A stretch of 64,000 bases of DNA from an uncultured Chthonomonadaceae bacterium (GTDB lineage Bacteria > Armatimonadota > Chthonomonadetes > Chthonomonadales > Chthonomonadaceae). The position numbers were made by a program, and so were the translations under genes. Positions 1 to 64,000 of the stretch are shown here, piece after piece. The notes under the pieces are model-generated. The model was not told the origin of the DNA, did no database searches, and saw only the letters and a program-made list of their open reading frames with translations. Positions within the stretch are counted from its first letter, which is position 1, and each line of letters begins with the position of its first letter. The stretch lies in NCBI GenBank assembly GCA_963817895.1, contig CAWFQB010000005.1:736001-800000 (forward strand), given 5' to 3'.

Positions 1-3000
1 AAAGCGGGCATATTCACCTTATGGCCCGACCATACAAACTGGCCGCTGACGGACGCGCTGAAGCCGGACGAGCCGATATGCGTGTCGAGCTGCAGGCCGA
101 TGGAGGTATCCAGGGATATGTTGGGAATGAGGGTAGTATGGGTCACCGGGTCCTGAATCGCGCCCGTATCCAATTTCAGCGGCAATCCGATTGTTACCAG
201 ACCGGCAAATTCGTAGGCGTTGCCTGTACGCTGTATGCTGAATGTCGCGCTCACGCCCAGCCACTGCCCTGTGATGATCGCGCTGTTGTTCGTAACCGTC
301 ACCATAGACTTCAAAAGGTTGAAGTCTTGCAAAGTAACGCTGACTGCCACCTGCAAAAACAGGGTTCCCTTGTTGTCGAGCGTCATAAGGCCGTCCGCTT
401 TTACTTTCAGCGGGGACGAGTCCGGGAACAGATCGAGATGCCCCTGCATCTGGAAGTGGGTATCGTCCATTGCCAGGCTGGCCGTAAAGACCGTGTAGTC
501 GCCCACGCGCAGCAGGCTTGTTCCACTCACTGAAAAAGCGGGAGAGCTGTGGCTGATAACCACCTGCCCGCGTAAATCCGCCGAAAACAGGCTGCCGATG
601 CTGCCGGACAGATGCAGGACGGTTCCGAAGCCGCCCGACGCGCCCGCAACTCCGAAGCGGCAGTCGAAGGCAAGCGCGTTTGCCAGATTCCAGCCGCCGC
701 GCAGGAACAAGACCATACCCTCATCGTTGGGCGTAGGCGAGGGCGGCAACACCTGTATGGTCGCGTTCAGATCGTTGAAAGCGGCGGGAACCCGGTTCTT
801 CGCCACCAGGTCGCGGAACTCTTTGGGCGTGGTGATAAGCCAGTCGGCGTAAATGCCCGACATGAACCCGAAGGCCAGCGTCTCCTGCCCGACGCGCTTT
901 TCCAATGGCAGGCACTGGATCAGTTCGTTCAGGCTGAGGGTCTTGATCGCGTTCAGCAGATGCGCCAGAACGCCATACGCGGTATACGGCGGCTGTAACC
1001 CCGTCTGTGTGCCGAGCGACTTGCCGCTGAGATATTTGGGCAATTGCAGGTAGTTCGGCCCGACGGTCAGGGAAAACGGAACTGCCGACGCGAACGAGGC
1101 ATTGGGGTCGAGCAGGTAGGTTCGATCCGTAAAGAACTTTTCTACGCTGGTGAACAGCGCCAGCAGTTGCTTGAAGTCGGGAACCTGCGGTTTCGGGAAC
1201 TGCCAGTCCGTCACCACGCTCAAGCCTTCCAATCCGAGATATTCGTAGCGCAAATGTTCGCAGAAAAGCGGAATGGGGATCGGAATCACGGTTTCGTAGA
1301 GTACCAGCACGAACAGGTTGTGGAGCGTGATCGTGTTCACGAGCGCGTTGCTGTTGGGCAGAATCGGCAGTTTGTCCAGGGGCAGCGCGATGGCGGCGGC
1401 CATAGTAATCACATCGAAGAAATCAATAACGGCGTCTATCTTGACGGAAAGCGCGGCGCCTCCGAACAGTTCGCCAATCGTGAGACTGTACAGTTCGATG
1501 CCCATGATCTGCGGCAGCGGGCCGATGAAGCAGGATGTCAGTATTTTGATCGGCTTGTCGCCCTCTACGGCGATCTTCCCGCTGACGCGCCCATCGTCCG
1601 TGATGGTAATGTCGAAGGTGAAGCCCTGCGGTATCTCAAAATCGAGATAGGACTTGAAGCGAGTCGGCAGATGGTCGAGCCGGGACGCAACGGCGTTGAG
1701 CGCTGTCGTGAACTCTGTGGGGAGGGAAACGCCGGTTTTTTGCAGCAGCGCCAGCAGCGCGCCTGTGTTCAAATTGCCTTTGTCGTCGAACGCCTTTATC
1801 TCCGCGAGAGGAATGCCTTTGGGCAGAGCCGAACTCAGCGCGTTCAGGTGGCAGGCATCCAGAAGCGATTTGATGGGCGTAAGCGGAATTTGGAGCGGAA
1901 ACGCTGGGATCGGCCTGCTCGAAGCCGCCCTGCGCGTTGAACTGTTTGCCGTCGTAACTGAAGACGGGAACCTCGAATTTGAACTTGCCGAAATCGCCGA
2001 AGTCCGCGTAGCACCAGGTAGTCCCGCCCTCGGTTTTGAACTGAAGGACGAGGAAGGGGGAGGAGACGGCGCGAATGGAAAGCCCGTTTTTGACATCGGC
2101 CTCGACCCGCAGGCGCGTCACGCTGCTGTCATCACCTTTGCGGTATGTGTTGAAAACATTCACGGACGGGGAGCCGTCAGATTTCGTGCCAAACAGCGTG
2201 TTTGTCTGATTCGGGATGCCGAACCCGGCGTCCATCGCGAAACTGATGTCGCTGCCCAGTTGCAGGGTGAAGTTGGCGGCTTCGATATTGCCCGTGCCCC
2301 ATTTCAGATGCAGGCTGCCCACATTGGTATCGGGGTAATTGATTTCCAGGGGGCTGACCAGATGATCTATCGTCAGCGTCGCGCCCGCCGCGTCCGCTTT
2401 GAAATCCGCTTTGCAGGGCGTGTTGGTGGCGGGGAACAGCGATTGCAGACCGTTGGGCATTCCCGTGAACCACAGGTCTACCTCCGAGTTAAGGCCCATT
2501 TGGTTTTGCCCGCGCTGTCGCGCGTCCCGGTTATTCCGACGGACTCCCATCCGAGATGAACGGCAGAGGGGGTGCCGGGAATGGGAATGGAAACGTCGGC
2601 GCTCGTGGCTTTGAAAACCAGCCCCATCGTTGCTTCCTTCTTGTAAAGCTGCACGGAACCGGCAACCGCAACGTCGGGGTCGAAATGGAGTCCGCCGGCA
2701 ATGGTAACGTCCCAGGTATACGCGCTGGCAGCGTCCAGGGGCTGCGCGGTATCGGGCTTTTTGGTTGTGGATTTAAGGGCTTTTTGAATGGAAATCGCCA
2801 CGCTGTTCGCCGTCATGCCGCCGTCCGGCAACGTGACAAGATCGCCCTTGCCGGTCTGTCCGGCGTCCAGGGTAAACGTTCGGGCGTCCGAAGTGGTCAT
2901 CACGCTGGCGGCTAAAGTAACATTGTGGTCGAAAACGGTGGCGGCGATGGAACCGGAAACGCTCCAGTCGGTTTTCCCGTCGTACTGAAAACTGAGGTTC

Positions 3001-4196
3001 GTGCCGGTGAATACCAGTCCGTCCACAACCGTGACGGTTTCGGTGTCCTGCGCCGTAAGCAGCGCGTGTATCGCCCCGGAAACCTGTGTCACGCCGCTGC
3101 CCGCGCTTGCATCCCTGGCGATATGTACGGTAGTGGTGTTAATGCCCTGATTGGCGACGCCGAACGGCAGCGTCCAGCGCGTGGCGCAAACGGCGTCGAA
3201 GGTAAAAACGCCCGTGTCGGGAACGGCGGTCAGTTTCACGCCGGAAAGCGCGACATCGGGAACTTCGGGCGGAAGCGCGACGCCCTGCGGCAGCAGGTCA
3301 CGGACAACCGCGTTCAAATTCAGCGGCGTTTGCGCCGCCAGATCCGCTTCCAGCGTCCAGTTGGCGGCTCCCGCGGGCTTGCTTGCGGATACCGTCAGGT
3401 CGCTGTCGAACAGCAGAAGCTGGCCCTGAATACTGCCTTCTACGGTTCTGGTCGCGGCCGTGCCGGGCGTATTGACGGTCAAATTGAGCGACACGCCGCT
3501 GACGGCGAATTTATCCGGGAAAACCTGCCAGGCATGGTCTTTGCCCGATACCTGCGTTGCCAGCTGAATCATAGCGATGGATTTCGTTTTAATATCCACG
3601 CTGAGGGTGAGACTGGCAAGCGATACGTTGCCCAAACTTGCAAGCCCGGAAGGGAAGAACGAAAGGTCGGCGGAAGTGAGGCTAGACAGTTCGGTCAGGC
3701 CAAGCGCGGGCAGGGCGTTGGCTGCAAGGGTCAGAGTCCAGAGGGCAGCCGTCGCCGTCACCTGAAATTCTACAGACACGGTTGTTTGTTTTACCGTAAT
3801 GGCGGCATCCACAATTCCCGTGACGGTATTTACGTCTGCCGAACTGACGTTCAGCTTGACGCGAGTCACGGCCAGCCACGACGCTTCGGGAAAGAGGAGG
3901 GGCGCGGCATCTTGATAGGTCACGGTCAGGCCGCACGACTTTGCCGTCCCCGCTTCCGTAAAGTCAATCTCTACATTCGCCTGTGGAATGTCAAAAAGAG
4001 TGACAGCGCCGGTAAGCGCGAGGCTGCCGTCTGAGGCAGTGGCGAGATTCGCGTTTTGTACCACGATTTTATCGCCGCCGGGGAGGTGGGCGAGCAGGGC
4101 GGGAAGAAGCCCGCCGCTTTGGGCAATGCCGGCCAGGGAGAGCAGGCCGTTTTGAATGTCTTGCTGAATCTCTTGCTGCAGCTGCGCGAGCGACAT
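1..4196 (-). CDS. Very large beta-rich hypothetical protein, frameshifted, runs off the left edge of the window
   Basis: ATG at 4196 (MSLAQLQQ...) with GGAG RBS. ORFs 2478-4268 and 1636-2550 are followed by an open minus frame towards position 1 (e.g. LFGGAALSVKIDAVIDFFDVIT...). Apparent frameshifts near 2550 and about 1850. Confidence 0.6.
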
Positions 4197-4562
4197 AGCG
4201 GAACTCCATTTTCGGTGAACGTACCGACCGTGTGAAGAGAACAGTTGGCAGAAAACGGTGGCCTGCATAGTGGCAAGGAGTGGCCTGTGTCGGAAGCGTA
4301 GTATCAGGACGAGCTTCCCCCGTAACCTTACCAGCCATTATAACAAAAGTATTATTCGCTGTCAATAAGTTTTTTGAGGTTGTGATATTTGTATGCTATG
4401 TCAATTTTTGGCAATATATATAGGCGTATATCCTGTGTTACTTCCGGCGTGACAGTGGAAGCACACGTCCTCCACAATGAGATTGTTTTTCTCCCTTGAT
4501 AGTCATGAGAAACGCTTCTTAATCTTCTCTTAACAGGCGGCTGGTATGATACCGCAAGAAAT

Positions 4563-4670
4563 CCGTGAGATAAATCTCGCGGCTGTGATAACGAAACCCG
4601 CCTTCGCGGGTTGCATACTCAGTCCACGCAGGTGGACTTTGTTACCGCAGCCGAGGAATTTATTCCCCGG
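4563..4670. repeat. REPIN-like four-hairpin inverted-repeat element
   Basis: Terminal arms ccgtgagataaatctcgcggctgtgataac and gttaccgcagccgaggaatttattccccgg are imperfect reverse complements. Internal hairpins are aacccgccttcgcgggtt and agtccacgcaggtggact. Confidence 0.7.
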
Positions 4671-4716
4671 ATGCCAATGTTTTATGACAGTATGCCTGTT
4701 AAGAGAGGATCGTTTC

Positions 4717-6297
4717 ATGTCTACGGAAACCACATTGCCCAATATATCGCGCCGTCAACTGCTGCAAGCCGCCGGGGGTGTCACCTTCCTCGCGCTTGTG
4801 CCAACGCCCAACGGCTACGCCGCCCGTTTCGACCGCAACTATCAATCGAAAACCGAAAACCGAAAATCGGAGACTGCGCTGCCTCTGTTCACCGCCCTGC
4901 CCTATATTCAACCCGGCACGAGCAGCAGCAAACTGGCAGAAGGGCAGGAATCGCTTGTCGTGGCGTGGCAGACCAACCATGTTCCCGCCGAGTTTACCCT
5001 CGATTACGGCGCGTCCGGCCTGAACCAGAAGGCCAACATTACGCGGGCGCAACGGTTGAGCGGCGACCATGAGGACGAAAGCCACCACCAGAACTATGTG
5101 GCGACCCTGACCGGCTTATCCCTGAACAAGCGCTACCAGTACCGGGTTCGCATGAACGGCGAGGTTCTAATGGAGGGGTATTTCACGACCCGCAAGCCGC
5201 GTGGCGTGAAAAGCCGGTTCGTGGCGTTTGGCGACAACTCTTACGGCGACATCAGCGACCGCGCCATCGCGTATCAGGCGTATCGCGCCCGCCCCGACTT
5301 TATGATGAACACGGGCGACAACGTGTACGAGGATGGGCTGGACAACGAGTACGCCCGCTACTTCTTCCCTGTGTACAACGCCGAGCAGACCGGACAACGG
5401 ACGGGCGCACCCCTGCTGCGCTCGATTCCCTACTACTCCGTGATTGCCAACCACGATGTTCACGCCAAAGGGCCGCAAGGCCGCCCGGTTGCCGACTTTA
5501 CGCTGCACAATGACGCCCTTGCCTATTTCACCAATTTTCACTTTCCGCTGAACGGCCCCACACCGGCGCAAAAAACGCCCGCGTATGGCGATGCCGCCGC
5601 TATTGACCATTTCGCCAAATGCGCCGGGCGCGCGGTATCCCAACATGGTGAACTACTCCTACGATTACGCCGACGCGCATTTCCTGTGTTTGGACAGCAA
5701 CATCTATGTAGACCCGACGGATACGGGCTTGCAGGAGTGGATTGCCGCCGACTTAGCGAATACGGATGCCGCCTGGAAGTTCGTCGTGTACCATCATCCC
5801 GCCTTCAACGCGGGCTTCGACCACTACGCCGAGCAGCACATGCGCGTTCTTGTCGCCCCTGTTCGAGAAGCATGGCGTTGACATGCTGCTGCACGGCCAC
5901 GAGCATACCTATCAGCGGACGCGCCCCTTCCGTTTCGCGCCGAACGGCGTTGCCGGAGCCAAAAACGTCAACAGCAAGAATCGATTGGTTCCCGGCAAGT
6001 TCACGATTGACACGCGCTTCGACGGCAAGACCGTTACCAAACCGGACGGCATTATCTATATCACGACGGGCGCGGGCGGCAAGCACCTGTACGACCCGGA
6101 AAGCAACAACAACCCCAAAATCGTGGCTGCACCCCGAAGACAACAACGCCGATTACGTCGTCCGCTTCGTGTCCGACCGCCACTCCCTGACCGTTTTCGA
6201 CATGGACGCCAACAGCCTGACCATGACGCAGATTGACGAGTGGGGCAACACCATAGACCGCATTCGCATTACCAAAGCTGATTGTTCTGAACGATGA
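4717..6297 (+). CDS. Tat-exported purple acid phosphatase-like metallophosphoesterase (frameshifted)
   Basis: SRRQLL Tat motif; FN3-like N-domain; GDNSYG, GDNVY, ANHD and HGHEH metal motifs spread over ORFs 4546-6297, 5585-5881 and 5766-6236. Confidence 0.85.
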   Translation: MSTETTLPNISRRQLLQAAGGVTFLALVPTPNGYAARFDRNYQSKTENRKSETALPLFTALPYIQPGTSSSKLAEGQESLVVAWQTNHVPAEFTLDYGASGLNQKANITRAQRLSGDHEDESHHQNYVATLTGLSLNKRYQYRVRMNGEVLMEGYFTTRKPRGVKSRFVAFGDNSYGDISDRAIAYQAYRARPDFMMNTGDNVYEDGLDNEYARYFFPVYNAEQTGQRTGAPLLRSIPYYSVIANHDVHAKGPQGRPVADFTLHNDALAYFTNFHFPLNGPTPAQKTPAYGDAAAIDHFAKCAGRAVSQHGELLLRLRRRAFPVFGQQHLCRPDGYGLAGVDCRRLSEYGCRLEVRRVPSSRLQRGLRPLRRAAHARSCRPCSRSMALTCCCTATSIPISGRAPSVSRRTALPEPKTSTARIDWFPASSRLTRASTARPLPNRTALSISRRARAASTCTTRKATTTPKSWLHPEDNNADYVVRFVSDRHSLTVFDMDANSLTMTQIDEWGNTIDRIRITKADCSER

Positions 6298-6376
6298 TTT
6301 TCATGCTTGAGGATACAGGATTAGCGAGGCGCGTTCATCATGGGTATCTCATAATCCTGAAAATCATAGTTCAAGA
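6286..6376. repeat. Intergenic inverted repeat
   Basis: tctgaacgatgattttca ... tgaaaatcatagttcaaga. Confidence 0.5.
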
Positions 6377-6451
6377 CAAAGCCGTTTGACTTGCGGCAGG
6401 AAAACCGTTTTCCTGTGGAATGAGGCGCAAACACTCTAAGGAGAGCGGCAC

Positions 6452-6905
6452 ATGCCCAACAACGGACACAATACTACGATTGGCGGCGGGGGTTTTCATC
6501 ATCTTGCCCTGCGCGCCTACGATTTCGACAAGACACTGGATTTTTACATCAACGGGCTGGGGTTCCAGAAAAAGCACGGTTGGGGCGAGGACGGCAGGAG
6601 CAAGGGCGAACCGGACAGCCGCGCCGTGATGCTGGACACGGGCGACGGCAACTATCTGGAAGTGTTCGCGGGCGGCAACGATGCTGCCCGAAGACGTTCC
6701 CGAAGGCGCGCTGTTCCATTTCGCCATCCGTTCCAGTGACGTTCCCGCCGCGCTGGAACGCGCCCGCGCGCATGGCGCCACCGTTACCGTCGAACCAAAA
6801 AAGGTCACGCCCCCCCACAGCGAACGCCCGCTGGAATTCCATATCGCCTTTGTGCGCGGGTTTAACGGCGAAGTCATCGAATTCTTCGACAATCCTGAAC
6901 TGTAG
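6452..6905 (+). CDS. VOC/glyoxalase family protein (frameshifted near 6685)
   Basis: GFHHLALRAYDFDKTLDFY..LGF in one ORF; LFHFAIRSSDV and GFNGEVIEFF in the second. Confidence 0.85.
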
Positions 6906-6930
6906 CCTTCATCGGGTGTCCACAATGGTC

Positions 6931-6956
6931 CCCTTCTCCCAAATTTGGGAGAAGGG
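6931..6956. repeat. Perfect palindrome / hairpin repeat
   Basis: cccttctcccaaa|tttgggagaaggg. Confidence 0.6.
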
Positions 6957-7002
6957 AGGCATTTATCTCAGTATATAGCGAAAACAATGAAAGCGGGCGG
7001 CG

Positions 7003-8381
7003 ATGGATTTTGAGGCGAGCCTTCAGTATATGGAGAGCCTGCTGCGGTTCGGCTGGAAATTGGGCAATGAGCGGTTTTCCGCCCTGTGCGAACGATTGGG
7101 CAATCCGCAGGACCAGTACCACATTATCCATATCACCGGCACGAAGGGCAAAGGCTCCACAACCGCGCTGGCGGCGAACATTTTGCGAGCGCAGGGCTAT
7201 AACGTCGGCGCGTACTTTTCGCCGTATGTGTACGATCCCTGTGAGCGCGTTCAGGTCAACGGGCAGATGATTCCGCGCGACGATTTTGCCCGTATTGTTA
7301 CCGAAATTCGCCCGCATATTGAAGAATTGGCGCAAACCGAACTGGGGCAGACGACGGAATTTGAATTGAAAACCGCGCTTGGCTTCTGCTGGTTTGCCGA
7401 ACAAAATGTGGATTGGGCCTGCATCGAGGTGGGAATCGGCGGCAGGCTGGACGCCACGAATATCGTGAAACCAACCGTTTCGGTGATTACCAACATCGGG
7501 CTGGACCACATGCAGCAATTGGGCGACACCCACGCCCTGATTGCGAGTGAAAAAGCGGGCATCATCAAGCCGGGTATTCCGTGCATAACAGCAGTAGAAC
7601 ATCCCGACGCGCTGGAAGTGATACGGCAAACGGCGCGGGAGCGGGATTCTCCCCTCGCGTTGGTACGGCAGGGCGAAGCCTCGCAGCCAACAGGGGACGC
7701 AGGGCGAATTTACTGGCGGCTTGACTTGAAAACAAAACCTAAATGGCAGCCCGGTGAAGAGGATGAACATACTGCCCCGTTTAAGGTCGCCACTGCCGCA
7801 AACATTTACCGTTTCCTGAATTTACGCTTGAATGGCGTATACCAGCGCGTAAATGCCGCCTGCGCGATTGCCGCAGTGGAAACCGCGCTGCACCAGCGAA
7901 ATGAAACGCTTTCCAAAAAGGCGGTTCGCGAGGGGTTGTGGAACACAACTTTGCCGGGACGGTTCGAGCAGGTACAAATACCCGATGGCCCGCTTGTGGT
8001 TCTGGATGGGGCGCACAATGAAATGGCGGCGCAGGCATTGGCCGGCCCGGTTCGCGCCCTGTGCGCGGCCAAACACATTTCGCGCGTGTTTCTGGTCATT
8101 GGCATGTTGACCGGACACGCGCCCGAAGGCGTATTTGCCGCTCTTGCGCCGCTTGCCGAGCGTATTTACGTGTGCCAGCCCCAATGGAAACGCGCGCAGA
8201 CCGGTAGAAGAACTGGCAAACGTGGCGCGTCAATTCTCCGAGAATGTCATCGTGATTCCTGACGTTCGGAAGCCGCGCAAACCGCTATCGCAGCACGCGC
8301 GACCCGGATGATCTCGTACTCATTACCGGCTCATTCTATACTGTTGGCGAAACAGCTACCGTAAGCGGAATTAGAGGATAA
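7003..8381 (+). CDS. folC: Folylpolyglutamate synthase/dihydrofolate synthase (C-terminal frameshift)
   Basis: ITGTKGKGST, EVGIGGRLDATNIV and LDGAHN motifs. C-terminal LITGSFYTVG lies in another frame ending at TAA 8379-8381. Confidence 0.93.
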
Positions 8382-8384
8382 TAT

Positions 8385-8576
8385 TTGACCGCTCGACAAG
8401 TAATTAAACGTCTTTTGGATGAAGGCTGGTATGAAGACCGGCAAAACGGCAGCCACAAAGTTTTCAAGCATCCTGACAGACCGGGCCGGGTTGTTGTGGC
8501 GGTTCACGGCAGCAAAGACATACCTCGTAAAACACTTCAGGACATTTACGATCAAGCCGGATGGGGGAAACCATAA
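8385..8576 (+). CDS. hicA: HicA family toxin (mRNA interferase)
   Basis: 63 aa; GW..RQNGSHKVFKHP..GRVVV.VH...DI...TL..I..QAG. Confidence 0.9.
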   Translation: MTARQVIKRLLDEGWYEDRQNGSHKVFKHPDRPGRVVVAVHGSKDIPRKTLQDIYDQAGWGKP

Positions 8577-8800
8577 TGAACGAGTATGCGGTTGTTTATG
8601 AGCGGGGTGAGGAGGGCGAGGAGAATTGGGGCGCCTACGTTCCTGACCTTCCGGGCTGCACTACGACGGCGGACACCTTTGAGGAGGCGCAGCGTAATAT
8701 TCAGGAAGCCATTGAGGGCTACATTGCGTCCCTGCGTGACGGCGGAGAACCTGTGCCACGTCCCACAACCATAGTTGGGCGTGTCGCAGTTGCAGCGTGA
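8576..8800 (+). CDS. hicB: HicB family antitoxin (short form, no DNA-binding domain)
   Basis: TAATG stop/start overlap with hicA; VPDLPGCTT..DTFEEA..NIQEAI...GEPVPRP. Confidence 0.9.
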   Translation: MNEYAVVYERGEEGEENWGAYVPDLPGCTTTADTFEEAQRNIQEAIEGYIASLRDGGEPVPRPTTIVGRVAVAA

Positions 8801-8820
8801 TTCAAACTAACCTCCATGCG

Positions 8821-10397
8821 CTAATTCTCTATTTGCGCCCACGCTGCGGTCTTAACGATGTCTTGCATCTGCGCGGGCGTCAGGCCCAGTTTGGCCGCGC
8901 TCGTAATCACGTCCCGCATGTCCACGCCGTACCAGTTGCGCTTGTTCGGTTCGCCTAATCCCGCTACGTTCAAACACGCGATGGCATCGGCTACCTGACG
9001 TTCAAAATCAGCAGCGTTTAATTTCCGCTTTGTACGCACGTGTTCACGCAGTTGTTGCGCGGCGTGTTTCATTCCCGTTGCGAATGGCGGGAAATCTGCG
9101 GCAAGGAACTGTTGCGGGCGGGCAGGCATGTCAACGCGACGCGCCATTTCCGCGTGACTTGCGGCGGCAAAATAGAACATTGAGAACGCCCTAAATAATG
9201 GAAAGTCCGTCATTCCCGCATAGCAGGCGGCAATGAACTGCGCCGTCCAATCGGCTTCGCGCAGGGTAACGCTGTTATACTCCTGTAAGTCGCGCTTCCC
9301 AGCTCCTGCGTACCCCACGCTTCTTCAAACATTCGTCCCAACCGCTCAATTCCTAACAGCGTCAGCGGCATTCCCGTGCTGAAGAGCGGGTCTACAAACG
9401 CCATTGCGGACGGCAGCAGCGCCCACCTTTCTCCGGCGGCAATGCTCATGCGATACGTAAGTTTGGGCGCGTAAACAAACGGGCGAATGGTCTTCGCGTC
9501 GGCAAACTGCGCCTCAACCGTCGGGAAGCGGCGTAAAATACGCGGCCACGCGGCTTCGCCCTCCGCAAGGTTCAACTCCCGCGCCAGCCAATCTTCTATT
9601 GCCACGCCCGCGCTCGTGACGCCATTATTAAACCGCAAAACCCACATCCAGCCGCCCTCAAAGACATGATGCAGCGCGGCGTCATCGGGCGGATACGGGG
9701 GCGTTTCGGGAGTTTGGAAAACGTTCATACGGTCGCAACGGTGTACGTTCGTGAAATGCGAATATAAGGCTTGCGTGGGCGGGTAAGCGGCAAAACTTGC
9801 AGTCGGCAAATTCAGGCTTCGCGCCAGCAGTCCGTTCGGCCCGCCCGCATCCACGACAAATTGTGCCACGACGCGAATGGCCTGCCCGTACCGCTCGCCC
9901 GTCAGAATTGCGCTCCCCGCCGTAAACTCCGCGCCGCACAATCGCGTTTCATCCAGATACTCCACGCCCAACGCCAGCGCTTCCCGCAAAAGAAAATCAT
10001 CTACATCCGAGCGCAGCCAGTGCGTATCCGCAACCGCGTTGTTCGGGCTTGCCGCGACAATCAGTTGATTTCCGCGCGCAGGGTCGGGACAAAACGGCCT
10101 GCCCGCCTGATGGTGGTAATAGGTGAAGCCGCGTTTTAATCCGCAAACGACATCGGGGTACGCGGCCTGCCACGCGCCATAGGTGGTCAGAGGAAGCAGG
10201 CGGGAGAGGTCGTAACGATGCGCAAGCTGTTCAATCAGCAGGTTCATCAGGGGCGACGTGGATTCGCCGATGGCAAACCGGGGATGCTTGCCCTTTTCCA
10301 GCAAAATCACGCGCAGCCCGATACGCCGCGCAATCATCGCCAGCAGCGTTCCGCCAAATCCTGAGCCAATAACGGCTATATCGTAGTCTGTTTGCAT
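8821..10397 (-). CDS. Flavin-dependent halogenase-like oxidoreductase (frameshift near 9300)
   Basis: IAVIGSGFGG FAD motif, RFAIGES, GLKRGF (candidate catalytic Lys), GGWMWVLRF (WxWxIP-like) and FVDPLFSTG. C-terminus is in ORF 8821-9318. Confidence 0.8.
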
Positions 10398-11323
10398 GGT
10401 TCAAGACAATCACAGTCCACTGTCAGCGGCAAGGATTGCAAGCGATTCATTTCCGCGATACGTTTGGCGCGGGCGGGGGAACAGGCGCAGGCATAGAACT
10501 TTTCTATGTCCCATAAATCCGCGAACACGCGCCCTCGTTGTAAGTTTAGGCCGTACTCCTGCGCGGATTCGAGAGAACGAAGCGAAGGAGGGGCGAACAT
10601 TCCGGCTTCAGCCAATGCTTCCATTGCGCCATTGCCGCCCCGCGTCGGTATCAGGCAGCAGACGGACGCGCCCGCGTCGAAGGCCACGTCCAGCGAACGC
10701 TTTGCCCATTCCAGCCCCTCCGCCTCACTCATAAACGGCGGGCGAACCAGCAGAAACACGCGCAGGTCTATGCCTTCCTGACGCAGCCACGCGGCTTTCT
10801 GTTGAAAATCCTCTACGGTAAACCGCTTGTTCAAACGCTGCAACACCTGCGGGTGCGCGGTTTCCAGCCCGATAGCCACTTCCAACTTCCCTGCCAATCT
10901 CCTGCGGAACTGTCGGCAGCGTTCGCCGATAAAAGCCGGGTGCGCTTCCACAATCACGCGCTCGAAATGGGTGACAAGGGCGGCGATCTCCTCATCGTCT
11001 TCGGGCGGGATGGCGTTGGGATCGAAGAAACTGCCCGCGTTATAGAGTTTAATCTGGCGGGCGGGCGGCAAACGGTTGAGCGCATGGCGTATCTGCGCGG
11101 CAATCGCGCCTTGTGGTACGGTCGTATCCAGCGTGTTCTGCCACAAATCGCACATCAGGCAACGGAACGGACACTCGCGATTGGTCAGAAACACGGTCGC
11201 GGTCGGCACGAGTTCGCCATTCGCGCCCCATTCCTCTTCCCATAAAAACGCATACGGAACAAGCGCGTCAAGGGCGTTTTTCGGGCCGCGCTGTGCAGTT
11301 ATCCAGCGACTTTCATAGTTCAC
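10376..11323 (-). CDS. Radical SAM protein, TIGR01210/RaSEA-like
   Basis: CPFRCLMC (CxxxCxxC), IKLYNAGSFFD, LEVAIGLET, FLLVRPPF and PPSL.S resemble the archaeal RaSEA family. Overlaps the halogenase start. Confidence 0.8.
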   Translation of the reverse strand: MNYESRWITAQRGPKNALDALVPYAFLWEEEWGANGELVPTATVFLTNRECPFRCLMCDLWQNTLDTTVPQGAIAAQIRHALNRLPPARQIKLYNAGSFFDPNAIPPEDDEEIAALVTHFERVIVEAHPAFIGERCRQFRRRLAGKLEVAIGLETAHPQVLQRLNKRFTVEDFQQKAAWLRQEGIDLRVFLLVRPPFMSEAEGLEWAKRSLDVAFDAGASVCCLIPTRGGNGAMEALAEAGMFAPPSLRSLESAQEYGLNLQRGRVFADLWDIEKFYACACSPARAKRIAEMNRLQSLPLTVDCDCLEPCKQTTI

Positions 11324-12766
11324 TTATTTCGACGCTTCCGCAGGGACGACATTGCCTGATAATCGCTCACTTTCCGGGTTCCAGGCTTCGCGCAGGCGGT
11401 CTTCCCACTGGCGCAGAAACACCTGCCGACACCACGCCTTGCTGACCCGCCAATCCCGGTACGATTCGCCGCCCGCCCCGTCCTGAAAGCGGCGCTTGGG
11501 GTATACGGGCATGTCGATTCCTGTCACTGCGCGAATGCCCGCCTGCACAACCGTTTGTTTTAAGGTATACAGCCGTTCCACGCTGCCGTTCAGAACCGTT
11601 TCAAAGGGAATGGCAAGCGCGGGCGCGATTACGGAACGCATAGTATAGGGGGAAAGCGCGTCAAAGCCGTAGCGCTGCGCGGGCGCGTATGTGCGGACAT
11701 AGGCGCGGGACAGGCCGCCCGAATACGTCAGGCTGTGCTTCATGTTTTCCACGCCCCAGCCCTCCTGATACAGCAGGGGGTTGCGCAGAACGCTTGAGAG
11801 AGTCAGGTCGGAGTCTTCCAGCGGGTAGGATTTCAGGTTCTCGTCGCCGCCGTCGCCGTCCAACAGGTATTTGAGGTTCGGATAGCGTTCGCGGATGGCG
11901 CGGAGCAGGCACAGCGCGACGGCGGCGCACTCTACGTCGAGCGGGTGATAGTCCTCAATGACTCCAATCGCCGCTTCTAAGTCAACATGGCTTGCGGGAA
12001 CCTGTACGCGCTCCCATTGCGCTTCAAGCCCCAGTTCTTTTACAACCATTTCGGCCTGTTGCGCATCCTTGCCGTTGCCAAGATCAAGGGTAAAGGCGCG
12101 GAGCAGATTGGGGTCGCGTCCCAATTCTTTCAGGGCATGATTTGCCAGAATTAAAATTGATGTGCTGTCAATGCCGCCTGAAAAAGCCAGCCCAATTTGT
12201 TCCCCGTCCGGCAGTCCTCCAAGCCAGCGTTTCAGCACGGCATACGCCGCGCCGACATAGTTTGCGCCCGCTTCTTCCAGGTCGGTTGTGCCCTGCCCGA
12301 TGGGGGGCGTAAAAAAGCGGTGGTAGCGGGGCGCGGGGTCGGGGCAGCCGATCTGGTCAATCTCGACAAGATAGTGCGCGGGAACCATGCGCGTGTACAT
12401 CGGGTCGAACTGCCAGCCGATTTTCTGCTCCTGACACCACTGGAACAGGCTGTCTATGCGGTCGGAAACCAGCAGGAACGGACCGTGAAACATCTTCGCC
12501 ACAAAATAGCGCAGGGGAACGCCGATTGTGCGGGCAAGCCGAACTGTCTGCTCACATCGCGCCGTCCCCGCGAAATGCCCGTCCATGCCTGCAAGGGTAG
12601 CTATATCCGCGTTGCGAATAGCCGTTAAAATCGCATCTGAACTGCCTGCTTCCGGCCTTTCAACACTGGACGCCAAAACAGTGTTCGATGCTACATTTGT
12701 ATTATCCTTCAAGGCCGCATGATGCAGGCCGGTCAAATCCACAAGGCGTTCCACCCCCAAAAGCAT
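11324..12766 (-). CDS. Asparagine-synthase-like (PP-loop) ATP-dependent amide ligase
   Basis: FSGGIDS PP-loop, LDGDGGDEN and C-terminal KRRFQDG. ATG 12766 with GGAGG RBS. No N-terminal Cys. Confidence 0.8.
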   Translation of the reverse strand: MLLGVERLVDLTGLHHAALKDNTNVASNTVLASSVERPEAGSSDAILTAIRNADIATLAGMDGHFAGTARCEQTVRLARTIGVPLRYFVAKMFHGPFLLVSDRIDSLFQWCQEQKIGWQFDPMYTRMVPAHYLVEIDQIGCPDPAPRYHRFFTPPIGQGTTDLEEAGANYVGAAYAVLKRWLGGLPDGEQIGLAFSGGIDSTSILILANHALKELGRDPNLLRAFTLDLGNGKDAQQAEMVVKELGLEAQWERVQVPASHVDLEAAIGVIEDYHPLDVECAAVALCLLRAIRERYPNLKYLLDGDGGDENLKSYPLEDSDLTLSSVLRNPLLYQEGWGVENMKHSLTYSGGLSRAYVRTYAPAQRYGFDALSPYTMRSVIAPALAIPFETVLNGSVERLYTLKQTVVQAGIRAVTGIDMPVYPKRRFQDGAGGESYRDWRVSKAWCRQVFLRQWEDRLREAWNPESERLSGNVVPAEASK

Positions 12767-12900
12767 AACACACCTCCCAAAACGATTACCGCGAGTATTC
12801 GTCAATCTATTGGCGGTTTCCTGCTCAACGCGCCGACATAAGCCCACATAGGCGTGTCGCAGTCGCCAGAGATCGAAAATCCCTGTTAAGCTGTGGGGAC

Positions 12901-14298
12901 GTGAACACCTTAAAATTTGAAACGCGCTCCTCGATCCAGCGTCAAAAGGAATTACGAACGGCAGCGGCGAACTGTAGCGGTAGTCAGTCGTTCAGGATAA
13001 AGCAGGAGGCGTCAGTGTCCGCTGTTCCCTCACAAACAAAACGCGCTTCACGGTTTGCCGGTTTGCGCCGCCCGCGCAAATGGGTGTCGCGCCGCGCCGT
13101 TTTGCGTTTCATGGCGTGGGCCTGTCTGCCGACGTTTTGGGTCGGGCTGGTGACATACCGGGGAGTTCAAAAGCGGCAACTGTTTGAAGCGGTGCAGAGC
13201 GGAAGCCCCACGAAAGTGCAACGCCTGTTGCGCTCCGGCATGGACGCCAATACGGTTGTGAATACGCAGATTATTGACAATCACAATCCGCTGATGATGC
13301 TATGGTGGTGGGGTACGCGCTGGTCCGACAAAGAGGAGGACACCAACTGCGCGCCGATTCTGGTCAGCGCGGCGCAAAAGGGGGATCGGGACATTGTGAC
13401 CCTGCTGCTGGACGCGGGCGCGAAAGTCAATGCCAAAGACCCGTCCGGCGCAACGCCCCTGATGGCCGCCTGCGAAGTTGGGAAGCCTCAAATAGCGGAA
13501 CTGCTGCTGGCGCGGGGGGCGCATCCCAACGCCGCCGATAACAACGGCGAAACCGCGCTGATGAACGCGGTCACGTTTCCCAAAGTGGTCAAATTACTGC
13601 TGACGCATGGCGCAAAGGTCAATGTTCGCGACATTGAGGGGCGTACCGCGCTGTCAAGAGCCTGCTCGAACGGCCAGATGACAGTCGCGCGGCTTCTGGT
13701 GGATGCGGGGGCGGATGTCAACCCGCAGCGCGTGGGCGATGATACGCCGTTGCGCAATGCGGCAGGGCAAAACAGCGTCAAGCTGGTACGCCTGCTGTTG
13801 GAACATGGGGCCGATGTGCAACGCGCCGAAGAAAACGGCCTGACGCCCCTGATGGCGGCAAACAACGCCGAAATCGCGCGGCTGCTGCTGGCGCATGGCG
13901 CGAACGTGAACGCTGTTTCCAAAGTCGGCGATACGCCTCTGATGATGACGGCCACCATTGATGACGGGCGCCTGGCTGCCGCGCTGCTGGCGCGGGGGGC
14001 GCGGCTTGAGGACGTGGACAAGGACGGCGATACCGCCCTGTTCTGGGCCGTGAGCAGTCACACGCGCAAATATGCGCGGGGATTGTTGGAAGCGGGCGCG
14101 AATGTCAACGCGCAAAACAGAGTCGGCGATACGCCCCTGCTGAAAGCCGAAGCCGAAGGCGACATGGGAATGGGCGCGCTGCTGTTGCAGCATGGCGCAA
14201 ACGCCGCTCTGGTCAACAAAGCCGGCCACTCGGCGCAGGCATGGGTGGCAACGCTTCCCGTTCCTCCACTTGTGGCGTCCAAAACAGCCGGGCATTGA
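12901..14298 (+). CDS. Ankyrin repeat protein with N-terminal membrane/signal segment (start uncertain)
   Basis: About 9 repeats of G.TPL..A...G....V.LLL..GA.VN. Confidence 0.9.
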   Translation: MNTLKFETRSSIQRQKELRTAAANCSGSQSFRIKQEASVSAVPSQTKRASRFAGLRRPRKWVSRRAVLRFMAWACLPTFWVGLVTYRGVQKRQLFEAVQSGSPTKVQRLLRSGMDANTVVNTQIIDNHNPLMMLWWWGTRWSDKEEDTNCAPILVSAAQKGDRDIVTLLLDAGAKVNAKDPSGATPLMAACEVGKPQIAELLLARGAHPNAADNNGETALMNAVTFPKVVKLLLTHGAKVNVRDIEGRTALSRACSNGQMTVARLLVDAGADVNPQRVGDDTPLRNAAGQNSVKLVRLLLEHGADVQRAEENGLTPLMAANNAEIARLLLAHGANVNAVSKVGDTPLMMTATIDDGRLAAALLARGARLEDVDKDGDTALFWAVSSHTRKYARGLLEAGANVNAQNRVGDTPLLKAEAEGDMGMGALLLQHGANAALVNKAGHSAQAWVATLPVPPLVASKTAGH

Positions 14299-14370
14299 AA
14301 ATCCCGTTCGAGTGGCGTTCCGCGTAGGGACATAACTTGTTATGTCCCTACGGACGTAATCTCTGAATAA

Positions 14371-15512
14371 CTCACCTTACGCAGGCGAGCAGTTTGTAGT
14401 CACAGATTTGCTGTTGTTGACGGTAGAATAGTGTCATGGACAAACAACTTCTGGACCTTTACTCAGACTATCTCCTTTGTTCGTTCGGCCTGACTACCGC
14501 GACGGGCCTTTCCACCCTGCTCGACGGCGCGATTAGCCACGACAAGATCACGCGGTTCTTGTCAGGACGTGACTTCACTTCTTCGGACCTGTGGCATCTG
14601 GTCAAACCCTTGGTACGGCAGGTACAATGTGAAGACGCAGTTCTGGTCTTCGATGACAGCATCGAAGAAAAACTCTATACGGATGAAAGCGAACTCATTT
14701 GCTGGCATTGGGATCATTGCTTCAACCGCAACGTGAAGGGCATCAACATTCTGACCTGTTTGTATCGCGCGCCCACTGCCGCTCTGCCCGTTGCCTTCGA
14801 GTTGATCCAAAAGTCGGCTTGGGAAACGCATAAGAAGACGGGCAAACCCAAGCGAGTGTGTCCCAAGACCAAGAACGAATACCTGCGCGAGATGGTGGCG
14901 CAATGTCAGAAGAACCAATTGCCTTTTCGCTATGTCCTGGCCGACGCTTGGTTCAGCGCGGCAGAAACGATGATGCACCTCAAAAACGAAGGCAAAACCG
15001 ACTTTATCTTCCCGATTAAGGCCAACCGCAAGGTGGCTTTGTCCCAGGAAGACAAGTTGGCAGGCCGCTATATGCCCGTATCCTCGCTTTGCTGCGAAGC
15101 GGACGCCGTATTGAACATCTGGCTGGAGGGGGTAAACTTCCCCCTTCTGCTGTGTAAGCAGGTCTTTACAAACAAGGACGGCAGCCAGGGCGTTCTCTAT
15201 CTCGTGACGAGTGACACGACGTTAAGCGGTTGCGACATCCAGACGATCTACCAAAAACGGTGGAAAGTGGAAGAGTATCACAAATCGGTCAAGAGCAATG
15301 CGAGTTTCGCCAAGTCGCCGACCAAAACTATTCGGACCCAGAGCAACCATATCTTCGCCTGTTTATGGGCGTATGTGAAGTTGGAAAGTCTGCGTTTGCA
15401 GACGCGCTTGAACCATTTTGCGATGAAAGGCAGGCTCTACAAAGCGGCCCTTGCCAGCGCCTACCGCGAACTACAACTGCTCAAAGGCATGAGTGCGCCT
15501 GCGTAAGGTGAG
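14371..15512 (+). mobile_element. IS701-like insertion sequence, 1142 bp
   Basis: Perfect 17-bp TIRs CTCACCTTACGCAGGCG (14371-14387) and CGCCTGCGTAAGGTGAG (15496-15512). Direct repeat TGAATAA at 14364-14370 and 15513-15519. Confidence 0.92.
14436..15506 (+). CDS. DDE transposase (IS701-like)
   Basis: LVFDDS, VLADAWF, Y.KRWKVEEYHK..K motifs; intact 356 aa. Confidence 0.9.
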   Translation: MDKQLLDLYSDYLLCSFGLTTATGLSTLLDGAISHDKITRFLSGRDFTSSDLWHLVKPLVRQVQCEDAVLVFDDSIEEKLYTDESELICWHWDHCFNRNVKGINILTCLYRAPTAALPVAFELIQKSAWETHKKTGKPKRVCPKTKNEYLREMVAQCQKNQLPFRYVLADAWFSAAETMMHLKNEGKTDFIFPIKANRKVALSQEDKLAGRYMPVSSLCCEADAVLNIWLEGVNFPLLLCKQVFTNKDGSQGVLYLVTSDTTLSGCDIQTIYQKRWKVEEYHKSVKSNASFAKSPTKTIRTQSNHIFACLWAYVKLESLRLQTRLNHFAMKGRLYKAALASAYRELQLLKGMSAPA

Positions 15513-15547
15513 TGAATAAGCATCTGCGTCCGTAGGAGGACATAACA

Positions 15548-16513
15548 TTGCGAAAACCAAACGGGCGTTTCTGGAAAAATATGCTGCTGCTGCTGCTCGC
15601 GGCTGGCCTGCTGACGCTGCTATTGGGCTGGCAGAGCTGGAATATCGTTCGGCAGTCGCGTCTGGATTATGGCCTGATTGTGGCTGTGCGCGACGGCGAT
15701 CCGGCACGGGTTACGCAATTACTGACGGAGGGAGCCGACCCGAACGCCCGCGATTTGGAAGCGCAAAAACACACGCCCCGGCAGATTCTGAAAATCTTCA
15801 TGGATCGCCTGCTCCGCCACCCCGCTCCCGTTCCGCGCAAACCAACCGCCCTGATTCTCGCCGCCGAGCATCCGCATCCAGACATCACGCGCGCCCTGTT
15901 GCAAGCGGGCGCGCGCCCGGATTATACCGATGGCGAGAGCCGGACGGCGATTATAGCGGCGGCCTACTGCGGCGAAGCGGGCAACATCAAAGAATTGATT
16001 GAGGGCAAGGCAAACATTGACGCGCTGGATGATAAAGGCCGCTCCGCGCTGATGGGCGCGTCCGTGTGCGGCTACGCGCCTGCGGTAAGCGTACTGTTAG
16101 AGCATGGCGCAAACCCAAACGTTCAGACGGTTTTTGGGCGGACATCGCTGATGTGGGCGGCGGGCTTCCATTTCCCCGTTGTGGTTCGCCTGCTGCTGAA
16201 CCACAAGGCGGATGTGAACGCGCGGGACAAGGAGGGCAAGTCCGCCCTGATGTACGCGCTCGGCGATGGCGCGGCGAACATTGCCCTGCCGCCCTCTCCC
16301 AAGTTTTACCCGACAACCGGCGCTCCGTATACGGGAGGCCCCGGACGCAACAATGCGGAGCCGAATGTTCACGACTGCGTAGCCCTGCTGCTGCTCAACG
16401 GCGCGGACCCGAACACGCGGGACAACGCGGGGCTTTCCGCCGCAAAGCAGGCCGCCGCCGAAGGCTACCCTGACCTGATTGACGCGCTTGCAAAGGCCGG
16501 GGCAAAACCGTGA
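15548..16513 (+). CDS. Ankyrin repeat protein with signal/TM anchor
   Basis: Hydrophobic N-terminus, multiple ankyrin repeats, TTG start after AGGAGG. Confidence 0.88.
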   Translation: MRKPNGRFWKNMLLLLLAAGLLTLLLGWQSWNIVRQSRLDYGLIVAVRDGDPARVTQLLTEGADPNARDLEAQKHTPRQILKIFMDRLLRHPAPVPRKPTALILAAEHPHPDITRALLQAGARPDYTDGESRTAIIAAAYCGEAGNIKELIEGKANIDALDDKGRSALMGASVCGYAPAVSVLLEHGANPNVQTVFGRTSLMWAAGFHFPVVVRLLLNHKADVNARDKEGKSALMYALGDGAANIALPPSPKFYPTTGAPYTGGPGRNNAEPNVHDCVALLLLNGADPNTRDNAGLSAAKQAAAEGYPDLIDALAKAGAKP

Positions 16514-17613
16514 TGTGGGAAGAACAAATTTCCAACCCGCAAAATCAAGAGGAACCAACCCGGCGCGAAAACGGCCTGCGAACCCTGCTGCTGCGCGTGG
16601 ATGCGCAATCGCCCGACGCGGCTGTAATCGAGCAGGCGGCGGAAATTTTGCGCGGTGGCGGGTTGGTGGCGTTTCCAACTGAAACCGTGTACGGGTTAGG
16701 CGCGAACGCATGGGACGCGCAGGCGGTTGCGGGCATTTACGCCGCCAAAGGCCGACCGTCCAATAACCCGTTAATCCTGCATGTGGCGAATGTGGAAGCG
16801 GCGCGGCAACTCGTGACCGAATGGCCGGAAACCGCCGCCCGCCTTGCCGAACGGTTCTGGCCCGGTCCGCTGACCCTTGTATTGCCGAAAAATCCCAATT
16901 TGCCGGACAATGTGACCGGGGGCGGGCCGACTGTCGGGGTTCGCGTACCGGCGCATCCGGTCGCCCTTGCCCTGCTGCGCAGTTGCGGCTTGCCCATTGC
17001 CGCGCCGAGCGCGAATTTGTCGGAACAATTGTCACCTACCCGTGCCGAACACGTTATGGAGGGATTGAACGGGCGTATTCACGCGATTTTGGATGGCGGC
17101 GCGACAACCGGCGGGCTGGAATCCACCGTGCTGAACCTGACGACAAAGTACCCGACGCTGCTGCGTCCCGGCCTGATTACGCCCGCCCAACTGGAAGCGG
17201 TTGTCGGCCCGATCAAGCGGCGCGTAACTCCGGCGGGGACTGCCGACGCCAACGCGCCCCTGCCCGCGCCCGGATTGCTTGCCCGCCACTACGCGCCCCG
17301 CGCCCCGCTGGAAATGAACTATGGCATTGGCTTGCACCGGGTAAAGGCTCTGCTGGACGCGGGGGAAGTGGTTGGCTGGCTCTGCCATGCCGCCGCCGGT
17401 CTGCTGGATTATCGGCGCAAGCATGGCGAAGTTTTTCCGAACTTGTATGCCCTGCAAATGCCTGACGATCCCGAAGCCTACGCCGCCCTCCTGTATGACC
17501 GGCTGCACGAGTTGGATAATCTGGGCGTCACCCGTATCATTGTAGATGCCGTCCCCAACACGGAAGTTTGGCTCGCTATTCGGGATCGTTTGCAGCGGGC
17601 GACGGCAAAATAG
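16510..17613 (+). CDS. tsaC: L-threonylcarbamoyladenylate synthase (Sua5 two-domain type)
   Basis: VAFPTETVYGLGA, KGRPSNNPLI, FWPGPLT, PSANLS and HYAP linker, followed by a SUA5 C-domain. Confidence 0.93.
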   Translation: MMWEEQISNPQNQEEPTRRENGLRTLLLRVDAQSPDAAVIEQAAEILRGGGLVAFPTETVYGLGANAWDAQAVAGIYAAKGRPSNNPLILHVANVEAARQLVTEWPETAARLAERFWPGPLTLVLPKNPNLPDNVTGGGPTVGVRVPAHPVALALLRSCGLPIAAPSANLSEQLSPTRAEHVMEGLNGRIHAILDGGATTGGLESTVLNLTTKYPTLLRPGLITPAQLEAVVGPIKRRVTPAGTADANAPLPAPGLLARHYAPRAPLEMNYGIGLHRVKALLDAGEVVGWLCHAAAGLLDYRRKHGEVFPNLYALQMPDDPEAYAALLYDRLHELDNLGVTRIIVDAVPNTEVWLAIRDRLQRATAK

Positions 17614-17655
17614 CCCTCACCCCTGCCCCTCTCCCAAAAAAGCCTGGGAGAGGGG
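17614..17655. repeat. CCCTCACCCC-type palindromic repeat (possible terminator)
   Basis: ccctcacccctg cccctctccca-aaaaagcc-tgggagagggg. Confidence 0.6.
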
Positions 17656-17661
17656 AGACTG

Positions 17662-18423
17662 GTGATTATTCATTTGCCTGAACAGTTACAAAGGAGAACA
17701 GTTTTGAAATATCAGCGTGGAATTTTGACGGGAATGTTGGCAGTGGCGAGTATTGGTTTGTTCGGGTTGGGATATACGCAGGACGCGCCGACACACGCGC
17801 CCCTGCCCGCGTGGAAGCCACAACCCAAACTGATGCGCTATCTGTCTTCGCTGACCCGGTTTAGCGGCTATGCGATTCAGCCGCCGCGCGGGTACGCCAT
17901 GCAGCAGGCGCAACGGACGGGGTTCGCGGTGTGTGGCTGGCAGGGCGAGGGGCGAAACGGCGTTACGCCGGGGCTGCTGATGACAATAGGGCCGGTTCCG
18001 GTTCGCGGCAGCAAAAAACCAACGCCGGAACAACTGCTGACGGCTTCACTGGACGCGCAAAAACGCCGCTATGTGGATTGGACACAGACAGACTTCGAGC
18101 GGGGGCAGATCAACGGCGTGGTGTTCGCGCGCGCCTACTGGACAGCGACACAGCCGCAGGCCAAACACAAACTGCGCGGCGTGACATACTTTGCTGTGGA
18201 TGGGGGAATAGCGATACAACTGACCGGTCAGGACGCGGCAGGGAACGGCAAACCTGTTGGAAATACGGACGCGGGAACCCGCCCCGATGCCGGAAGTGAA
18301 GACCCCGACGCGAACAGCGACGATACGACGCCCAATGGTATAGACCGGCTGCAACTGGTGGAAACCGCCATGCAAACGTTTCATCGCGTTGGCGGCTTCA
18401 AGCCGTCCGCGCCTGGATATTGA
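17662..18423 (+). CDS. Exported hypothetical protein
   Basis: Signal-like GILTGMLAVASIGLFGLG; true start is probably near 17704. Confidence 0.55.
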   Translation: MIIHLPEQLQRRTVLKYQRGILTGMLAVASIGLFGLGYTQDAPTHAPLPAWKPQPKLMRYLSSLTRFSGYAIQPPRGYAMQQAQRTGFAVCGWQGEGRNGVTPGLLMTIGPVPVRGSKKPTPEQLLTASLDAQKRRYVDWTQTDFERGQINGVVFARAYWTATQPQAKHKLRGVTYFAVDGGIAIQLTGQDAAGNGKPVGNTDAGTRPDAGSEDPDANSDDTTPNGIDRLQLVETAMQTFHRVGGFKPSAPGY

Positions 18424-18476
18424 GCAAAAGCAACTATTCACCACCAAGACGCCAAGAACACCAAGAAGAATGAGAA

Positions 18477-20330
18477 TCAGCAGTCACCAGCCACTTCATG
18501 CGTCCCCGACAGGCGGATTTCCTGCGCTTGAAGTTGCGCGCTGAGATAACCGTCATGGGTGTCGCAGGTGAGATGGGCGGCGACATCTACGCGACAGGCG
18601 ACGGGGTAACGCGAGGCATCCGCGCCCTGTCCCCATGCCATGATGGTGAGCGTGTTGGAACCTGTGTCATCGCGCAGAAACAGTTTGAGATGTTCGCCCT
18701 TTTTCACGGTTTGCGCCCGAACCACCTGTAAATTGCGCAGCAGCAGCAGGGGTTGCGTTCGGTCTTCGCGGAACGGGGCCAGATGCGCCAGTGTCCGCAA
18801 CGTTTCCAGCGACACATCGTTCGCGTCGAACTCGCCGTCGAAATCCAGAGTGGGCGGCGCGATAGTTTTGCCTTCCGCTTCCGCCTGCGCCGCCTGTTCC
18901 CACCGATACGCCAGAACGCGGGCGTCAAGGCGTTCTGCCAGCAGGGTCAGGTTTTCCGCCGTTAGCGCAAACCCCGCCGCGAACTGATGGCCGCCGCAGC
19001 GTGTCAGCAGCTCTTTACATTCCGGGGATTTCAGCGCGGACAGGACAGGAAAACTGCGGGGCGAACGGCAGGAACCTGTTACGGTTCCATCCGGGCAGAT
19101 ACGGGCGGCAAGCGCGGGACGCCCCAACTTTTCCGCCAGTTCGGAGGCGAGGGGGCCGAGCAGTCCGGGCTTCCAATCCGGGGACGCGACCACAACCACG
19201 CCGTCACGCAGAATGGCCGTTCCCCCGACGGATGTTTCCCCCGCTAAAAGCGCAAGCGCTTCGGCCTCCGTTTGCGCCAGCAGCAGTTTGCGCTGCCGGT
19301 TGAAACCCTCCACACGCGCCGCGCCCTGCCGCGCTTCGGTCTCTTCCAATGCCAACAATAAATCCAGCGCGTAGTGTGGATCGTCCACGCGACCGGGCGC
19401 GTTCAGGCGCGGCCCGATCTGAAACGCGATACTCGCGCTCGAAAGCAGGGTGGAATCCAGGATGCCGGACGTTTGCAGCAGGGCGCGCAGGCCAAGTTTT
19501 TGCGTCTGGCGCAGTTGTTCCAGCCCCAGTTGCACCAGAACGCGGTTCTCGTCCACAAGCGGGGCCATGTCTACAATCGTGCCAAGCGCGACGAATTCCA
19601 GCAGCCGGTTGCGAACATTGGCTAAGGGCAGTTTGCGCCGTTCGCACAGCGCCAGCATGGTCTTGAACGCCACCCCCACACCGGACAACCCGCGAAACGG
19701 ATATACGGAATCGGCGCGATTGGGGTTGACAATTGCCACGCAGGAGGGGAGTTTAGCCTCCGGTTCCGGTTCGTGATGATCGGTGACAATGATGTCAATT
19801 CCCGCTTCGCGGGCGGCGTTCACGGCCTGATGCGCGTCCGTGCCGCAGTCAACGGACACCAGCAGCGTCGCGGCTTGCTGCTTTGCCCGCTCGACGGACT
19901 CGACTTGCAGGCCGTAGCCATCATGCAGACGGTGCGGCAAATAGCGCGTCACCGTTGCGCCCAACTTTCGCAACGCATAAACAACTACAGCCGTCGCGGT
20001 CACGCCATCGGCATCGTAATCGCCATGTACGTGAATGGTTTCGCTGTTGTCTATGGCGCGGTTCAGGCGTTCCACTGCCGCTCTCATATCGGGCAGCAGC
20101 CAGGGACTATGCAGCGCGTCGGCGTCCGGGCAGTTGAACGCCTGAACCTTTTCCGCCGTATCCAACCCAAGCCGCAGATACAATCCCGCAACGCCCGCTG
20201 ACACGTTCAGAGCGTCCGCCAATGCTTTGGCCTGCGTCGTATCCACAGGCGCAATCCGCCATTGTATTTGCGCGTCCCTGTTGTCGGCCCTATCGTCCGT
20301 CGGCAAAAAAATCGTTTTATTCATGTCCAT
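18477..20330 (-). CDS. recJ: ssDNA-specific exonuclease RecJ
   Basis: GDYDADG, VDCG, TDHH, PRLNAPGR, GGHQFAAG and C-terminal OB-like GEHLKL. Confidence 0.93.
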   Translation of the reverse strand: MDMNKTIFLPTDDRADNRDAQIQWRIAPVDTTQAKALADALNVSAGVAGLYLRLGLDTAEKVQAFNCPDADALHSPWLLPDMRAAVERLNRAIDNSETIHVHGDYDADGVTATAVVVYALRKLGATVTRYLPHRLHDGYGLQVESVERAKQQAATLLVSVDCGTDAHQAVNAAREAGIDIIVTDHHEPEPEAKLPSCVAIVNPNRADSVYPFRGLSGVGVAFKTMLALCERRKLPLANVRNRLLEFVALGTIVDMAPLVDENRVLVQLGLEQLRQTQKLGLRALLQTSGILDSTLLSSASIAFQIGPRLNAPGRVDDPHYALDLLLALEETEARQGAARVEGFNRQRKLLLAQTEAEALALLAGETSVGGTAILRDGVVVVASPDWKPGLLGPLASELAEKLGRPALAARICPDGTVTGSCRSPRSFPVLSALKSPECKELLTRCGGHQFAAGFALTAENLTLLAERLDARVLAYRWEQAAQAEAEGKTIAPPTLDFDGEFDANDVSLETLRTLAHLAPFREDRTQPLLLLRNLQVVRAQTVKKGEHLKLFLRDDTGSNTLTIMAWGQGADASRYPVACRVDVAAHLTCDTHDGYLSAQLQAQEIRLSGTHEVAGDC

Positions 20331-20422
20331 GCGCGTCCTGCCAGTAAGAATAGAGTGGTTACTATGTCTACTACATTCTTACGCGATAAAGCGGAAAGAC
20401 GGCGGCGAGAATGGGATGAATA

Positions 20423-20602
20423 CACAATCGGATGAACAGGAGGCGGGACAACGGAGTAAACCAATTTGAGCGCAACAGAATGAACCAGGTCGAGCGCAAC
20501 GGAATAAATTGTTGCTGACCTTTCCCGCCTTGCCTGTGTCGCGCAGAGCAGCAACGGGAGGTCTGCAACGAGAATTGGACAGCAACAATTTATTCCGTTG
20601 CG
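20423..20602. repeat. Degenerate 24-bp tandem array plus a perfect 23-bp inverted repeat
   Basis: Units start at 20423, 20447, 20471 and 20495. IR cgcaacggaataaattgttgctg (20495-20517) pairs with cagcaacaatttattccgttgcg (20580-20602). Confidence 0.7.
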
Positions 20603-20632
20603 TAACACAAACACTGCGCAGACGCTTTGCTG

Positions 20633-22006
20633 TTACTCAATCTCCGCGCTTTTGCGGCGCAGCAGGAGACGGGCGGGCGCGTCGGCATTGGCGGGAAAGC
20701 GCAGGGTCAGTTTGCGCCATGCGGCCACGTTGACGAGGATGCCGTTTGTGCCGATAGGGTGAATGGCTCTGGCGTCGGAAGCGAATACCCAACTCTTCGC
20801 GGAACCGGACAGGCTGACCGCGAACTCGCCGCGCGGCAGGTATATCCAGAAATCGGCTTTGCCGTCACGAGAGGGCAGGGGACAGGCGTATGTGATGTCG
20901 GCTGCGCCTTGCAGCGAGGTTTCCACGCCCCGCAGAAAGTCGGGAGCCTGTGTGAACGTCCCCTGCGTTTTCGGGGCAGTGTAGGCAAGGGCGTTACGCA
21001 GGGCGTTTGTGCCGTTCACGCTGTCGGAATACAGGGCGAGTCCGGTATACAAATCCATTGCGAGCGCGTCCCGTTTCGCCAGCGCGCTTTCCTGTATCCC
21101 CTCCCGCGCAATGCGCTGCAAAAGGGGCGTATCCTGTTTCGCCACGTATTCGGCAATGTCGTCTGGTTTAGCGAACGGCACATCGTCCGCTTTGATTTTG
21201 CCCGCTGTTATCTCCTCGCTGATCCAGCGCAGAAACAGGCGTTCGCCCAGAACGCCATTCGCCCACTCTTCCGGCGCTTTGAAGCCCGACACTCCCGGCA
21301 AAACGTAATGGCCGTACTCGTGCGCCAGTTCGCGTACCCACTCCACGCCCCTCCGTTCCGCAAAGATGTTGAAAATGTAAATCTGGTTTTGGAACTGCTC
21401 GCCGCCCGCGTCCGGCGAACTGCTCGATAATGCCTGCCCACTCAGCCACACGTCTACGGTCTGATGAAACGGGTGGTCGGTATGCAGGCGAGTCGAATTG
21501 AGGCCGTACAGAAGCAGTAACAGGCGCGACGCGCGTTTCACGAGGGGCAGGCTGTCGGCTTCGGGCGCGTGAACCACAAATCGGCGGATATAATTGACAG
21601 GCTGACCGGTCGAAGCGGCGGCGGAAACTTCTCCAACATATACGAAACAGGCCGCGCGATACCGCTGCTTGTACTTTTCGTCCGTCGCCTGCTGTGGCCC
21701 ATGCGGGATGAGCAGCAGGCCGGGCGTGGGCGCGGCAACCACTTCCTTGTCCGCGTCCTGCCTGTCTATGGCCGACGGCAGCAGTTGCGCGGGCATCCCG
21801 TCGGCGCGGACACAGGAAGAAGCAAAGCAAACACATGCCAACAGGAAAGCCGTCAATAAAGCAGAAGCAAAAGGCTGCTGGAATTGAACAAGATAAGTCC
21901 AGAAAACTGATTTAAGTTGTGTCCGTAAAGCGCCAGGAAGGATTGTTGTCATGGGCATAGTATACCAAAAGCGAGGAATATTCGCCTGTAGAGCCAGGCA
22001 AGGCAA
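20633..22006 (-). CDS. Exported hypothetical protein with partial zincin-like motif (start uncertain, about 21952)
   Basis: Signal-like segment; ELAHEYGH (HExxH) followed by EEWANG. Confidence 0.55.
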   Translation of the reverse strand: MPCLALQANIPRFWYTMPMTTILPGALRTQLKSVFWTYLVQFQQPFASALLTAFLLACVCFASSCVRADGMPAQLLPSAIDRQDADKEVVAAPTPGLLLIPHGPQQATDEKYKQRYRAACFVYVGEVSAAASTGQPVNYIRRFVVHAPEADSLPLVKRASRLLLLLYGLNSTRLHTDHPFHQTVDVWLSGQALSSSSPDAGGEQFQNQIYIFNIFAERRGVEWVRELAHEYGHYVLPGVSGFKAPEEWANGVLGERLFLRWISEEITAGKIKADDVPFAKPDDIAEYVAKQDTPLLQRIAREGIQESALAKRDALAMDLYTGLALYSDSVNGTNALRNALAYTAPKTQGTFTQAPDFLRGVETSLQGAADITYACPLPSRDGKADFWIYLPRGEFAVSLSGSAKSWVFASDARAIHPIGTNGILVNVAAWRKLTLRFPANADAPARLLLRRKSAEIE

Positions 22007-22108
22007 AATAAAAAGTCACGAAAAATCTTCTTGTCTGATCTTTTTCAAAAGTCTCTTGGGACGCGACTTTCCTTTTGGGCACAGCCCGCTTTTACTAAGG
22101 AGTTCTTT

Positions 22109-22630
22109 ATGAACGCACGCATTTCGAAATGGTTTGCTCTCTCCGCGCTTCTGCTTGGTTCCCTGGCCTTGTCGCCGCGCGTCCAGGCGCAGGAGAGTAT
22201 CAGCGCATACCCCACATTCAGCAATGTCACCAATGGCACGGGCTATCTGGGGCACGAGATGGCTATCTACGATGCTCCGTTGGGTGGCGACACCCTCACG
22301 GCCACAGGGTCTATCGAATTGGCCTCTTGGTCTCTGGTAGGCACTGGCGTGACCAATCTGTACAATAACCAGAGCGAAACTTACTTTAACAGCAGCATCA
22401 CAGCGCCAAGCTACGGCGATGCGTCTGAATCTTCAATAGATCGTCCGCTCAGCGTACGTGATTGGACTATTGCCCATATCAACGCGGGCGCTGGCACGAA
22501 TTTGGCATCCGTGAGCAATCTCACGTCCGCGATGGTGTATTTGTACGTCGAGTCTCATTCGGGCATCGTCACCAATCTCTCTACGTCGCTGCATGTTATT
22601 GCGACGTACACTTCCAACCCTGATTACTAA
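22109..22630 (+). CDS. Secreted hypothetical protein
   Basis: AAGGAG RBS, then MNARISKWFALSALLLGSLALSPRVQA signal peptide. Confidence 0.65.
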   Translation: MNARISKWFALSALLLGSLALSPRVQAQESISAYPTFSNVTNGTGYLGHEMAIYDAPLGGDTLTATGSIELASWSLVGTGVTNLYNNQSETYFNSSITAPSYGDASESSIDRPLSVRDWTIAHINAGAGTNLASVSNLTSAMVYLYVESHSGIVTNLSTSLHVIATYTSNPDY

Positions 22631-22673
22631 AGCATTGCGCGCTTGTAAGCGCACAAGCAACAGTAGACTCGGC

Positions 22674-22713
22674 AAAAAATCAACCTCCACTTTTAAGAAG
22701 TGGGTTGATTTTT
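22674..22713. terminator. Bidirectional intrinsic terminator
   Basis: aaaaaatcaacctccactt-ttaag-aagtgggttgattttt between convergent genes. Confidence 0.65.
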
Positions 22714-22721
22714 GGTATTCC

Positions 22722-23309
22722 TTACGGTTTGATTTTGAAGCCTTGGGGAAGCGTTATTTTCGATTGTGGTGAAGGCGCAGCTTTAGAGGGCAGCGCGTGG
22801 TAGCGGATTACCGTGCCGATATCTGGGTATTTCCACACGGTCACAAACAAACTTCGATACACGTTGAGGGTGTCGCTCATGGCGACCGAAATTGTGAAGC
22901 GGGCTTCCAGACTGGTGAGTGGCAACGCGGTATTGCGCGTTACTTGCACCATCTGAGAGTGCCCCATCGACAAATTATTATCAACGATATACATTTCCAT
23001 CGCCGCCATGCCCCAGCTCTCCTGCAATTTAAGCATGGCCCTCTGCTTTTGATCGGGGGGGAGGCGCGGGCTGATGGTGTCGAACACAGGCACGCGCGCG
23101 GGCAGTTCCAGCATGATTTTCGAGCGCGGAGCCACCAGATGGCTGTTGATTTGCGCCATTATTTCGGGTGAGATAGGGTTTCCATTACCGTCCAGCGCTC
23201 TTCGCTGTGGCCCCTGTTTGGCCTGCAGATTGTGCATGCCGCCCGAAAGCAAACCTAAACTGAGAATGCCCATCAGGGCAATACGAGACTTCGTGTGTGA
23301 TGAGAACAT
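22722..23309 (-). CDS. Secreted hypothetical protein
   Basis: Signal peptide RIALMGILSLGLLSGG...LQA; GGGAG RBS. Confidence 0.55.
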   Translation of the reverse strand: MFSSHTKSRIALMGILSLGLLSGGMHNLQAKQGPQRRALDGNGNPISPEIMAQINSHLVAPRSKIMLELPARVPVFDTISPRLPPDQKQRAMLKLQESWGMAAMEMYIVDNNLSMGHSQMVQVTRNTALPLTSLEARFTISVAMSDTLNVYRSLFVTVWKYPDIGTVIRYHALPSKAAPSPQSKITLPQGFKIKP

Positions 23310-23491
23310 GTTTGTTGTTTTTCTCCCTGGTTCTTAGCGCCTGTCGCTGTATAGCGATGCGCCCTGTTATTATCGACGGAAAGTTTGTGCCTGTCAACTC
23401 CTTTTGCAGGAAGAAAAACACGCATAAAGTCTTTCGGCAACAAGATAGCCACGCCTGCCCAAAGTTAAGGGCAAAACTTGGCCATACATTG

Positions 23492-24026
23492 TCAGGGTTT
23501 GAATTCGTTGATCTCGTCGAGCGCGTCCCACATTAAATTCAGATCGGTGGTACGCAGGAAGTAACGGAAGGAGGGATATTCTGCCCGATACTTGCCGTAC
23601 ATGCTGCTGCCCGATTGTTTGGAATACAGCATGTTGGCGGCGCGATCTGCCAGTTTCACGAACGTGGCAAGTTCGTTCCCCATAATTTTCAGGTATGCGG
23701 TCAGAGCGCGTTCTTTGCGATTTCTGCCAAATCCACTCACCGCAAACACGGTGTCTGCCACGACAATCGCCGCGCTTTTACTGTATGGCTCTAACGCCCC
23801 CCACCAGATCACTGTGCGTGACGGTAGTGTCTTCCAGAACATCGTGTGTCCAGGCGGCGGCAAGCGCAATGTCGGCATCGGCATCCAAAACATGCAGGTA
23901 GCGGCTGGCAAAGTCTACCTGTGCCAGATGGACTTCGTAGGGTTTGCCATCGTAGTTGCAGTTTCGGGCGTTATGCTGCGCAATGGCAAAGTCGCGGGCG
24001 AGAGTGACAATGTTTTGCGGTTCCAT
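23492..24026 (-). CDS. HD-domain protein, RelA/SpoT hydrolase (small alarmone hydrolase)-like, frameshifted
   Basis: ARDFAIAQH...YDGKPYEVHL, AAAWTHDVLEDT (HDxxED) and VKLADRAAN across two ORFs. GAGGA RBS. Confidence 0.75.
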
Positions 24027-24204
24027 GTGTTTTTTATTCTCCTTTCTATATGTTCTTCCGCCCGCACAGGATGGGGGAGGACTGCCTGTGCGGGCAGAAG
24101 TCTGTGTGAAAATCAGATTAGTGGAACAGATGCACGATGAACATAACCAGGCCGATAGCTGCGCTCACCCCGACCCCGAAGGAAATCACCGCAACAGCGA
24201 TAAA

Positions 24205-25218
24205 TCAATGCGGCAGGCTGACGAAGGCGAAGAGAATGAGCAGGATTTGACCGGCGGCAACGAAAGTCATAAACTGCTGCGAGGCTTTGGTAAACGCCTC
24301 GTCTTCGAGAATGGAGACAAAGCGTTCGAGGCTATCGCCCATATTTCCTGCTGTTTCGCCGACAGCCAGCATATCAATGAGATAGCGGGGCAGCAGTTCG
24401 GTTTTTGCCAGGCTGTCGCTTAACGACCCTCCCTGCCGGGTTCGGCGGGCGGCTTGCCGCAAAGCGCGTTCGTAATGCGCGTTGAGCGCGCTGCGGGAAG
24501 AGACTTCCAGCGCGTAGGAAACGGCCACGCCGCTATTCCACAGAGTGGCAAACGAGCGGCCCCACCGCGCGGCAGCCAGATTGCGCGTCACTGTTCCCGC
24601 CTGCGGCAAGGCGAGTTTGATCGTATCCACCCACAAACGCAAAGCCTGCCAGCGAAACAGGAAGCGGCACAGCAACCGTCCTCCAATGTAATACGCCGTC
24701 AATGTTGCCAGAGAAACAAGCAGGCCGGAAAGCATAGCCGCCAGTGAATTGGACAGATGATACGCGGCCTGAAACAGCGACAATCCGACAATGACATACC
24801 AGGGGTTGAATATGGAGTGCGCGATTTTGCGGTCGAGCATTGCCGACTGCCCGAAGGCGTGTTCCAATCGCCGGGTTGCGCCCTCCAGCGTCCCCGCCAC
24901 TTCGCCCACTTCCAGCACCGGCAGAACAATTTCCGGCAGCCGATGTTTGTAGGGCGCAAGCGCAGCGGAAAACGGTACTCCCCGCTGTAGGGACGGAGCA
25001 ATTCGGGCGCATATCCATTTTAATTCCGGGTCGGAAACCAGCGCGGCGCGGCGCAGCGCCGCATCAATGGCGATACCGGATGCCAGCAGGGTCGCCGTCT
25101 GCCCGAAGAACGCGCCGAGCGTGGCTTTGGGAAGCGGATCGCCGAGCAGGGCGCGCAGCCGCCAGCCGAGCAGCGTTCCCATTCCCGGTTCTTTTATCGG
25201 TATCGCGGCGTCTATCAC
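24205..25218 (-). CDS. Type II secretion F / PilC-family platform protein
   Basis: Duplicated FFGQTATLLASGI...GEVAGTL and FATLWNSGV...GETAGNM T2SSF domains. Confidence 0.85.
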   Translation of the reverse strand: MIDAAIPIKEPGMGTLLGWRLRALLGDPLPKATLGAFFGQTATLLASGIAIDAALRRAALVSDPELKWICARIAPSLQRGVPFSAALAPYKHRLPEIVLPVLEVGEVAGTLEGATRRLEHAFGQSAMLDRKIAHSIFNPWYVIVGLSLFQAAYHLSNSLAAMLSGLLVSLATLTAYYIGGRLLCRFLFRWQALRLWVDTIKLALPQAGTVTRNLAAARWGRSFATLWNSGVAVSYALEVSSRSALNAHYERALRQAARRTRQGGSLSDSLAKTELLPRYLIDMLAVGETAGNMGDSLERFVSILEDEAFTKASQQFMTFVAAGQILLILFAFVSLPH

Positions 25219-25269
25219 GCGCTCTCCCTTCCAATCAGCAACAAGGTAAGTGTTGAAACTATTTTGGCT

Positions 25270-26889
25270 TCATTTCCATTGAAAGGCAGGAGCCGCGAAC
25301 AGCAGGGCGGTGGTTTCGGCCAACAGCGTCGGTTCGTTGACTCCCTCGCGGCGGGCGCGTTCGACGTGGGCGGCAATCTGTTTGCGGACGGGCATCAGTT
25401 CGGGCGCGTCGCATGGCCTGCCGTAAACGGTTTCCAGCAGCGTATCTGTAATAGTCGTGTCCGAGGATGCTTTGGCGGCGGTGAGCGGAGCCTGTAGGTC
25501 AATGCGCGTCCCGCCGATTTTGTTGGCGGTCAGGGCTAGAGCGTAGTTCCAGCGCGGCAGGAGAGCGCTGGCCCAGGCCGACGATTTTTCAGGAAACCCA
25601 TCCGGCATCGGCCAAAGATACAAAGGCTGTCCCATATCGCTCAGGAAGTTTTGAAGGTTTTTGCCGCCATCCGTATCGGCGGCAAGGGCGCGGAGTGAAC
25701 TGGCGACGTAATCTAAGGGGCGTTTCAAAATGGGCAGGCACTGTTCGGGATCGGTCAGGCCGTCCAGCAGAATGGGGCGCAGGGTGGCGCGAATGTCGCT
25801 TTTGCTGTTGAGATAGGCGGCGGCGGCCTGCGCCACAACCGAACCGGTGGCGTTGCCCAGGAAATGGCGGCACAATTTGCGGGCAATAAAATGCGCTGTC
25901 GTGGGGTGCATCGCCAGCCGTTCCAGAACCAGTTGCGCGTCCCGTTCGCCGCCTTTGGGCGCAATCGTCAGGTTCAGGAACGGGATGTATTTCGCGTCCT
26001 CGTCGTGTCGGCCCGCCTCGTACTCGAACGCGCTATACGGTTTGTTCATGTTGGCAAGCGACAGTTTCACCCACCCCTGATGCACTGTCCAGCCCGTGAA
26101 GCAGCGAGCCACTTCCTGAATGTCGCGCTGCGTGTAGCCGCTTTTTACGCCTAATGTGTGCAGTTCCAGCAGTTCGCGGGCGTAGTTCTCATTGGCGTTT
26201 TCACTGCCGTTTTTGCGTCGGTTCTGGTTATTATCCAGATAGCCGAGCATGGCGGGGCTGTGCGCGGAAGCCGTTAGCAGTTCCCGAAATGTGCCAAGCA
26301 CATGCGGGCGAATGACGTGTTCGGTATCGGTGGGAAGCAGGGAGCGTCCATCGTTTTTCAGCGCGTAGATGTTGAAGTGGTTGGTCCAGAAGTCGGCAAG
26401 CATTTCGCGCAGTTGGTGGCGGCTGTAAACGGCGCGGAGCAGGGCGGCCTGCGCCGTCTGCGTCAGCACTTCGCCGTCATCATAACTCGCCAGCACATCG
26501 GGCGAGTCTCGCTCGATCTGCTGCGTGTCCAATCCCCCGACGCGCCATGTTACGGCAGGGTCTTCGTCCATGCGGTCAGCCAGTTGCTCTTCGATATAGG
26601 CTTTCTCGCCAATCTCCGCGACGCGCGCCACATCGCCGGGACGCGGGCCAAACGCGACACGATTGAGAACATGCGCGGCGCGGGTGACGGCAGGCGCGTC
26701 GTGGGGCAAAGCCGTCCACTGCGCGGGGGCAGGCCCGGTAAGCCGTTTCGCCTGATCGCGCATGTCCTTGCAGCCCGCCCCGCCAAGCAGAAGCATAGCC
26801 GCGCCCGCGCCTGTCGCCGCCCCGCGCTCTAAAAACGCGCGGCGGTCAATGTTTTCTGATGAAGGTTTGCCTTGTACTGAATCAGACAT
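25270..26889 (-). CDS. DUF1800 family protein, Tat-exported (possibly a lipoprotein)
   Basis: DRRAFL Tat motif; HVLNRVAFGP, FWTNHFN, NENYARELLELHTLG and ARCFTGW. Confidence 0.9.
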   Translation of the reverse strand: MSDSVQGKPSSENIDRRAFLERGAATGAGAAMLLLGGAGCKDMRDQAKRLTGPAPAQWTALPHDAPAVTRAAHVLNRVAFGPRPGDVARVAEIGEKAYIEEQLADRMDEDPAVTWRVGGLDTQQIERDSPDVLASYDDGEVLTQTAQAALLRAVYSRHQLREMLADFWTNHFNIYALKNDGRSLLPTDTEHVIRPHVLGTFRELLTASAHSPAMLGYLDNNQNRRKNGSENANENYARELLELHTLGVKSGYTQRDIQEVARCFTGWTVHQGWVKLSLANMNKPYSAFEYEAGRHDEDAKYIPFLNLTIAPKGGERDAQLVLERLAMHPTTAHFIARKLCRHFLGNATGSVVAQAAAAYLNSKSDIRATLRPILLDGLTDPEQCLPILKRPLDYVASSLRALAADTDGGKNLQNFLSDMGQPLYLWPMPDGFPEKSSAWASALLPRWNYALALTANKIGGTRIDLQAPLTAAKASSDTTITDTLLETVYGRPCDAPELMPVRKQIAAHVERARREGVNEPTLLAETTALLFAAPAFQWK

Positions 26890-26931
26890 ATATTATTTCT
26901 CACTTTACACTTGCGCAAGTATCCTGGTCAG

Positions 26932-27558
26932 TTAGCATGCGGTTTTCCTGACGGGCTGGATTGGGGCTGCGCCGGGTTGTAGGTAGGACGCGGGCGTTTC
27001 CTGCATCGGCGACGCCATGGTGGGCATCAGGGTTGCGCCGGCGAACGCGGGCTGCGTCTGCCAGCCGAGCGAAACGGGCTGGATACGCGGCGCGCGCATG
27101 GCGCGAACGCCCGCGCCCAGCGCGCAGACAATAGAGATGGGAGCCAGCACGAACCAGCCGATGTACGGAAAGAACACGGCCACGCTGTACGCGATGCTGC
27201 CGCGCACCAGAGCGCCAAAGGTAGTTTTCGCGCCCGACATTTCGCTGATGCGCTTGCCCATCAGCCCCGCCATGCCCGCGCCGCCAACCGTTACGATGCC
27301 GCTAATGGCCGTTACAACCGCGAACCCGATCAACTTCAGCGGCGGAACGGGAAGGTTGAGCAAAACGATTCCAAATACAAACGCCAGAAGCGACAGCAGG
27401 CCGACAAACAGGCAGCGTTTGGGCGACTGTTCCAGCTCGGCTTCCGCCCGTTGCGCGTGGGCGGGCAGCAAAATCGCGACTGAGGTGAGCAGGCCGGTCA
27501 AAGAGATCATCAGGGCAACGAACAGAGCGACGGTTGCCTGTACTTGAGCCAGTGACAT
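26932..27558 (-). CDS. Integral membrane hypothetical protein
   Basis: About 5 hydrophobic helices; ends just before the DUF1800 gene. Confidence 0.65.
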   Translation of the reverse strand: MSLAQVQATVALFVALMISLTGLLTSVAILLPAHAQRAEAELEQSPKRCLFVGLLSLLAFVFGIVLLNLPVPPLKLIGFAVVTAISGIVTVGGAGMAGLMGKRISEMSGAKTTFGALVRGSIAYSVAVFFPYIGWFVLAPISIVCALGAGVRAMRAPRIQPVSLGWQTQPAFAGATLMPTMASPMQETPASYLQPGAAPIQPVRKTAC

Positions 27559-27707
27559 TTTTGTGAAACCTTTCTGACCTACGCCAACAAGCGCGCAGGT
27601 AAAGTTTGTATACCTGATACTACTCTAACGGCGTAAAGCGCGTTTCGCAAGTTTGATGGACGCGCTTCACAACATTAATTGGAAATTCACTACCGGACAC
27701 ATTCTTG

Positions 27708-27840
27708 CCAGGGGTTGAAAACCCCTGTCTACATGGCCTGCGGCCAAGCGTCCTTCGGACGCAAATGCTTGTTTTGCAGTGAATCGCGTCCGAAGGACGC
27801 TTGGCGGAACGCCACTCAGACGGGTATTTTCAATACCCGG
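27708..27840. repeat. REPIN-like four-hairpin element
   Basis: ccaggggttgaaaacccctg...gcgtccttcggacgc...gcgtccgaaggacgc...cgggtattttcaatacccgg; approximately the reverse complement of 56696-56844. Confidence 0.85.
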
Positions 27841-27948
27841 CAACATAGGTTCGGTAGTGAAATTGGAAAAAGGAACAAAATTATTCCCTGAATCTTCCTG
27901 TAACTACATCTTTCGGGAAACTCCCGCGCTATTCCCATTCGTTATTCA

Positions 27949-27978
27949 TTTGAATTCAAACTAATTGAGTTCAAACTA
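27949..27978. promoter_or_regulatory. Putative tandem MarR operator
   Basis: Palindrome TTTGAATTCAAA plus a second copy ATTGAGTTCAAA 15 bp later, just upstream of the MarR start. Confidence 0.6.
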
Positions 27979-27994
27979 AACAGGCGATTAAGCT

Positions 27995-28470
27995 ATGAAG
28001 CCGGAATTTGAGAAACCACAGGCAGGTGACGCGGCGACACAGCAGGCTTTGCATCTGTTCGTTGTTCTGATGCGTTGCTGTAGCAGCGTCACGGAACAAA
28101 CGCGGCAGGATATTACGCGTACGGCCTGAGCGTCAGCGAGTTCGCGGTATTGGAACTGCTGTACCACAAAGGGCCGACGCTGCTTGGCGCGGTTGCCGAA
28201 CGCGTTCTGCTGACAAGCGGCAGCATGACCTATGTGATTGACCAACTGGAAAAGCAGGGGTTGGTACAGCGGGTTGCCTGTCCCAAAGACCGGCGGCGCA
28301 TGTACGCCGACCTGACTGAAGCCGGCAGAGCCAAAATCGCCGCTATCTTTCCCGGCCACGCCGAGCGTATCCGGCAAGTCATGGCCGCTCTGTCACCGCA
28401 GGAACAGGAACAGGCCACGCAACTGTTAAAACAGCTTGGCCTCGCGCAGAAAAGTGAGAGTGGAGAGTGA
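27995..28470 (+). CDS. MarR family regulator (MhqR-like), frameshift near 28120
   Basis: ALHLFVVLMR in one frame; GLSVSEFAVLELLYHKG...LLTSGSMTYVIDQLEKQGLVQR..CPKDRR in the next. Confidence 0.85.
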
Positions 28471-28534
28471 GAGTGAGAGAACAACATCTACTCTCACTCT
28501 CACTCTCCACTCTCACTTCTGAAAGGAATTTGAA

Positions 28535-29142
28535 ATGGCAGACAACGTGAAGGTTCTCATTGTATTTTATTCGCGCAACGGCAGCACGGCGGCATTGGCC
28601 GAAGGCATTGCGGAGGGCGCGCGGAGCGAGGGCGTACAGGTGGAATTGCGCCGCGTGGATGAGTTTTTGTCGGACGACATCATCAATGGCGTCCCCGGCT
28701 GGCAGGAGAGCCGGGAAAAACTGAAAGCGAAATACGCCGCGCCCACGATTGAGGACGCTGAAACAGCGGACGCCATCATTTTTGGTTCGCCCACGCGCTT
28801 CGGCAACGTGTCGGCGGAACTGAAAAGCTATGTTGACTCGCTGGGCGGATTGTGGATGCGCGGCGTTTTGAACGGCAAGGTGGGCAGCGCGTTCACGTCC
28901 ACATCCACGCCTGCACGGCGGCAACGAAAGCACCAACATCACCATGTACAACTTCATGGCGCATCTCGGCCTGATTATCGTGCCGCTCGGCTACAGCGAC
29001 CCGGCTCTGTTTGTGGCGGGTACGCCCTACGGAGCCAGCACGGTATCCGGCCAGACCAACGCCCCTCCCACCGAAGAAGACCTCGCCGTCGCCCGCCATC
29101 AGGGTAAGCGCGTCGCGCAGGTGGCGAAGAAAGCTGAAATAG
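28535..29142 (+). CDS. wrbA: NAD(P)H:quinone oxidoreductase WrbA (frameshifted)
   Basis: FYSRNGST, IIFGSPTRFGN, LNGKVGSAFTST, GTPYGAS and ARHQGKRV. Confidence 0.88.
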
Positions 29143-29220
29143 GTCTAAAGCCTCATGCGGAAACTAGCCTCCCCGAACTACACTGATTTGTATCAGCGTG
29201 GATTTGAGGGAGGCTTTGTT

Positions 29221-29961
29221 ATGAAACATTTTGTGTCGTTTATGTGGGCAATCGCGCTGCTGGCGATTGGGGCCGCGCTCGGGTTGAGCGGGTGGCTTGG
29301 TTCGCTTGTGCAGACCAGTTTGCAAACGCATCTGCTGGATTGGGTAATGGGCGGATTGTGCCTGATCTGGCTGCTGATAATCCTGATTGTGCCGTGGGAC
29401 TTGTATTTTCAGGCGCAGGAGGCGTTTTTCGAGATACAGCGGGCGGGAGAACTGAACATTGCCACGCCCCCCGGACGCGCCGAATACGTTCACATCCTGC
29501 GCGGGCGATTGCTGTGGCTGGCATTGGGGGCGCATCTGCTTTCCGCCGGGTTTGTGGCCGCGCTCGCCTTCTGGACACATGGGCGCATCGGCTACTATTT
29601 CGCCGTGTTTTATCTGGTTTCCACCGTGTTCCGACCGGCGATTGCGGGCTATGTGTATCTGTCGCGCAAATTGAAGGCCATTCGGCAGGAGGCGCATTAT
29701 CCGCGCGAAGACGTGATGGAACTGCGCGAACGATTGCGCGTTCAGGAACAGGATACGCTGAATCTGAAAGCGCAAACGGAGCGGCAGTCCGAGAGTTTGA
29801 AGCGGGAAGTGGAACAGCGCGAAGCGGAAACCCGCGAACTGCGGCAGCGGATGCAGGCTATAGGGCGCGAGTTTGAAAGCACCGTCAGCCGCCTGACGGA
29901 CAATCAGGAGGTCATCAAGGGGATACAGGCGTTCGTTCGGTTGATTGCGCAGTCTACATAG
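29221..29961 (+). CDS. Membrane protein with C-terminal coiled coil
   Basis: About 4 TM segments, then an E/Q/R-rich heptad region; GGAGG RBS. Confidence 0.7.
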   Translation: MKHFVSFMWAIALLAIGAALGLSGWLGSLVQTSLQTHLLDWVMGGLCLIWLLIILIVPWDLYFQAQEAFFEIQRAGELNIATPPGRAEYVHILRGRLLWLALGAHLLSAGFVAALAFWTHGRIGYYFAVFYLVSTVFRPAIAGYVYLSRKLKAIRQEAHYPREDVMELRERLRVQEQDTLNLKAQTERQSESLKREVEQREAETRELRQRMQAIGREFESTVSRLTDNQEVIKGIQAFVRLIAQST

Positions 29962-30017
29962 AGGCAGAGGAGTTTAGCCGCGAATGAACGCGAATGAACG
30001 CGAATAATCTGTGAAGA

Positions 30018-30049
30018 AGCCGCCTTCTTCAGAAATGAAGAAGGCGGCT
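30018..30049. terminator. Hairpin between convergent genes
   Basis: agccgccttcttca-gaaa-tgaagaaggcggct. Confidence 0.65.
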
Positions 30050-30085
30050 GTATGTGGGCGCGTGATTGCAGAATTCAGCAAACGA

Positions 30086-30736
30086 TTACCGCTTGCGATG
30101 GCGACGGAGCGCGAACACGGAACCGGAACAGATGCCGCCGAACAGCAGCGCGAGCGACCCCGGTTCTGGAACCGTAACGATGAGCGGAAAGATGTTCACG
30201 GGCGGAGTGGAAGAACTTATGTCCACGCTGACAATGCCGTTATTGCCGCTCGGATCGGAGGTGGGAAGGTAATTATTGCCATTGGCATCCAGAATGCAAA
30301 TCAGGAAGTTGTCGGGAGTGCCGCTCGCGTCCAGATTGGTCGAAGATTGCACGTCGAATTGCAGCGAACTGCCTGCCGTGAACCCCTGCGCAATATCCGT
30401 CACGTTGACAGTAACATCATCTTTCAACGTGAATCCAGTGGCAATGGTTCCGGTCGCGTCGCCCATGGTGGGCGGGAGAATAGCGCCTGCCGTGCCGCCG
30501 CCAAGATTGAAGTTGTTGACGTTAAGGGTATTGTTGCCGTCTGCGGGCAGACTATTGCCGACCTGTCCATCGCTGAGAGAGATTTCAATGTTGAAGAGGC
30601 CGCCGATAAGACTCGACGTATCCACATTGACGTGAAAATTAATTTGAGCCGAAGCCGATGCGTTCAGTCCGAAAAGCCCAAGCCCGATAAGGGCGGGCAA
30701 AATCAGGCTTTTGAGATTTTGTAAATAGGATTTCAT
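30086..30736 (-). CDS. PEP-CTERM sorting-signal protein (NF038129-like)
   Basis: Signal peptide; F.V.VDTSSL...L.FDV....PDNF; C-terminal VPEPGSLALL-TM-RRHRKR. Confidence 0.88.
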   Translation of the reverse strand: MKSYLQNLKSLILPALIGLGLFGLNASASAQINFHVNVDTSSLIGGLFNIEISLSDGQVGNSLPADGNNTLNVNNFNLGGGTAGAILPPTMGDATGTIATGFTLKDDVTVNVTDIAQGFTAGSSLQFDVQSSTNLDASGTPDNFLICILDANGNNYLPTSDPSGNNGIVSVDISSSTPPVNIFPLIVTVPEPGSLALLFGGICSGSVFALRRHRKR

Positions 30737-30874
30737 TAAAAGCGCGTGTCCTTTCCTGACAGTATAGCGTTGTGTAGAGCATTACAGCGAGATAGTATAG
30801 CTGATGTGGAGGAAACATTCCAGAAATGCCGGTCTGTTTCCTCCTGCTATTTTGGCGTGTTTTCTGCCGCTATA

Positions 30875-33800
30875 TTAGCGCGAACCCGATCCGGCAACGA
30901 CCTGCGTGGTATAGCTGATGGCTCCGGCTCCTGTCGAGGCGAATCGCAGCGTGAGCGTGGCCGAGGAACCGGGGTTGCCGCTGGCCGCGAGACTTCCGGC
31001 AGGCAGGTTGATGTACGGGCGTCCCGCGGGCAAAACCGCGCTCGTGGTTCCGGTAGCGTTTTGCAGCGTTCCGTTCGTCAGATTGCCCAGTATCAGCGAA
31101 ATGGGGCCATTGATAGCCGTTGCGCTTGTGTTGGTGAGAGTGACTGTCTGCGTGTAGGTTCTGGAAGGGCGATCATACACGAACGAGCCGCGCGTCACGG
31201 TAACGATTCCGCTGACATCCGTCGGGCCAACCGGGATAACGGGGTTAACGGTGATACTGACAGTTGCCGTATTGCTGTCTTTCACGCCGTTGTTCACTTT
31301 GAATGTGAAGCTATCGCTGCCGAAGTAGCCCGCGTTCGGCGTATACGTCACATTGGGCGCGGTTCCGCTTAATGTACCGTTTGTGGGATTGGAAACAATC
31401 GTGTACGTCAGGCTGCGCGGCGGCGTATTCGGGTCCGAACCCGTCAGCGTTATTCCAACGGCGGTATCCTGATTGGTGGTCACGGATTGCGGGTTCGCCG
31501 TGGGAGCCAAAACCACCTGTGTTACGGTGATGCTGACCGTCGCCACATTGCTGTCTTTGACGCCGTTATTCACCTTGAACGTGAAGCTATCCGGGCCGAA
31601 GTACCCGGCAGTCGGCGTATACGTCAAGTTCGGAGCCGTTCCACTCAATGTGCCGTGTGTGGGACTGGACACGACGGAGTAGGTCAGCGAACGCGGTGGC
31701 ATGTTGGGGTCGGAACCTGTGAGCGTAATGCCGACAGCGGTATCCTGGTTAGTTGTGACCGATTGTGGATTGGCGACGGGAGCCTGAACCACTTGCGTCA
31801 CGGTGATGCTGACGGTAGCCGTGTTACTATCCTTTACGCCGTTATTCGCTTTGAAGGTGAAGCTGTCCGGGCCGAAGTAGCCCGCAGTCGGCGTGTATGT
31901 CAGGTTCGGCGCCGTTCCTGTGAGTGTGCCATGCGCCGGGTTGCTGACTACTGAATAGGTCAGCGAACGCGCCGGGTTGTTCGGATCGGAACCGGTCAGC
32001 GTGATGCCCACAGCCGTATCTTGATTGGTGGTCACGCTCTGATTATTGGCGGTGGGAGCCAAAACCACCTGTGTCACGGTGATGCTGACAGTGGCGACAT
32101 TACTATCTTTAACGCCATTGTTGGCCTTGAACGTGAAGCTGTCGCTGCCGAAGTATCCGGCTGTCGGCGTATACGTCAGGTTGGGAGCCGTGCCACTCAA
32201 CGTTCCATGTGTCGGACCGGATACGACGGAGTAGGTCAGCGAACGCGCCGGAGTGTTAGGGTCGGAAGCGGTCAAGGTAATACCGACTGCCGTATCCTGG
32301 TTAGTTGTGACCGATTGGTTGTTGGCAACGGGAGCCATAACCACCTGTGTTACGGTGATGCTGACGGTCGCCGCGCTGCTGGTATTGGTGCCGTTACTGA
32401 CGGTGAAGGTGAAGCTGTCCGGGCCGAAGTAGCCCGCAGTCGGCGTATAAGTCACACTGCCCGTAGCGGCATTGAAGCCTGACAATGTGCCGTGTGTGGG
32501 ATTGCTGGCAATGGCGTAGGTAAGCGTAAGCGCCGGAACGTCATCGTCGGAACCGGTCAGGGTAATGGCTTTGGCCGTGTCCTGATTGGTCGTCACGCTT
32601 TGAGGGTTGGCCGTCGGAGTTCCCGCCGCGACGTTGAGAGTGACGGTTGCCGGACTGCTGGTATTCGTGCCGTTGCTGACGGTGAAGGTGAAACTGTCGG
32701 TACCATGATAACCCGTAGTCGGTGTATATGTCACGCTGCCGGTGGAGGCATTGAAGCCTGACAATGTGCCGTGTGTGGGATTGCTGGCAATGGCGTAGGT
32801 AAGCGTAAGCGCCGGAACGTCAGCGTCGGAACCGGTCAGGGTAATGGCTTTGGCGGTGTTGTGGGCAACGGACACGCTCTGGCCGTTGGCCGTTGGGGTT
32901 CCAACAGCGACGGTAAGGGTGACGGTCGCCGCGCTGCTGGTCAAGACTCCATTATTGACGGTGAAGGTGAAAGTGTCGCTGCCATGATAACCCGCAGTCG
33001 GCGTGTAAGTCACACTGCCGGTAGCGGCATTGAAGCCTGACAATGTGCCGTTTGTGGGATTGGTGGCAATGGCGTAGGTAAGACTGCGCGGCGGCGAGTT
33101 CGGATCGGAACCGGTCAAGGTAATGGCTTTGGCGGTGTTGTGGGCAACGGACACGCTTTGATTGTTGGCGGTGGGCCTGCCGATGACGTTGATAGTGACG
33201 GTTGCGATGTTGCTGTCTTCGTAACCATCATTAGCCTTGAACTGGAAGGTGTCTGTTCCGAAGAAACCGGCGTTGGGCTGATACGTCAGATTGGGAGCCG
33301 TGCCGGTCAGGGAGCCGTGCGTGGGATTAGTCGTGACGGTGTAGGTTAGCGAGTCGTTGTCCGCGTCCGATGCGGTCAGCGTGATGTTAATTCCCGTGCT
33401 TTGCCCCGTAGTTACGGTTTGGTTATTGGCGACAGGCGGGGTGTTGATGCCGAGTTTGGCGAAGAACGCCCGCGAAACCACATTGCCGCTTCCCTGTTGC
33501 GTACCGGTGACATAAACGTTATTGCCGACTACGCCCACGCCGGTAGCGGCATCATCCCGCGTGGTTCCGAGATAGGTGGAATAGATCAGCGTGGCATTTC
33601 CGACTTGCGTGGGATCAATTTTGGCGACAAACGCGTCCTGTTCGCTAGGTCCGCCACTATTCTGACCGCCGCCCGCAACGGGGTTGCGTGTTGGGAAATT
33701 GGTGGTCGTGGTATACCCCACAATATAGGCGTTGCCGGAGGCATCCAGGTCTACGCCGAGTCCTCCTGAGTCGATAAGGCCTCCTGAGTTGATAATGGCG

Positions 33801-35923
33801 GGTGTGCTGGTGCTGCCGCCGAGGTAGGTGGAGTACAGCAGGCTGTTCGTGCCGTTGATGGTGGTATCCATCTCGAACAGCGTGGCGTTGGAGGATACTA
33901 CATTGTTCGAGCCTGCGGCTCCGCCGCCATACGCGCTTTGCGCCGCGTTCTTCGTGGGAAAGTTGGTGGTGTTGCTCGTGCCTGCTACCCAGACAATGCC
34001 GCTGCCAAGGAACGCCATGCCGAAAGCGTTACTGTTGCGTCCCCCATTAGTGTTATTGTACTCGATGCTGCCGCCGAAATACGTGCCGAACACGAGCGAA
34101 GCATTCCCGCTCTGGTTGGTATCTACGCGCAGCAACAGGGTCTTACTTCCAAATCCCCCCCCATTGGGCAGGGTCGTGGTATACGTGCGGGCGGGCGGGC
34201 CGCCGGGTCCATCCATGTAAGGGGCAGTGGAGTGGGATACAAATACATCACTGGAGCTGGAATTTCCGATCACGTACGCGGTTCCGGGGTTCTGCGGGTC
34301 GGCAGCAATCCCCTCGCAGCTGGTATCGTTGTCACCCTCGAAAATGGTAGCGTAGACGAGCGTCTTGTAGGTGGCGCCACTCCCTTGCAGCCGAGCGACA
34401 AGGCCTACGGTAGCGCCGTTGCTGGCATCTTGAAAGTACTGGTCATACGTATTGTAGCCGTTCGTCAGGGGCGGGAATGGCTGGTTGTTGAAATTGCGAA
34501 CGGAGGACTCCCCCTGCATTCCGATACCGGTGGACCCGGCGAGGTAGATGTTGGTTCCCGCCGCGTCTACGGAAATGGCATTGATAGAGGAAGTGGTTTG
34601 CCAGCCGAAGTAGCTGCCATATTGCACCACCCCCAAGTCATTTAATTTTGCCACATAGCCGTTTGACCTGTTGGCGGTATTAGTGCCGAGCGCCATCTGG
34701 TAGCCATTGGGAACCGGCATATTCGTAGAGGCTGCCGCTCCACAGATATAGACGTTGTTTGCGCCGTCGAGAGCAACGCCGGAGCCTTGATCATTGCCAT
34801 TGCCGCCGATGATACTCAGGTACTTTAGCGCACCGGTGGAATCCAGCTTGATGACATACATGTCATTGAGATTTTGAGAAATGTTTTGATTGGTTGGTGT
34901 GCCGCTGGGATTGGCGCCGTTGAGCGTGGTCGTTCCGCCGGAATAGTAGGTCAGGGTCGTGTTGTTGCCCTGATTGGTGTTGTAGGCAACAGTTCCGACA
35001 CTGTAGGAGTTGCCGTTGCTGTCCACAACAGTGCCTGCGCCCAGGTTGGACGCCCGTACCCCCGATGCGTTGCCAATCAGCGTGTTGAAGTAGTGTACAA
35101 CCAGAACGGGGTCAATCACGAGCGGGCGGGCGTGATCGTAATTCGCCAGCGCAAAGCCGACGCGCGCATCCCCGGAAGGCTGGATTTTTACGTCGTAACG
35201 CGCGGGGACGGGCGTTCGCTTGCCGTTGATGTTCTGGTAAGCGACCGGGCGCTGCCAGCGCACTTCGCCCGTTCCCATGCCAAGCCGCAGATTGCCCGCC
35301 TCATCCACCCTGATATGCTTCGCGCCCTCGAAATTCAAGCGCACTTTGGAAGCGTCCGCGCCGGGGCGGACGATGAAATCGTATTCCAACTGCTTTTGAT
35401 TGCCGTAGTACACCAGGTCTACGCCGGAATACACCTGCTTCAAGCGGACGCGGGAAAACGTCGGTACGCCTGTATGCCACTTTTTGGGGTTATTGCCGAT
35501 GAAATAGTTGATTTTACCGGGCAGTTCCGCTTCGCCCGTCACTTCGGGGCGCGGATTGGCTCCCACCAGTTTCATCCGCATCGGCCTGTCCGGCGCGGCG
35601 GCAATTCGCGTATGGGATTTCGCTTTTGCTGTTCTTGGAGCGGTTTTTGCCGCATCCGTTCGGGCGTTGAGGCCGAGCAGCACTTCCCCCGGCGTGATGG
35701 CGACCTGATAGTCTCCATGCAGGGAAAGGAAGCGAGCATCGCCCCCGACCTGTCCCATGTTCTGCTCGAATTGCAGCGGGGTGACGGCATACTTTGTGTC
35801 AATCCGCGCCTTGCCTTTTGCAGCGAGTGGCGTCTGACTCCAGGAAACGGAAGTGGCTGCGGCGAACAGGGCAAGGATCGCGGGCAGCGGACGACGTAAA
35901 GGCGTAGTCCATTTGTAGCGCAT
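30875..35923 (-). CDS. Large secreted surface protein: N-terminal DUF7948-like domain, SBBP beta-propeller repeats, 8 tandem Ig-like (tandem-95) repeats and a conserved C-terminal domain
   Basis: Signal peptide; FEQNMGQ, NYFIGN..KW.TGVP, LEYDFIV.PG and PLVIDP motifs; YSTYLGG/AFVAKI repeats; eight ~92-aa P.AN.QSV...TLTGSD...YTP..G..G.DSFTF repeats. Confidence 0.9.
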   Translation of the reverse strand: MRYKWTTPLRRPLPAILALFAAATSVSWSQTPLAAKGKARIDTKYAVTPLQFEQNMGQVGGDARFLSLHGDYQVAITPGEVLLGLNARTDAAKTAPRTAKAKSHTRIAAAPDRPMRMKLVGANPRPEVTGEAELPGKINYFIGNNPKKWHTGVPTFSRVRLKQVYSGVDLVYYGNQKQLEYDFIVRPGADASKVRLNFEGAKHIRVDEAGNLRLGMGTGEVRWQRPVAYQNINGKRTPVPARYDVKIQPSGDARVGFALANYDHARPLVIDPVLVVHYFNTLIGNASGVRASNLGAGTVVDSNGNSYSVGTVAYNTNQGNNTTLTYYSGGTTTLNGANPSGTPTNQNISQNLNDMYVIKLDSTGALKYLSIIGGNGNDQGSGVALDGANNVYICGAAASTNMPVPNGYQMALGTNTANRSNGYVAKLNDLGVVQYGSYFGWQTTSSINAISVDAAGTNIYLAGSTGIGMQGESSVRNFNNQPFPPLTNGYNTYDQYFQDASNGATVGLVARLQGSGATYKTLVYATIFEGDNDTSCEGIAADPQNPGTAYVIGNSSSSDVFVSHSTAPYMDGPGGPPARTYTTTLPNGGGFGSKTLLLRVDTNQSGNASLVFGTYFGGSIEYNNTNGGRNSNAFGMAFLGSGIVWVAGTSNTTNFPTKNAAQSAYGGGAAGSNNVVSSNATLFEMDTTINGTNSLLYSTYLGGSTSTPAIINSGGLIDSGGLGVDLDASGNAYIVGYTTTTNFPTRNPVAGGGQNSGGPSEQDAFVAKIDPTQVGNATLIYSTYLGTTRDDAATGVGVVGNNVYVTGTQQGSGNVVSRAFFAKLGINTPPVANNQTVTTGQSTGINITLTASDADNDSLTYTVTTNPTHGSLTGTAPNLTYQPNAGFFGTDTFQFKANDGYEDSNIATVTINVIGRPTANNQSVSVAHNTAKAITLTGSDPNSPPRSLTYAIATNPTNGTLSGFNAATGSVTYTPTAGYHGSDTFTFTVNNGVLTSSAATVTLTVAVGTPTANGQSVSVAHNTAKAITLTGSDADVPALTLTYAIASNPTHGTLSGFNASTGSVTYTPTTGYHGTDSFTFTVSNGTNTSSPATVTLNVAAGTPTANPQSVTTNQDTAKAITLTGSDDDVPALTLTYAIASNPTHGTLSGFNAATGSVTYTPTAGYFGPDSFTFTVSNGTNTSSAATVSITVTQVVMAPVANNQSVTTNQDTAVGITLTASDPNTPARSLTYSVVSGPTHGTLSGTAPNLTYTPTAGYFGSDSFTFKANNGVKDSNVATVSITVTQVVLAPTANNQSVTTNQDTAVGITLTGSDPNNPARSLTYSVVSNPAHGTLTGTAPNLTYTPTAGYFGPDSFTFKANNGVKDSNTATVSITVTQVVQAPVANPQSVTTNQDTAVGITLTGSDPNMPPRSLTYSVVSSPTHGTLSGTAPNLTYTPTAGYFGPDSFTFKVNNGVKDSNVATVSITVTQVVLAPTANPQSVTTNQDTAVGITLTGSDPNTPPRSLTYTIVSNPTNGTLSGTAPNVTYTPNAGYFGSDSFTFKVNNGVKDSNTATVSITVNPVIPVGPTDVSGIVTVTRGSFVYDRPSRTYTQTVTLTNTSATAINGPISLILGNLTNGTLQNATGTTSAVLPAGRPYINLPAGSLAASGNPGSSATLTLRFASTGAGAISYTTQVVAGSGSR

Positions 35924-36121
35924 GAAAATTCTCCGGGGTGTGCCTGAACCTACATCGGCAGGCAGGAGGAAAAGCGGTTGGGGCGGACAACCGGCACAAG
36001 TATAACACAGAAAACATTACAACACAATTCAATTACAAAGGTATGTGGCCTGCGTGAACAAAAACAGGTATAATTTTCCCGCGCTCAGGCCTGTCGCGCC
36101 GGACAGAAAGGTAAATGTGAG

Positions 36122-36436
36122 ATGGATATACTGACTCTGGATTCTTTTGTGCCGCAGGTGGAAGCCACCTTTCTTTGCCGTCTTGAAAACGGCGACGCCT
36201 ACGCCCTGCGGCTTGTGGAAGCGTCGGAAATCGGGCGGCAGAACACCGCGGGAACAGGCAGTGCCGGGGCAGGAGAACGCCGCCCGTTTTCTCTGATTTT
36301 TCTCGGTCCGGCAGACGTTGCGCTTCCGCAAAGCATTTACCGACTGGAACATGCCGACATGGAACCGTTGTCCATTTTTCTGGTTCCCATCAGCCGGGAC
36401 GCGATGGGTACGCGCTACCAGGCTGTCTTTAACTGA
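36122..36436 (+). CDS. DUF6916-like small protein
   Basis: L.L.E...RRPFSLIFLGP...LPQSIYRLEH....LSIFLVPI......YQAVFN. Confidence 0.75.
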   Translation: MDILTLDSFVPQVEATFLCRLENGDAYALRLVEASEIGRQNTAGTGSAGAGERRPFSLIFLGPADVALPQSIYRLEHADMEPLSIFLVPISRDAMGTRYQAVFN

Positions 36437-36911
36437 CCGGCAGCCGCTTCATCAGGGTATACACGCCCTGTTCCTCAACGGGCGTAAATCCGAAGCGGAC
36501 ATACAAGTTTGCGGCGCGGTTGAACTGTTCCACGTAAAGCAGTACCGGTTTACCGTCTGCATCCGCTTCGGCCAGCAAAGCGCGTACCAGCGCGCTTCCC
36601 ATACCCCCGCCCCGCGCTTCGGTCAGCAGGGCAATGTCGAGCAGGCGAATCTCCTTCGCGCCGCGATACACGTACAGCCTGCCGACAGGAACCTCCGATT
36701 TGAGAATGATGTGGAAATCCGCGTCCGCGTAATGGGTCTGATAGTGGCGCTGCTGCGCGGCAAACTGCATACGCAAAAAGATTTCCCGCTGCGCCGAATC
36801 CCAGGGAAGCGGCGCGAGTTCTTCCAGGCGCGTGGACGCATAAACCTGATACAGAAATTCCTCATCCGTCGGCAGTACGCGCCGCAGTGTCCATTCCGGC
36901 TCATTTTGCAT
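36429..36911 (-). CDS. GNAT family N-acetyltransferase
   Basis: LRRV...DEEFL..VYASTR, MQFAAQ..HY...Y, IRLLDIALL...RGGGMGS and A.NLY.RFGF. Start ATG 36911. Confidence 0.88.
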   Translation of the reverse strand: MQNEPEWTLRRVLPTDEEFLYQVYASTRLEELAPLPWDSAQREIFLRMQFAAQQRHYQTHYADADFHIILKSEVPVGRLYVYRGAKEIRLLDIALLTEARGGGMGSALVRALLAEADADGKPVLLYVEQFNRAANLYVRFGFTPVEEQGVYTLMKRLPVS

Positions 36912-36937
36912 CTTGCGGTTCCCGTCACTCTGAAATG

Positions 36938-37046
36938 TCGGTATTTGGTGTTCGGTGTTCGGTGTTCGGGGCGATGCAAAAGCGCGGACGTTTTCCTCAA
37001 CGCGATATAGACTTATCCGAATACCAAATACCGAACACCGAACACC
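36938..37046. repeat. Heptamer-repeat hairpin (GGTGTTC)n/(CCGAACA)n
   Basis: ggtatttggtgttcggtgttcggtgttcgg ... ccgaataccaaataccgaacaccgaacacc. Confidence 0.75.
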
Positions 37047-37051
37047 AATCC

Positions 37052-37579
37052 TCACGACCTTGATGGATAAATACCCTGCAAAGCAATAACGAACATCATC
37101 GTCTGGTAGGGTGCGAGATTGTTGTGCGGCTGGCTGTTGCCTGCTGTGACGACAGCCTGCGGCGCAAGTGATGGGGGCGAGGAGGGCAGCGCGGCTGCGT
37201 ACAAAGAGGCTCCAGGGCCGGTGTTCGCCGTCAGATTGCCGTTGGTTGAATTGAGGGACGCAGTCTCCCGGTCTCCCTGGAGTCCATGCGCGTGAGCGGG
37301 CATTTGGGAGGTGTTCAGCGTTACCGCGCTTTCGCCCCCTGTTTGCCCTACGTCATAATTGGATAATCCCGGCCCTTGCTGCCAGTGCATCGCCGCGCGT
37401 CCCTGCAAGTTGGGCAGTCCGAAGTTTGTTTGCCCATTGCCGCCAAAATTCGTCCCCAACAGGGAGAAAAGCGCGGTGTTTTGACTGATCGGAAGCAATT
37501 GCCCGTCACAGGCTGCCCAACCTTGCGGCGCGAAGTTGAAGCCGACAATGCGAATCTCGCCCACAAATGCCTCTGCCAT
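37052..37579 (-). CDS. Phage tail-collar domain protein (MdpB-like), copy 3
   Basis: FVGEIRIVGFNFAPQGWAACDGQLLPISQNTALFSLLG...FGLPNLQGR; MPAHAH; PHNNL.PY. AGGAGG RBS. Confidence 0.9.
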   Translation of the reverse strand: MAEAFVGEIRIVGFNFAPQGWAACDGQLLPISQNTALFSLLGTNFGGNGQTNFGLPNLQGRAAMHWQQGPGLSNYDVGQTGGESAVTLNTSQMPAHAHGLQGDRETASLNSTNGNLTANTGPGASLYAAALPSSPPSLAPQAVVTAGNSQPHNNLAPYQTMMFVIALQGIYPSRS

Positions 37580-37708
37580 AAAAACCTCCTTTGCAAACGA
37601 CTGCAAACGCTAGGCCGAAGAACGCCTGCGCGTTCTGAATAGCGGCCCGGCAATAGAACAGGTTGAAATCGCGCGCAAGATTTCAGAAGGGCGCGAACTC
37701 ATCGAAAA

Positions 37709-38221
37709 TTAGTTCTGAGACGGAAAAACACCGAACAGAGAAATGATAAAGGTCACGCATTGATAGGGAGGCATGTTGTCATGGGGTTGATTGCCGCCCG
37801 TCGGCTGGATAGCGTTTCCCATCTGGCGCGGATTTCCCGGCCCGCTGTAAATGGATACGCTTGAGGACACCCCCAACACATTGCCGACCGGGGAGGCGGA
37901 ATTGGAATTGGCGGCCGTACCCGCGAGGGTATGCGTGTGCGAAGGGATTTGGTTTGTCGTCAGGGTGACGGTTTCCGCGCCGCCCCTTTGTCCGAAAGCC
38001 AGCGCGCCCTGGCCGCTATCGCCCATATGAATAGGAACGCGCCCGCGCAGGTCCGGCAGGCCGAACGTGTTTTGTCCGTCGCCGCCATAAGTCGTGCCGA
38101 GCAGGGCAAACAGGGCATCGTATTCTGAAATGTTCAGAAGCTGCCCGTTGCAAAACGCCCAGCCCTGCGGCTCGAAATTCCAGCCGCCCATGCGAATCTC
38201 ACCGATGTACGATTCTGCCAT
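37709..38221 (-). CDS. Phage tail-collar domain protein (MdpB-like), copy 2
   Basis: YIGEIRM.GWNFEPQGWAFCNGQLL...LFALLGTTYGGDG..TFGLPDLRGR; IPSHTH. Confidence 0.9.
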   Translation of the reverse strand: MAESYIGEIRMGGWNFEPQGWAFCNGQLLNISEYDALFALLGTTYGGDGQNTFGLPDLRGRVPIHMGDSGQGALAFGQRGGAETVTLTTNQIPSHTHTLAGTAANSNSASPVGNVLGVSSSVSIYSGPGNPRQMGNAIQPTGGNQPHDNMPPYQCVTFIISLFGVFPSQN

Positions 38222-38231
38222 CGTGTCCTCC

Positions 38232-38741
38232 TCAGTTGCGAGATGGGAAAATGCCCTGTAAAGCGATACAGAAATTGACCGCTAAATAGGGCGACATGTT
38301 GTTGTGGGGTTGTGACCCGCCGAAAGGCAAAATCGCCGCCGGGGCCAGCGGGGCGTTCAGGGGCGAGTTAGCCGGCGCGTAGGTGTTGCCGAAAGAACTG
38401 GCGGCCAGATAGTGGGTGCCGGGAGTGGGTTGATCGCCTCCGGCTCCGCTGACGGCAAGCGCATGGGTGTGCTGGGCCATCTCCCCTGACACCAGCGTAT
38501 GCTGCTGTTGACCCCCGACAGAACCCTGCGGAAACGTTTGATTGCGGTGCATGGCCGCGCGGGCCTGCAAATTGGGCAGGGCGAAGTTTGTTCGCCCATC
38601 GCCGCCATACGTGGTGCCGAGCAGCGCGAAAAGCGCCTGATTTTGACTGATCGGAAGCAATTGTCCGTTACAAGCCGCCCAGCCCCTTGGCGCGTAATTG
38701 AACGCGAAGACGCGCACTTCCCCCAGAAAAGGGTCTGCCAT
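38232..38741 (-). CDS. Phage tail-collar domain protein (MdpB-like), copy 1
   Basis: PFLGEVRVFAFNYAPRGWAACNGQLLPISQNQALFALLGTTYGGDG; MAQHTH; CIALQGIFPSRN. Confidence 0.9.
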   Translation of the reverse strand: MADPFLGEVRVFAFNYAPRGWAACNGQLLPISQNQALFALLGTTYGGDGRTNFALPNLQARAAMHRNQTFPQGSVGGQQQHTLVSGEMAQHTHALAVSGAGGDQPTPGTHYLAASSFGNTYAPANSPLNAPLAPAAILPFGGSQPHNNMSPYLAVNFCIALQGIFPSRN

Positions 38742-38983
38742 ACTGTCCTCCTCCTTGTGAACAGGTTTAATGCCGCGCGACGGCCCGCCCTATCCCGCGC
38801 TAATGAAGCCGGGAAGGATGTTTTTGCCGGATGCGGGAAATCTTTGCGCGTTGGTGTAAGATAGCATTTACCTGCTCGTTTAGAGAGTTTAGCCGATATT
38901 GCAAATTATGTCAATTATCATAGTCACAATATAACTGTGAACTATTTCACAAGCAGGGAGAAGAGCGATTGTTGGGCGGACGT

Positions 38984-39628
38984 TCAGCCGGTTGGGAGAG
39001 AATCGGCGAAGGAGCGCGTTGCCAGAACGATTTCGGCATTGGGGCGGTCATTGGTTTCCATGCGATGGACAGCGGCTTCGCTCGTCCATTTCCATACGCG
39101 GATGTGGCGCTCGATAACGCGCTGCATGGCAACGTCAAGGGGCGTGTCCAGATACCAGCGCTCATCGAAACTGCGGCTGACATCTGCCCATTCGCCCTCC
39201 TGATGCAGCAGATACAGTCCCTCTACCAATACCAGTCGAACGGAGGGCGCAATTACGAGCGCGTTCTCAACCGGATCGCCAATGTCGTGCTGAAAATCCG
39301 GCCACGCCACGCTCTCCTGTCTCGCCGCTACTCGCAATCGCTGTAGCCGTTCTGTAAGCGCGGCGGGATCGAACGTCCAGGGCGCTCCGCGCCGCGCAAA
39401 CGCCTCTTCCGGGTCGGGCATCTGCCGCAGTCGCGCTTTGGTCAGGTGAAAGCCGTCCATGCCGAGCGCAATCATGGTTCCCGGCTGCGCGCGGGCGTTC
39501 ACTTCCGCCGTCCACTGCGCGGCAAGGGTGCTTTTGCCCGCCCCCGGCAACCCGGCAAGGCCGATCAGCAGGCGCGGCGCGTCGGCCTCCAGTAGTTCCA
39601 GCAATCTGTTGACGGGATTGAATTTCAT
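38984..39628 (-). CDS. P-loop kinase, YggC/pantothenate-uridine kinase-like
   Basis: GLPGAGKST, MDGFH, RRGAPWTFD and VEGLYLL. Confidence 0.85.
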   Translation of the reverse strand: MKFNPVNRLLELLEADAPRLLIGLAGLPGAGKSTLAAQWTAEVNARAQPGTMIALGMDGFHLTKARLRQMPDPEEAFARRGAPWTFDPAALTERLQRLRVAARQESVAWPDFQHDIGDPVENALVIAPSVRLVLVEGLYLLHQEGEWADVSRSFDERWYLDTPLDVAMQRVIERHIRVWKWTSEAAVHRMETNDRPNAEIVLATRSFADSLPTG

Positions 39629-39779
39629 GAGGTGAAGCCTTATTCGTAGTTCATTGACGCAGACCGGAAAACGTGGAGGCTGCTTCCGAGAGCATCATGT
39701 GTCCGGGATAGGTATATCTACTGGAATTCACCGGAATATTTGCTTGAAAGTGGTTTGATCCATGCTCTTAAGACCTTTC

Positions 39780-39795
39780 TGGCATGAAACTTGCT
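39780..39795 (+). promoter_or_regulatory. Sigma-54 (-24/-12) promoter
   Basis: TGGCATGAAACTTGCT with GG 39781-82 and GC 39793-94 at canonical spacing, about 110 bp upstream of a PEP-CTERM gene. Confidence 0.65.
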
Positions 39796-39903
39796 ATATC
39801 AGTGGTAGCGCAGTCTTGAACGGCTCTGCCCGAAACGCTCTCCCGGGAGCGTTCCGACAGCCACTTAACAGGAAGACAGGACATAGAAAGAAACAGGTCT
39901 TAA

Positions 39904-40557
39904 ATGAATCGCTGTATACTGATTTGCTCTCTAATTGCTCTCGGATCCGGCGTGTCTGCCCTGGCACATGCGCAGACGCCCGCTTATACCTTTGCCTCTG
40001 CTCCCGTCAGTCATGACAATCCGTTGAGCCTCGGCTTTGTATTCAGCACAAGCGCTCCGGTAGAGGTCAGGGCGCTGGGTTACTATGATGAGGGACAGGA
40101 TGGCTTCGCCACTGCGCATGAGGTCGGTATCTTCGACGCGGGCGGCGCGCTGCTGACTTCGACCCTGCTTTCATCAGGAACGGTGGAAACGCTCACGGAT
40201 CAGTTCCGCTACAAAGCGATTACGCCGTTTGTTCTGGCTGCCGGTTCCACGTATACCCTTGCCGCAACCACCTATGGCTCTGCGGATGGATGGGCTTATG
40301 GCAATGCGGGGGCTTCTCTCGCGGGTTTCACCGTAGACCCGCGTATTTCCATTGCCAACAATGCCAGCCGTTTTCACTACCAGAGCGACAATGTCCTGCG
40401 CGATCCCCAGGATGTGTTCGGTTATACTATCTATGCCGGCCCTAACTTCCTGATCGGCGCAGCCAACGTTCCCGAACCCGGCTCTGTCGCTTTTCTCGCC
40501 GGTGTCGGCTTGAGCAGTATCGGCTTCCTCGCGCGCCGCCGCAAAAAGTCCCGCTAA
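39904..40557 (+). CDS. PEP-CTERM sorting-signal protein (DUF4082-like domain)
   Basis: Signal peptide; SLGFVF...V.ALGYYD...HEVGIFD...YAGPNF; VPEPGS-TM-RRRKKSR. Confidence 0.88.
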   Translation: MNRCILICSLIALGSGVSALAHAQTPAYTFASAPVSHDNPLSLGFVFSTSAPVEVRALGYYDEGQDGFATAHEVGIFDAGGALLTSTLLSSGTVETLTDQFRYKAITPFVLAAGSTYTLAATTYGSADGWAYGNAGASLAGFTVDPRISIANNASRFHYQSDNVLRDPQDVFGYTIYAGPNFLIGAANVPEPGSVAFLAGVGLSSIGFLARRRKKSR

Positions 40558-41108
40558 CGTATCCCTGCTGCGATGTTGAATTGCCTTCGGAATATCGCCA
40601 GTGTTCCGAAGGCAACGAGAATCAGGGCGCAATCGCCAGTTGCGCCCAAACGGAAACAAACGGCTATGGCGCGATGATCGTAGCCGGCGTTTCCGTCTGC
40701 GCAGTCGCTGTTGCTGTCAGCACGGTTTGGATCGTTTCCACAACGACCTCATGCGTGGGCGTCAGGTGTTGGGGATTCGAATTTCTGCCTCTTCCCTCTT
40801 CCTTTTTCCCTCTTCCCTTTGTTCTGCCTGAAGCGCGTTTTGCAGGGCGGCGAGGAAGGATTCAAAGCCTGTTCCGCGCTTTGAACAAATATCTGCGCGA
40901 CAAAACAGCGCCTTAACATAGTCAAATATTGTAATGTGCTATTATGCGCCTAACGCGCAAACCTCACGCGCCGAAGTTAGATTTCAACTTACGCAACATA
41001 ATGTAAGCCACTTGCGACACGTACCCCGTTCAAGTGGCTTGCTGCTGCCTTCATCCAATGCCATTGTACAGCAGGCAATTCCATTCAATCGCGTTTGCTC
41101 AATCCCGC

Positions 41109-41137
41109 TTGATTTTTCATAGTAAATTGGCTATAAT
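41109..41137 (+). promoter_or_regulatory. Sigma-70 promoter of the TA locus
   Basis: TTGATT-N17-TATAAT followed by AAGGAG RBS. Confidence 0.65.
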
Positions 41138-41159
41138 TCTAAAGGAGACAGACGCCATT

Positions 41160-41368
41160 ATGGATTTAACGCCGCCAAAACGTCCCGTTCATATGTCCAT
41201 TATGTCTTCATGAAGAAAAGTCGCTCAAGAATAAGCACCTCACAGAACGATATTGAGAAAATCAATGCGCGGCTTCGCGATGCCGAAGAACACTATCAGG
41301 AAACGTATGGCGCTGCTGCACAACAGGAGGAAGAGAGTGGAACCAAAAGTACACGTAGGAAGCGGTAA
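41160..41368 (+). pseudogene. Internally deleted RelE/Gp49-like toxin
   Basis: N-terminal MDLTPPKRPV is joined out of frame to C-terminal YVHYVFMKKSRSRISTSQNDIEKINARLRDAEEHY (cf. VLHAFQKKS..GI.T...I..RL..AE). The core is missing. Confidence 0.65.
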
Positions 41369-41657
41369 CGTTTTTGCCGACCTCGATTTGTCTCAGCCCA
41401 AAGACCGTCAGGCGAAGGCGATGATCGCTATCCATATCGAACGGCTGATAGAGGAAGCGGGATGGACGCAAACCGAGGCCGCGCAGCACATGGGTTTATC
41501 GCAGTCCGATGTCAGTAACATCGTAAAAGGACGCCTGAGCGGGTTTTCGTTAGACCGTCTCTTCCAGTGTCTGGACAATCTCGGTCAGGAAATCGAAATC
41601 AACATCACTCCTCGCGCTTCAAGCGCCTCGCAAGAGAAAACGCTGGTTCACTGGTAA
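41337..41657 (+). CDS. XRE/HTH_37 antitoxin-like regulator
   Basis: GTG start after AGGAGG; GSGNVFADL, WTQTEAA..MGLSQSDVSNI..G.LSGFSLDRL. Confidence 0.85.
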   Translation: MEPKVHVGSGNVFADLDLSQPKDRQAKAMIAIHIERLIEEAGWTQTEAAQHMGLSQSDVSNIVKGRLSGFSLDRLFQCLDNLGQEIEINITPRASSASQEKTLVHW

Positions 41658-41923
41658 CGTGTTGTGAGAGGCGCATGAACGTCACTCCCGACAGAATTTC
41701 TGCATCAGTCTGTTGTCAGCGTAGCGCCTCCTCCTAATTTGTTCCACTCCTTTGCAATTTGATACGTATTGTGCAAGTTCGCGCCAGCAATCAACCAATT
41801 CGGGAAGGTAGCAAGCACTGTGGGGTTTACTTTGCGTTTGCCCCTGTAAAATCTTGGGGGGTCACTATTGGTAGCCTGTCTGCTTTATTCACTCTGAAAA
41901 CGAAACTTTGCAAATTGGTTAAA

Positions 41924-41960
41924 GTTGCCGCCGCGCTTCTAGTAGAAGCGCGGCGGCAAC
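41924..41960. repeat. Perfect 18-bp-arm palindrome
   Basis: gttgccgccgcgcttcta-g-tagaagcgcggcggcaac. Confidence 0.8.
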
Positions 41961-42191
41961 CCTTGTGCAGTTCCCAACATATAAAACGTCGGTTATTAGG
42001 CCTACGGCCAACCGTCCTGCGGATAAAATACCCTGCGCCTATTTCCGCGGTAGTGTACTAGAGTTTGAACACGAAGCTTGGCACTTAGTTGAGGCAGTCA
42101 GCTATGAAGCGAGAACGCCCCTAGCCACAATGCGGACGTAGACGTATTTGCCCATTTCTGGTGATCACAAGCGCTACCCATTCAGAGTACG

Positions 42192-42611
42192 CTACCCGCG
42201 CCACCAAGAACGCTTATCGGGAGGTCTATCAGATGAAGAGTGCTGTTGAATCAACTGCTGGTATTCTTCCACCTTTGCCGTAAACTCTGCGAGTAGATGG
42301 CTTATCGCTGTGTTAAAATCCGTAACGTTGATGTTCTGAGCAGACTGAGAGAACTCATCAACATCAGAAGGGTTTGGCTCGTGGAGCATTTGCATCACTC
42401 CATCAAATTGTCCGTAGATGCGTGACATAGCTATAAAGTTCATGATTGAATGATAGGCGAATTCACTTCCAGGACCGGGAGAGAAAGAGGCTACAAATGT
42501 CCTCACCTGTTGTTCAGCACCACGAAAGAAGTCTACTTCTCCCGCAAACAAGGACTGGATAACTTCCTTAGTCTGACGCATTTCTTCATCACTCATGATC
42601 TTCTCCTTCAT
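42192..42611 (-). CDS. Hypothetical protein (AT-richer than its flanks)
   Basis: 139-aa ORF; AAGGAG RBS before MSDEE; no recognised motif. Confidence 0.5.
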   Translation of the reverse strand: MKEKIMSDEEMRQTKEVIQSLFAGEVDFFRGAEQQVRTFVASFSPGPGSEFAYHSIMNFIAMSRIYGQFDGVMQMLHEPNPSDVDEFSQSAQNINVTDFNTAISHLLAEFTAKVEEYQQLIQQHSSSDRPPDKRSWWRG

Positions 42612-42680
42612 TCATCCTCAAACAGCATGAGGTAAGTCCCTAACCTCGAAACTACAAATTCCTCCGGCATATCTTCGCGG

Positions 42681-45474
42681 CTAACGCTTCGCCTGCATCA
42701 GGCTCATCCAGACGGAGAGGGTTGCGTTTTCCGGGGTGAGTTCGCGGGCCTGACGCAGGGCTTCCAGGGCGCGGGCATTGTCTTTGCTGCGGTAGAAGGC
42801 CAGCCCCTCCTGCGCCAGTTCTTCTGCATAATCGTAGGCGTCGCTGTACCCGATCAGCGTTTGCCGCAGCACCTCCTCCATGGTATGCGCGAAGATGATG
42901 CGCCGATGCGCCATCTGTTCCGGGCGCTGATAGTACAGCGCGGCCAGATCGGACTCGGATAGGCTGCCCGCCGGTAAAATAACTGTCCGAACGGTCGGGT
43001 CGTTGAACACGGCGTCCAGTTTCTGTACCAGTCCGCCAACGGGTTCCACCTGCCCGTTCGCGCCCAACACGCCCGTGACCACAACCGAACGGTCTACGGG
43101 CATTTGCAGACACGCGGATACCAGCGCGACCGCGTCCGCCACGCCCGATGATTTGCCCCGCGTTCGCGCCTCCTCGTCCGGATAGCGCAGCAATGCGTCG
43201 GTATGCGCCCAATCCAATCCCTGCCCCGCCTGCGCCGTCTTTTCCCGCGCATAGTCGAACGCCCGTTTCGCCGCGCTTTGCGTATCCCGTTCCGCTTTGG
43301 CCTCAAACGTAAACTTGCCGTCACCCGGATGAATACTCGCTTCAATCGGAATAATGTGGCCTATCACGGGCATTTTGCCGAGATAGATTACGGCAACTCC
43401 CCGCGCTATGCCGATTGCGCCGTCACGCGGGGCGGGCTTGTCGTCCACCGCGCCCAAAATCGGATGGCGCAGGGCGGTTGTCACGCGCCTGCCGCTTTGG
43501 GGGGACGCCGTTTTGAACTTCCGCTGTAACTGCGCGTCCTCCTGCGCCCGTTTTGCGGCCCACGCCACATTCTTAACTTCCATACGCCCTGCCGAACTGA
43601 CGTACAGCGCGTCGTTTTCATCCCGCGTTTCCGCTGTCAGGGTATGCGGACCGGGCGGCAGGTTGGTTACATCGCAAACGGCTGTATCGAACGGCGCATG
43701 AGTTTGCGTTGCCACCGCCGCGCCGTCAATCAGGAATGTCACCTGCGTTGGGGCCAGTCCGGGCGCGAGGGTTGCCTTCAGCGGCAGCGTATGCGCGGTT
43801 TTTGTGACTACAACCAACGCGGGGGGCGGCTGAACCCGAACCCTCGTCGGTATCGTCACCTGAACCGGCAGCGATCTGAAGGATACGCCCTCGCTGTCTG
43901 TGCCAACCACCCACAGCGCGTGATTGCCGGGCTGGCGGCTGCGCGGGTCGAAGAGCGCGGTTTGCAAATCGGCAGGGTCAGACTGTAACGGGTGTCCATC
44001 CACAAAATACAGAAGGGATTGCGGCGTAAACCCCGGACTGATTTGCGCCCGCAACGTGACCGGCGCAAACAAATTCACGCTCTCATCCAGAGGCTGTAAC
44101 TGTAGCGGGGCATGTTCAAACACAAGCAGGCGGCTTTGCCCCACCGCTCGCGTTACGCCGCTTGTCAGGTTTTGCCGCACCTTCAGCGTATGCAGGCCGG
44201 GGGGCAGAATTTGTGTGGACACGGGCAGCGCGAACTTGCCCCTGCCGTTAAAGCCCGACTGCCGCTGTCCGTCCACATACGCGGCCACTTCCGTATCATT
44301 GGCCTCCTCGGAAACCCCCGTTAAAACAACATCGGTTCCCGCCGCGACCGACAACCGCTCCGGCAGGCGCGCAATGGCAACGGTCACGCGCTTGCGAGCC
44401 AGCAACGCGCTCTCCACAGTGGCATAAACCGCGCTGTCTTCCTCCCCGGTCGCAACCCGCATCCCGACAAACGGCTCTTCCGTAGACACCCGCCTGCCCG
44501 GACGGCGATAAACGGCGAATTTCAGCGGCGCGGAAACCGTATGCGTCCCCATCTCGTTTTCCACATCCACAACCAGCGTATGCGCCCCGCTTGCCAGACT
44601 GTTCGGGTTCCACGTGGCCTGTGTAAACGGGGATTCGCGTCGTTCGGCAATGGTTTTGCCGTCTACCGCATACGTGGCTACGCGGGGATGAAGGGAAGCG
44701 TCAATATCGGCGCGAACACTTATTTTGCCGTTCAGCGCGGACATATCCAGATTCTCGCCAGCAGCAAACGGCAGAACGCGCAGTTTCGGGATGACGGTAA
44801 CGGGAATGGAATCCAGCGTGTACAAACTGCCATCCGTCAGGCGGGCGACGCCGCCCAACAGATGGGTTCCCCGCGCAATGGCGCTCGGATTCCACCAGAC
44901 GTCCGCGTCGCGGTTGGCAAACAGTCCCAGCGGCTTGCCATCCAGCGTATAGCCGATTCGATCTACGCGATCCTCGCCGGTCGGTTCGATATGCAGGCTG
45001 ACGGGTTCGGTCACGCGGGCATCCGGCGCGGGGCTGGCGATACGGAACGGAGCCGCATTGACAATACGCAGTTTGGTTTGCGCCCGCATCCGCCACTCGC
45101 CGTTTACCTGCTGCAAACACGGCTAAAATGCAAACCGTAAAATGTTCCGTTTGCGTGTCATAGCGCAGTTGCCATTTGTCCTGAAAGGTCTTGCGGGAAC
45201 GGGGTTCATTCCCCGCCCGGATAGCAAATGTCTGCGGTTCGCCCGTACGCGGTCCGATGCCCTCAAAGCGCAGGCTGTCTCCCCGCTTGAGAACGAGGGA
45301 CGGCGGCAGGGTTTCAAACGTGTAGGTAAACACGCGCGGTTCCTGTCCCTGCGCATTTGCGGCTGATGTGGCAAGCAGTCCGATCCATAGCCCGCACATT
45401 CCTGCCAGCGCGTACAGCAAAGGATAAGTCCGATACAAATGAAAATGAGAAAAGAGCTTCTTACAGTTTTTCAA
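42681..45474 (-). CDS. Secreted Ig-like-repeat protein with C-terminal Lon (S16) protease domain and TPR-like tail (frameshift near 45120)
   Basis: Signal peptide (..LLATSAANAQ); repeated F.VDG....P...W/D....G.HTL Ig units; RGKSSGVA (GPSAG-like Ser), VVTG.L...G.V.PVGGL.QK (Lys) and VILPAG. Confidence 0.75.
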
Positions 45475-45495
45475 GACCTACTCCTCACAACAGCT

Positions 45496-45528
45496 TATGT
45501 CCCTACGCCGCAGGCCATAGAGACAGGT
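45496..45528. repeat. Fragment of the REPIN family (right arm)
   Basis: ttatgtccctacgccgcaggccatagagacagg matches 56797-56830. Confidence 0.65.
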
Positions 45529-45930
45529 CAGGCAATGTCCGGCAAAAGGTATCCGGTACATAAACAGAAGAAAAACAAACAAGAAAAGCGCGACTGAGCC
45601 GACAAAATAAACAGGCTTACCGGTAATATTCGGCAGATAGCAAGGCGCTCCTGCCCTGCGCGAACAATTTTGTATATATTTTATCCGTTCCCTGCCAACA
45701 CAGAAATATATTTGCCGACAGCCGCGCCATTTGGTACAATATATCAGACGACAGACAGGCCCAATTAAGCCAAATACTGAAACTTGTTGCCAGTCTCTAC
45801 CGTCTGATGGTTGATGTTGCAAGCCATTCAGGAGCGTATGGAAGCAACCCTTCTATCGCGTATCCGAAGCGCGGGCAGGCCATCGAAACACCTTACAATC
45901 TAAGCCGCTGAATTTTCAGGGGAAACAACC

Positions 45931-46419
45931 ATGTTAAACATTATGCTGCGTTTGTTTGGGGAACGCGCCCTGCACAAAGCCATTAACACCAAAGCGGGCC
46001 GCAGTCCATTAGACATCAAGTTCGGCTTCGCGCTGCTGCGGGACAAGCGCGTTTCCTTCAAATCGAAGTTGCTGTCACTCGCCTTCGGTGTCGGAATGCT
46101 GGCGTTGCTGCTGATGCTGCAAATCCCACTGGAAGCGATTGCGACGTTTCTGGCTCCGGTGCTGTTGCCGCTCGACTTTCTGATTGACGGTCTGGAATTG
46201 GTCGCCCTGCCCGTGCTGTTTACGGCGATCTCCATTGCGCATATCGCGCCCCGCGCCACTGTGGACGCGCTTTACGCGGAACGTCTGGACGCCCAACCCG
46301 GTAACAACATGGGCAATGTAATTGACGTGGAAAGCTACGCGCCCACTATAACGACGCCTGTTGCTCCCGTTGTGTCGCCTTCGCCGCAGGTGCTATACGC
46401 CGGTTCGCGCCGTTCCTGA
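45931..46419 (+). CDS. Small membrane protein, DUF1232/YkvA-like
   Basis: ALLRDKRVS..SKLL followed by hydrophobic helices. Confidence 0.55.
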   Translation: MLNIMLRLFGERALHKAINTKAGRSPLDIKFGFALLRDKRVSFKSKLLSLAFGVGMLALLLMLQIPLEAIATFLAPVLLPLDFLIDGLELVALPVLFTAISIAHIAPRATVDALYAERLDAQPGNNMGNVIDVESYAPTITTPVAPVVSPSPQVLYAGSRRS

Positions 46420-46671
46420 TGTGGCGTGTATGACGTTGAAACCATCCAAAGGCCGCGAAAGAAGCACATTCTTTCGCGGCATTTTTACATGCTCTCTGCA
46501 TTTAGCGCGTCGGGTTGAAACCCGGCGAATCTGATGGACGCTGTTAATTCTGCCTTCTTGACTTTCCGCCCCTCCGCAACCTATACTATAAGAGAAAAAT
46601 GTATGGGATCAGGAGTACCCAACACCGACTACCGAATACCCAACACCAAATATATGAGGAGCCTTTTCGCC

Positions 46672-48132
46672 ATGCCGCCCATAGATATGCTGGAACCCCA
46701 AACTGCCGGAACAACTTCGCTGCAAGACCTTCTTGAAGATGATGCGCCGTTTGTATCCGCCGCTTCCAATTTCGACAAACTGCGCCAGATTGACCCCGAA
46801 GTGTACAATCTTACCGTTGCGGAAACGCGCCGACAGACCGAATACATCCGCCTGATTCCCTCCGAAAACTACACGTCTTCCGCCGTGCTGCAAGCGATGG
46901 CGACCGTGTTTGCCAACAAATATTCGGAAGGCTACCCCGGCAAGCGCTATTATGAGGGGAACGAACTGGTTGATGAAATCGAGGATTTGGCGCGGAACCG
47001 CGCAAAGAAACTGTTTGGGGCCGACCATGCCAATGTGCAGCCGTACAGCGGTTCGCCCGCCAACCTTGCCGCGTGTTTCGCGCTGATGAAACCCGGCGAC
47101 AAAATCATGGGCATGCACCTGCAAAGCGGCGGGCATTTGACGCACGGCTACAATTTGAACTTCAGCGGCACGTACTACCAGTCCGTCGCGTATGGCTACC
47201 ATGTCGAGCAGGGCGTCACGGGCATGGACCCGAACACGCAAATGCTGGATTACGACGAACTGATGGCGATTGCCAAACGGGAACGACCCAATGTGATCTT
47301 CGCGGGCGGAACCGCCTATCCGCGAACATGGGATTTTGCCCGCTTCCGTGAAATCGCCGATGCCGTTGACGCCTATCTGATTGCCGACATTGCGCACATC
47401 AACGCCCTGATTGTCGGCGGCGTCCATCCCGATCCGGTTCCCTACGCGGATGTGGTCACGTCCACCAGTCACAAGGCCATTCGCGGGCCACGCGGCGGCT
47501 TTATCCTGTGCAAAAACCGCACGATGAAGGACGATGCTGCGCAATCCCTGCCTGACCGCATTGACAAAGCCATCATTCCGGCCCTGCAGGGCGGGCCGCA
47601 CAACAACACCATCGCCGCGCTTGCCGTGTGCTTTAAGGAGGCGGCCACGCAGGAGTTCCGGCAGTACGCCGCGCAAATCGTCAGCAACGCCAAAGCCCTT
47701 GCGCAGGGACTATTGCAGCATGGCTTCGATCTCGTCACGGGCGGCACGGACAACCATCTCATTCTCGTGGACGTGATGAAGTCCCGCCACATTCCCGGCA
47801 AGCCATATGCCCGCGCTTTGTACGAGGCCGGATTGGAAACCAACTTCAACGCGGTTCCCAACGATCCGCGCAAACCATTTTCCCCGTCCGGCCTGCGTAT
47901 CGGAACCCCCGCCATTACCACGCGCGGCTTTAAAGAAGCGCAAATGCTTCAAATCGCCGACTGGATGGATCGCGTCGCCACCGCCCACACGCCCACCGGC
48001 AGCTTTGTGGCAGGCAAAGAAAAAGGCGGTAAAGAATACCGCTTCGATGAGGCCGTTCTACAACAAATCCGGGGTGAAGTGCGCGACCTGTGCGCCAGCG
48101 GAGCCTTCCCCGTCCCCGGTATTGATGAATAG
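46672..48132 (+). CDS. glyA: Serine hydroxymethyltransferase
   Basis: LIPSENY, KYSEGYPGKRYY, NVQPYSGS, GGHLTHG, TSTSHKAIRGPRGG and SGLRIGTPA. Confidence 0.96.
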   Translation: MPPIDMLEPQTAGTTSLQDLLEDDAPFVSAASNFDKLRQIDPEVYNLTVAETRRQTEYIRLIPSENYTSSAVLQAMATVFANKYSEGYPGKRYYEGNELVDEIEDLARNRAKKLFGADHANVQPYSGSPANLAACFALMKPGDKIMGMHLQSGGHLTHGYNLNFSGTYYQSVAYGYHVEQGVTGMDPNTQMLDYDELMAIAKRERPNVIFAGGTAYPRTWDFARFREIADAVDAYLIADIAHINALIVGGVHPDPVPYADVVTSTSHKAIRGPRGGFILCKNRTMKDDAAQSLPDRIDKAIIPALQGGPHNNTIAALAVCFKEAATQEFRQYAAQIVSNAKALAQGLLQHGFDLVTGGTDNHLILVDVMKSRHIPGKPYARALYEAGLETNFNAVPNDPRKPFSPSGLRIGTPAITTRGFKEAQMLQIADWMDRVATAHTPTGSFVAGKEKGGKEYRFDEAVLQQIRGEVRDLCASGAFPVPGIDE

Positions 48133-48298
48133 AAAAGGAGAAAAGGAGAAAAGGAGAGGGAAACCGCGAAAGACACGAAACAAACGAAAAAGAACTGCAA
48201 GGGATACTGGCAAAAAGTATTTGCTTCCTTTCCTCCTGTTTTCGTGTATTTAGCGTGTTTCGCGGTTCTTATCTCTCCTCTTCTCCTTTTCTCCTTTT

Positions 48299-48613
48299 CT
48301 ATCTCTGATCCGCCGGGTCACCCATCGGGTCTTCGCTGGCGGGGCGCACGTTGCGGAACTGGCCGGCCTGCTGGTCGGCGGGATCGCCCATCGGGTCTTC
48401 GCTGGCAGGGCGGACATTCGGGAAATTGCCCGCTTCGTTGGGGACGCCGCCATACGGGTCCATGCCCGAAGGCGCGGCCTGCGCCTGCTGATGCTGACTG
48501 AACAAACCTTCGATTTGTCCGATAAGTCCATGCGTATCGCCCTGCTGGTACGAGGTATTGCTGTCATTGAAAACCGCGTTCTTCACCTGCTGCATCAAAA
48601 AATCCAACCCCAT
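48299..48613 (-). CDS. Small hypothetical protein with duplicated NVRPASEDPMGDPADQ motif
   Basis: AAGGAG RBS; two exact 16-aa repeats. Confidence 0.7.
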   Translation of the reverse strand: MGLDFLMQQVKNAVFNDSNTSYQQGDTHGLIGQIEGLFSQHQQAQAAPSGMDPYGGVPNEAGNFPNVRPASEDPMGDPADQQAGQFRNVRPASEDPMGDPADQR

Positions 48614-48657
48614 TTGTTTAACTCTCCTTCTTGCAATCCGTGTGCCGTAGCGCCGAA

Positions 48658-49170
48658 CTACTGCGGTTCGGAACCCGTATCTTTGGCGGCTCCGGCGTAA
48701 TCTTCGCCCGTCTGACTGTTGTTATAGCCCTTGTAGCGCTGTAAATCCTGCGCTTCGTCGTCGGAAACTTCCTGCGGCGGAACGTCACCCAATGAACCTG
48801 ATGCGTTTTAGGGTCGCGATAGTAGATACGGCCGTTTTTGGACTGGTAATACTGCACATCCTGACCCTGCGCCATCTCCTTGGCTTTTTCGTGATGCTTG
48901 TAGAGGTAGTACAGCAGCGCCGCGCCCGCAAGCACAATAACTACTTTCTTACCCGTGGACATGCCTTTTTTGGCGGGCTGCATTGGCGTGGGAGGCGCGG
49001 GACGTCGCCATGCGGCCCCGCGAATCATCTACGGGCGGCGGAATGTTCGCGTTTCCTCCACCCCCGCCCTTGCCGCCACACCCCACAAAGCAGACCGGAA
49101 ACGCCAGCGAAGCCGCCACGAGCAGAGCGGTGGGGCGAAACGCGCGTTTTCTTTCCAGCAACGTCATCAT
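48658..49170 (-). CDS. Putative lipoprotein (frameshifted)
   Basis: Lipobox-like FVGC; KKVVIVLAGAALLYYLYK and YYQSKNGRIYYRD in successive frames; TAG at 48658-48660. Confidence 0.55.
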
Positions 49171-49419
49171 GAATGTTTTCTCCGCCGCTGCTCCATTCCT
49201 GAAGCGTGATCCAAAGTGTTGTGTCGGCAAAGGATAATCTTTGCAGCGGCTGTAAACTTGCAAAAAGTGAGGCAGCGATCAAAGCCTGTGCCGCTACATA
49301 AGACGCCGCCCGCTTGAAGATGTTCCCGCAAGTAGGGAGTAGGGGGTAGGGAGTGGGAAGTAGGACACTGCACAAGTTGAACAAAGCCTTTTCTACTCCC
49401 TACAACCTACCCCTGCTAC

Positions 49420-51824
49420 CTACCTGTCCAGCGTCGGCAACACCAAATACGACGGATGCGCGTTGTTGTGCAGAATGGTCTGACTGGCAACAGCCATTTT
49501 GGTGGTTGTGCCGTTGTTGTCGCCCGTGTTCAGGTTGCGGTCATAGAGCGGGAAGCAGGACGAACTGGCGAGGACGCGGATTTTATGCCCCTTCTGGAAC
49601 ACGTTGCCCAATGCCCACAGGTCAATGGTGTAATCTGCTGTTTCGTTGGGCGTGAGCAGCACGGGTTTGACGAACCCCTTGCGGAAGCGGGCGCGAATGA
49701 TACCCTGACACAGATTGATCGCTTTGCCGTCCGGCCCGATGTCTTGCAGCATGGCGAACCAGTCCGTGTCTTTCGCGGACGTGGAAGCGGCAAGATGCAG
49801 TTCAATCGGCCCGGCCACAATCACGTCCTTTTGCAGCGCGTCGGTTGTATATGTCAGCGCCTGCGGGTCGCGGTCGCTGCTGCCGCGCGCCGCGCTGACG
49901 GCATCATCGCTCTGTTTGGCGGCGTTTGCCTCGCCACCGGGAATAAAGGGATTGCGCGGGGTCATAGGTGAAACGGTCGGGTTTCTCCGATGCGGACGGT
50001 TTGTTCAGGGACAATTTGCCGTCGCTTTTATCCGCGTTCGCGTGGCCTGCAGAGTGGAAATACCAGCGCGTTTGCGTCGGCCTCTGTCGGGGGCCAGGCG
50101 GTGAACTGCCGCCACTCGTTGCGCCCCATCAGAAACGCCTCGACGGGCTTCTCCTTTTCGATGCCGTTGTCCACGCCCTTGAGCCAGTGGTCGAACCAGC
50201 GCAGATAAAGCGTGTCCAGATCGCGGACGGATTGGGGGCCGAAATCCAGCGGGCCTATTTTGGTACTGGTATTAACGGCATGTGACCAGGGGCCGTACAC
50301 CAGATGCTGATTGGGATGTCCGGCCTCAATCATTGCGGCATAGTTGCGTTTTGTGCCGATGCCGTCGCCGTCGAACCAGCCAGAAATGTGCAGCGCGGGA
50401 ATGTCGGGCATGGTTTTCATGCGAGTGTTGAAATTCACCTGATCCCAGTAAGCGTCATTGGCGGGATGCTTCAGCCACTCCTGAAAAAAGTCTACGTGGT
50501 GTCCCAAAATGGCTTTGTCCACATCGGTCACGGGCAGAGTCTTGAACGGCTTAATACTGGTGAAGGTGGGGATGCTGTTCATGCCCTTGCCGTCCACAAT
50601 CGCCGTCCACCATGTATCAGCCTGCAAAAAGAACGCGCCGAACGCATAAGGAACGTTGAAAAATGGGTCGGGCGGCGACACAATGGGAATCAGGCAGTTG
50701 AGGTGCGGCGGGTTTTCGCGGGCTGCCGCCCACTGCGCAAAGCCGAGGTATGAGCCGCCGATCATGCCTACCTTGCCGCTTGACCACGACTGCGCCGCGC
50801 ACCATTCCACGGAATCATAGCCATCTCGCGCCTCGTTGACAAACGGCTTCCAGCCTCCTTCCGAATCGAACTTGCCGCGAACGTCCTGCGCCACGAACAC
50901 ATAGCCCCGCCTGGCATACGCAGTGGCTTCCAGCGCTTTAGTACGCCCGTAGCACGTCCGCTGCAAAATTACCGGGAACTTGCCGTCACCGTCCGGGCGA
51001 TATACGTCCGCCGTCAATTGCGCGCCGTCGCGCATCGCGATTTTGACAGTCTCTTTTTTCACGCTGTACGTAGGTTTGGAAAGCGTTGGGTCGGAAGAGG
51101 TTTCCGGCTGCATCAACTCCTGATAGCCGTCGCGAACGGCGAACAGTTTCTGCGTCGCCATGCTCAACATCAGGATACGCCCGTTCTCGTCCGTCGCGAG
51201 TTCCATCTCCTGTTCGCCAACGGGCGTGGGGACGGAAACGCCGTAACGCGCGACAGGCACGGTCTTGCCGCTAATCTGACGCGGTTTCGCGCCCAAACTT
51301 GTCAGCGTCAGTTTGGCCTGAATGATGCCCTGCGCGCCAATCGTATTTGCATAGACCACATCGAACGCCTGTGAACCGCCCTTGCTTTTGTCATACGCGG
51401 CGACAACGTTGGCGAGAAGGTGCGGGGCGGCTACGCTCGCGAACGGGTAGAAGTTGACCGGCAGTTTAACGTCTTTCGCTTTGGGCGTAATATCCGTTAC
51501 GAGTTTACCTGCTGTGCCGTTGACTTCCAGCGTAAATTTGCCGCCCGGTTTGGCTTCCGTAGCAATCCTCAGAACCTTCCCCTGCCTGCCCTTCACGCTT
51601 ATGTGGAACGTTTGCGATACCGCGCCCGATTTCGCTTCGGCATCACATTCGGAACCGCCCTCGCTGTCGGTTTTGAAGGTTCCCCTGATGATCTCGTTTT
51701 CCTGAATCGTGACTATATATTTGCCCTCATCGGGCGCGACCTTGTCTGCCGCGCCAACGCCCAAAGGCAGTAAACTCAGAAACAGGGTTGTCAGCGCTCC
51801 CCCCGTCAAATGCGCGTATCGCAT
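49420..51824 (-). CDS. CocE/NonD family serine hydrolase with N-terminal extension (frameshifted near 50000)
   Basis: Signal peptide; MRDG..L.ADVY.P, QDVRG..SEG, GGSYLG nucleophile, GWFD, GPWSH; C-domain SSCFPLYDRNLNTG. Confidence 0.88.
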
Positions 51825-51983
51825 GTGCGTGTGTCCTTCCAAAACTACAGTTTTTGAATGTACCGCAAATCTTTCACGGCCATCCAGCTTGCAAAGGATG
51901 AAGGATGAAGGATGAACTTTATGTCCAACCTCTATTCGCGCGAAAAAGAGAGTGGAACAGGCATTTTCTTCATCCTTCATCCC

Positions 51984-52559
51984 TCATCCTTCATCCTTTG
52001 CTATGTCCTCGCTCGGCATAACAATCATACTTAACAGTCGTCTTCGACGCCCCTCTTCGGGCGTTTGCGCCAGCCACTTGCGAAAAACAACATTTAACTC
52101 GTTCGCCATTTCGCCGGCCTCTTCGTCCGTGAGATAAACCGGAAAGGTGCTGTACCCGAACTCGCCCGGTGTCAATTGCGCGGGATGGTGTTCTGCGAAA
52201 TTGCGAAATTGCGCCAGCAGCGACGCTACATAAGCCGTGAAGTAGCGAAGATTGGCTTTCGGCGTCTCGTTCGCCAGTTCCTGCGCGGTCAAAGTGGCGT
52301 TTTGCTCCTCGACGGCATACACTTTTTCCAGTGTGCCGCGTACCGGCGTCTCTTTCACAACCCGTATCACGTCCGCCGCGTACAGCGTCTGAATATGCCG
52401 ATAAAGCGAGGCGCGCGGCACATCCGGCAGACACTCCCCGATCTGCTGCGGAGTCATTTCCCGCCCGGTCAGCGTCATCAGGATGCGCAGGCGTACCGGA
52501 TGCAATAGATGGGCCGCTTTGGATTTAGAATCGGGGGCGTGGAAACCGGGTGTTTTCAA
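51984..52559 (-). CDS. ArsR-like HTH transcriptional regulator
   Basis: LLHPVRLRIL...PDVPRASLYRHI..L...RGTLEKVY. Confidence 0.82.
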   Translation of the reverse strand: MKTPGFHAPDSKSKAAHLLHPVRLRILMTLTGREMTPQQIGECLPDVPRASLYRHIQTLYAADVIRVVKETPVRGTLEKVYAVEEQNATLTAQELANETPKANLRYFTAYVASLLAQFRNFAEHHPAQLTPGEFGYSTFPVYLTDEEAGEMANELNVVFRKWLAQTPEEGRRRRLLSMIVMPSEDIAKDEG

Positions 52560-52730
52560 AAGCGAGTTTTTCCTTATTTTCAGACGGTAGCGGCAAGTCG
52601 TCGGCTTCGCGCTTCTCTGCTAGTATCGTGAAAACATTGCCGGCGCAAAGTGATTATTCTCAATATGATTATATTCTCAATTTTGGGATTAGTCAAGGCG
52701 CAGGATAAAATTTATCGCGCGAAGCCGCAT

Positions 52731-54860
52731 TTACTTTGGCGTGGGGAGGTTCTTGTCCGGCAGGGGATTGTAGTTTGGAGGCAACGTAACCCGAACCAGC
52801 GCCCATTCGCCGTTCGGTCCACGCTGCTGGAGAATATGGGCAGATGCGCCCGGAACCCCGCCGATTTCCGGCGTCAGCAGGCGCGTATAAGCATTGTAGG
52901 TAAGGACAACATCGGCTTCTCGACCACCCGGCGGCACACAGCGGACGAGAAACGGCAGCAGCGGAACCTCCTTGTGTTCAAACGGAGCATACCCGGCATA
53001 GAAATTCATGCTTGGACGGCGCGGAATGATATTGAAATACACAACCGGTATTCCCTGCGCGGCATCCGAACGCGCATCCCTCGCCACCTGCTGATATGGC
53101 CCCAACACGCTGTTATGAAGAACCCCATACCCCTCGCTTCCCAAAATCGCAACCACAACGCCCATCATGGCGATCAATGCGCCAATGCCTGTTAGTGGTT
53201 GGTGGTTGGTGGTTGGTGGTTGGTTTCTGGTAATTAAGGCTGTATTCGGAACGCCCAATGCCTGTCTCTCAACATCGGCTTTGCGGAAGCAGAACCAGGC
53301 GAGGGCGCTTCCGAGCGTCAGGGTGAGGGCGAGATGCCAGGCCAGCGGAATGACGCCAACCGGCAAAGGGGCGTTGGGCGGAACGAAGCGCGGCGCGATT
53401 GGCAACGCGCAAAGCAGCAGTAGCCCGATGAACAAAGCGCATAACGCGCCGCGCCGCAGCGAACGACCGGAATTCAGGGGTTGCTTCCGCTCCTGCTCTT
53501 CTTGTCCCTGCCCGCTTAATACAGCATCCAGCCAACGCCCTACCAGCAGCGCGGCGGCAGGATACGCGGGCGCAATATACGTCGGCAATTTCGCCGCCCC
53601 CAAACTGAAAAACACAAACAGCGTCCAGAACCAGGTGAGGAGAAAGGAGGAAGGAGGAAGGATGAAGGATGAATCCTCCCCCTCTCGTATCTCGTATCTC
53701 GTATCTCGTATTTTCTCCTCTTCTCCTTTTCTCCTCTTCTCCTTTTCTTCTTTTCTGTTCCGAAACGCGGCGGGGGTGAAACCGGCCCAGGGGAAGAAGA
53801 ACAGAAGGAAGTAGACGAAATAGGTGGGCAGCGGCTGATTGTGAACCGTATCCAGACCTTTGAAGCGCCCGATATGCTGGCGCTGAATATATTCCATAAC
53901 CCATGTGCGCCCCTGCGCGTCGCGTTCCGGGCTGCCGACAATCCGCAAATGCCAGGGCGCGGCAACAACCAGCAACAGCAGCAGGCCAACAAAGGGCCGC
54001 AACCGCCGAACGCCTGCCCAAACACGATGCAAAGGATGTAGTTTCAGGGCAAACCGCAGGCGTGGGCCGAGGGGAGTTTTCCAACGCGCCCGCAGCATAA
54101 GCCGATCCAGCGTCAGGTAAACGCCGATAATCAAGAGCGGCAGCAGCAGGCCGACAATGCCTTTTGTCAGGATTGCCAGCGCGGAGAAAAGCCAGAAGAA
54201 GATACGAGATACGAGATACGAGATACGAGAAGCATGTACATTGCCTCGTATCTCGTATCTCGTATCTCGCGCCTGAACTTCCCAGAAGCAGAACAGGGCG
54301 AGGGTGAACCATAATACGAGCAGGCCGTCTGTTGTCATCTGGCGGGCATCTACGAGCGTCATCGGGTTGGCAGCGAATATGGCTCCGGCGAATAAACCGG
54401 CGCGGCGGGTAAATCGGCGGTGTCCGAACAGCGCGATTGCAAATGTCGTGAGCAGAGCGGCCAGAGCCGCAGGCAGACGCGCGGCCCACAGGTTTCGTCC
54501 GAATACGCGCATAGAACCCGCTGACGCCCAGTAGACCAGAGTCGGTTTTTCAAAAAAGGGAATTGCCGTTACGCCCGGACGCTCCGGCTGGCGCGTGTTG
54601 ATACGGGGCGTGACCCAATCGTCCGATACCACCATCTGCTGGGCGCAGGTCACGTACAGCGCCTCGTCAAGATCGAACAGCGGCGCATCGCCCAATCGCC
54701 AGAAAAACAGGAACAGACACAGGGCCAGAAGGCCGAGTTCCAGTTGCCAGTCGCGTACCCGGTGAAAAAGGCTCCCGCGCTCCGGCGCTGAAATAGAATC
54801 GGCCTGTTGGTTTGCTCCGTTAGTGGCGGAGGAGGGTGAATTCAACATAGTGTGGTACAC
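52731..54860 (-). CDS. ArnT/GT83-type (glycosyltransferase family 39-like) integral membrane glycosyltransferase
   Basis: LFDLDEALY, DWVTP, FFEKP.L.YW, LTKG, H.QP..YF....FFPW and KLPTYI.P.YP. Contains in-frame heptamer repeat insertions. Confidence 0.9.
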   Translation of the reverse strand: MYHTMLNSPSSATNGANQQADSISAPERGSLFHRVRDWQLELGLLALCLFLFFWRLGDAPLFDLDEALYVTCAQQMVVSDDWVTPRINTRQPERPGVTAIPFFEKPTLVYWASAGSMRVFGRNLWAARLPAALAALLTTFAIALFGHRRFTRRAGLFAGAIFAANPMTLVDARQMTTDGLLVLWFTLALFCFWEVQARDTRYEIRGNVHASRISYLVSRIFFWLFSALAILTKGIVGLLLPLLIIGVYLTLDRLMLRARWKTPLGPRLRFALKLHPLHRVWAGVRRLRPFVGLLLLLVVAAPWHLRIVGSPERDAQGRTWVMEYIQRQHIGRFKGLDTVHNQPLPTYFVYFLLFFFPWAGFTPAAFRNRKEEKEKRRKGEEEKIRDTRYEIREGEDSSFILPPSSFLLTWFWTLFVFFSLGAAKLPTYIAPAYPAAALLVGRWLDAVLSGQGQEEQERKQPLNSGRSLRRGALCALFIGLLLLCALPIAPRFVPPNAPLPVGVIPLAWHLALTLTLGSALAWFCFRKADVERQALGVPNTALITRNQPPTTNHQPLTGIGALIAMMGVVVAILGSEGYGVLHNSVLGPYQQVARDARSDAAQGIPVVYFNIIPRRPSMNFYAGYAPFEHKEVPLLPFLVRCVPPGGREADVVLTYNAYTRLLTPEIGGVPGASAHILQQRGPNGEWALVRVTLPPNYNPLPDKNLPTPK

Positions 54861-54931
54861 TCAAACATCACAAACACACAGGCAACGTTCCGAGTCAATC
54901 GTCGAAACTTCGGAAACCCGCCCGAGGAGAT

Positions 54932-55741
54932 ATGAAAGCGCGAGGAGCGGAAAACCGGGATGAAAACGGAATTTTGAGGACAGCACAGGTGCAGCAGGAA
55001 GCAGAATACAGGAAGACAAAATTTGCCCCGCGTTGGATGCGCGCGCGCGCGTTTACGCTGATGGAAATGCTGGTGGCGCTCGCCGTGATTGCGCTGTTCG
55101 CGGTGATTGTCGTGCCTGCCCTGACGCGGGCGCATCGCAACGCGAATCGCGCGACATGCTTCAACAACATTCATCAGTGCGGGCTTGCCGTCAGCATGTA
55201 CATCGAAGATTACGACAATGTGTTTCCCACGTACCGCGTAGATACCCACTACGCGGCGCAGCCCGAATCCCTGCTGGAATGGCACGACGCTTTTTGCCGC
55301 GCGGCGGGCGGGCAGCCCGATCAAATCTCCTGGGTGTCCCTCACGCGCCCTTATGCCAGCGCCCGCAACCGCGCTTTACAGTCCTCCACAGCCAACAGCG
55401 GCATGGATGTCTACTACTGCCCGGAAGACGACGCGCGCAATGCCGCCGCAACCTCCTACGAGTTCAAGATGCTGCTGGCGACCGGCCTCCCCTTATCCCA
55501 GGTTCACTCCCTAGCGGCGACAACCCTGCTCTGGGAACAGTGGGCTTTTCACGGCGAAACCGTGCTATCCGAGTACGACCGCCGCGCCGAAATGAACATG
55601 GTGTTTGTGGACGGCCATACCGCCTGGGTACGATTGTCCAACACCACGAACGCGCTTTACAGCAAAGGCCCCGACCTGCACTGGCTCCCCTCCGACCCGG
55701 CCACCCCTGCCCAGTACCGGGAAGAGGATGTAGCATATTGA
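54932..55741 (+). CDS. Prepilin-type N-terminal cleavage/methylation protein with H-X9-DG-like motif (DUF1559-like)
   Basis: AFTLMEMLVALAVIA, C.NN..Q.GLA..MY..DYD..FP and MNMVFVDGH. Confidence 0.88.
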   Translation: MKARGAENRDENGILRTAQVQQEAEYRKTKFAPRWMRARAFTLMEMLVALAVIALFAVIVVPALTRAHRNANRATCFNNIHQCGLAVSMYIEDYDNVFPTYRVDTHYAAQPESLLEWHDAFCRAAGGQPDQISWVSLTRPYASARNRALQSSTANSGMDVYYCPEDDARNAAATSYEFKMLLATGLPLSQVHSLAATTLLWEQWAFHGETVLSEYDRRAEMNMVFVDGHTAWVRLSNTTNALYSKGPDLHWLPSDPATPAQYREEDVAY

Positions 55742-55745
55742 GGAA

Positions 55746-55803
55746 GATACGAGATACGAGATACGAGTAATACAGTGCTTCTCGTATCTCGTATCTCGTA
55801 TCT
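55746..55803. repeat. Heptamer-repeat hairpin (GATACGA)n
   Basis: gatacgagatacgagatacgag ... ctcgtatctcgtatctcgtatc between convergent genes. Confidence 0.8.
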
Positions 55804-55804
55804 T

Positions 55805-56602
55805 CTACTCCCCCTTGTCCTCCGTCGCGTGGGCCGCGTTGATTGCCAGGTTGCGACCCGTGCCGATTGGCTCGGACAGCAGCAGGCCGAAGCCGACGGT
55901 GTTTGATTCCCACCCGTACATGCCTACATCCGCGCTGTTGCGGAGATGAAAGGTCCGATTGCCGATGGGCAGTTCCGACGTGCGGGCAAATACTGTACTT
56001 GCGGGGACAAGGTAAACGGCGGCCAGTCCCTGTGGAGTGCGGTATAACAGCCGTCCGACGAATTGTTGCGGCGCGGCGATGACATCCGCGCCCAGCAGTT
56101 CTCCATGCGAAAGTGTCAGGCTCACGGGCGGCAGTTCGGCGTGGAGATTGTCGCGCAGCCAGCGCGCGGCCTTATCGGGATCGTCCGTGCGGTAGGAGGG
56201 GATAACCGCGTGCGCCTGCGCTGACCGGAAGTTGCTCAATACGGCCTCTATGGGAAATTCCTGCGCGGGCGCAAGATTGGCCCACACCGCGCTCAACAAA
56301 AACACCATCATGCTGCTTCCCGCCAGCGCCCAGCGCAGCCGGCTTCTGCGCGTTTGCTGCGCGTCCCGTATATTCCACGCTGTGGAAGCGCGTTCCCACA
56401 GAGGAGCGGGTGGCATTAACTTCCTGTCGCGGGCAGCCAGCAGGCGCAGTTGGTGGCGCATAGCCGCCTGTTCCCGCGCCAATCGGCTACAGGACGCGCA
56501 AACGTCCAGATGCGCCTTGACCCTGCCCCGCGTTTTGGCGTCGCCCTGTTCGGCGACGAAATCCGCCAGATGCGTTTCCACTTCTTTACACGCAAAATTC
56601 AC
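55805..56602 (-). CDS. Zinc-binding anti-sigma factor (zf-HC2) with TM and extracytoplasmic domain
   Basis: C.EV...L..F...HLDVCASC (HxxxCxxC), a central TM, and position downstream of the ECF sigma. Confidence 0.85.
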   Translation of the reverse strand: MNFACKEVETHLADFVAEQGDAKTRGRVKAHLDVCASCSRLAREQAAMRHQLRLLAARDRKLMPPAPLWERASTAWNIRDAQQTRRSRLRWALAGSSMMVFLLSAVWANLAPAQEFPIEAVLSNFRSAQAHAVIPSYRTDDPDKAARWLRDNLHAELPPVSLTLSHGELLGADVIAAPQQFVGRLLYRTPQGLAAVYLVPASTVFARTSELPIGNRTFHLRNSADVGMYGWESNTVGFGLLLSEPIGTGRNLAINAAHATEDKGE

Positions 56603-56695
56603 GCGGCTGTCCTTCTCTACGGTAGGTGTTCAGGTGTTCAGGAAAATGCTGAATGTTAAGAGATAAACGAAGTTTTCACTATTGAACACTTTTCG

Positions 56696-56844
56696 CCGGG
56701 TATTGAAAATACCCGTCTGGGTGGCGTTCCGCCAGGCGTCCTTCGGACGCGAAAAACTGTAAACAAAGAATTGCGTCCGTAGGAGGACATAACATGTTAT
56801 GTCCCTACGTCGCAGGCCATGTAGACAGAGGTTTTCAACCCCTG
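56696..56844. repeat. REPIN-like element with nested GTAG-type REP
   Basis: Reverse complement of 27708-27840, with one hairpin replaced by gtaggaggacataacatgttatgtccctac. Confidence 0.85.
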
Positions 56845-56871
56845 ACAAAATATGTGCAGATTTATCCTTTG

Positions 56872-57463
56872 TCATTGCCGCCGAAGGGCGGGTTGCGGTT
56901 CCAATGCGGCGCGCAGGTGCGAACGCCCGCGAAACACGCGGGAACGCACGGTTCCTATCGGGACATGCAGGGCTTCCGCCGCCTGCTGATAGGAGAGTTC
57001 TTCTAAATCCACCAGAATAATCGCAAGGCGGAACTCTTCGGGCAGACTGTCCAGCGCGCCCTGCAACCGTTCATCCAGAACCTGCGTCATCATGGCGGTC
57101 AACAGGGTCGTGTTCGGCATCGGGGTCGGCATGTTCCCAGGCATGGCCCTGCGCGGACGCCATCGCGTAATTCGCGGTAACGGGGCGGCGGCGGGCGCGT
57201 TCACAATCGTTGAGATACGTATGTGTCAGTATAGTAAACAGCCACGCGCGAAAGTTGGTTCCCGGCGTGAAGGATTCGTAGCGCTCATAAGCGCGAACCA
57301 GCGTATCCTGCGTTAAATCTTCCGCCCATTCCACCTGCCGCGTCAGACGCAGAGCCGCCTGATACAGCGGCGCAAAGTAGACCCGCGCCTGCTGCTCGAA
57401 CTGCCGTCTGGAATTGCCGACAAATAACCTCAACGCAAGCCTCGCTTCACCACACTGTGCCAA
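56872..57463 (-). CDS. ECF sigma-70 factor (SigH/SigR-like), frameshifted
   Basis: AEDLTQDT..RAY...F.PGTNFRAWLFTIL (region 2); LPEEFR..IILVDLEELSY...A..L.VPIGTVRSR..RGR (region 4). Confidence 0.9.
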
Positions 57464-57816
57464 TCTGTTCGCGCGCCTACCTGCAATACTGCCATTTCCC
57501 GCTTTGAGTTAACACCCTGCCGATGTTAAAACTCGCCCCGTTGCGCAACCCTGCGCAACGGGCGCGGAAAAGTCGTCTCCTAATCTTTATTATAGCATTT
57601 TCCTGCCTCACCTTCCCGCGCTTTCCCGCTTTATCTTTTCAAATTATTCTGTTTCTATTGTGTTTACCCCGCTCGATTGCCGGTTTGGGTTCCACCCTGA
57701 CAACCGCTTCTTTTTCCCCTATCCTTGCGGGGAATGTCCGCCGCCTCCCTGACCAATACTATTCTCGTTCGACCGCGCTTGTGCTAATCGCGGTCACAAT
57801 CGCATCTAAACGGTTC

Positions 57817-57970
57817 CCACCGAACGGGCAAAGCCGGCGAAAGCCGGTGTCGCAAAGTTACGGACCTAACAGGAGGAAGAGAAAGGGAAAAGGGAAAAGT
57901 GGCATTGCTGTTACTTTCTCCTTTCTCCTTTCTCCTTCTCCTCACGGTCGCCGAACTGCCGAGTCGGAGC
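57817..57970 (+). ncRNA. c-di-GMP-I (GEMM) riboswitch, copy 1
   Basis: GGGCAAA-gccggc-GAAA-gccgg-tgtCGCAAAG-ttacgg-acCTAA...cacggtcgccgaactGCCGA matches GEMM-I architecture, with a GAAA tetraloop and receptor. About 72-nt insert in the P3 loop. Confidence 0.88.
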
Positions 57971-57992
57971 ATGTCAGTAAGGAGCCTTAACC

Positions 57993-58718
57993 GTGCGAAA
58001 ATTAAACTCTCTGTTTGCCGTTCTTGCTTTGTCCGGGGTTGCCGTCAGCGCGCAGGCGCAGATAACAATGAAGACTTCCAGCCGCATCAGCGGCGGGTAT
58101 GGAATCAACTTCACCTACAATAATGTGGCGGGAAGCACGTCCTATGCGGGGCCGTTCGCGACAACCGTACTCGGGCCGGGGATTGGGTACAACAATTTCG
58201 ACTCGTACTGCGTTGATTTGTCGCATGGGCTTTTGCCTGCGGAAACCATTACGCCAAAGGACATCAAGGCGGCATTACCAACCAGCGGCGCTCAGGTTGC
58301 CTATCTGTACGATACGTTTGTGGGCAGCGTGGGCAACGACGCCGTGAAAGGAGCAGCCCTTCAGATCGCTATATGGGAAGTAGAATATGACTATACGGGC
58401 AGTGGCGTCACTCACGGCATTGACCTGAATGACGGCGCGTTTAAGTTCACCAGTGTCAGGGGAGATGACGCCGGCGGCACGGAATACAACAACATTCTGG
58501 CGCAACTGACCAATACCGGACACACGGGCTATCTGGATAACGTGCCAACGAGTTTCAGCGGCACGGCAAAGTTTCTGGAGGCAAATCACCCAACGGGCAA
58601 TACAGGGCAGAGTCTTATCGGTCCGGCCAATGTTCCCGAACCGGGCATGGTCAGCCTGATGGCTTCCAGTCTCGTCGGCATGAGCGCGTTCGCCCTGCGC
58701 CGACGCCGCAAAGCCTGA
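57993..58718 (+). CDS. PEP-CTERM protein with thioester-domain (TED) motifs
   Basis: Signal peptide; SYCVDL, ALQIAIWE and late GQSLI; VPEPGM-TM-RRRRKA. Confidence 0.85.
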   Translation: MRKLNSLFAVLALSGVAVSAQAQITMKTSSRISGGYGINFTYNNVAGSTSYAGPFATTVLGPGIGYNNFDSYCVDLSHGLLPAETITPKDIKAALPTSGAQVAYLYDTFVGSVGNDAVKGAALQIAIWEVEYDYTGSGVTHGIDLNDGAFKFTSVRGDDAGGTEYNNILAQLTNTGHTGYLDNVPTSFSGTAKFLEANHPTGNTGQSLIGPANVPEPGMVSLMASSLVGMSAFALRRRRKA

Positions 58719-58786
58719 TTATCACGAACATATCACGAACGCGTCATTGAGCAACTCGCTAATAATTCACTAACAACAGGCTCCAA

Positions 58787-59015
58787 CCGAACGGGCAAAG
58801 CCGGCGAAAGCCGGTGTCGCAAAGTTACGGACCTAACGGGAAAAGGATGAGGGATGAAGGAGGAAGGATGAAGAGGATGCTCTCTTCTCCTCAACCTTGC
58901 GCGGCAGACCGGAAAACTTCCGCAAAAAGGAAACAGGAAACAGACAGGCATTGTCTTCCTCCTTCCTCCTTCATCCCTCATCCTTTGCCTCACGGTCGCC
59001 GAACTGCCGAAAGGA
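58787..59015 (+). ncRNA. c-di-GMP-I (GEMM) riboswitch, copy 2
   Basis: Same 5' and 3' core as copy 1; about 150-nt different insert. Confidence 0.88.
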
Positions 59016-59069
59016 CCGTCACCCTGTCGGCGCAGCATATCCCTGCGCCGACATCGAGGAAAAGAGCCA

Positions 59070-60475
59070 TTTTTATCACGAATAGCATCACAACGGCGCG
59101 GCAATGGAATGCGCGTCGAGGCAGCGCGTCTCGTTTCGGTGGTTTGCGCGCGCTGTTTTCCCTTGCGGCGGTTGCCGGAATGACCCTGCTTGCGCCCATT
59201 TGCGCAAACGCGGATGTAAACAGCACCAGCATTTCAGGGCGCGTAGTCAATGATGCCAATGGAAACGGCAGCATTGACGCCGGGGAAATATTCCTGGCAG
59301 GCGTTCAGGTCAACCTGTACGACAGCGCGAACAATCTGGTCGCCACCGCTTACACGGGGCCGGGATCAGATCACACTTACACATTCAGCGGACTGACGCC
59401 GGGAACTTATACGGTCAAATTGCCAACGTTGCCGAGCGGTTACACAGCGACGAACGCCATTCCCGGCATGGAGGCGAGCGGGTTTGTCGTGGTCAGCAGC
59501 GGCCCGGTGGGAATGAAAGTCAGCAATACCGGTATTCAGGTACCCGCTCTGACGGATGGCGATATGTTCACGCCTAACGACTTCCTGATTACGCAGCAGG
59601 CTCCGCCGCCACCCCCGCCTGCGCCGCAGCCGGTCAATATCTGCGGCGTGGTTTATCGGGACATTAATTGCAACGGAACGCTGCAATCGGGCGAACCGGG
59701 GCTTTCCGATGTAGAACTGCAACTGGTGGATGGCAACGGCAACATCGTCGCCACTGTGGATACCGACGTCAACGGCAACTACTGCTTTATGAATGAGCCG
59801 GTCGGCGCGTACACCATTCGGGAAACGGTTCCCTGCGGGCTGACTGCTGACAACGCCCTGCCGGGTACGGCGGCAACTGTGGTCAACTGCACAACCCTGA
59901 AAGTGGCGGCGACAACGGGAGGAACAAGCTATGTAAACGAAAACTTCTTGCTGTGCCTTGCGAAAAGCTGTTCGCCATTCGTCACGTTCACGCAGTGCGA
60001 ATATGGCACGCCCATCAACTGCTCGTGCCTGACCGCCTGGATAGACAAGTTTTATACCTGCCTGTATCCGAACGGTTTGACAGTGGGCCGGGGCAAGACC
60101 ATCACGTACAAAAAGGCGTGTGACATCGTGAACTTCCTGCCGCAGTGCGGGACACCGGGACAACTGACGCATACGTACATCAATCCGACATGCGCCACGG
60201 AAGCCGGAAGCCTTGCCGGGGAAGTGACCGCGCTGCAACTGAACACGGACATTTCCGACGCGGGCGCAACCCGCTGCGGACTGGCGGACTTGCAGGTGAC
60301 GTGCGGCCCGCTTTCCGGCTACACCGTCGCGCAGGTGCTGTATCTGGCGAACGGCGTGTTGGGCGGCACAAGCGCATTGCCTTCGGGCGTGTCGCTGTGC
60401 AGCCTGAACAACACCGTCGCCGCGATCAACAGCAACTTCTGGTGCGGCTGCTGGAATGGCGGATGCCTCCGTTAG
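59070..60475 (+). CDS. Secreted SdrD-B-like domain protein with Cys-rich C-terminal half (start uncertain)
   Basis: Signal peptide ending PICANA; two G.V..D.N.NG....GE..L..V...L.D SdrD-B repeats joined by a Pro linker; about 20 Cys in the distal ~280 aa. Confidence 0.8.
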
Positions 60476-60613
60476 TGATTGGTGGTTGGTGGCTGGTCAA
60501 TTGTTGACAAAATTATCTATGTTCACCGATTTTCCGGCGAACACAGGTAAAATCTCTCAACATATTACCAATCACCAATCACCAACCACCAACCACTTTT
60601 CCTACAAGGAGAC

Positions 60614-61748
60614 TTGAAGCTCATGCGCGTCACCGACGACAATTTGAAACTGCTGGATACCACGTTTGGCGGCTATCTGGAAGGCGAGGCCGTCAACGCT
60701 TTTTTCGACACCTACGGCATCAACTTTTCCGCCGGTCACTGGTGCGCGGGCGGGTTCAGCGACCGCTTTTGCCGCACCTACTCGGAAGAGCCGCTGGACG
60801 AGAGCGCGGTGGGGCAGATTTCCCGCGTGGCGCAGGCGGGCATCAAGGGCGTGGAACTCAACAACGAGATGTTCCTGAGCGAAAACGGCAACACGCTGAC
60901 CATTGACGAGGCCAAAATCCGCGAAGTTCAGGACGCGCTGGCGCATTACAATCTGACGCCCACCAACATGAACACCAATATCTGGACGCGCGCCTATTAT
61001 CGCATGGGCGGCATCACCAACCCGGACGCGGCCCGGCGGAAGATGGGGCTGGAATACTGCCTGCAAACCGTCGAACTCGCCAAACGCCTCAACTGTCCGA
61101 GCGCGCAATTGTGGCCCGGTTCCGATGGGTGGGACTACCATTTCGAGGTGAATTACGGGCAGCAGTTGGACTGGTTCATTGACGGCTGCGTGGAAATCGC
61201 GAAGAAAGCGCAGAGTCTGGGCCTGAAGTTCGGCACAGAGGCCAAGCAGAAAGAGCCCCGCGAAGGCAACATGATCCTCAACACGACCGCCAAAGCCGCG
61301 CTTGTCGCCAAAACCGTCAATGAAACGGTCGGCGCGACGGTCATGGGCGTCGTGATCGACTACGGACACGAGCAGATGGTGGGCAATCAGCCCGCCGACA
61401 GCCTGTATCTGCTGAAGCGGATGCGGCGTTCCCATCGCCAACTTCCACATCAACGCCGCCAAATACAACAGCAACGACGAAGACCGCGTGACCGGCACCG
61501 ACGACATCTGGCGTCTGGCCGAGTTCTGCTACGCGGCCATTGATACGGGCTATGAGGGCTGGTTCGGCGAAGATCAGTTCACGTACCGCATGGAGCCGGT
61601 CAAGGCCATGTCGCTGTCCAAAGAACTGTTCGCCAACGCCATGAAAAAAGCCCTGAAAATCTATCAGGTGCGGGACAAACTGGCTGCCGCGCAGGAAACC
61701 GGCGACGCCGGCAACGTCATAGACGTCGTCAAGCGGATACTGAACTGA
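60614..61748 (+). CDS. Xylose-isomerase-like TIM-barrel sugar isomerase (frameshift near 61425)
   Basis: WPGSDG, EAKQKEPR, IDYGHEQM and FHIN...D.D metal-site motifs. Confidence 0.8.
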
Positions 61749-61759
61749 GGATAGTTGAA

Positions 61760-62041
61760 GTGCGCGACACAGATAAAATCATTCGCGGTTCCGGCAATGT
61801 GTTTGCGGACTTAGGACTTCCCAATGCGGATGAGGAGCTGGCAAAGGCGAAACTGGCGCTGGCTATTCTGCGTCAAATCAAGTCGCGAGGCTTAACACAA
61901 ACAGAAGTTGCCGCGCTGATTGGTACCGACCGGGCGAAAGTCAATCAATTGCGGCGTGGTAAACTGTCCACCGTCACTTATGATCATCTGGTACGCATCC
62001 TGAGAGCATTGGGTTGTGATGAAATTATCAAAGACCGCTAA
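61760..62041 (+). CDS. XRE/HTH_37 antitoxin-like regulator (orphan)
   Basis: GSGNVFADLGL, GLTQTEVA..IG..RAKV..L..GKL. Confidence 0.8.
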   Translation: MRDTDKIIRGSGNVFADLGLPNADEELAKAKLALAILRQIKSRGLTQTEVAALIGTDRAKVNQLRRGKLSTVTYDHLVRILRALGCDEIIKDR

Positions 62042-62076
62042 TCGCCTCAACGATTGTGCAGAATAACGATGAAAAT

Positions 62077-62106
62077 AAACCCCGCAACCATTGGCTGCGG
62101 GGTTTT
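62077..62106. terminator. Bidirectional intrinsic terminator
   Basis: aaaccccgca-accattggc-tgcggggtttt. Confidence 0.7.
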
Positions 62107-62121
62107 GCGTACAACGTTCGG

Positions 62122-62785
62122 CTACTTTTTCAGTTTGGATTTGAACTTCTGGCGGAACTCGGCGATTTCGGGCGCGATGACGTTTTTGCAGTAGCCCTGT
62201 TCCGGGTGCAGGTTGTAGTAGTTCGTGTGGTAATCCTCGGCGCGGTAGAAGGTTCGTGAACGGCTGCACCTTGACGACAATCGGGTTGGGCCATACTTTT
62301 TTCTGCGTGAACTTCTGTATCATCTCTTCCGCCGCCTGCTTCTGCTCGGGCGTCCGGTAGAAGATGATGGAACGGTACTGCGGCCCCTCGTCGTTGCCCT
62401 GCCGGTTGACGCTGGTTGGGTCGCGCACGGTCAGCAGCACTTCCAACAGGTCGCGGTACGTAATCACTTTCGGGTCGAAGGTGATGTTCAGGGTTTCGGC
62501 GTGGCCGGTCGTTCCCGTTTCCACCTGCTCGTAGGTGGGTTTGGCGACTTTGCCGCCCGCGTACCCGGATTCGGCCTTTTCCACGCCCTTCAACTGGTTG
62601 AAAATGGCTTCCATGCTCCAGAAGCATCCTGCCGCGAATGTCGCCACCTCCTTGCCCCCGGAACCTCCGGCGGGCGGTTTGGGCGCTGCCATCAGCGACG
62701 GGGCCAAAATGCCCGTCAAAAGCATTGTCATTGCGCCCGCAAAAAAAGTTCGGCGCGTATGTCGCGTGTTTCGTTGAATGTTCAT
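62122..62785 (-). CDS. msrA: Peptide-methionine (S)-S-oxide reductase, exported (frameshift near 62250)
   Basis: AGCFW, GY.GG, TGHAE and RQGND.G.QYRS; FYRAEDYH...GYC in another frame ending TAG 62122; RRTFF Tat-like signal. Confidence 0.92.
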
Positions 62786-62904
62786 TGGTTGCTGTTCTCC
62801 TGTTTTATGTGCGGATACCTGATTAACAAATACGCGCCGGAAGAAGTTCCCATTCCCGAATACGAGCGTAAATCAATCGCTTCCGCCCTGTTGGTATCAG
62901 GTGA

Positions 62905-64000
62905 TTACGGTTTTGGAGGGTGCGCGAGATAATCAGGCATGGGATAGTGGAACACGGGCGCGTAACTGTCGTCGGGCTTGCGGGCAGGCGTTCCGCCGTC
63001 GAACTTGCCGGTTTCTCCCACACTGTATACGACAAACCCTTTGCCTTCGTGACGATAGCGTAGCGGTTTGCCATCAAACGGGTCGGCGGGAACCGTTTTC
63101 ATAATCTGGTTCAGCGTGTCTGGAAATTGGCCGCGCTGCTGTTTCCACGCCAGCACGGACGCGGCAGCGCGGACTACAGCCGCCTGCGCCCGGTTTTGAG
63201 CCTGCTTTGTTGCCGCCTGCGCGAAAACCGGGAGAAAAACGCCTGTTAGAACGTAGTTGCTGTCGTCCTTCTTGCTTTCCAGCCGCGCCTCTGTCGCCTT
63301 CAACGGAGGACGCGCTTCCCAAAAAGGCAGGTCTACCGTCAGGGCCGTTTGTTTGATTTCTCGCAACAGAACACTCTCATTGTTGTTAAGAAATTTCTGC
63401 CAGTTGGCGGATTGCTGTAGGCCGAACCTTTGCGCCTGTCCCTTGAAGCCATCACCCTCCAACACGCCTCCCCAATCTTTCAGAGAACCCGGCCCCGCTT
63501 TTCGTAACCGTTCTATTTCCACGGTCGCCATGACAAACTCGCCGCCCATTCCATATTTAAGGCTATGCGGCTTCCAGTGTTGCGCAATGGCCTGTTCCAC
63601 CGCCTGCGCTACACCGGGCTGTTCTCCAGAAGCGTACAGAACTTTTTCCATGCCGCGCAGGGTGATTGCGTCCAGCGCGATGGCGACAAGGTTGGCGATG
63701 ATTATCGGGTCGGAATCGGCATGTTGCGCCATCTGAAACCCCAGTGACTGATTTTGAATGGCGTCCAGCGGTTTGCCATCCGCCAGCAGGAGTGTACTCT
63801 CCGCCGTCAATGCGCGAATGCCCGCCCTCATTCTCGCGTATTCCGGCAGCAGCAGGCTCGCGCCCTGCGCATAATTGCGGTTAAAATCGCAGTACGGACG
63901 CTTCGCCGCCGCATGTACTCGCGTTAGAATGTCCTGACGATGCTGTACCGCCTGCCGCAACTGTTCCTGTTCCTGCGGAGTTGGTAATTTAACGCCCCGA
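62905..64000 (-). CDS. Hypothetical protein with GspG-like C-terminal motif, 5' end beyond the window
   Basis: G.FPDTL.....P.DPFDGKPLRY....FVVYSVG....DGG; the frame is open to the window edge. Confidence 0.6.
   Translation of the reverse strand, partial: RGVKLPTPQEQEQLRQAVQHRQDILTRVHAAAKRPYCDFNRNYAQGASLLLPEYARMRAGIRALTAESTLLLADGKPLDAIQNQSLGFQMAQHADSDPIIIANLVAIALDAITLRGMEKVLYASGEQPGVAQAVEQAIAQHWKPHSLKYGMGGEFVMATVEIERLRKAGPGSLKDWGGVLEGDGFKGQAQRFGLQQSANWQKFLNNNESVLLREIKQTALTVDLPFWEARPPLKATEARLESKKDDSNYVLTGVFLPVFAQAATKQAQNRAQAAVVRAAASVLAWKQQRGQFPDTLNQIMKTVPADPFDGKPLRYRHEGKGFVVYSVGETGKFDGGTPARKPDDSYAPVFHYPMPDYLAHPPKP

Follow-up and report, generated by a model that had tools for sequence, protein, structure and literature searches.

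AsnB and beta-lactam synthetase activate a carboxylic acid by adenylation, and beta-lactam synthetase and CarA represent the AsnB fold without a glutaminase. The flavin-dependent halogenases PltM (phloroglucinol halogenase) and CtcP (tetracycline 7-halogenase) are members of antibiotic or signal pathways. The core cassette of enediyne clusters consists of PKSE, thioesterase, E3, UnbV (E4) and UnbU (E5), and the last name is given here to an RnfD-like membrane protein. In the archaeosine pathway of Euryarchaeota, RaSEA turns preQ0-Lys into archaeosine, and the substrate of ArcS is lysine rather than glutamine or ammonium (PMC11298593). PltM acts on free phenols and anilines, not on tryptophan, and its K87A variant is inactive (PMC6424973). 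Here, we describe three genes, encoding an AsnB-like ligase, a radical SAM enzyme and a flavin-dependent halogenase, which form one co-inherited unit with intact catalytic motifs and a lost glutamine-splitting site. A literature search covering mostly main texts outside subscription journals found no description of this trio, in agreement with the original prediction, which knew of no characterised pathway containing it. The main text of a preprint on sponge Halo_AMP (10.64898/2026.08.03.742642) did not mention asparagine, PltM, PrnC or CRTAC1.

All three genes were located on the minus strand of the window (the whole 64,000-nt stretch of DNA that was analysed), in the order ligase, radical SAM enzyme and halogenase (Table 1). 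The ligase TAA (11326-11324) adjoins the GTG start of the radical SAM gene, and the 3' end of that gene and the halogenase ATG (10397) overlap by 22 nt, which confirms the co-oriented, abutting or overlapping arrangement that had been proposed. The SGGIDS, GDGGDE, CxxxCxxC, GSGFGG, WMWVL and FVDPLFSTG motifs were all found as claimed. A GTG at 12847 was considered as the ligase start and rejected; relatives start at the ATG at 12766, which is preceded by a ribosome-binding site. Promoter and terminator scans of the locus gave signals no higher than shuffle level. The local neighbours (HicAB, ankyrin genes, a transposase and folC) did not recur at other loci.

Table 1. Features of the trio locus, in coordinates of the window.
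Feature	Coordinates	Strand	Details and basis
Shine-Dalgarno-like GGAGG	12773..12777	-	6 nt 5' of ligase ATG; read from sequence
AsnB-like ATP-dependent ligase, 480 aa	11324..12766	-	ATG at 12766; Pfam, TIGRFAM, structure comparison
Radical SAM enzyme, 315 aa	10376..11323	-	GTG at 11323; Pfam, TIGR01210, structure comparison
Flavin-dependent halogenase, N-terminal ~365 codons	9300..10397	-	GSGFGG, K88, WMW 250-252, DPLFSTG 336-342; PltM/CtcP-like
Frameshift within halogenase gene	9290..9303	-	Two extra bases relative to a close relative; probably assembly error
Halogenase C-terminal ~155 codons, second frame	8821..9300	-	Frame differs from that of the N-terminal part

The ligase matched Asn_synthase (E 2.8e-14) over residues 190-327 only and, in an alignment with human ASNS and E. 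coli AsnB, retained the PP-loop SGGIDS (196-201), GDGGDE (304-309) and KRRFQ (424-428). The corresponding synthetase motifs (SGGxDS, G[ED]GxDE and the distal Lys) were present in 66-67 of 67 loci. Structural comparison gave whole-chain matches to beta-lactam synthetase and AsnB (Z 24-25, rmsd ~4, ~380 aligned residues), of which beta-lactam synthetase 1mbz ranked first (Z 25.1, rmsd 4.0, 386 aligned). The two-domain fold and adenylation-site motifs are common to AsnB, beta-lactam synthetase and CarA (Z 20-25), although identity in the structure alignments was 12-22%. Profile match, motifs and fold bear out the assignment as AsnB-like. Unlike AsnB, the ligase starts with MLLGVER and lacks the first ~40 residues, including the Cys1 nucleophile; Cys1 is considered absent because the structural match begins only at residue ~40 of AsnB and beta-lactam synthetase. 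The AsnB substrate stretch TTIRA/TTVRA is replaced by DVEC, and the score for TIGR01536, glutamine-hydrolysing asparagine synthetase B, was 46 bits against a cut-off of 267. No clavam or carbapenem cluster genes were found among recurring trio neighbours.

The radical SAM enzyme matched Radical_SAM (E 1.1e-6) and contained CxxxCxxC at C51/C55/C58, a motif present in 67 of 67 loci, as well as a C-terminal Cys cluster; L071 and L141 were left out of the 20 rows chosen for its alignment. TIGR01210 (RaSEA) was by far the best family, matching 18/18 radical SAM family members (best E 4.4e-33). The enzyme scored 108 bits, below the cut-off of 212, which three archaeal control proteins exceeded. Thus, of the three profiles suggested for the original prediction, Asn_synthase and Trp_halogenase matched and TIGR01210 matched below its cut-off: RaSEA stands as the nearest family, but membership at the equivalog level does not. 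Queuine lyase was among the top structural matches (Z 16.6, rmsd 3.2, 218 aligned), tied with BioB and HydE, and MqnE was also a structural neighbour. A PDB sequence search with the enzyme gave no match, and its Atlas matches, like those of the NQ peptide described below, were unnamed clusters only. Prediction of a ligase-radical SAM complex gave run values of 0.33, 0.00 and 0.00. The trio resembles ArcS-RaSEA in that a radical SAM enzyme nearest to RaSEA is strictly paired with an enzyme without a working glutamine route, and lysine may likewise be the nitrogen donor (compare PMC11298593). It differs in that an AsnB-fold ATP ligase takes the place of the TGT-like ArcS, and in being bacterial, usually accompanied by a halogenase and under the TIGR01210 cut-off.

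The third enzyme matched Trp_halogenase (E 8.5e-11), and its nearest solved relatives were CtcP and PltM (E ~1e-48 to 1e-45), which upholds its assignment as a flavin halogenase. The columns of the FAD motif GxGxxG, WxW and DPLxSxG were invariant in the alignment, with strict WxW and DPLxSxG patterns in 63 of 67 loci each. The catalytic Lys, whose presence had been in question, was found: K88 aligns with PltM K87 and is invariant in 20/20 aligned sequences and 67/67 intact loci. In contrast to PltM and CtcP, with which the match spans the first 350-410 residues only, the trio enzyme has an unlike C-terminal substrate region and no PKS/NRPS context, its partners being the ligase and the radical SAM enzyme. 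A frameshift, to which the original prediction only alluded, divides the gene in the window (10397-~9300 and ~9300-8821). The contig of a close relative, which differs at 73 of 602 letters, does not have the two bases at 9290 and 9303, and its frame is intact. Frame changes affected 15 of the 74 testable genes in the assembly of the window, some of them possibly alignment artefacts. One sequencing run matched (share 0.07); it contains relatives rather than the strain of the window, and no RNA run was listed. Given how often frames change in this assembly, the frameshift is probably an assembly error rather than decay. The halogenase is predicted, with good confidence, to be active.

Across 301 Armatimonadota genomes, we identified the ligase in 49, the radical SAM enzyme in 50 and the halogenase in 49. 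Each of the 49 ligase genomes also contained the radical SAM enzyme and 48 contained the halogenase; the 50th radical SAM genome carried an outlier, 31% identical. Distribution was patchy within families (14/17, 4/15, 13/27, 5/13 and 3/19), and the same genomes contained all three genes even where these were separated (G022, G261, G026, G075, G234 and G035). The trio was also found in Acidobacteriota, Verrucomicrobiota and Planctomycetota, with ligase identity of 45-86% across the four phyla. Among Acidobacteriota, with G329 included in the tallies, ligase and halogenase each occurred in 9 of 111 genomes, 8 of them in common. Among 70 GTDB loci that continue past the ligase for 3 kb or more on the downstream side, ligase, radical SAM enzyme and halogenase followed in order in 54, the first two in 9 and the ligase alone in 7. 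This clustering is far beyond chance. Ten long matches comprised five radical SAM-halogenase and five ligase-radical SAM fusions, although the ligase part was truncated in several of the latter, which may be sequencing read-throughs. Pairwise distances of the three genes were correlated over 67 loci (Spearman 0.56-0.79). No halogenase was found in G302, G304, G316 and G074, indicating that it is not obligate. Neighbourhood conservation thus extends to several phyla, and the three genes almost certainly belong to one pathway.

The presence of genes beyond the trio was also investigated. CRTAC1/UnbV genes of ~570 aa were present in 49/49 trio genomes and 0/19 negatives, the negatives having been chosen afterwards as lacking both the ligase and the large propeller; closely related genomes do not count as independent. 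CRTAC1 genes lay within 10 kb of the trio at 46 of 80 loci. These results do not support the earlier view of a stand-alone pathway; the trio is probably not stand-alone. A large TPR-CRTAC1 lipoprotein was encoded in 46/49 trio genomes versus 10/252 others, and against the same 0/19 negatives we found a UnbU-like protein in 39/49 trio genomes, strong matches to a Cys/Sec importer binding protein in 37/49 and the NQ peptide, a small Ile-x-x-Asn-Gln heptad peptide, in 25/49. In other phyla, the trio was clustered with propellers, the RnfD/UnbU-like protein, the Cys/Sec importer and the NQ peptide. DUF169, an alginate-export-type porin and, at two loci, a methyltransferase beside the large propeller recurred in subsets only. 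The dependence is one-way: ten genomes contained the large propeller without the ligase, and in Acidobacteriota the large-propeller match was found in 41/111 genomes versus 9/111 for the ligase. The trio is nested within propeller-encoding genomes and, among the genomes sampled, occurs only alongside this secreted family. The genome of the window, which is 81% complete, yielded no orthologue of the large propeller, the UnbU-like protein or the importer, and a PDB sequence search with the C-terminal region of the large propeller gave no match. Relatives resemble enediyne clusters in that their linked loci contain genes for FG-GAP/UnbV_ASPIC propellers and for an RnfD-like membrane protein, but no enediyne PKS is among the recurring trio neighbours. 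The window contains no such E4/E5-like genes. DUF1702 (E3) was found in 0/5 genomes, and no control genome matched either.

The reading we prefer, held tentatively and built by analogy, is that the pathway operates in the cytoplasm, where it yields a small halogen-bearing aromatic amide, and that this compound serves the secreted CRTAC1/UnbV propeller system. The ligase would adenylate a carboxylic acid, here an aromatic one, and couple it to an amine supplied from outside, for which lysine is the likeliest candidate; such an amine is proposed because there is no glutaminase. The RaSEA-like enzyme would then cut the C-N bond of the adduct by radical chemistry and leave a primary amide, following ArcS-RaSEA logic with lysine as nitrogen donor on a new scaffold. 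Amide formation followed by C-N cleavage seems to us evenly balanced between right and wrong. The PltM/CtcP-like enzyme would halogenate a free electron-rich ring of phenol, aniline or pyrrole type, using a flavin reductase encoded elsewhere. The product would not be a secreted antibiotic but would work, as ligand or cofactor, with the module formed by the propeller, the UnbU-like protein and the importer, and its service to the propeller system is somewhat probable. Since the trio is conserved across phyla and, in the genomes sampled, found only alongside propellers, an undescribed, probably halogenated small molecule for an envelope system is likely. Against the preferred reading, every chemical step rests on analogy, the radical SAM enzyme reaches half the RaSEA cut-off and has structural neighbours (BioB, HydE and MqnE) with other chemistry, the halogenase is not obligate, the dependence on propellers is one-way, the genome of the window yielded none of the three partner orthologues, and the halogenase gene is frameshifted in the assembly of the window. 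A more specific proposal, which we regard as unlikely, is that the trio is a maturation pathway for an undescribed halogenated cofactor of a broad family of periplasmic CRTAC1/UnbV beta-propeller enzymes, with a role like that of the pqq genes for PQQ propeller dehydrogenases. Lysine would again donate the amide nitrogen through the AsnB/RaSEA-like pair, and the partners would be the RnfD-like protein as membrane electron carrier, the selenocysteine/cysteine importer and a halide-storing Asn-core coiled-coil peptide.

The same chemistry could instead yield a diffusible halogenated compound, a stand-alone secondary metabolite whose link to propellers reflects shared lifestyle or hitch-hiking. 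The window and 16 of the 48 loci that span 18 kb or more have no CRTAC1 gene in the vicinity of the trio, these phyla commonly carry CRTAC1 genes in several copies, and the pathways of PltM and CtcP offer a precedent. We nevertheless consider this improbable: the genes are retained in single copy after scattering, the trio is physically clustered with propellers in several phyla, and the recurring neighbours include no dedicated exporter, regulator or scaffold synthase. Modification of a protein or peptide has precedents in QhpD/QhpG and LodB, which mature quinoproteins, and the trio would accordingly mature the propellers or the NQ peptide. The flavoenzyme weakly matches QhpG (60 bits against a cut-off of 240), a second QhpG-like flavoprotein occurs at 6 of 80 loci, and the NQ peptide, rich in Lys, Asp and Glu, tracks the system. 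The flavoenzyme is, however, far nearer to halogenases of free substrates, and the propellers have export-type N-termini, as read from sequence. Among ten NQ peptides there was no Trp or Tyr and one Phe, and their genes adjoin importer or propeller genes, not the trio. Clustering of small ORFs over 120 loci gave only an HMA-like protein, AhpD-like pieces and the NQ peptide, and no conserved RiPP precursor with a residue usable by the halogenase adjoined the trio enzymes. Protein or peptide modification is accordingly quite unlikely.

Little probability is given to a tRNA or nucleoside target, in which the ligase would join lysine to carboxy-deazaguanine, the radical enzyme trim the adduct and the halogenase mark the pyrrole ring. 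RaSEA, the nearest family, and queuine lyase, a tied nearest structure, both act on 7-deazaguanine side chains, and a second TGT-family gene is present in the genome of the window and in G261. This option, one of the targets in the original prediction, is weakened by the failure to find ArcS (PF17884) in the 81% complete genome of the window, with positive controls in three archaea, and QueC in the near-complete trio genomes G121 and G210. A single TGT was found in G022, G121 and G210, and no tRNA-modification gene was among the recurring neighbours. The first two steps might also differ, with the ligase closing a lactam or transferring sulfur in a LarE-like manner through the Cys of its family-specific GCPDP motif, and the radical enzyme forming a bond. 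GCPDP is present in 67/67 intact loci, the ligase aligns best in structure with beta-lactam synthetase, a C/UxxxC motif occurs in the importer binding protein, and the HMA-like protein, which has a CxxC motif, recurs near a subset of trio loci. However, GCPDP is missing from more distant family members, LarE matches the PP-loop domain only (Z ~12 versus ~25 for AsnB-fold matches), and the ligase sequence is nearer to AsnB than to beta-lactam synthetase. Such chemistry is very unlikely, as is its example, a metal-binding ligand going with the Cys/Sec importer.

Among orphan pathways of phyla with few cultured members, the trio ranks as one of the more conserved. If the preferred reading holds, it would provide the first case of bacteria using a RaSEA-like enzyme and perhaps a new route to a primary amide that needs no glutamine, and it would add a widespread organohalogen source and a new halogenase clade. 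The pathway is testable, since its three enzymes are soluble, relatives carry intact copies and a halogen isotope pattern can serve as read-out, and the link to the propellers, the RnfD-like protein and the selenoprotein importer extends this to the function of these unexplained proteins. Were the cofactor proposal true, bacterial CRTAC1 proteins and the enediyne E4/E5 proteins would for the first time become accessible to biochemistry.

The minus strand of the window at 8821–12766 holds three close-packed genes for an AsnB-like ligase, a radical SAM enzyme and a flavoprotein halogenase, and every motif that the original prediction had named in them was found in the sequence. Each is single copy in this genome (G000). 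The halogenase gene, whose ATG is overlapped by 22 nt by the 3′ end of the radical SAM gene, carries a frameshift near 9290–9303; intact relatives matched both halves, and one contig from a close relative had two bases fewer there. Frame changes were found in 15 of the 74 G000 genes tested by tblastn against relatives, tgt among them, so the broken genes of this assembly call for caution, and the halogenase frameshift more probably reflects a fault of assembly than decay of the gene.

Locations of the trio, related genes and other features of the window and genome
Feature	Location	Strand or context	Size and remarks
Ligase gene	start ATG 12766	minus	480 aa; GGAGG site upstream
Radical SAM gene	GTG start abuts ligase stop	minus	315 aa
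NQ peptide	L151:11766-11993 (G000:C1:1333765-1333989)	convergent with CRTAC1 gene	75 aa, Ile-x-x-Asn-Gln heptads
RaSEA-like gene	L188:8271-9482 (G149)	behind 1348-aa ORF	divergent
Halogenase copies	L158:8773-10641; G075, G026, G193	outside operon	in-frame insertion of at least ~60 aa near aa 225-240
Second FAD protein	L098:6864-8240 and 5 other loci	upstream of trio, some acidobacterial clusters	QhpG model 103 bits (cut-off 240)
HicA/HicB toxin-antitoxin pair	window 8400-8800	plus, convergent with operon end	not a recurring neighbour
Two ankyrin-repeat genes	window 12901-16513	divergent from operon, either side of DDE transposase 14436-15506	second gene identified by repeats alone
DUF7948 protein	window 30875-35923	minus	1682 aa; Ig/cadherin repeats
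Big_7 + Lon_C protein	window 42681-45116	minus	811 aa
Second, divergent TGT-family gene	G000:C2:487961-489096; G261:C2:3651907-3653016		of five genomes tested, found in this genus alone
tRNA array	G000:C4:227906-230044		16 tRNA genes in 2.1 kb
tRNA-Sec	G000:C1:245013-245110
CTA-anticodon tRNA	G000:C11:90528-90599		called Pyl by ARAGORN

Of 301 Armatimonadota genomes, 49 had the ligase, 50 the radical SAM gene and 49 the halogenase. All 49 ligase genomes contained the radical SAM gene; the extra genome, G149, holds a copy 31% identical in a different context, with no match to the ligase or halogenase in the genome. The halogenase accompanied the ligase in 48 of the 49, was not found anywhere in G074 (88% complete), which has the other two genes, and occurred without them in G091. 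Families were split in trio presence (14/17, 4/15, 13/27, 5/13 and 3/19 genomes), which means that the genes were gained or lost jointly and repeatedly; kin are not independent. Six genomes (G022, G261, G026, G075, G234 and G035) keep all three genes, no longer as neighbours. Co-occurrence of the genes across phyla was supported by a GTDB scan, in which at least 567 of 600 stretches were confirmed and the best 80 loci were titled Armatimonadota, Acidobacteriota, Verrucomicrobiota, Planctomycetota and, once, Bacteroidota; part of these 80 belong to genomes already counted among the 301. At least 3 kb downstream was present in 70 of these 80, with the trio in order in 54, the first two genes in nine and the ligase alone in seven.

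Ligase and halogenase each occurred in nine of 111 Acidobacteriota genomes, eight in common (eight, eight and seven without the unpublished G329). In Planctomycetota, the ligase was present in 3 of 91 genomes, two of them with the halogenase. The halogenase was not found in G302 or G304, and G316 carries a divergent ligase–radical SAM pair without it. The ligase and radical SAM genes are thus the core, usually joined by the halogenase. Fusions accounted for ten long matches (five radical SAM–halogenase, five ligase–radical SAM); several may be read-through artefacts, P0393 being the one clean full-length case.

The Pfam Asn_synthase match was confined to aa 190–327 of the ligase, which scored 46 bits against TIGR01536 (cut-off 267). 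From end to end, its AlphaFold2 model (pLDDT 87) resembled beta-lactam synthetase and the asparagine synthetases of human and E. coli (Z 24–25, rmsd ~4, ~380 residues aligned). Because the match starts at about residue 40 of those enzymes, the protein lacks Cys1, the glutaminase nucleophile. Adenylation-site motifs were retained: all 67 intact loci have SGGxDS and KxRFQ, and 66 have GDGGDE. The arginine of the AsnB TTIRA/TTVRA stretch binds aspartate; in the alignment this stretch is DVEC, which suggests a different acid substrate. Together, these features make the protein not an AsnB but a predicted amide ligase that would work by acyl adenylation and require an outside amine.

TIGR01210 (RaSEA) was by far the best family for all 18 aligned radical SAM members; the window's copy scored 108 bits (cut-off 212), and three archaeal controls scored above the cut-off. 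Its model (pLDDT 93) had no close relative among solved structures, with BioB, queuine lyase and HydE tied (Z 16.4–16.7). Archaeal ArcS is described as attaching lysine to preQ0, with glutamine or ammonium not used in the species studied, and RaSEA as turning the adduct into archaeosine (PMC11298593, PMC7694415). By analogy, a RaSEA-like enzyme paired with a ligase that lacks the glutaminase suggests a similar two-step nitrogen delivery.

CtcP and PltM were the solved proteins closest to the halogenase, with E ~1e-48 when the N-terminal piece from the window was searched and ~1e-45 when a relative with an intact gene was used. The lysine whose absence would have spoken against a halogenase is present: K88, within CGLKRGF, aligned to PltM K87 and was invariant in 20 aligned sequences, as were W250, W252 and DPLxSxG. 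In the PltM report, the K87 alanine variant was inactive, and the enzyme used chloride, bromide or iodide to halogenate phenols and anilines in free form but did not act on tryptophan (PMC6424973).

The original prediction of a stand-alone pathway was not supported. In the best 80 loci, FG-GAP/UnbV_ASPIC (CRTAC1-type) propellers recurred as neighbours in 46 and an RnfD-like membrane protein in 35. Less frequent neighbours were a NitT/TauT-type importer (14 loci), an HMA-like protein (11), DUF169 (9), another flavoprotein (6), and a porin and a small NQ-repeat peptide (5 each). A large TPR-CRTAC1 lipoprotein occurred in 46 of 49 trio genomes and 10 of 252 others; the three where it was not found, G000 included, are 69–86% complete. 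In a 78-genome set picked post hoc (49 with the trio, 10 with the large propeller only, 19 with neither), the respective counts were 49, 10 and 0 for ~570-aa CRTAC1 genes, 39, 6 and 0 for the RnfD-like gene, 37, 6 and 0 for strong matches to the importer, and 25, 1 and 0 for the NQ peptide. In Acidobacteriota (G329 counted), large-propeller matches were found in 9/9 ligase genomes, but also in 41/111 overall at the same threshold. The trio thus implies propellers, and propellers do not imply the trio. G000 has five ~570-aa CRTAC1 matches, one adjoining an NQ peptide; none lies near the trio, and searches of G000 for orthologues of the large propeller, RnfD-like protein and importer found none. 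CRTAC1 genes and ABC binding proteins are also described flanking hydrazine-synthase homologues of non-anammox bacteria (PMC12758564).

The importer binding protein, to which 3un6 is the nearest structure solved (E 4.5e-32), carries the motif PVT-C/U-xLTC. An in-frame stop at its first Cys in 6 of 14 rows, representing four distinct proteins, fits a likely selenoprotein; the motif was noted at L210, L211, L213 and L079. The NQ peptide matched no Pfam family, and in several phyla its relatives adjoin genes for the importer, porin or propellers. In ten such peptides, 57 of 72 intervals between NQ pairs were of 7 residues, and Ile preceded NQ by three residues in 69 of 82 cases, which defines an Asn-at-d heptad. 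Such layers of trimeric coiled coils are described as binding a central chloride (PMC13580157); that the NQ peptide forms a halide-binding trimeric coiled coil is a guess.

We tentatively favour, at somewhat less than even confidence, a cytoplasmic three-step route in which the trio would make a halogenated aromatic amide, lysine would likely donate the nitrogen, and the product would serve the propeller system. That the product is a stand-alone metabolite seems unlikely; in our judgement, single-copy retention after gene scattering resembles the pattern of a cofactor or maturation pathway better than that of an antibiotic cluster. Modification of the propellers or the NQ peptide is a more doubtful reading. 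We rate a deazaguanine nucleoside slightly lower again: PTPS-family genes are present, but the reading is weakened by ArcS not being found in G000 (81% complete) nor QueC in G121 and G210. A different chemistry, for instance closure of a lactam or transfer of sulfur, appears the least probable.

All three enzymes fall within known superfamilies, but none qualified in full as a member of its nearest named family. In agreement with the original prediction, our search of the open literature turned up no description of the trio and no characterised pathway that combines these enzymes. The trio may, though this is unlikely, be responsible for maturing a cofactor of a new class.
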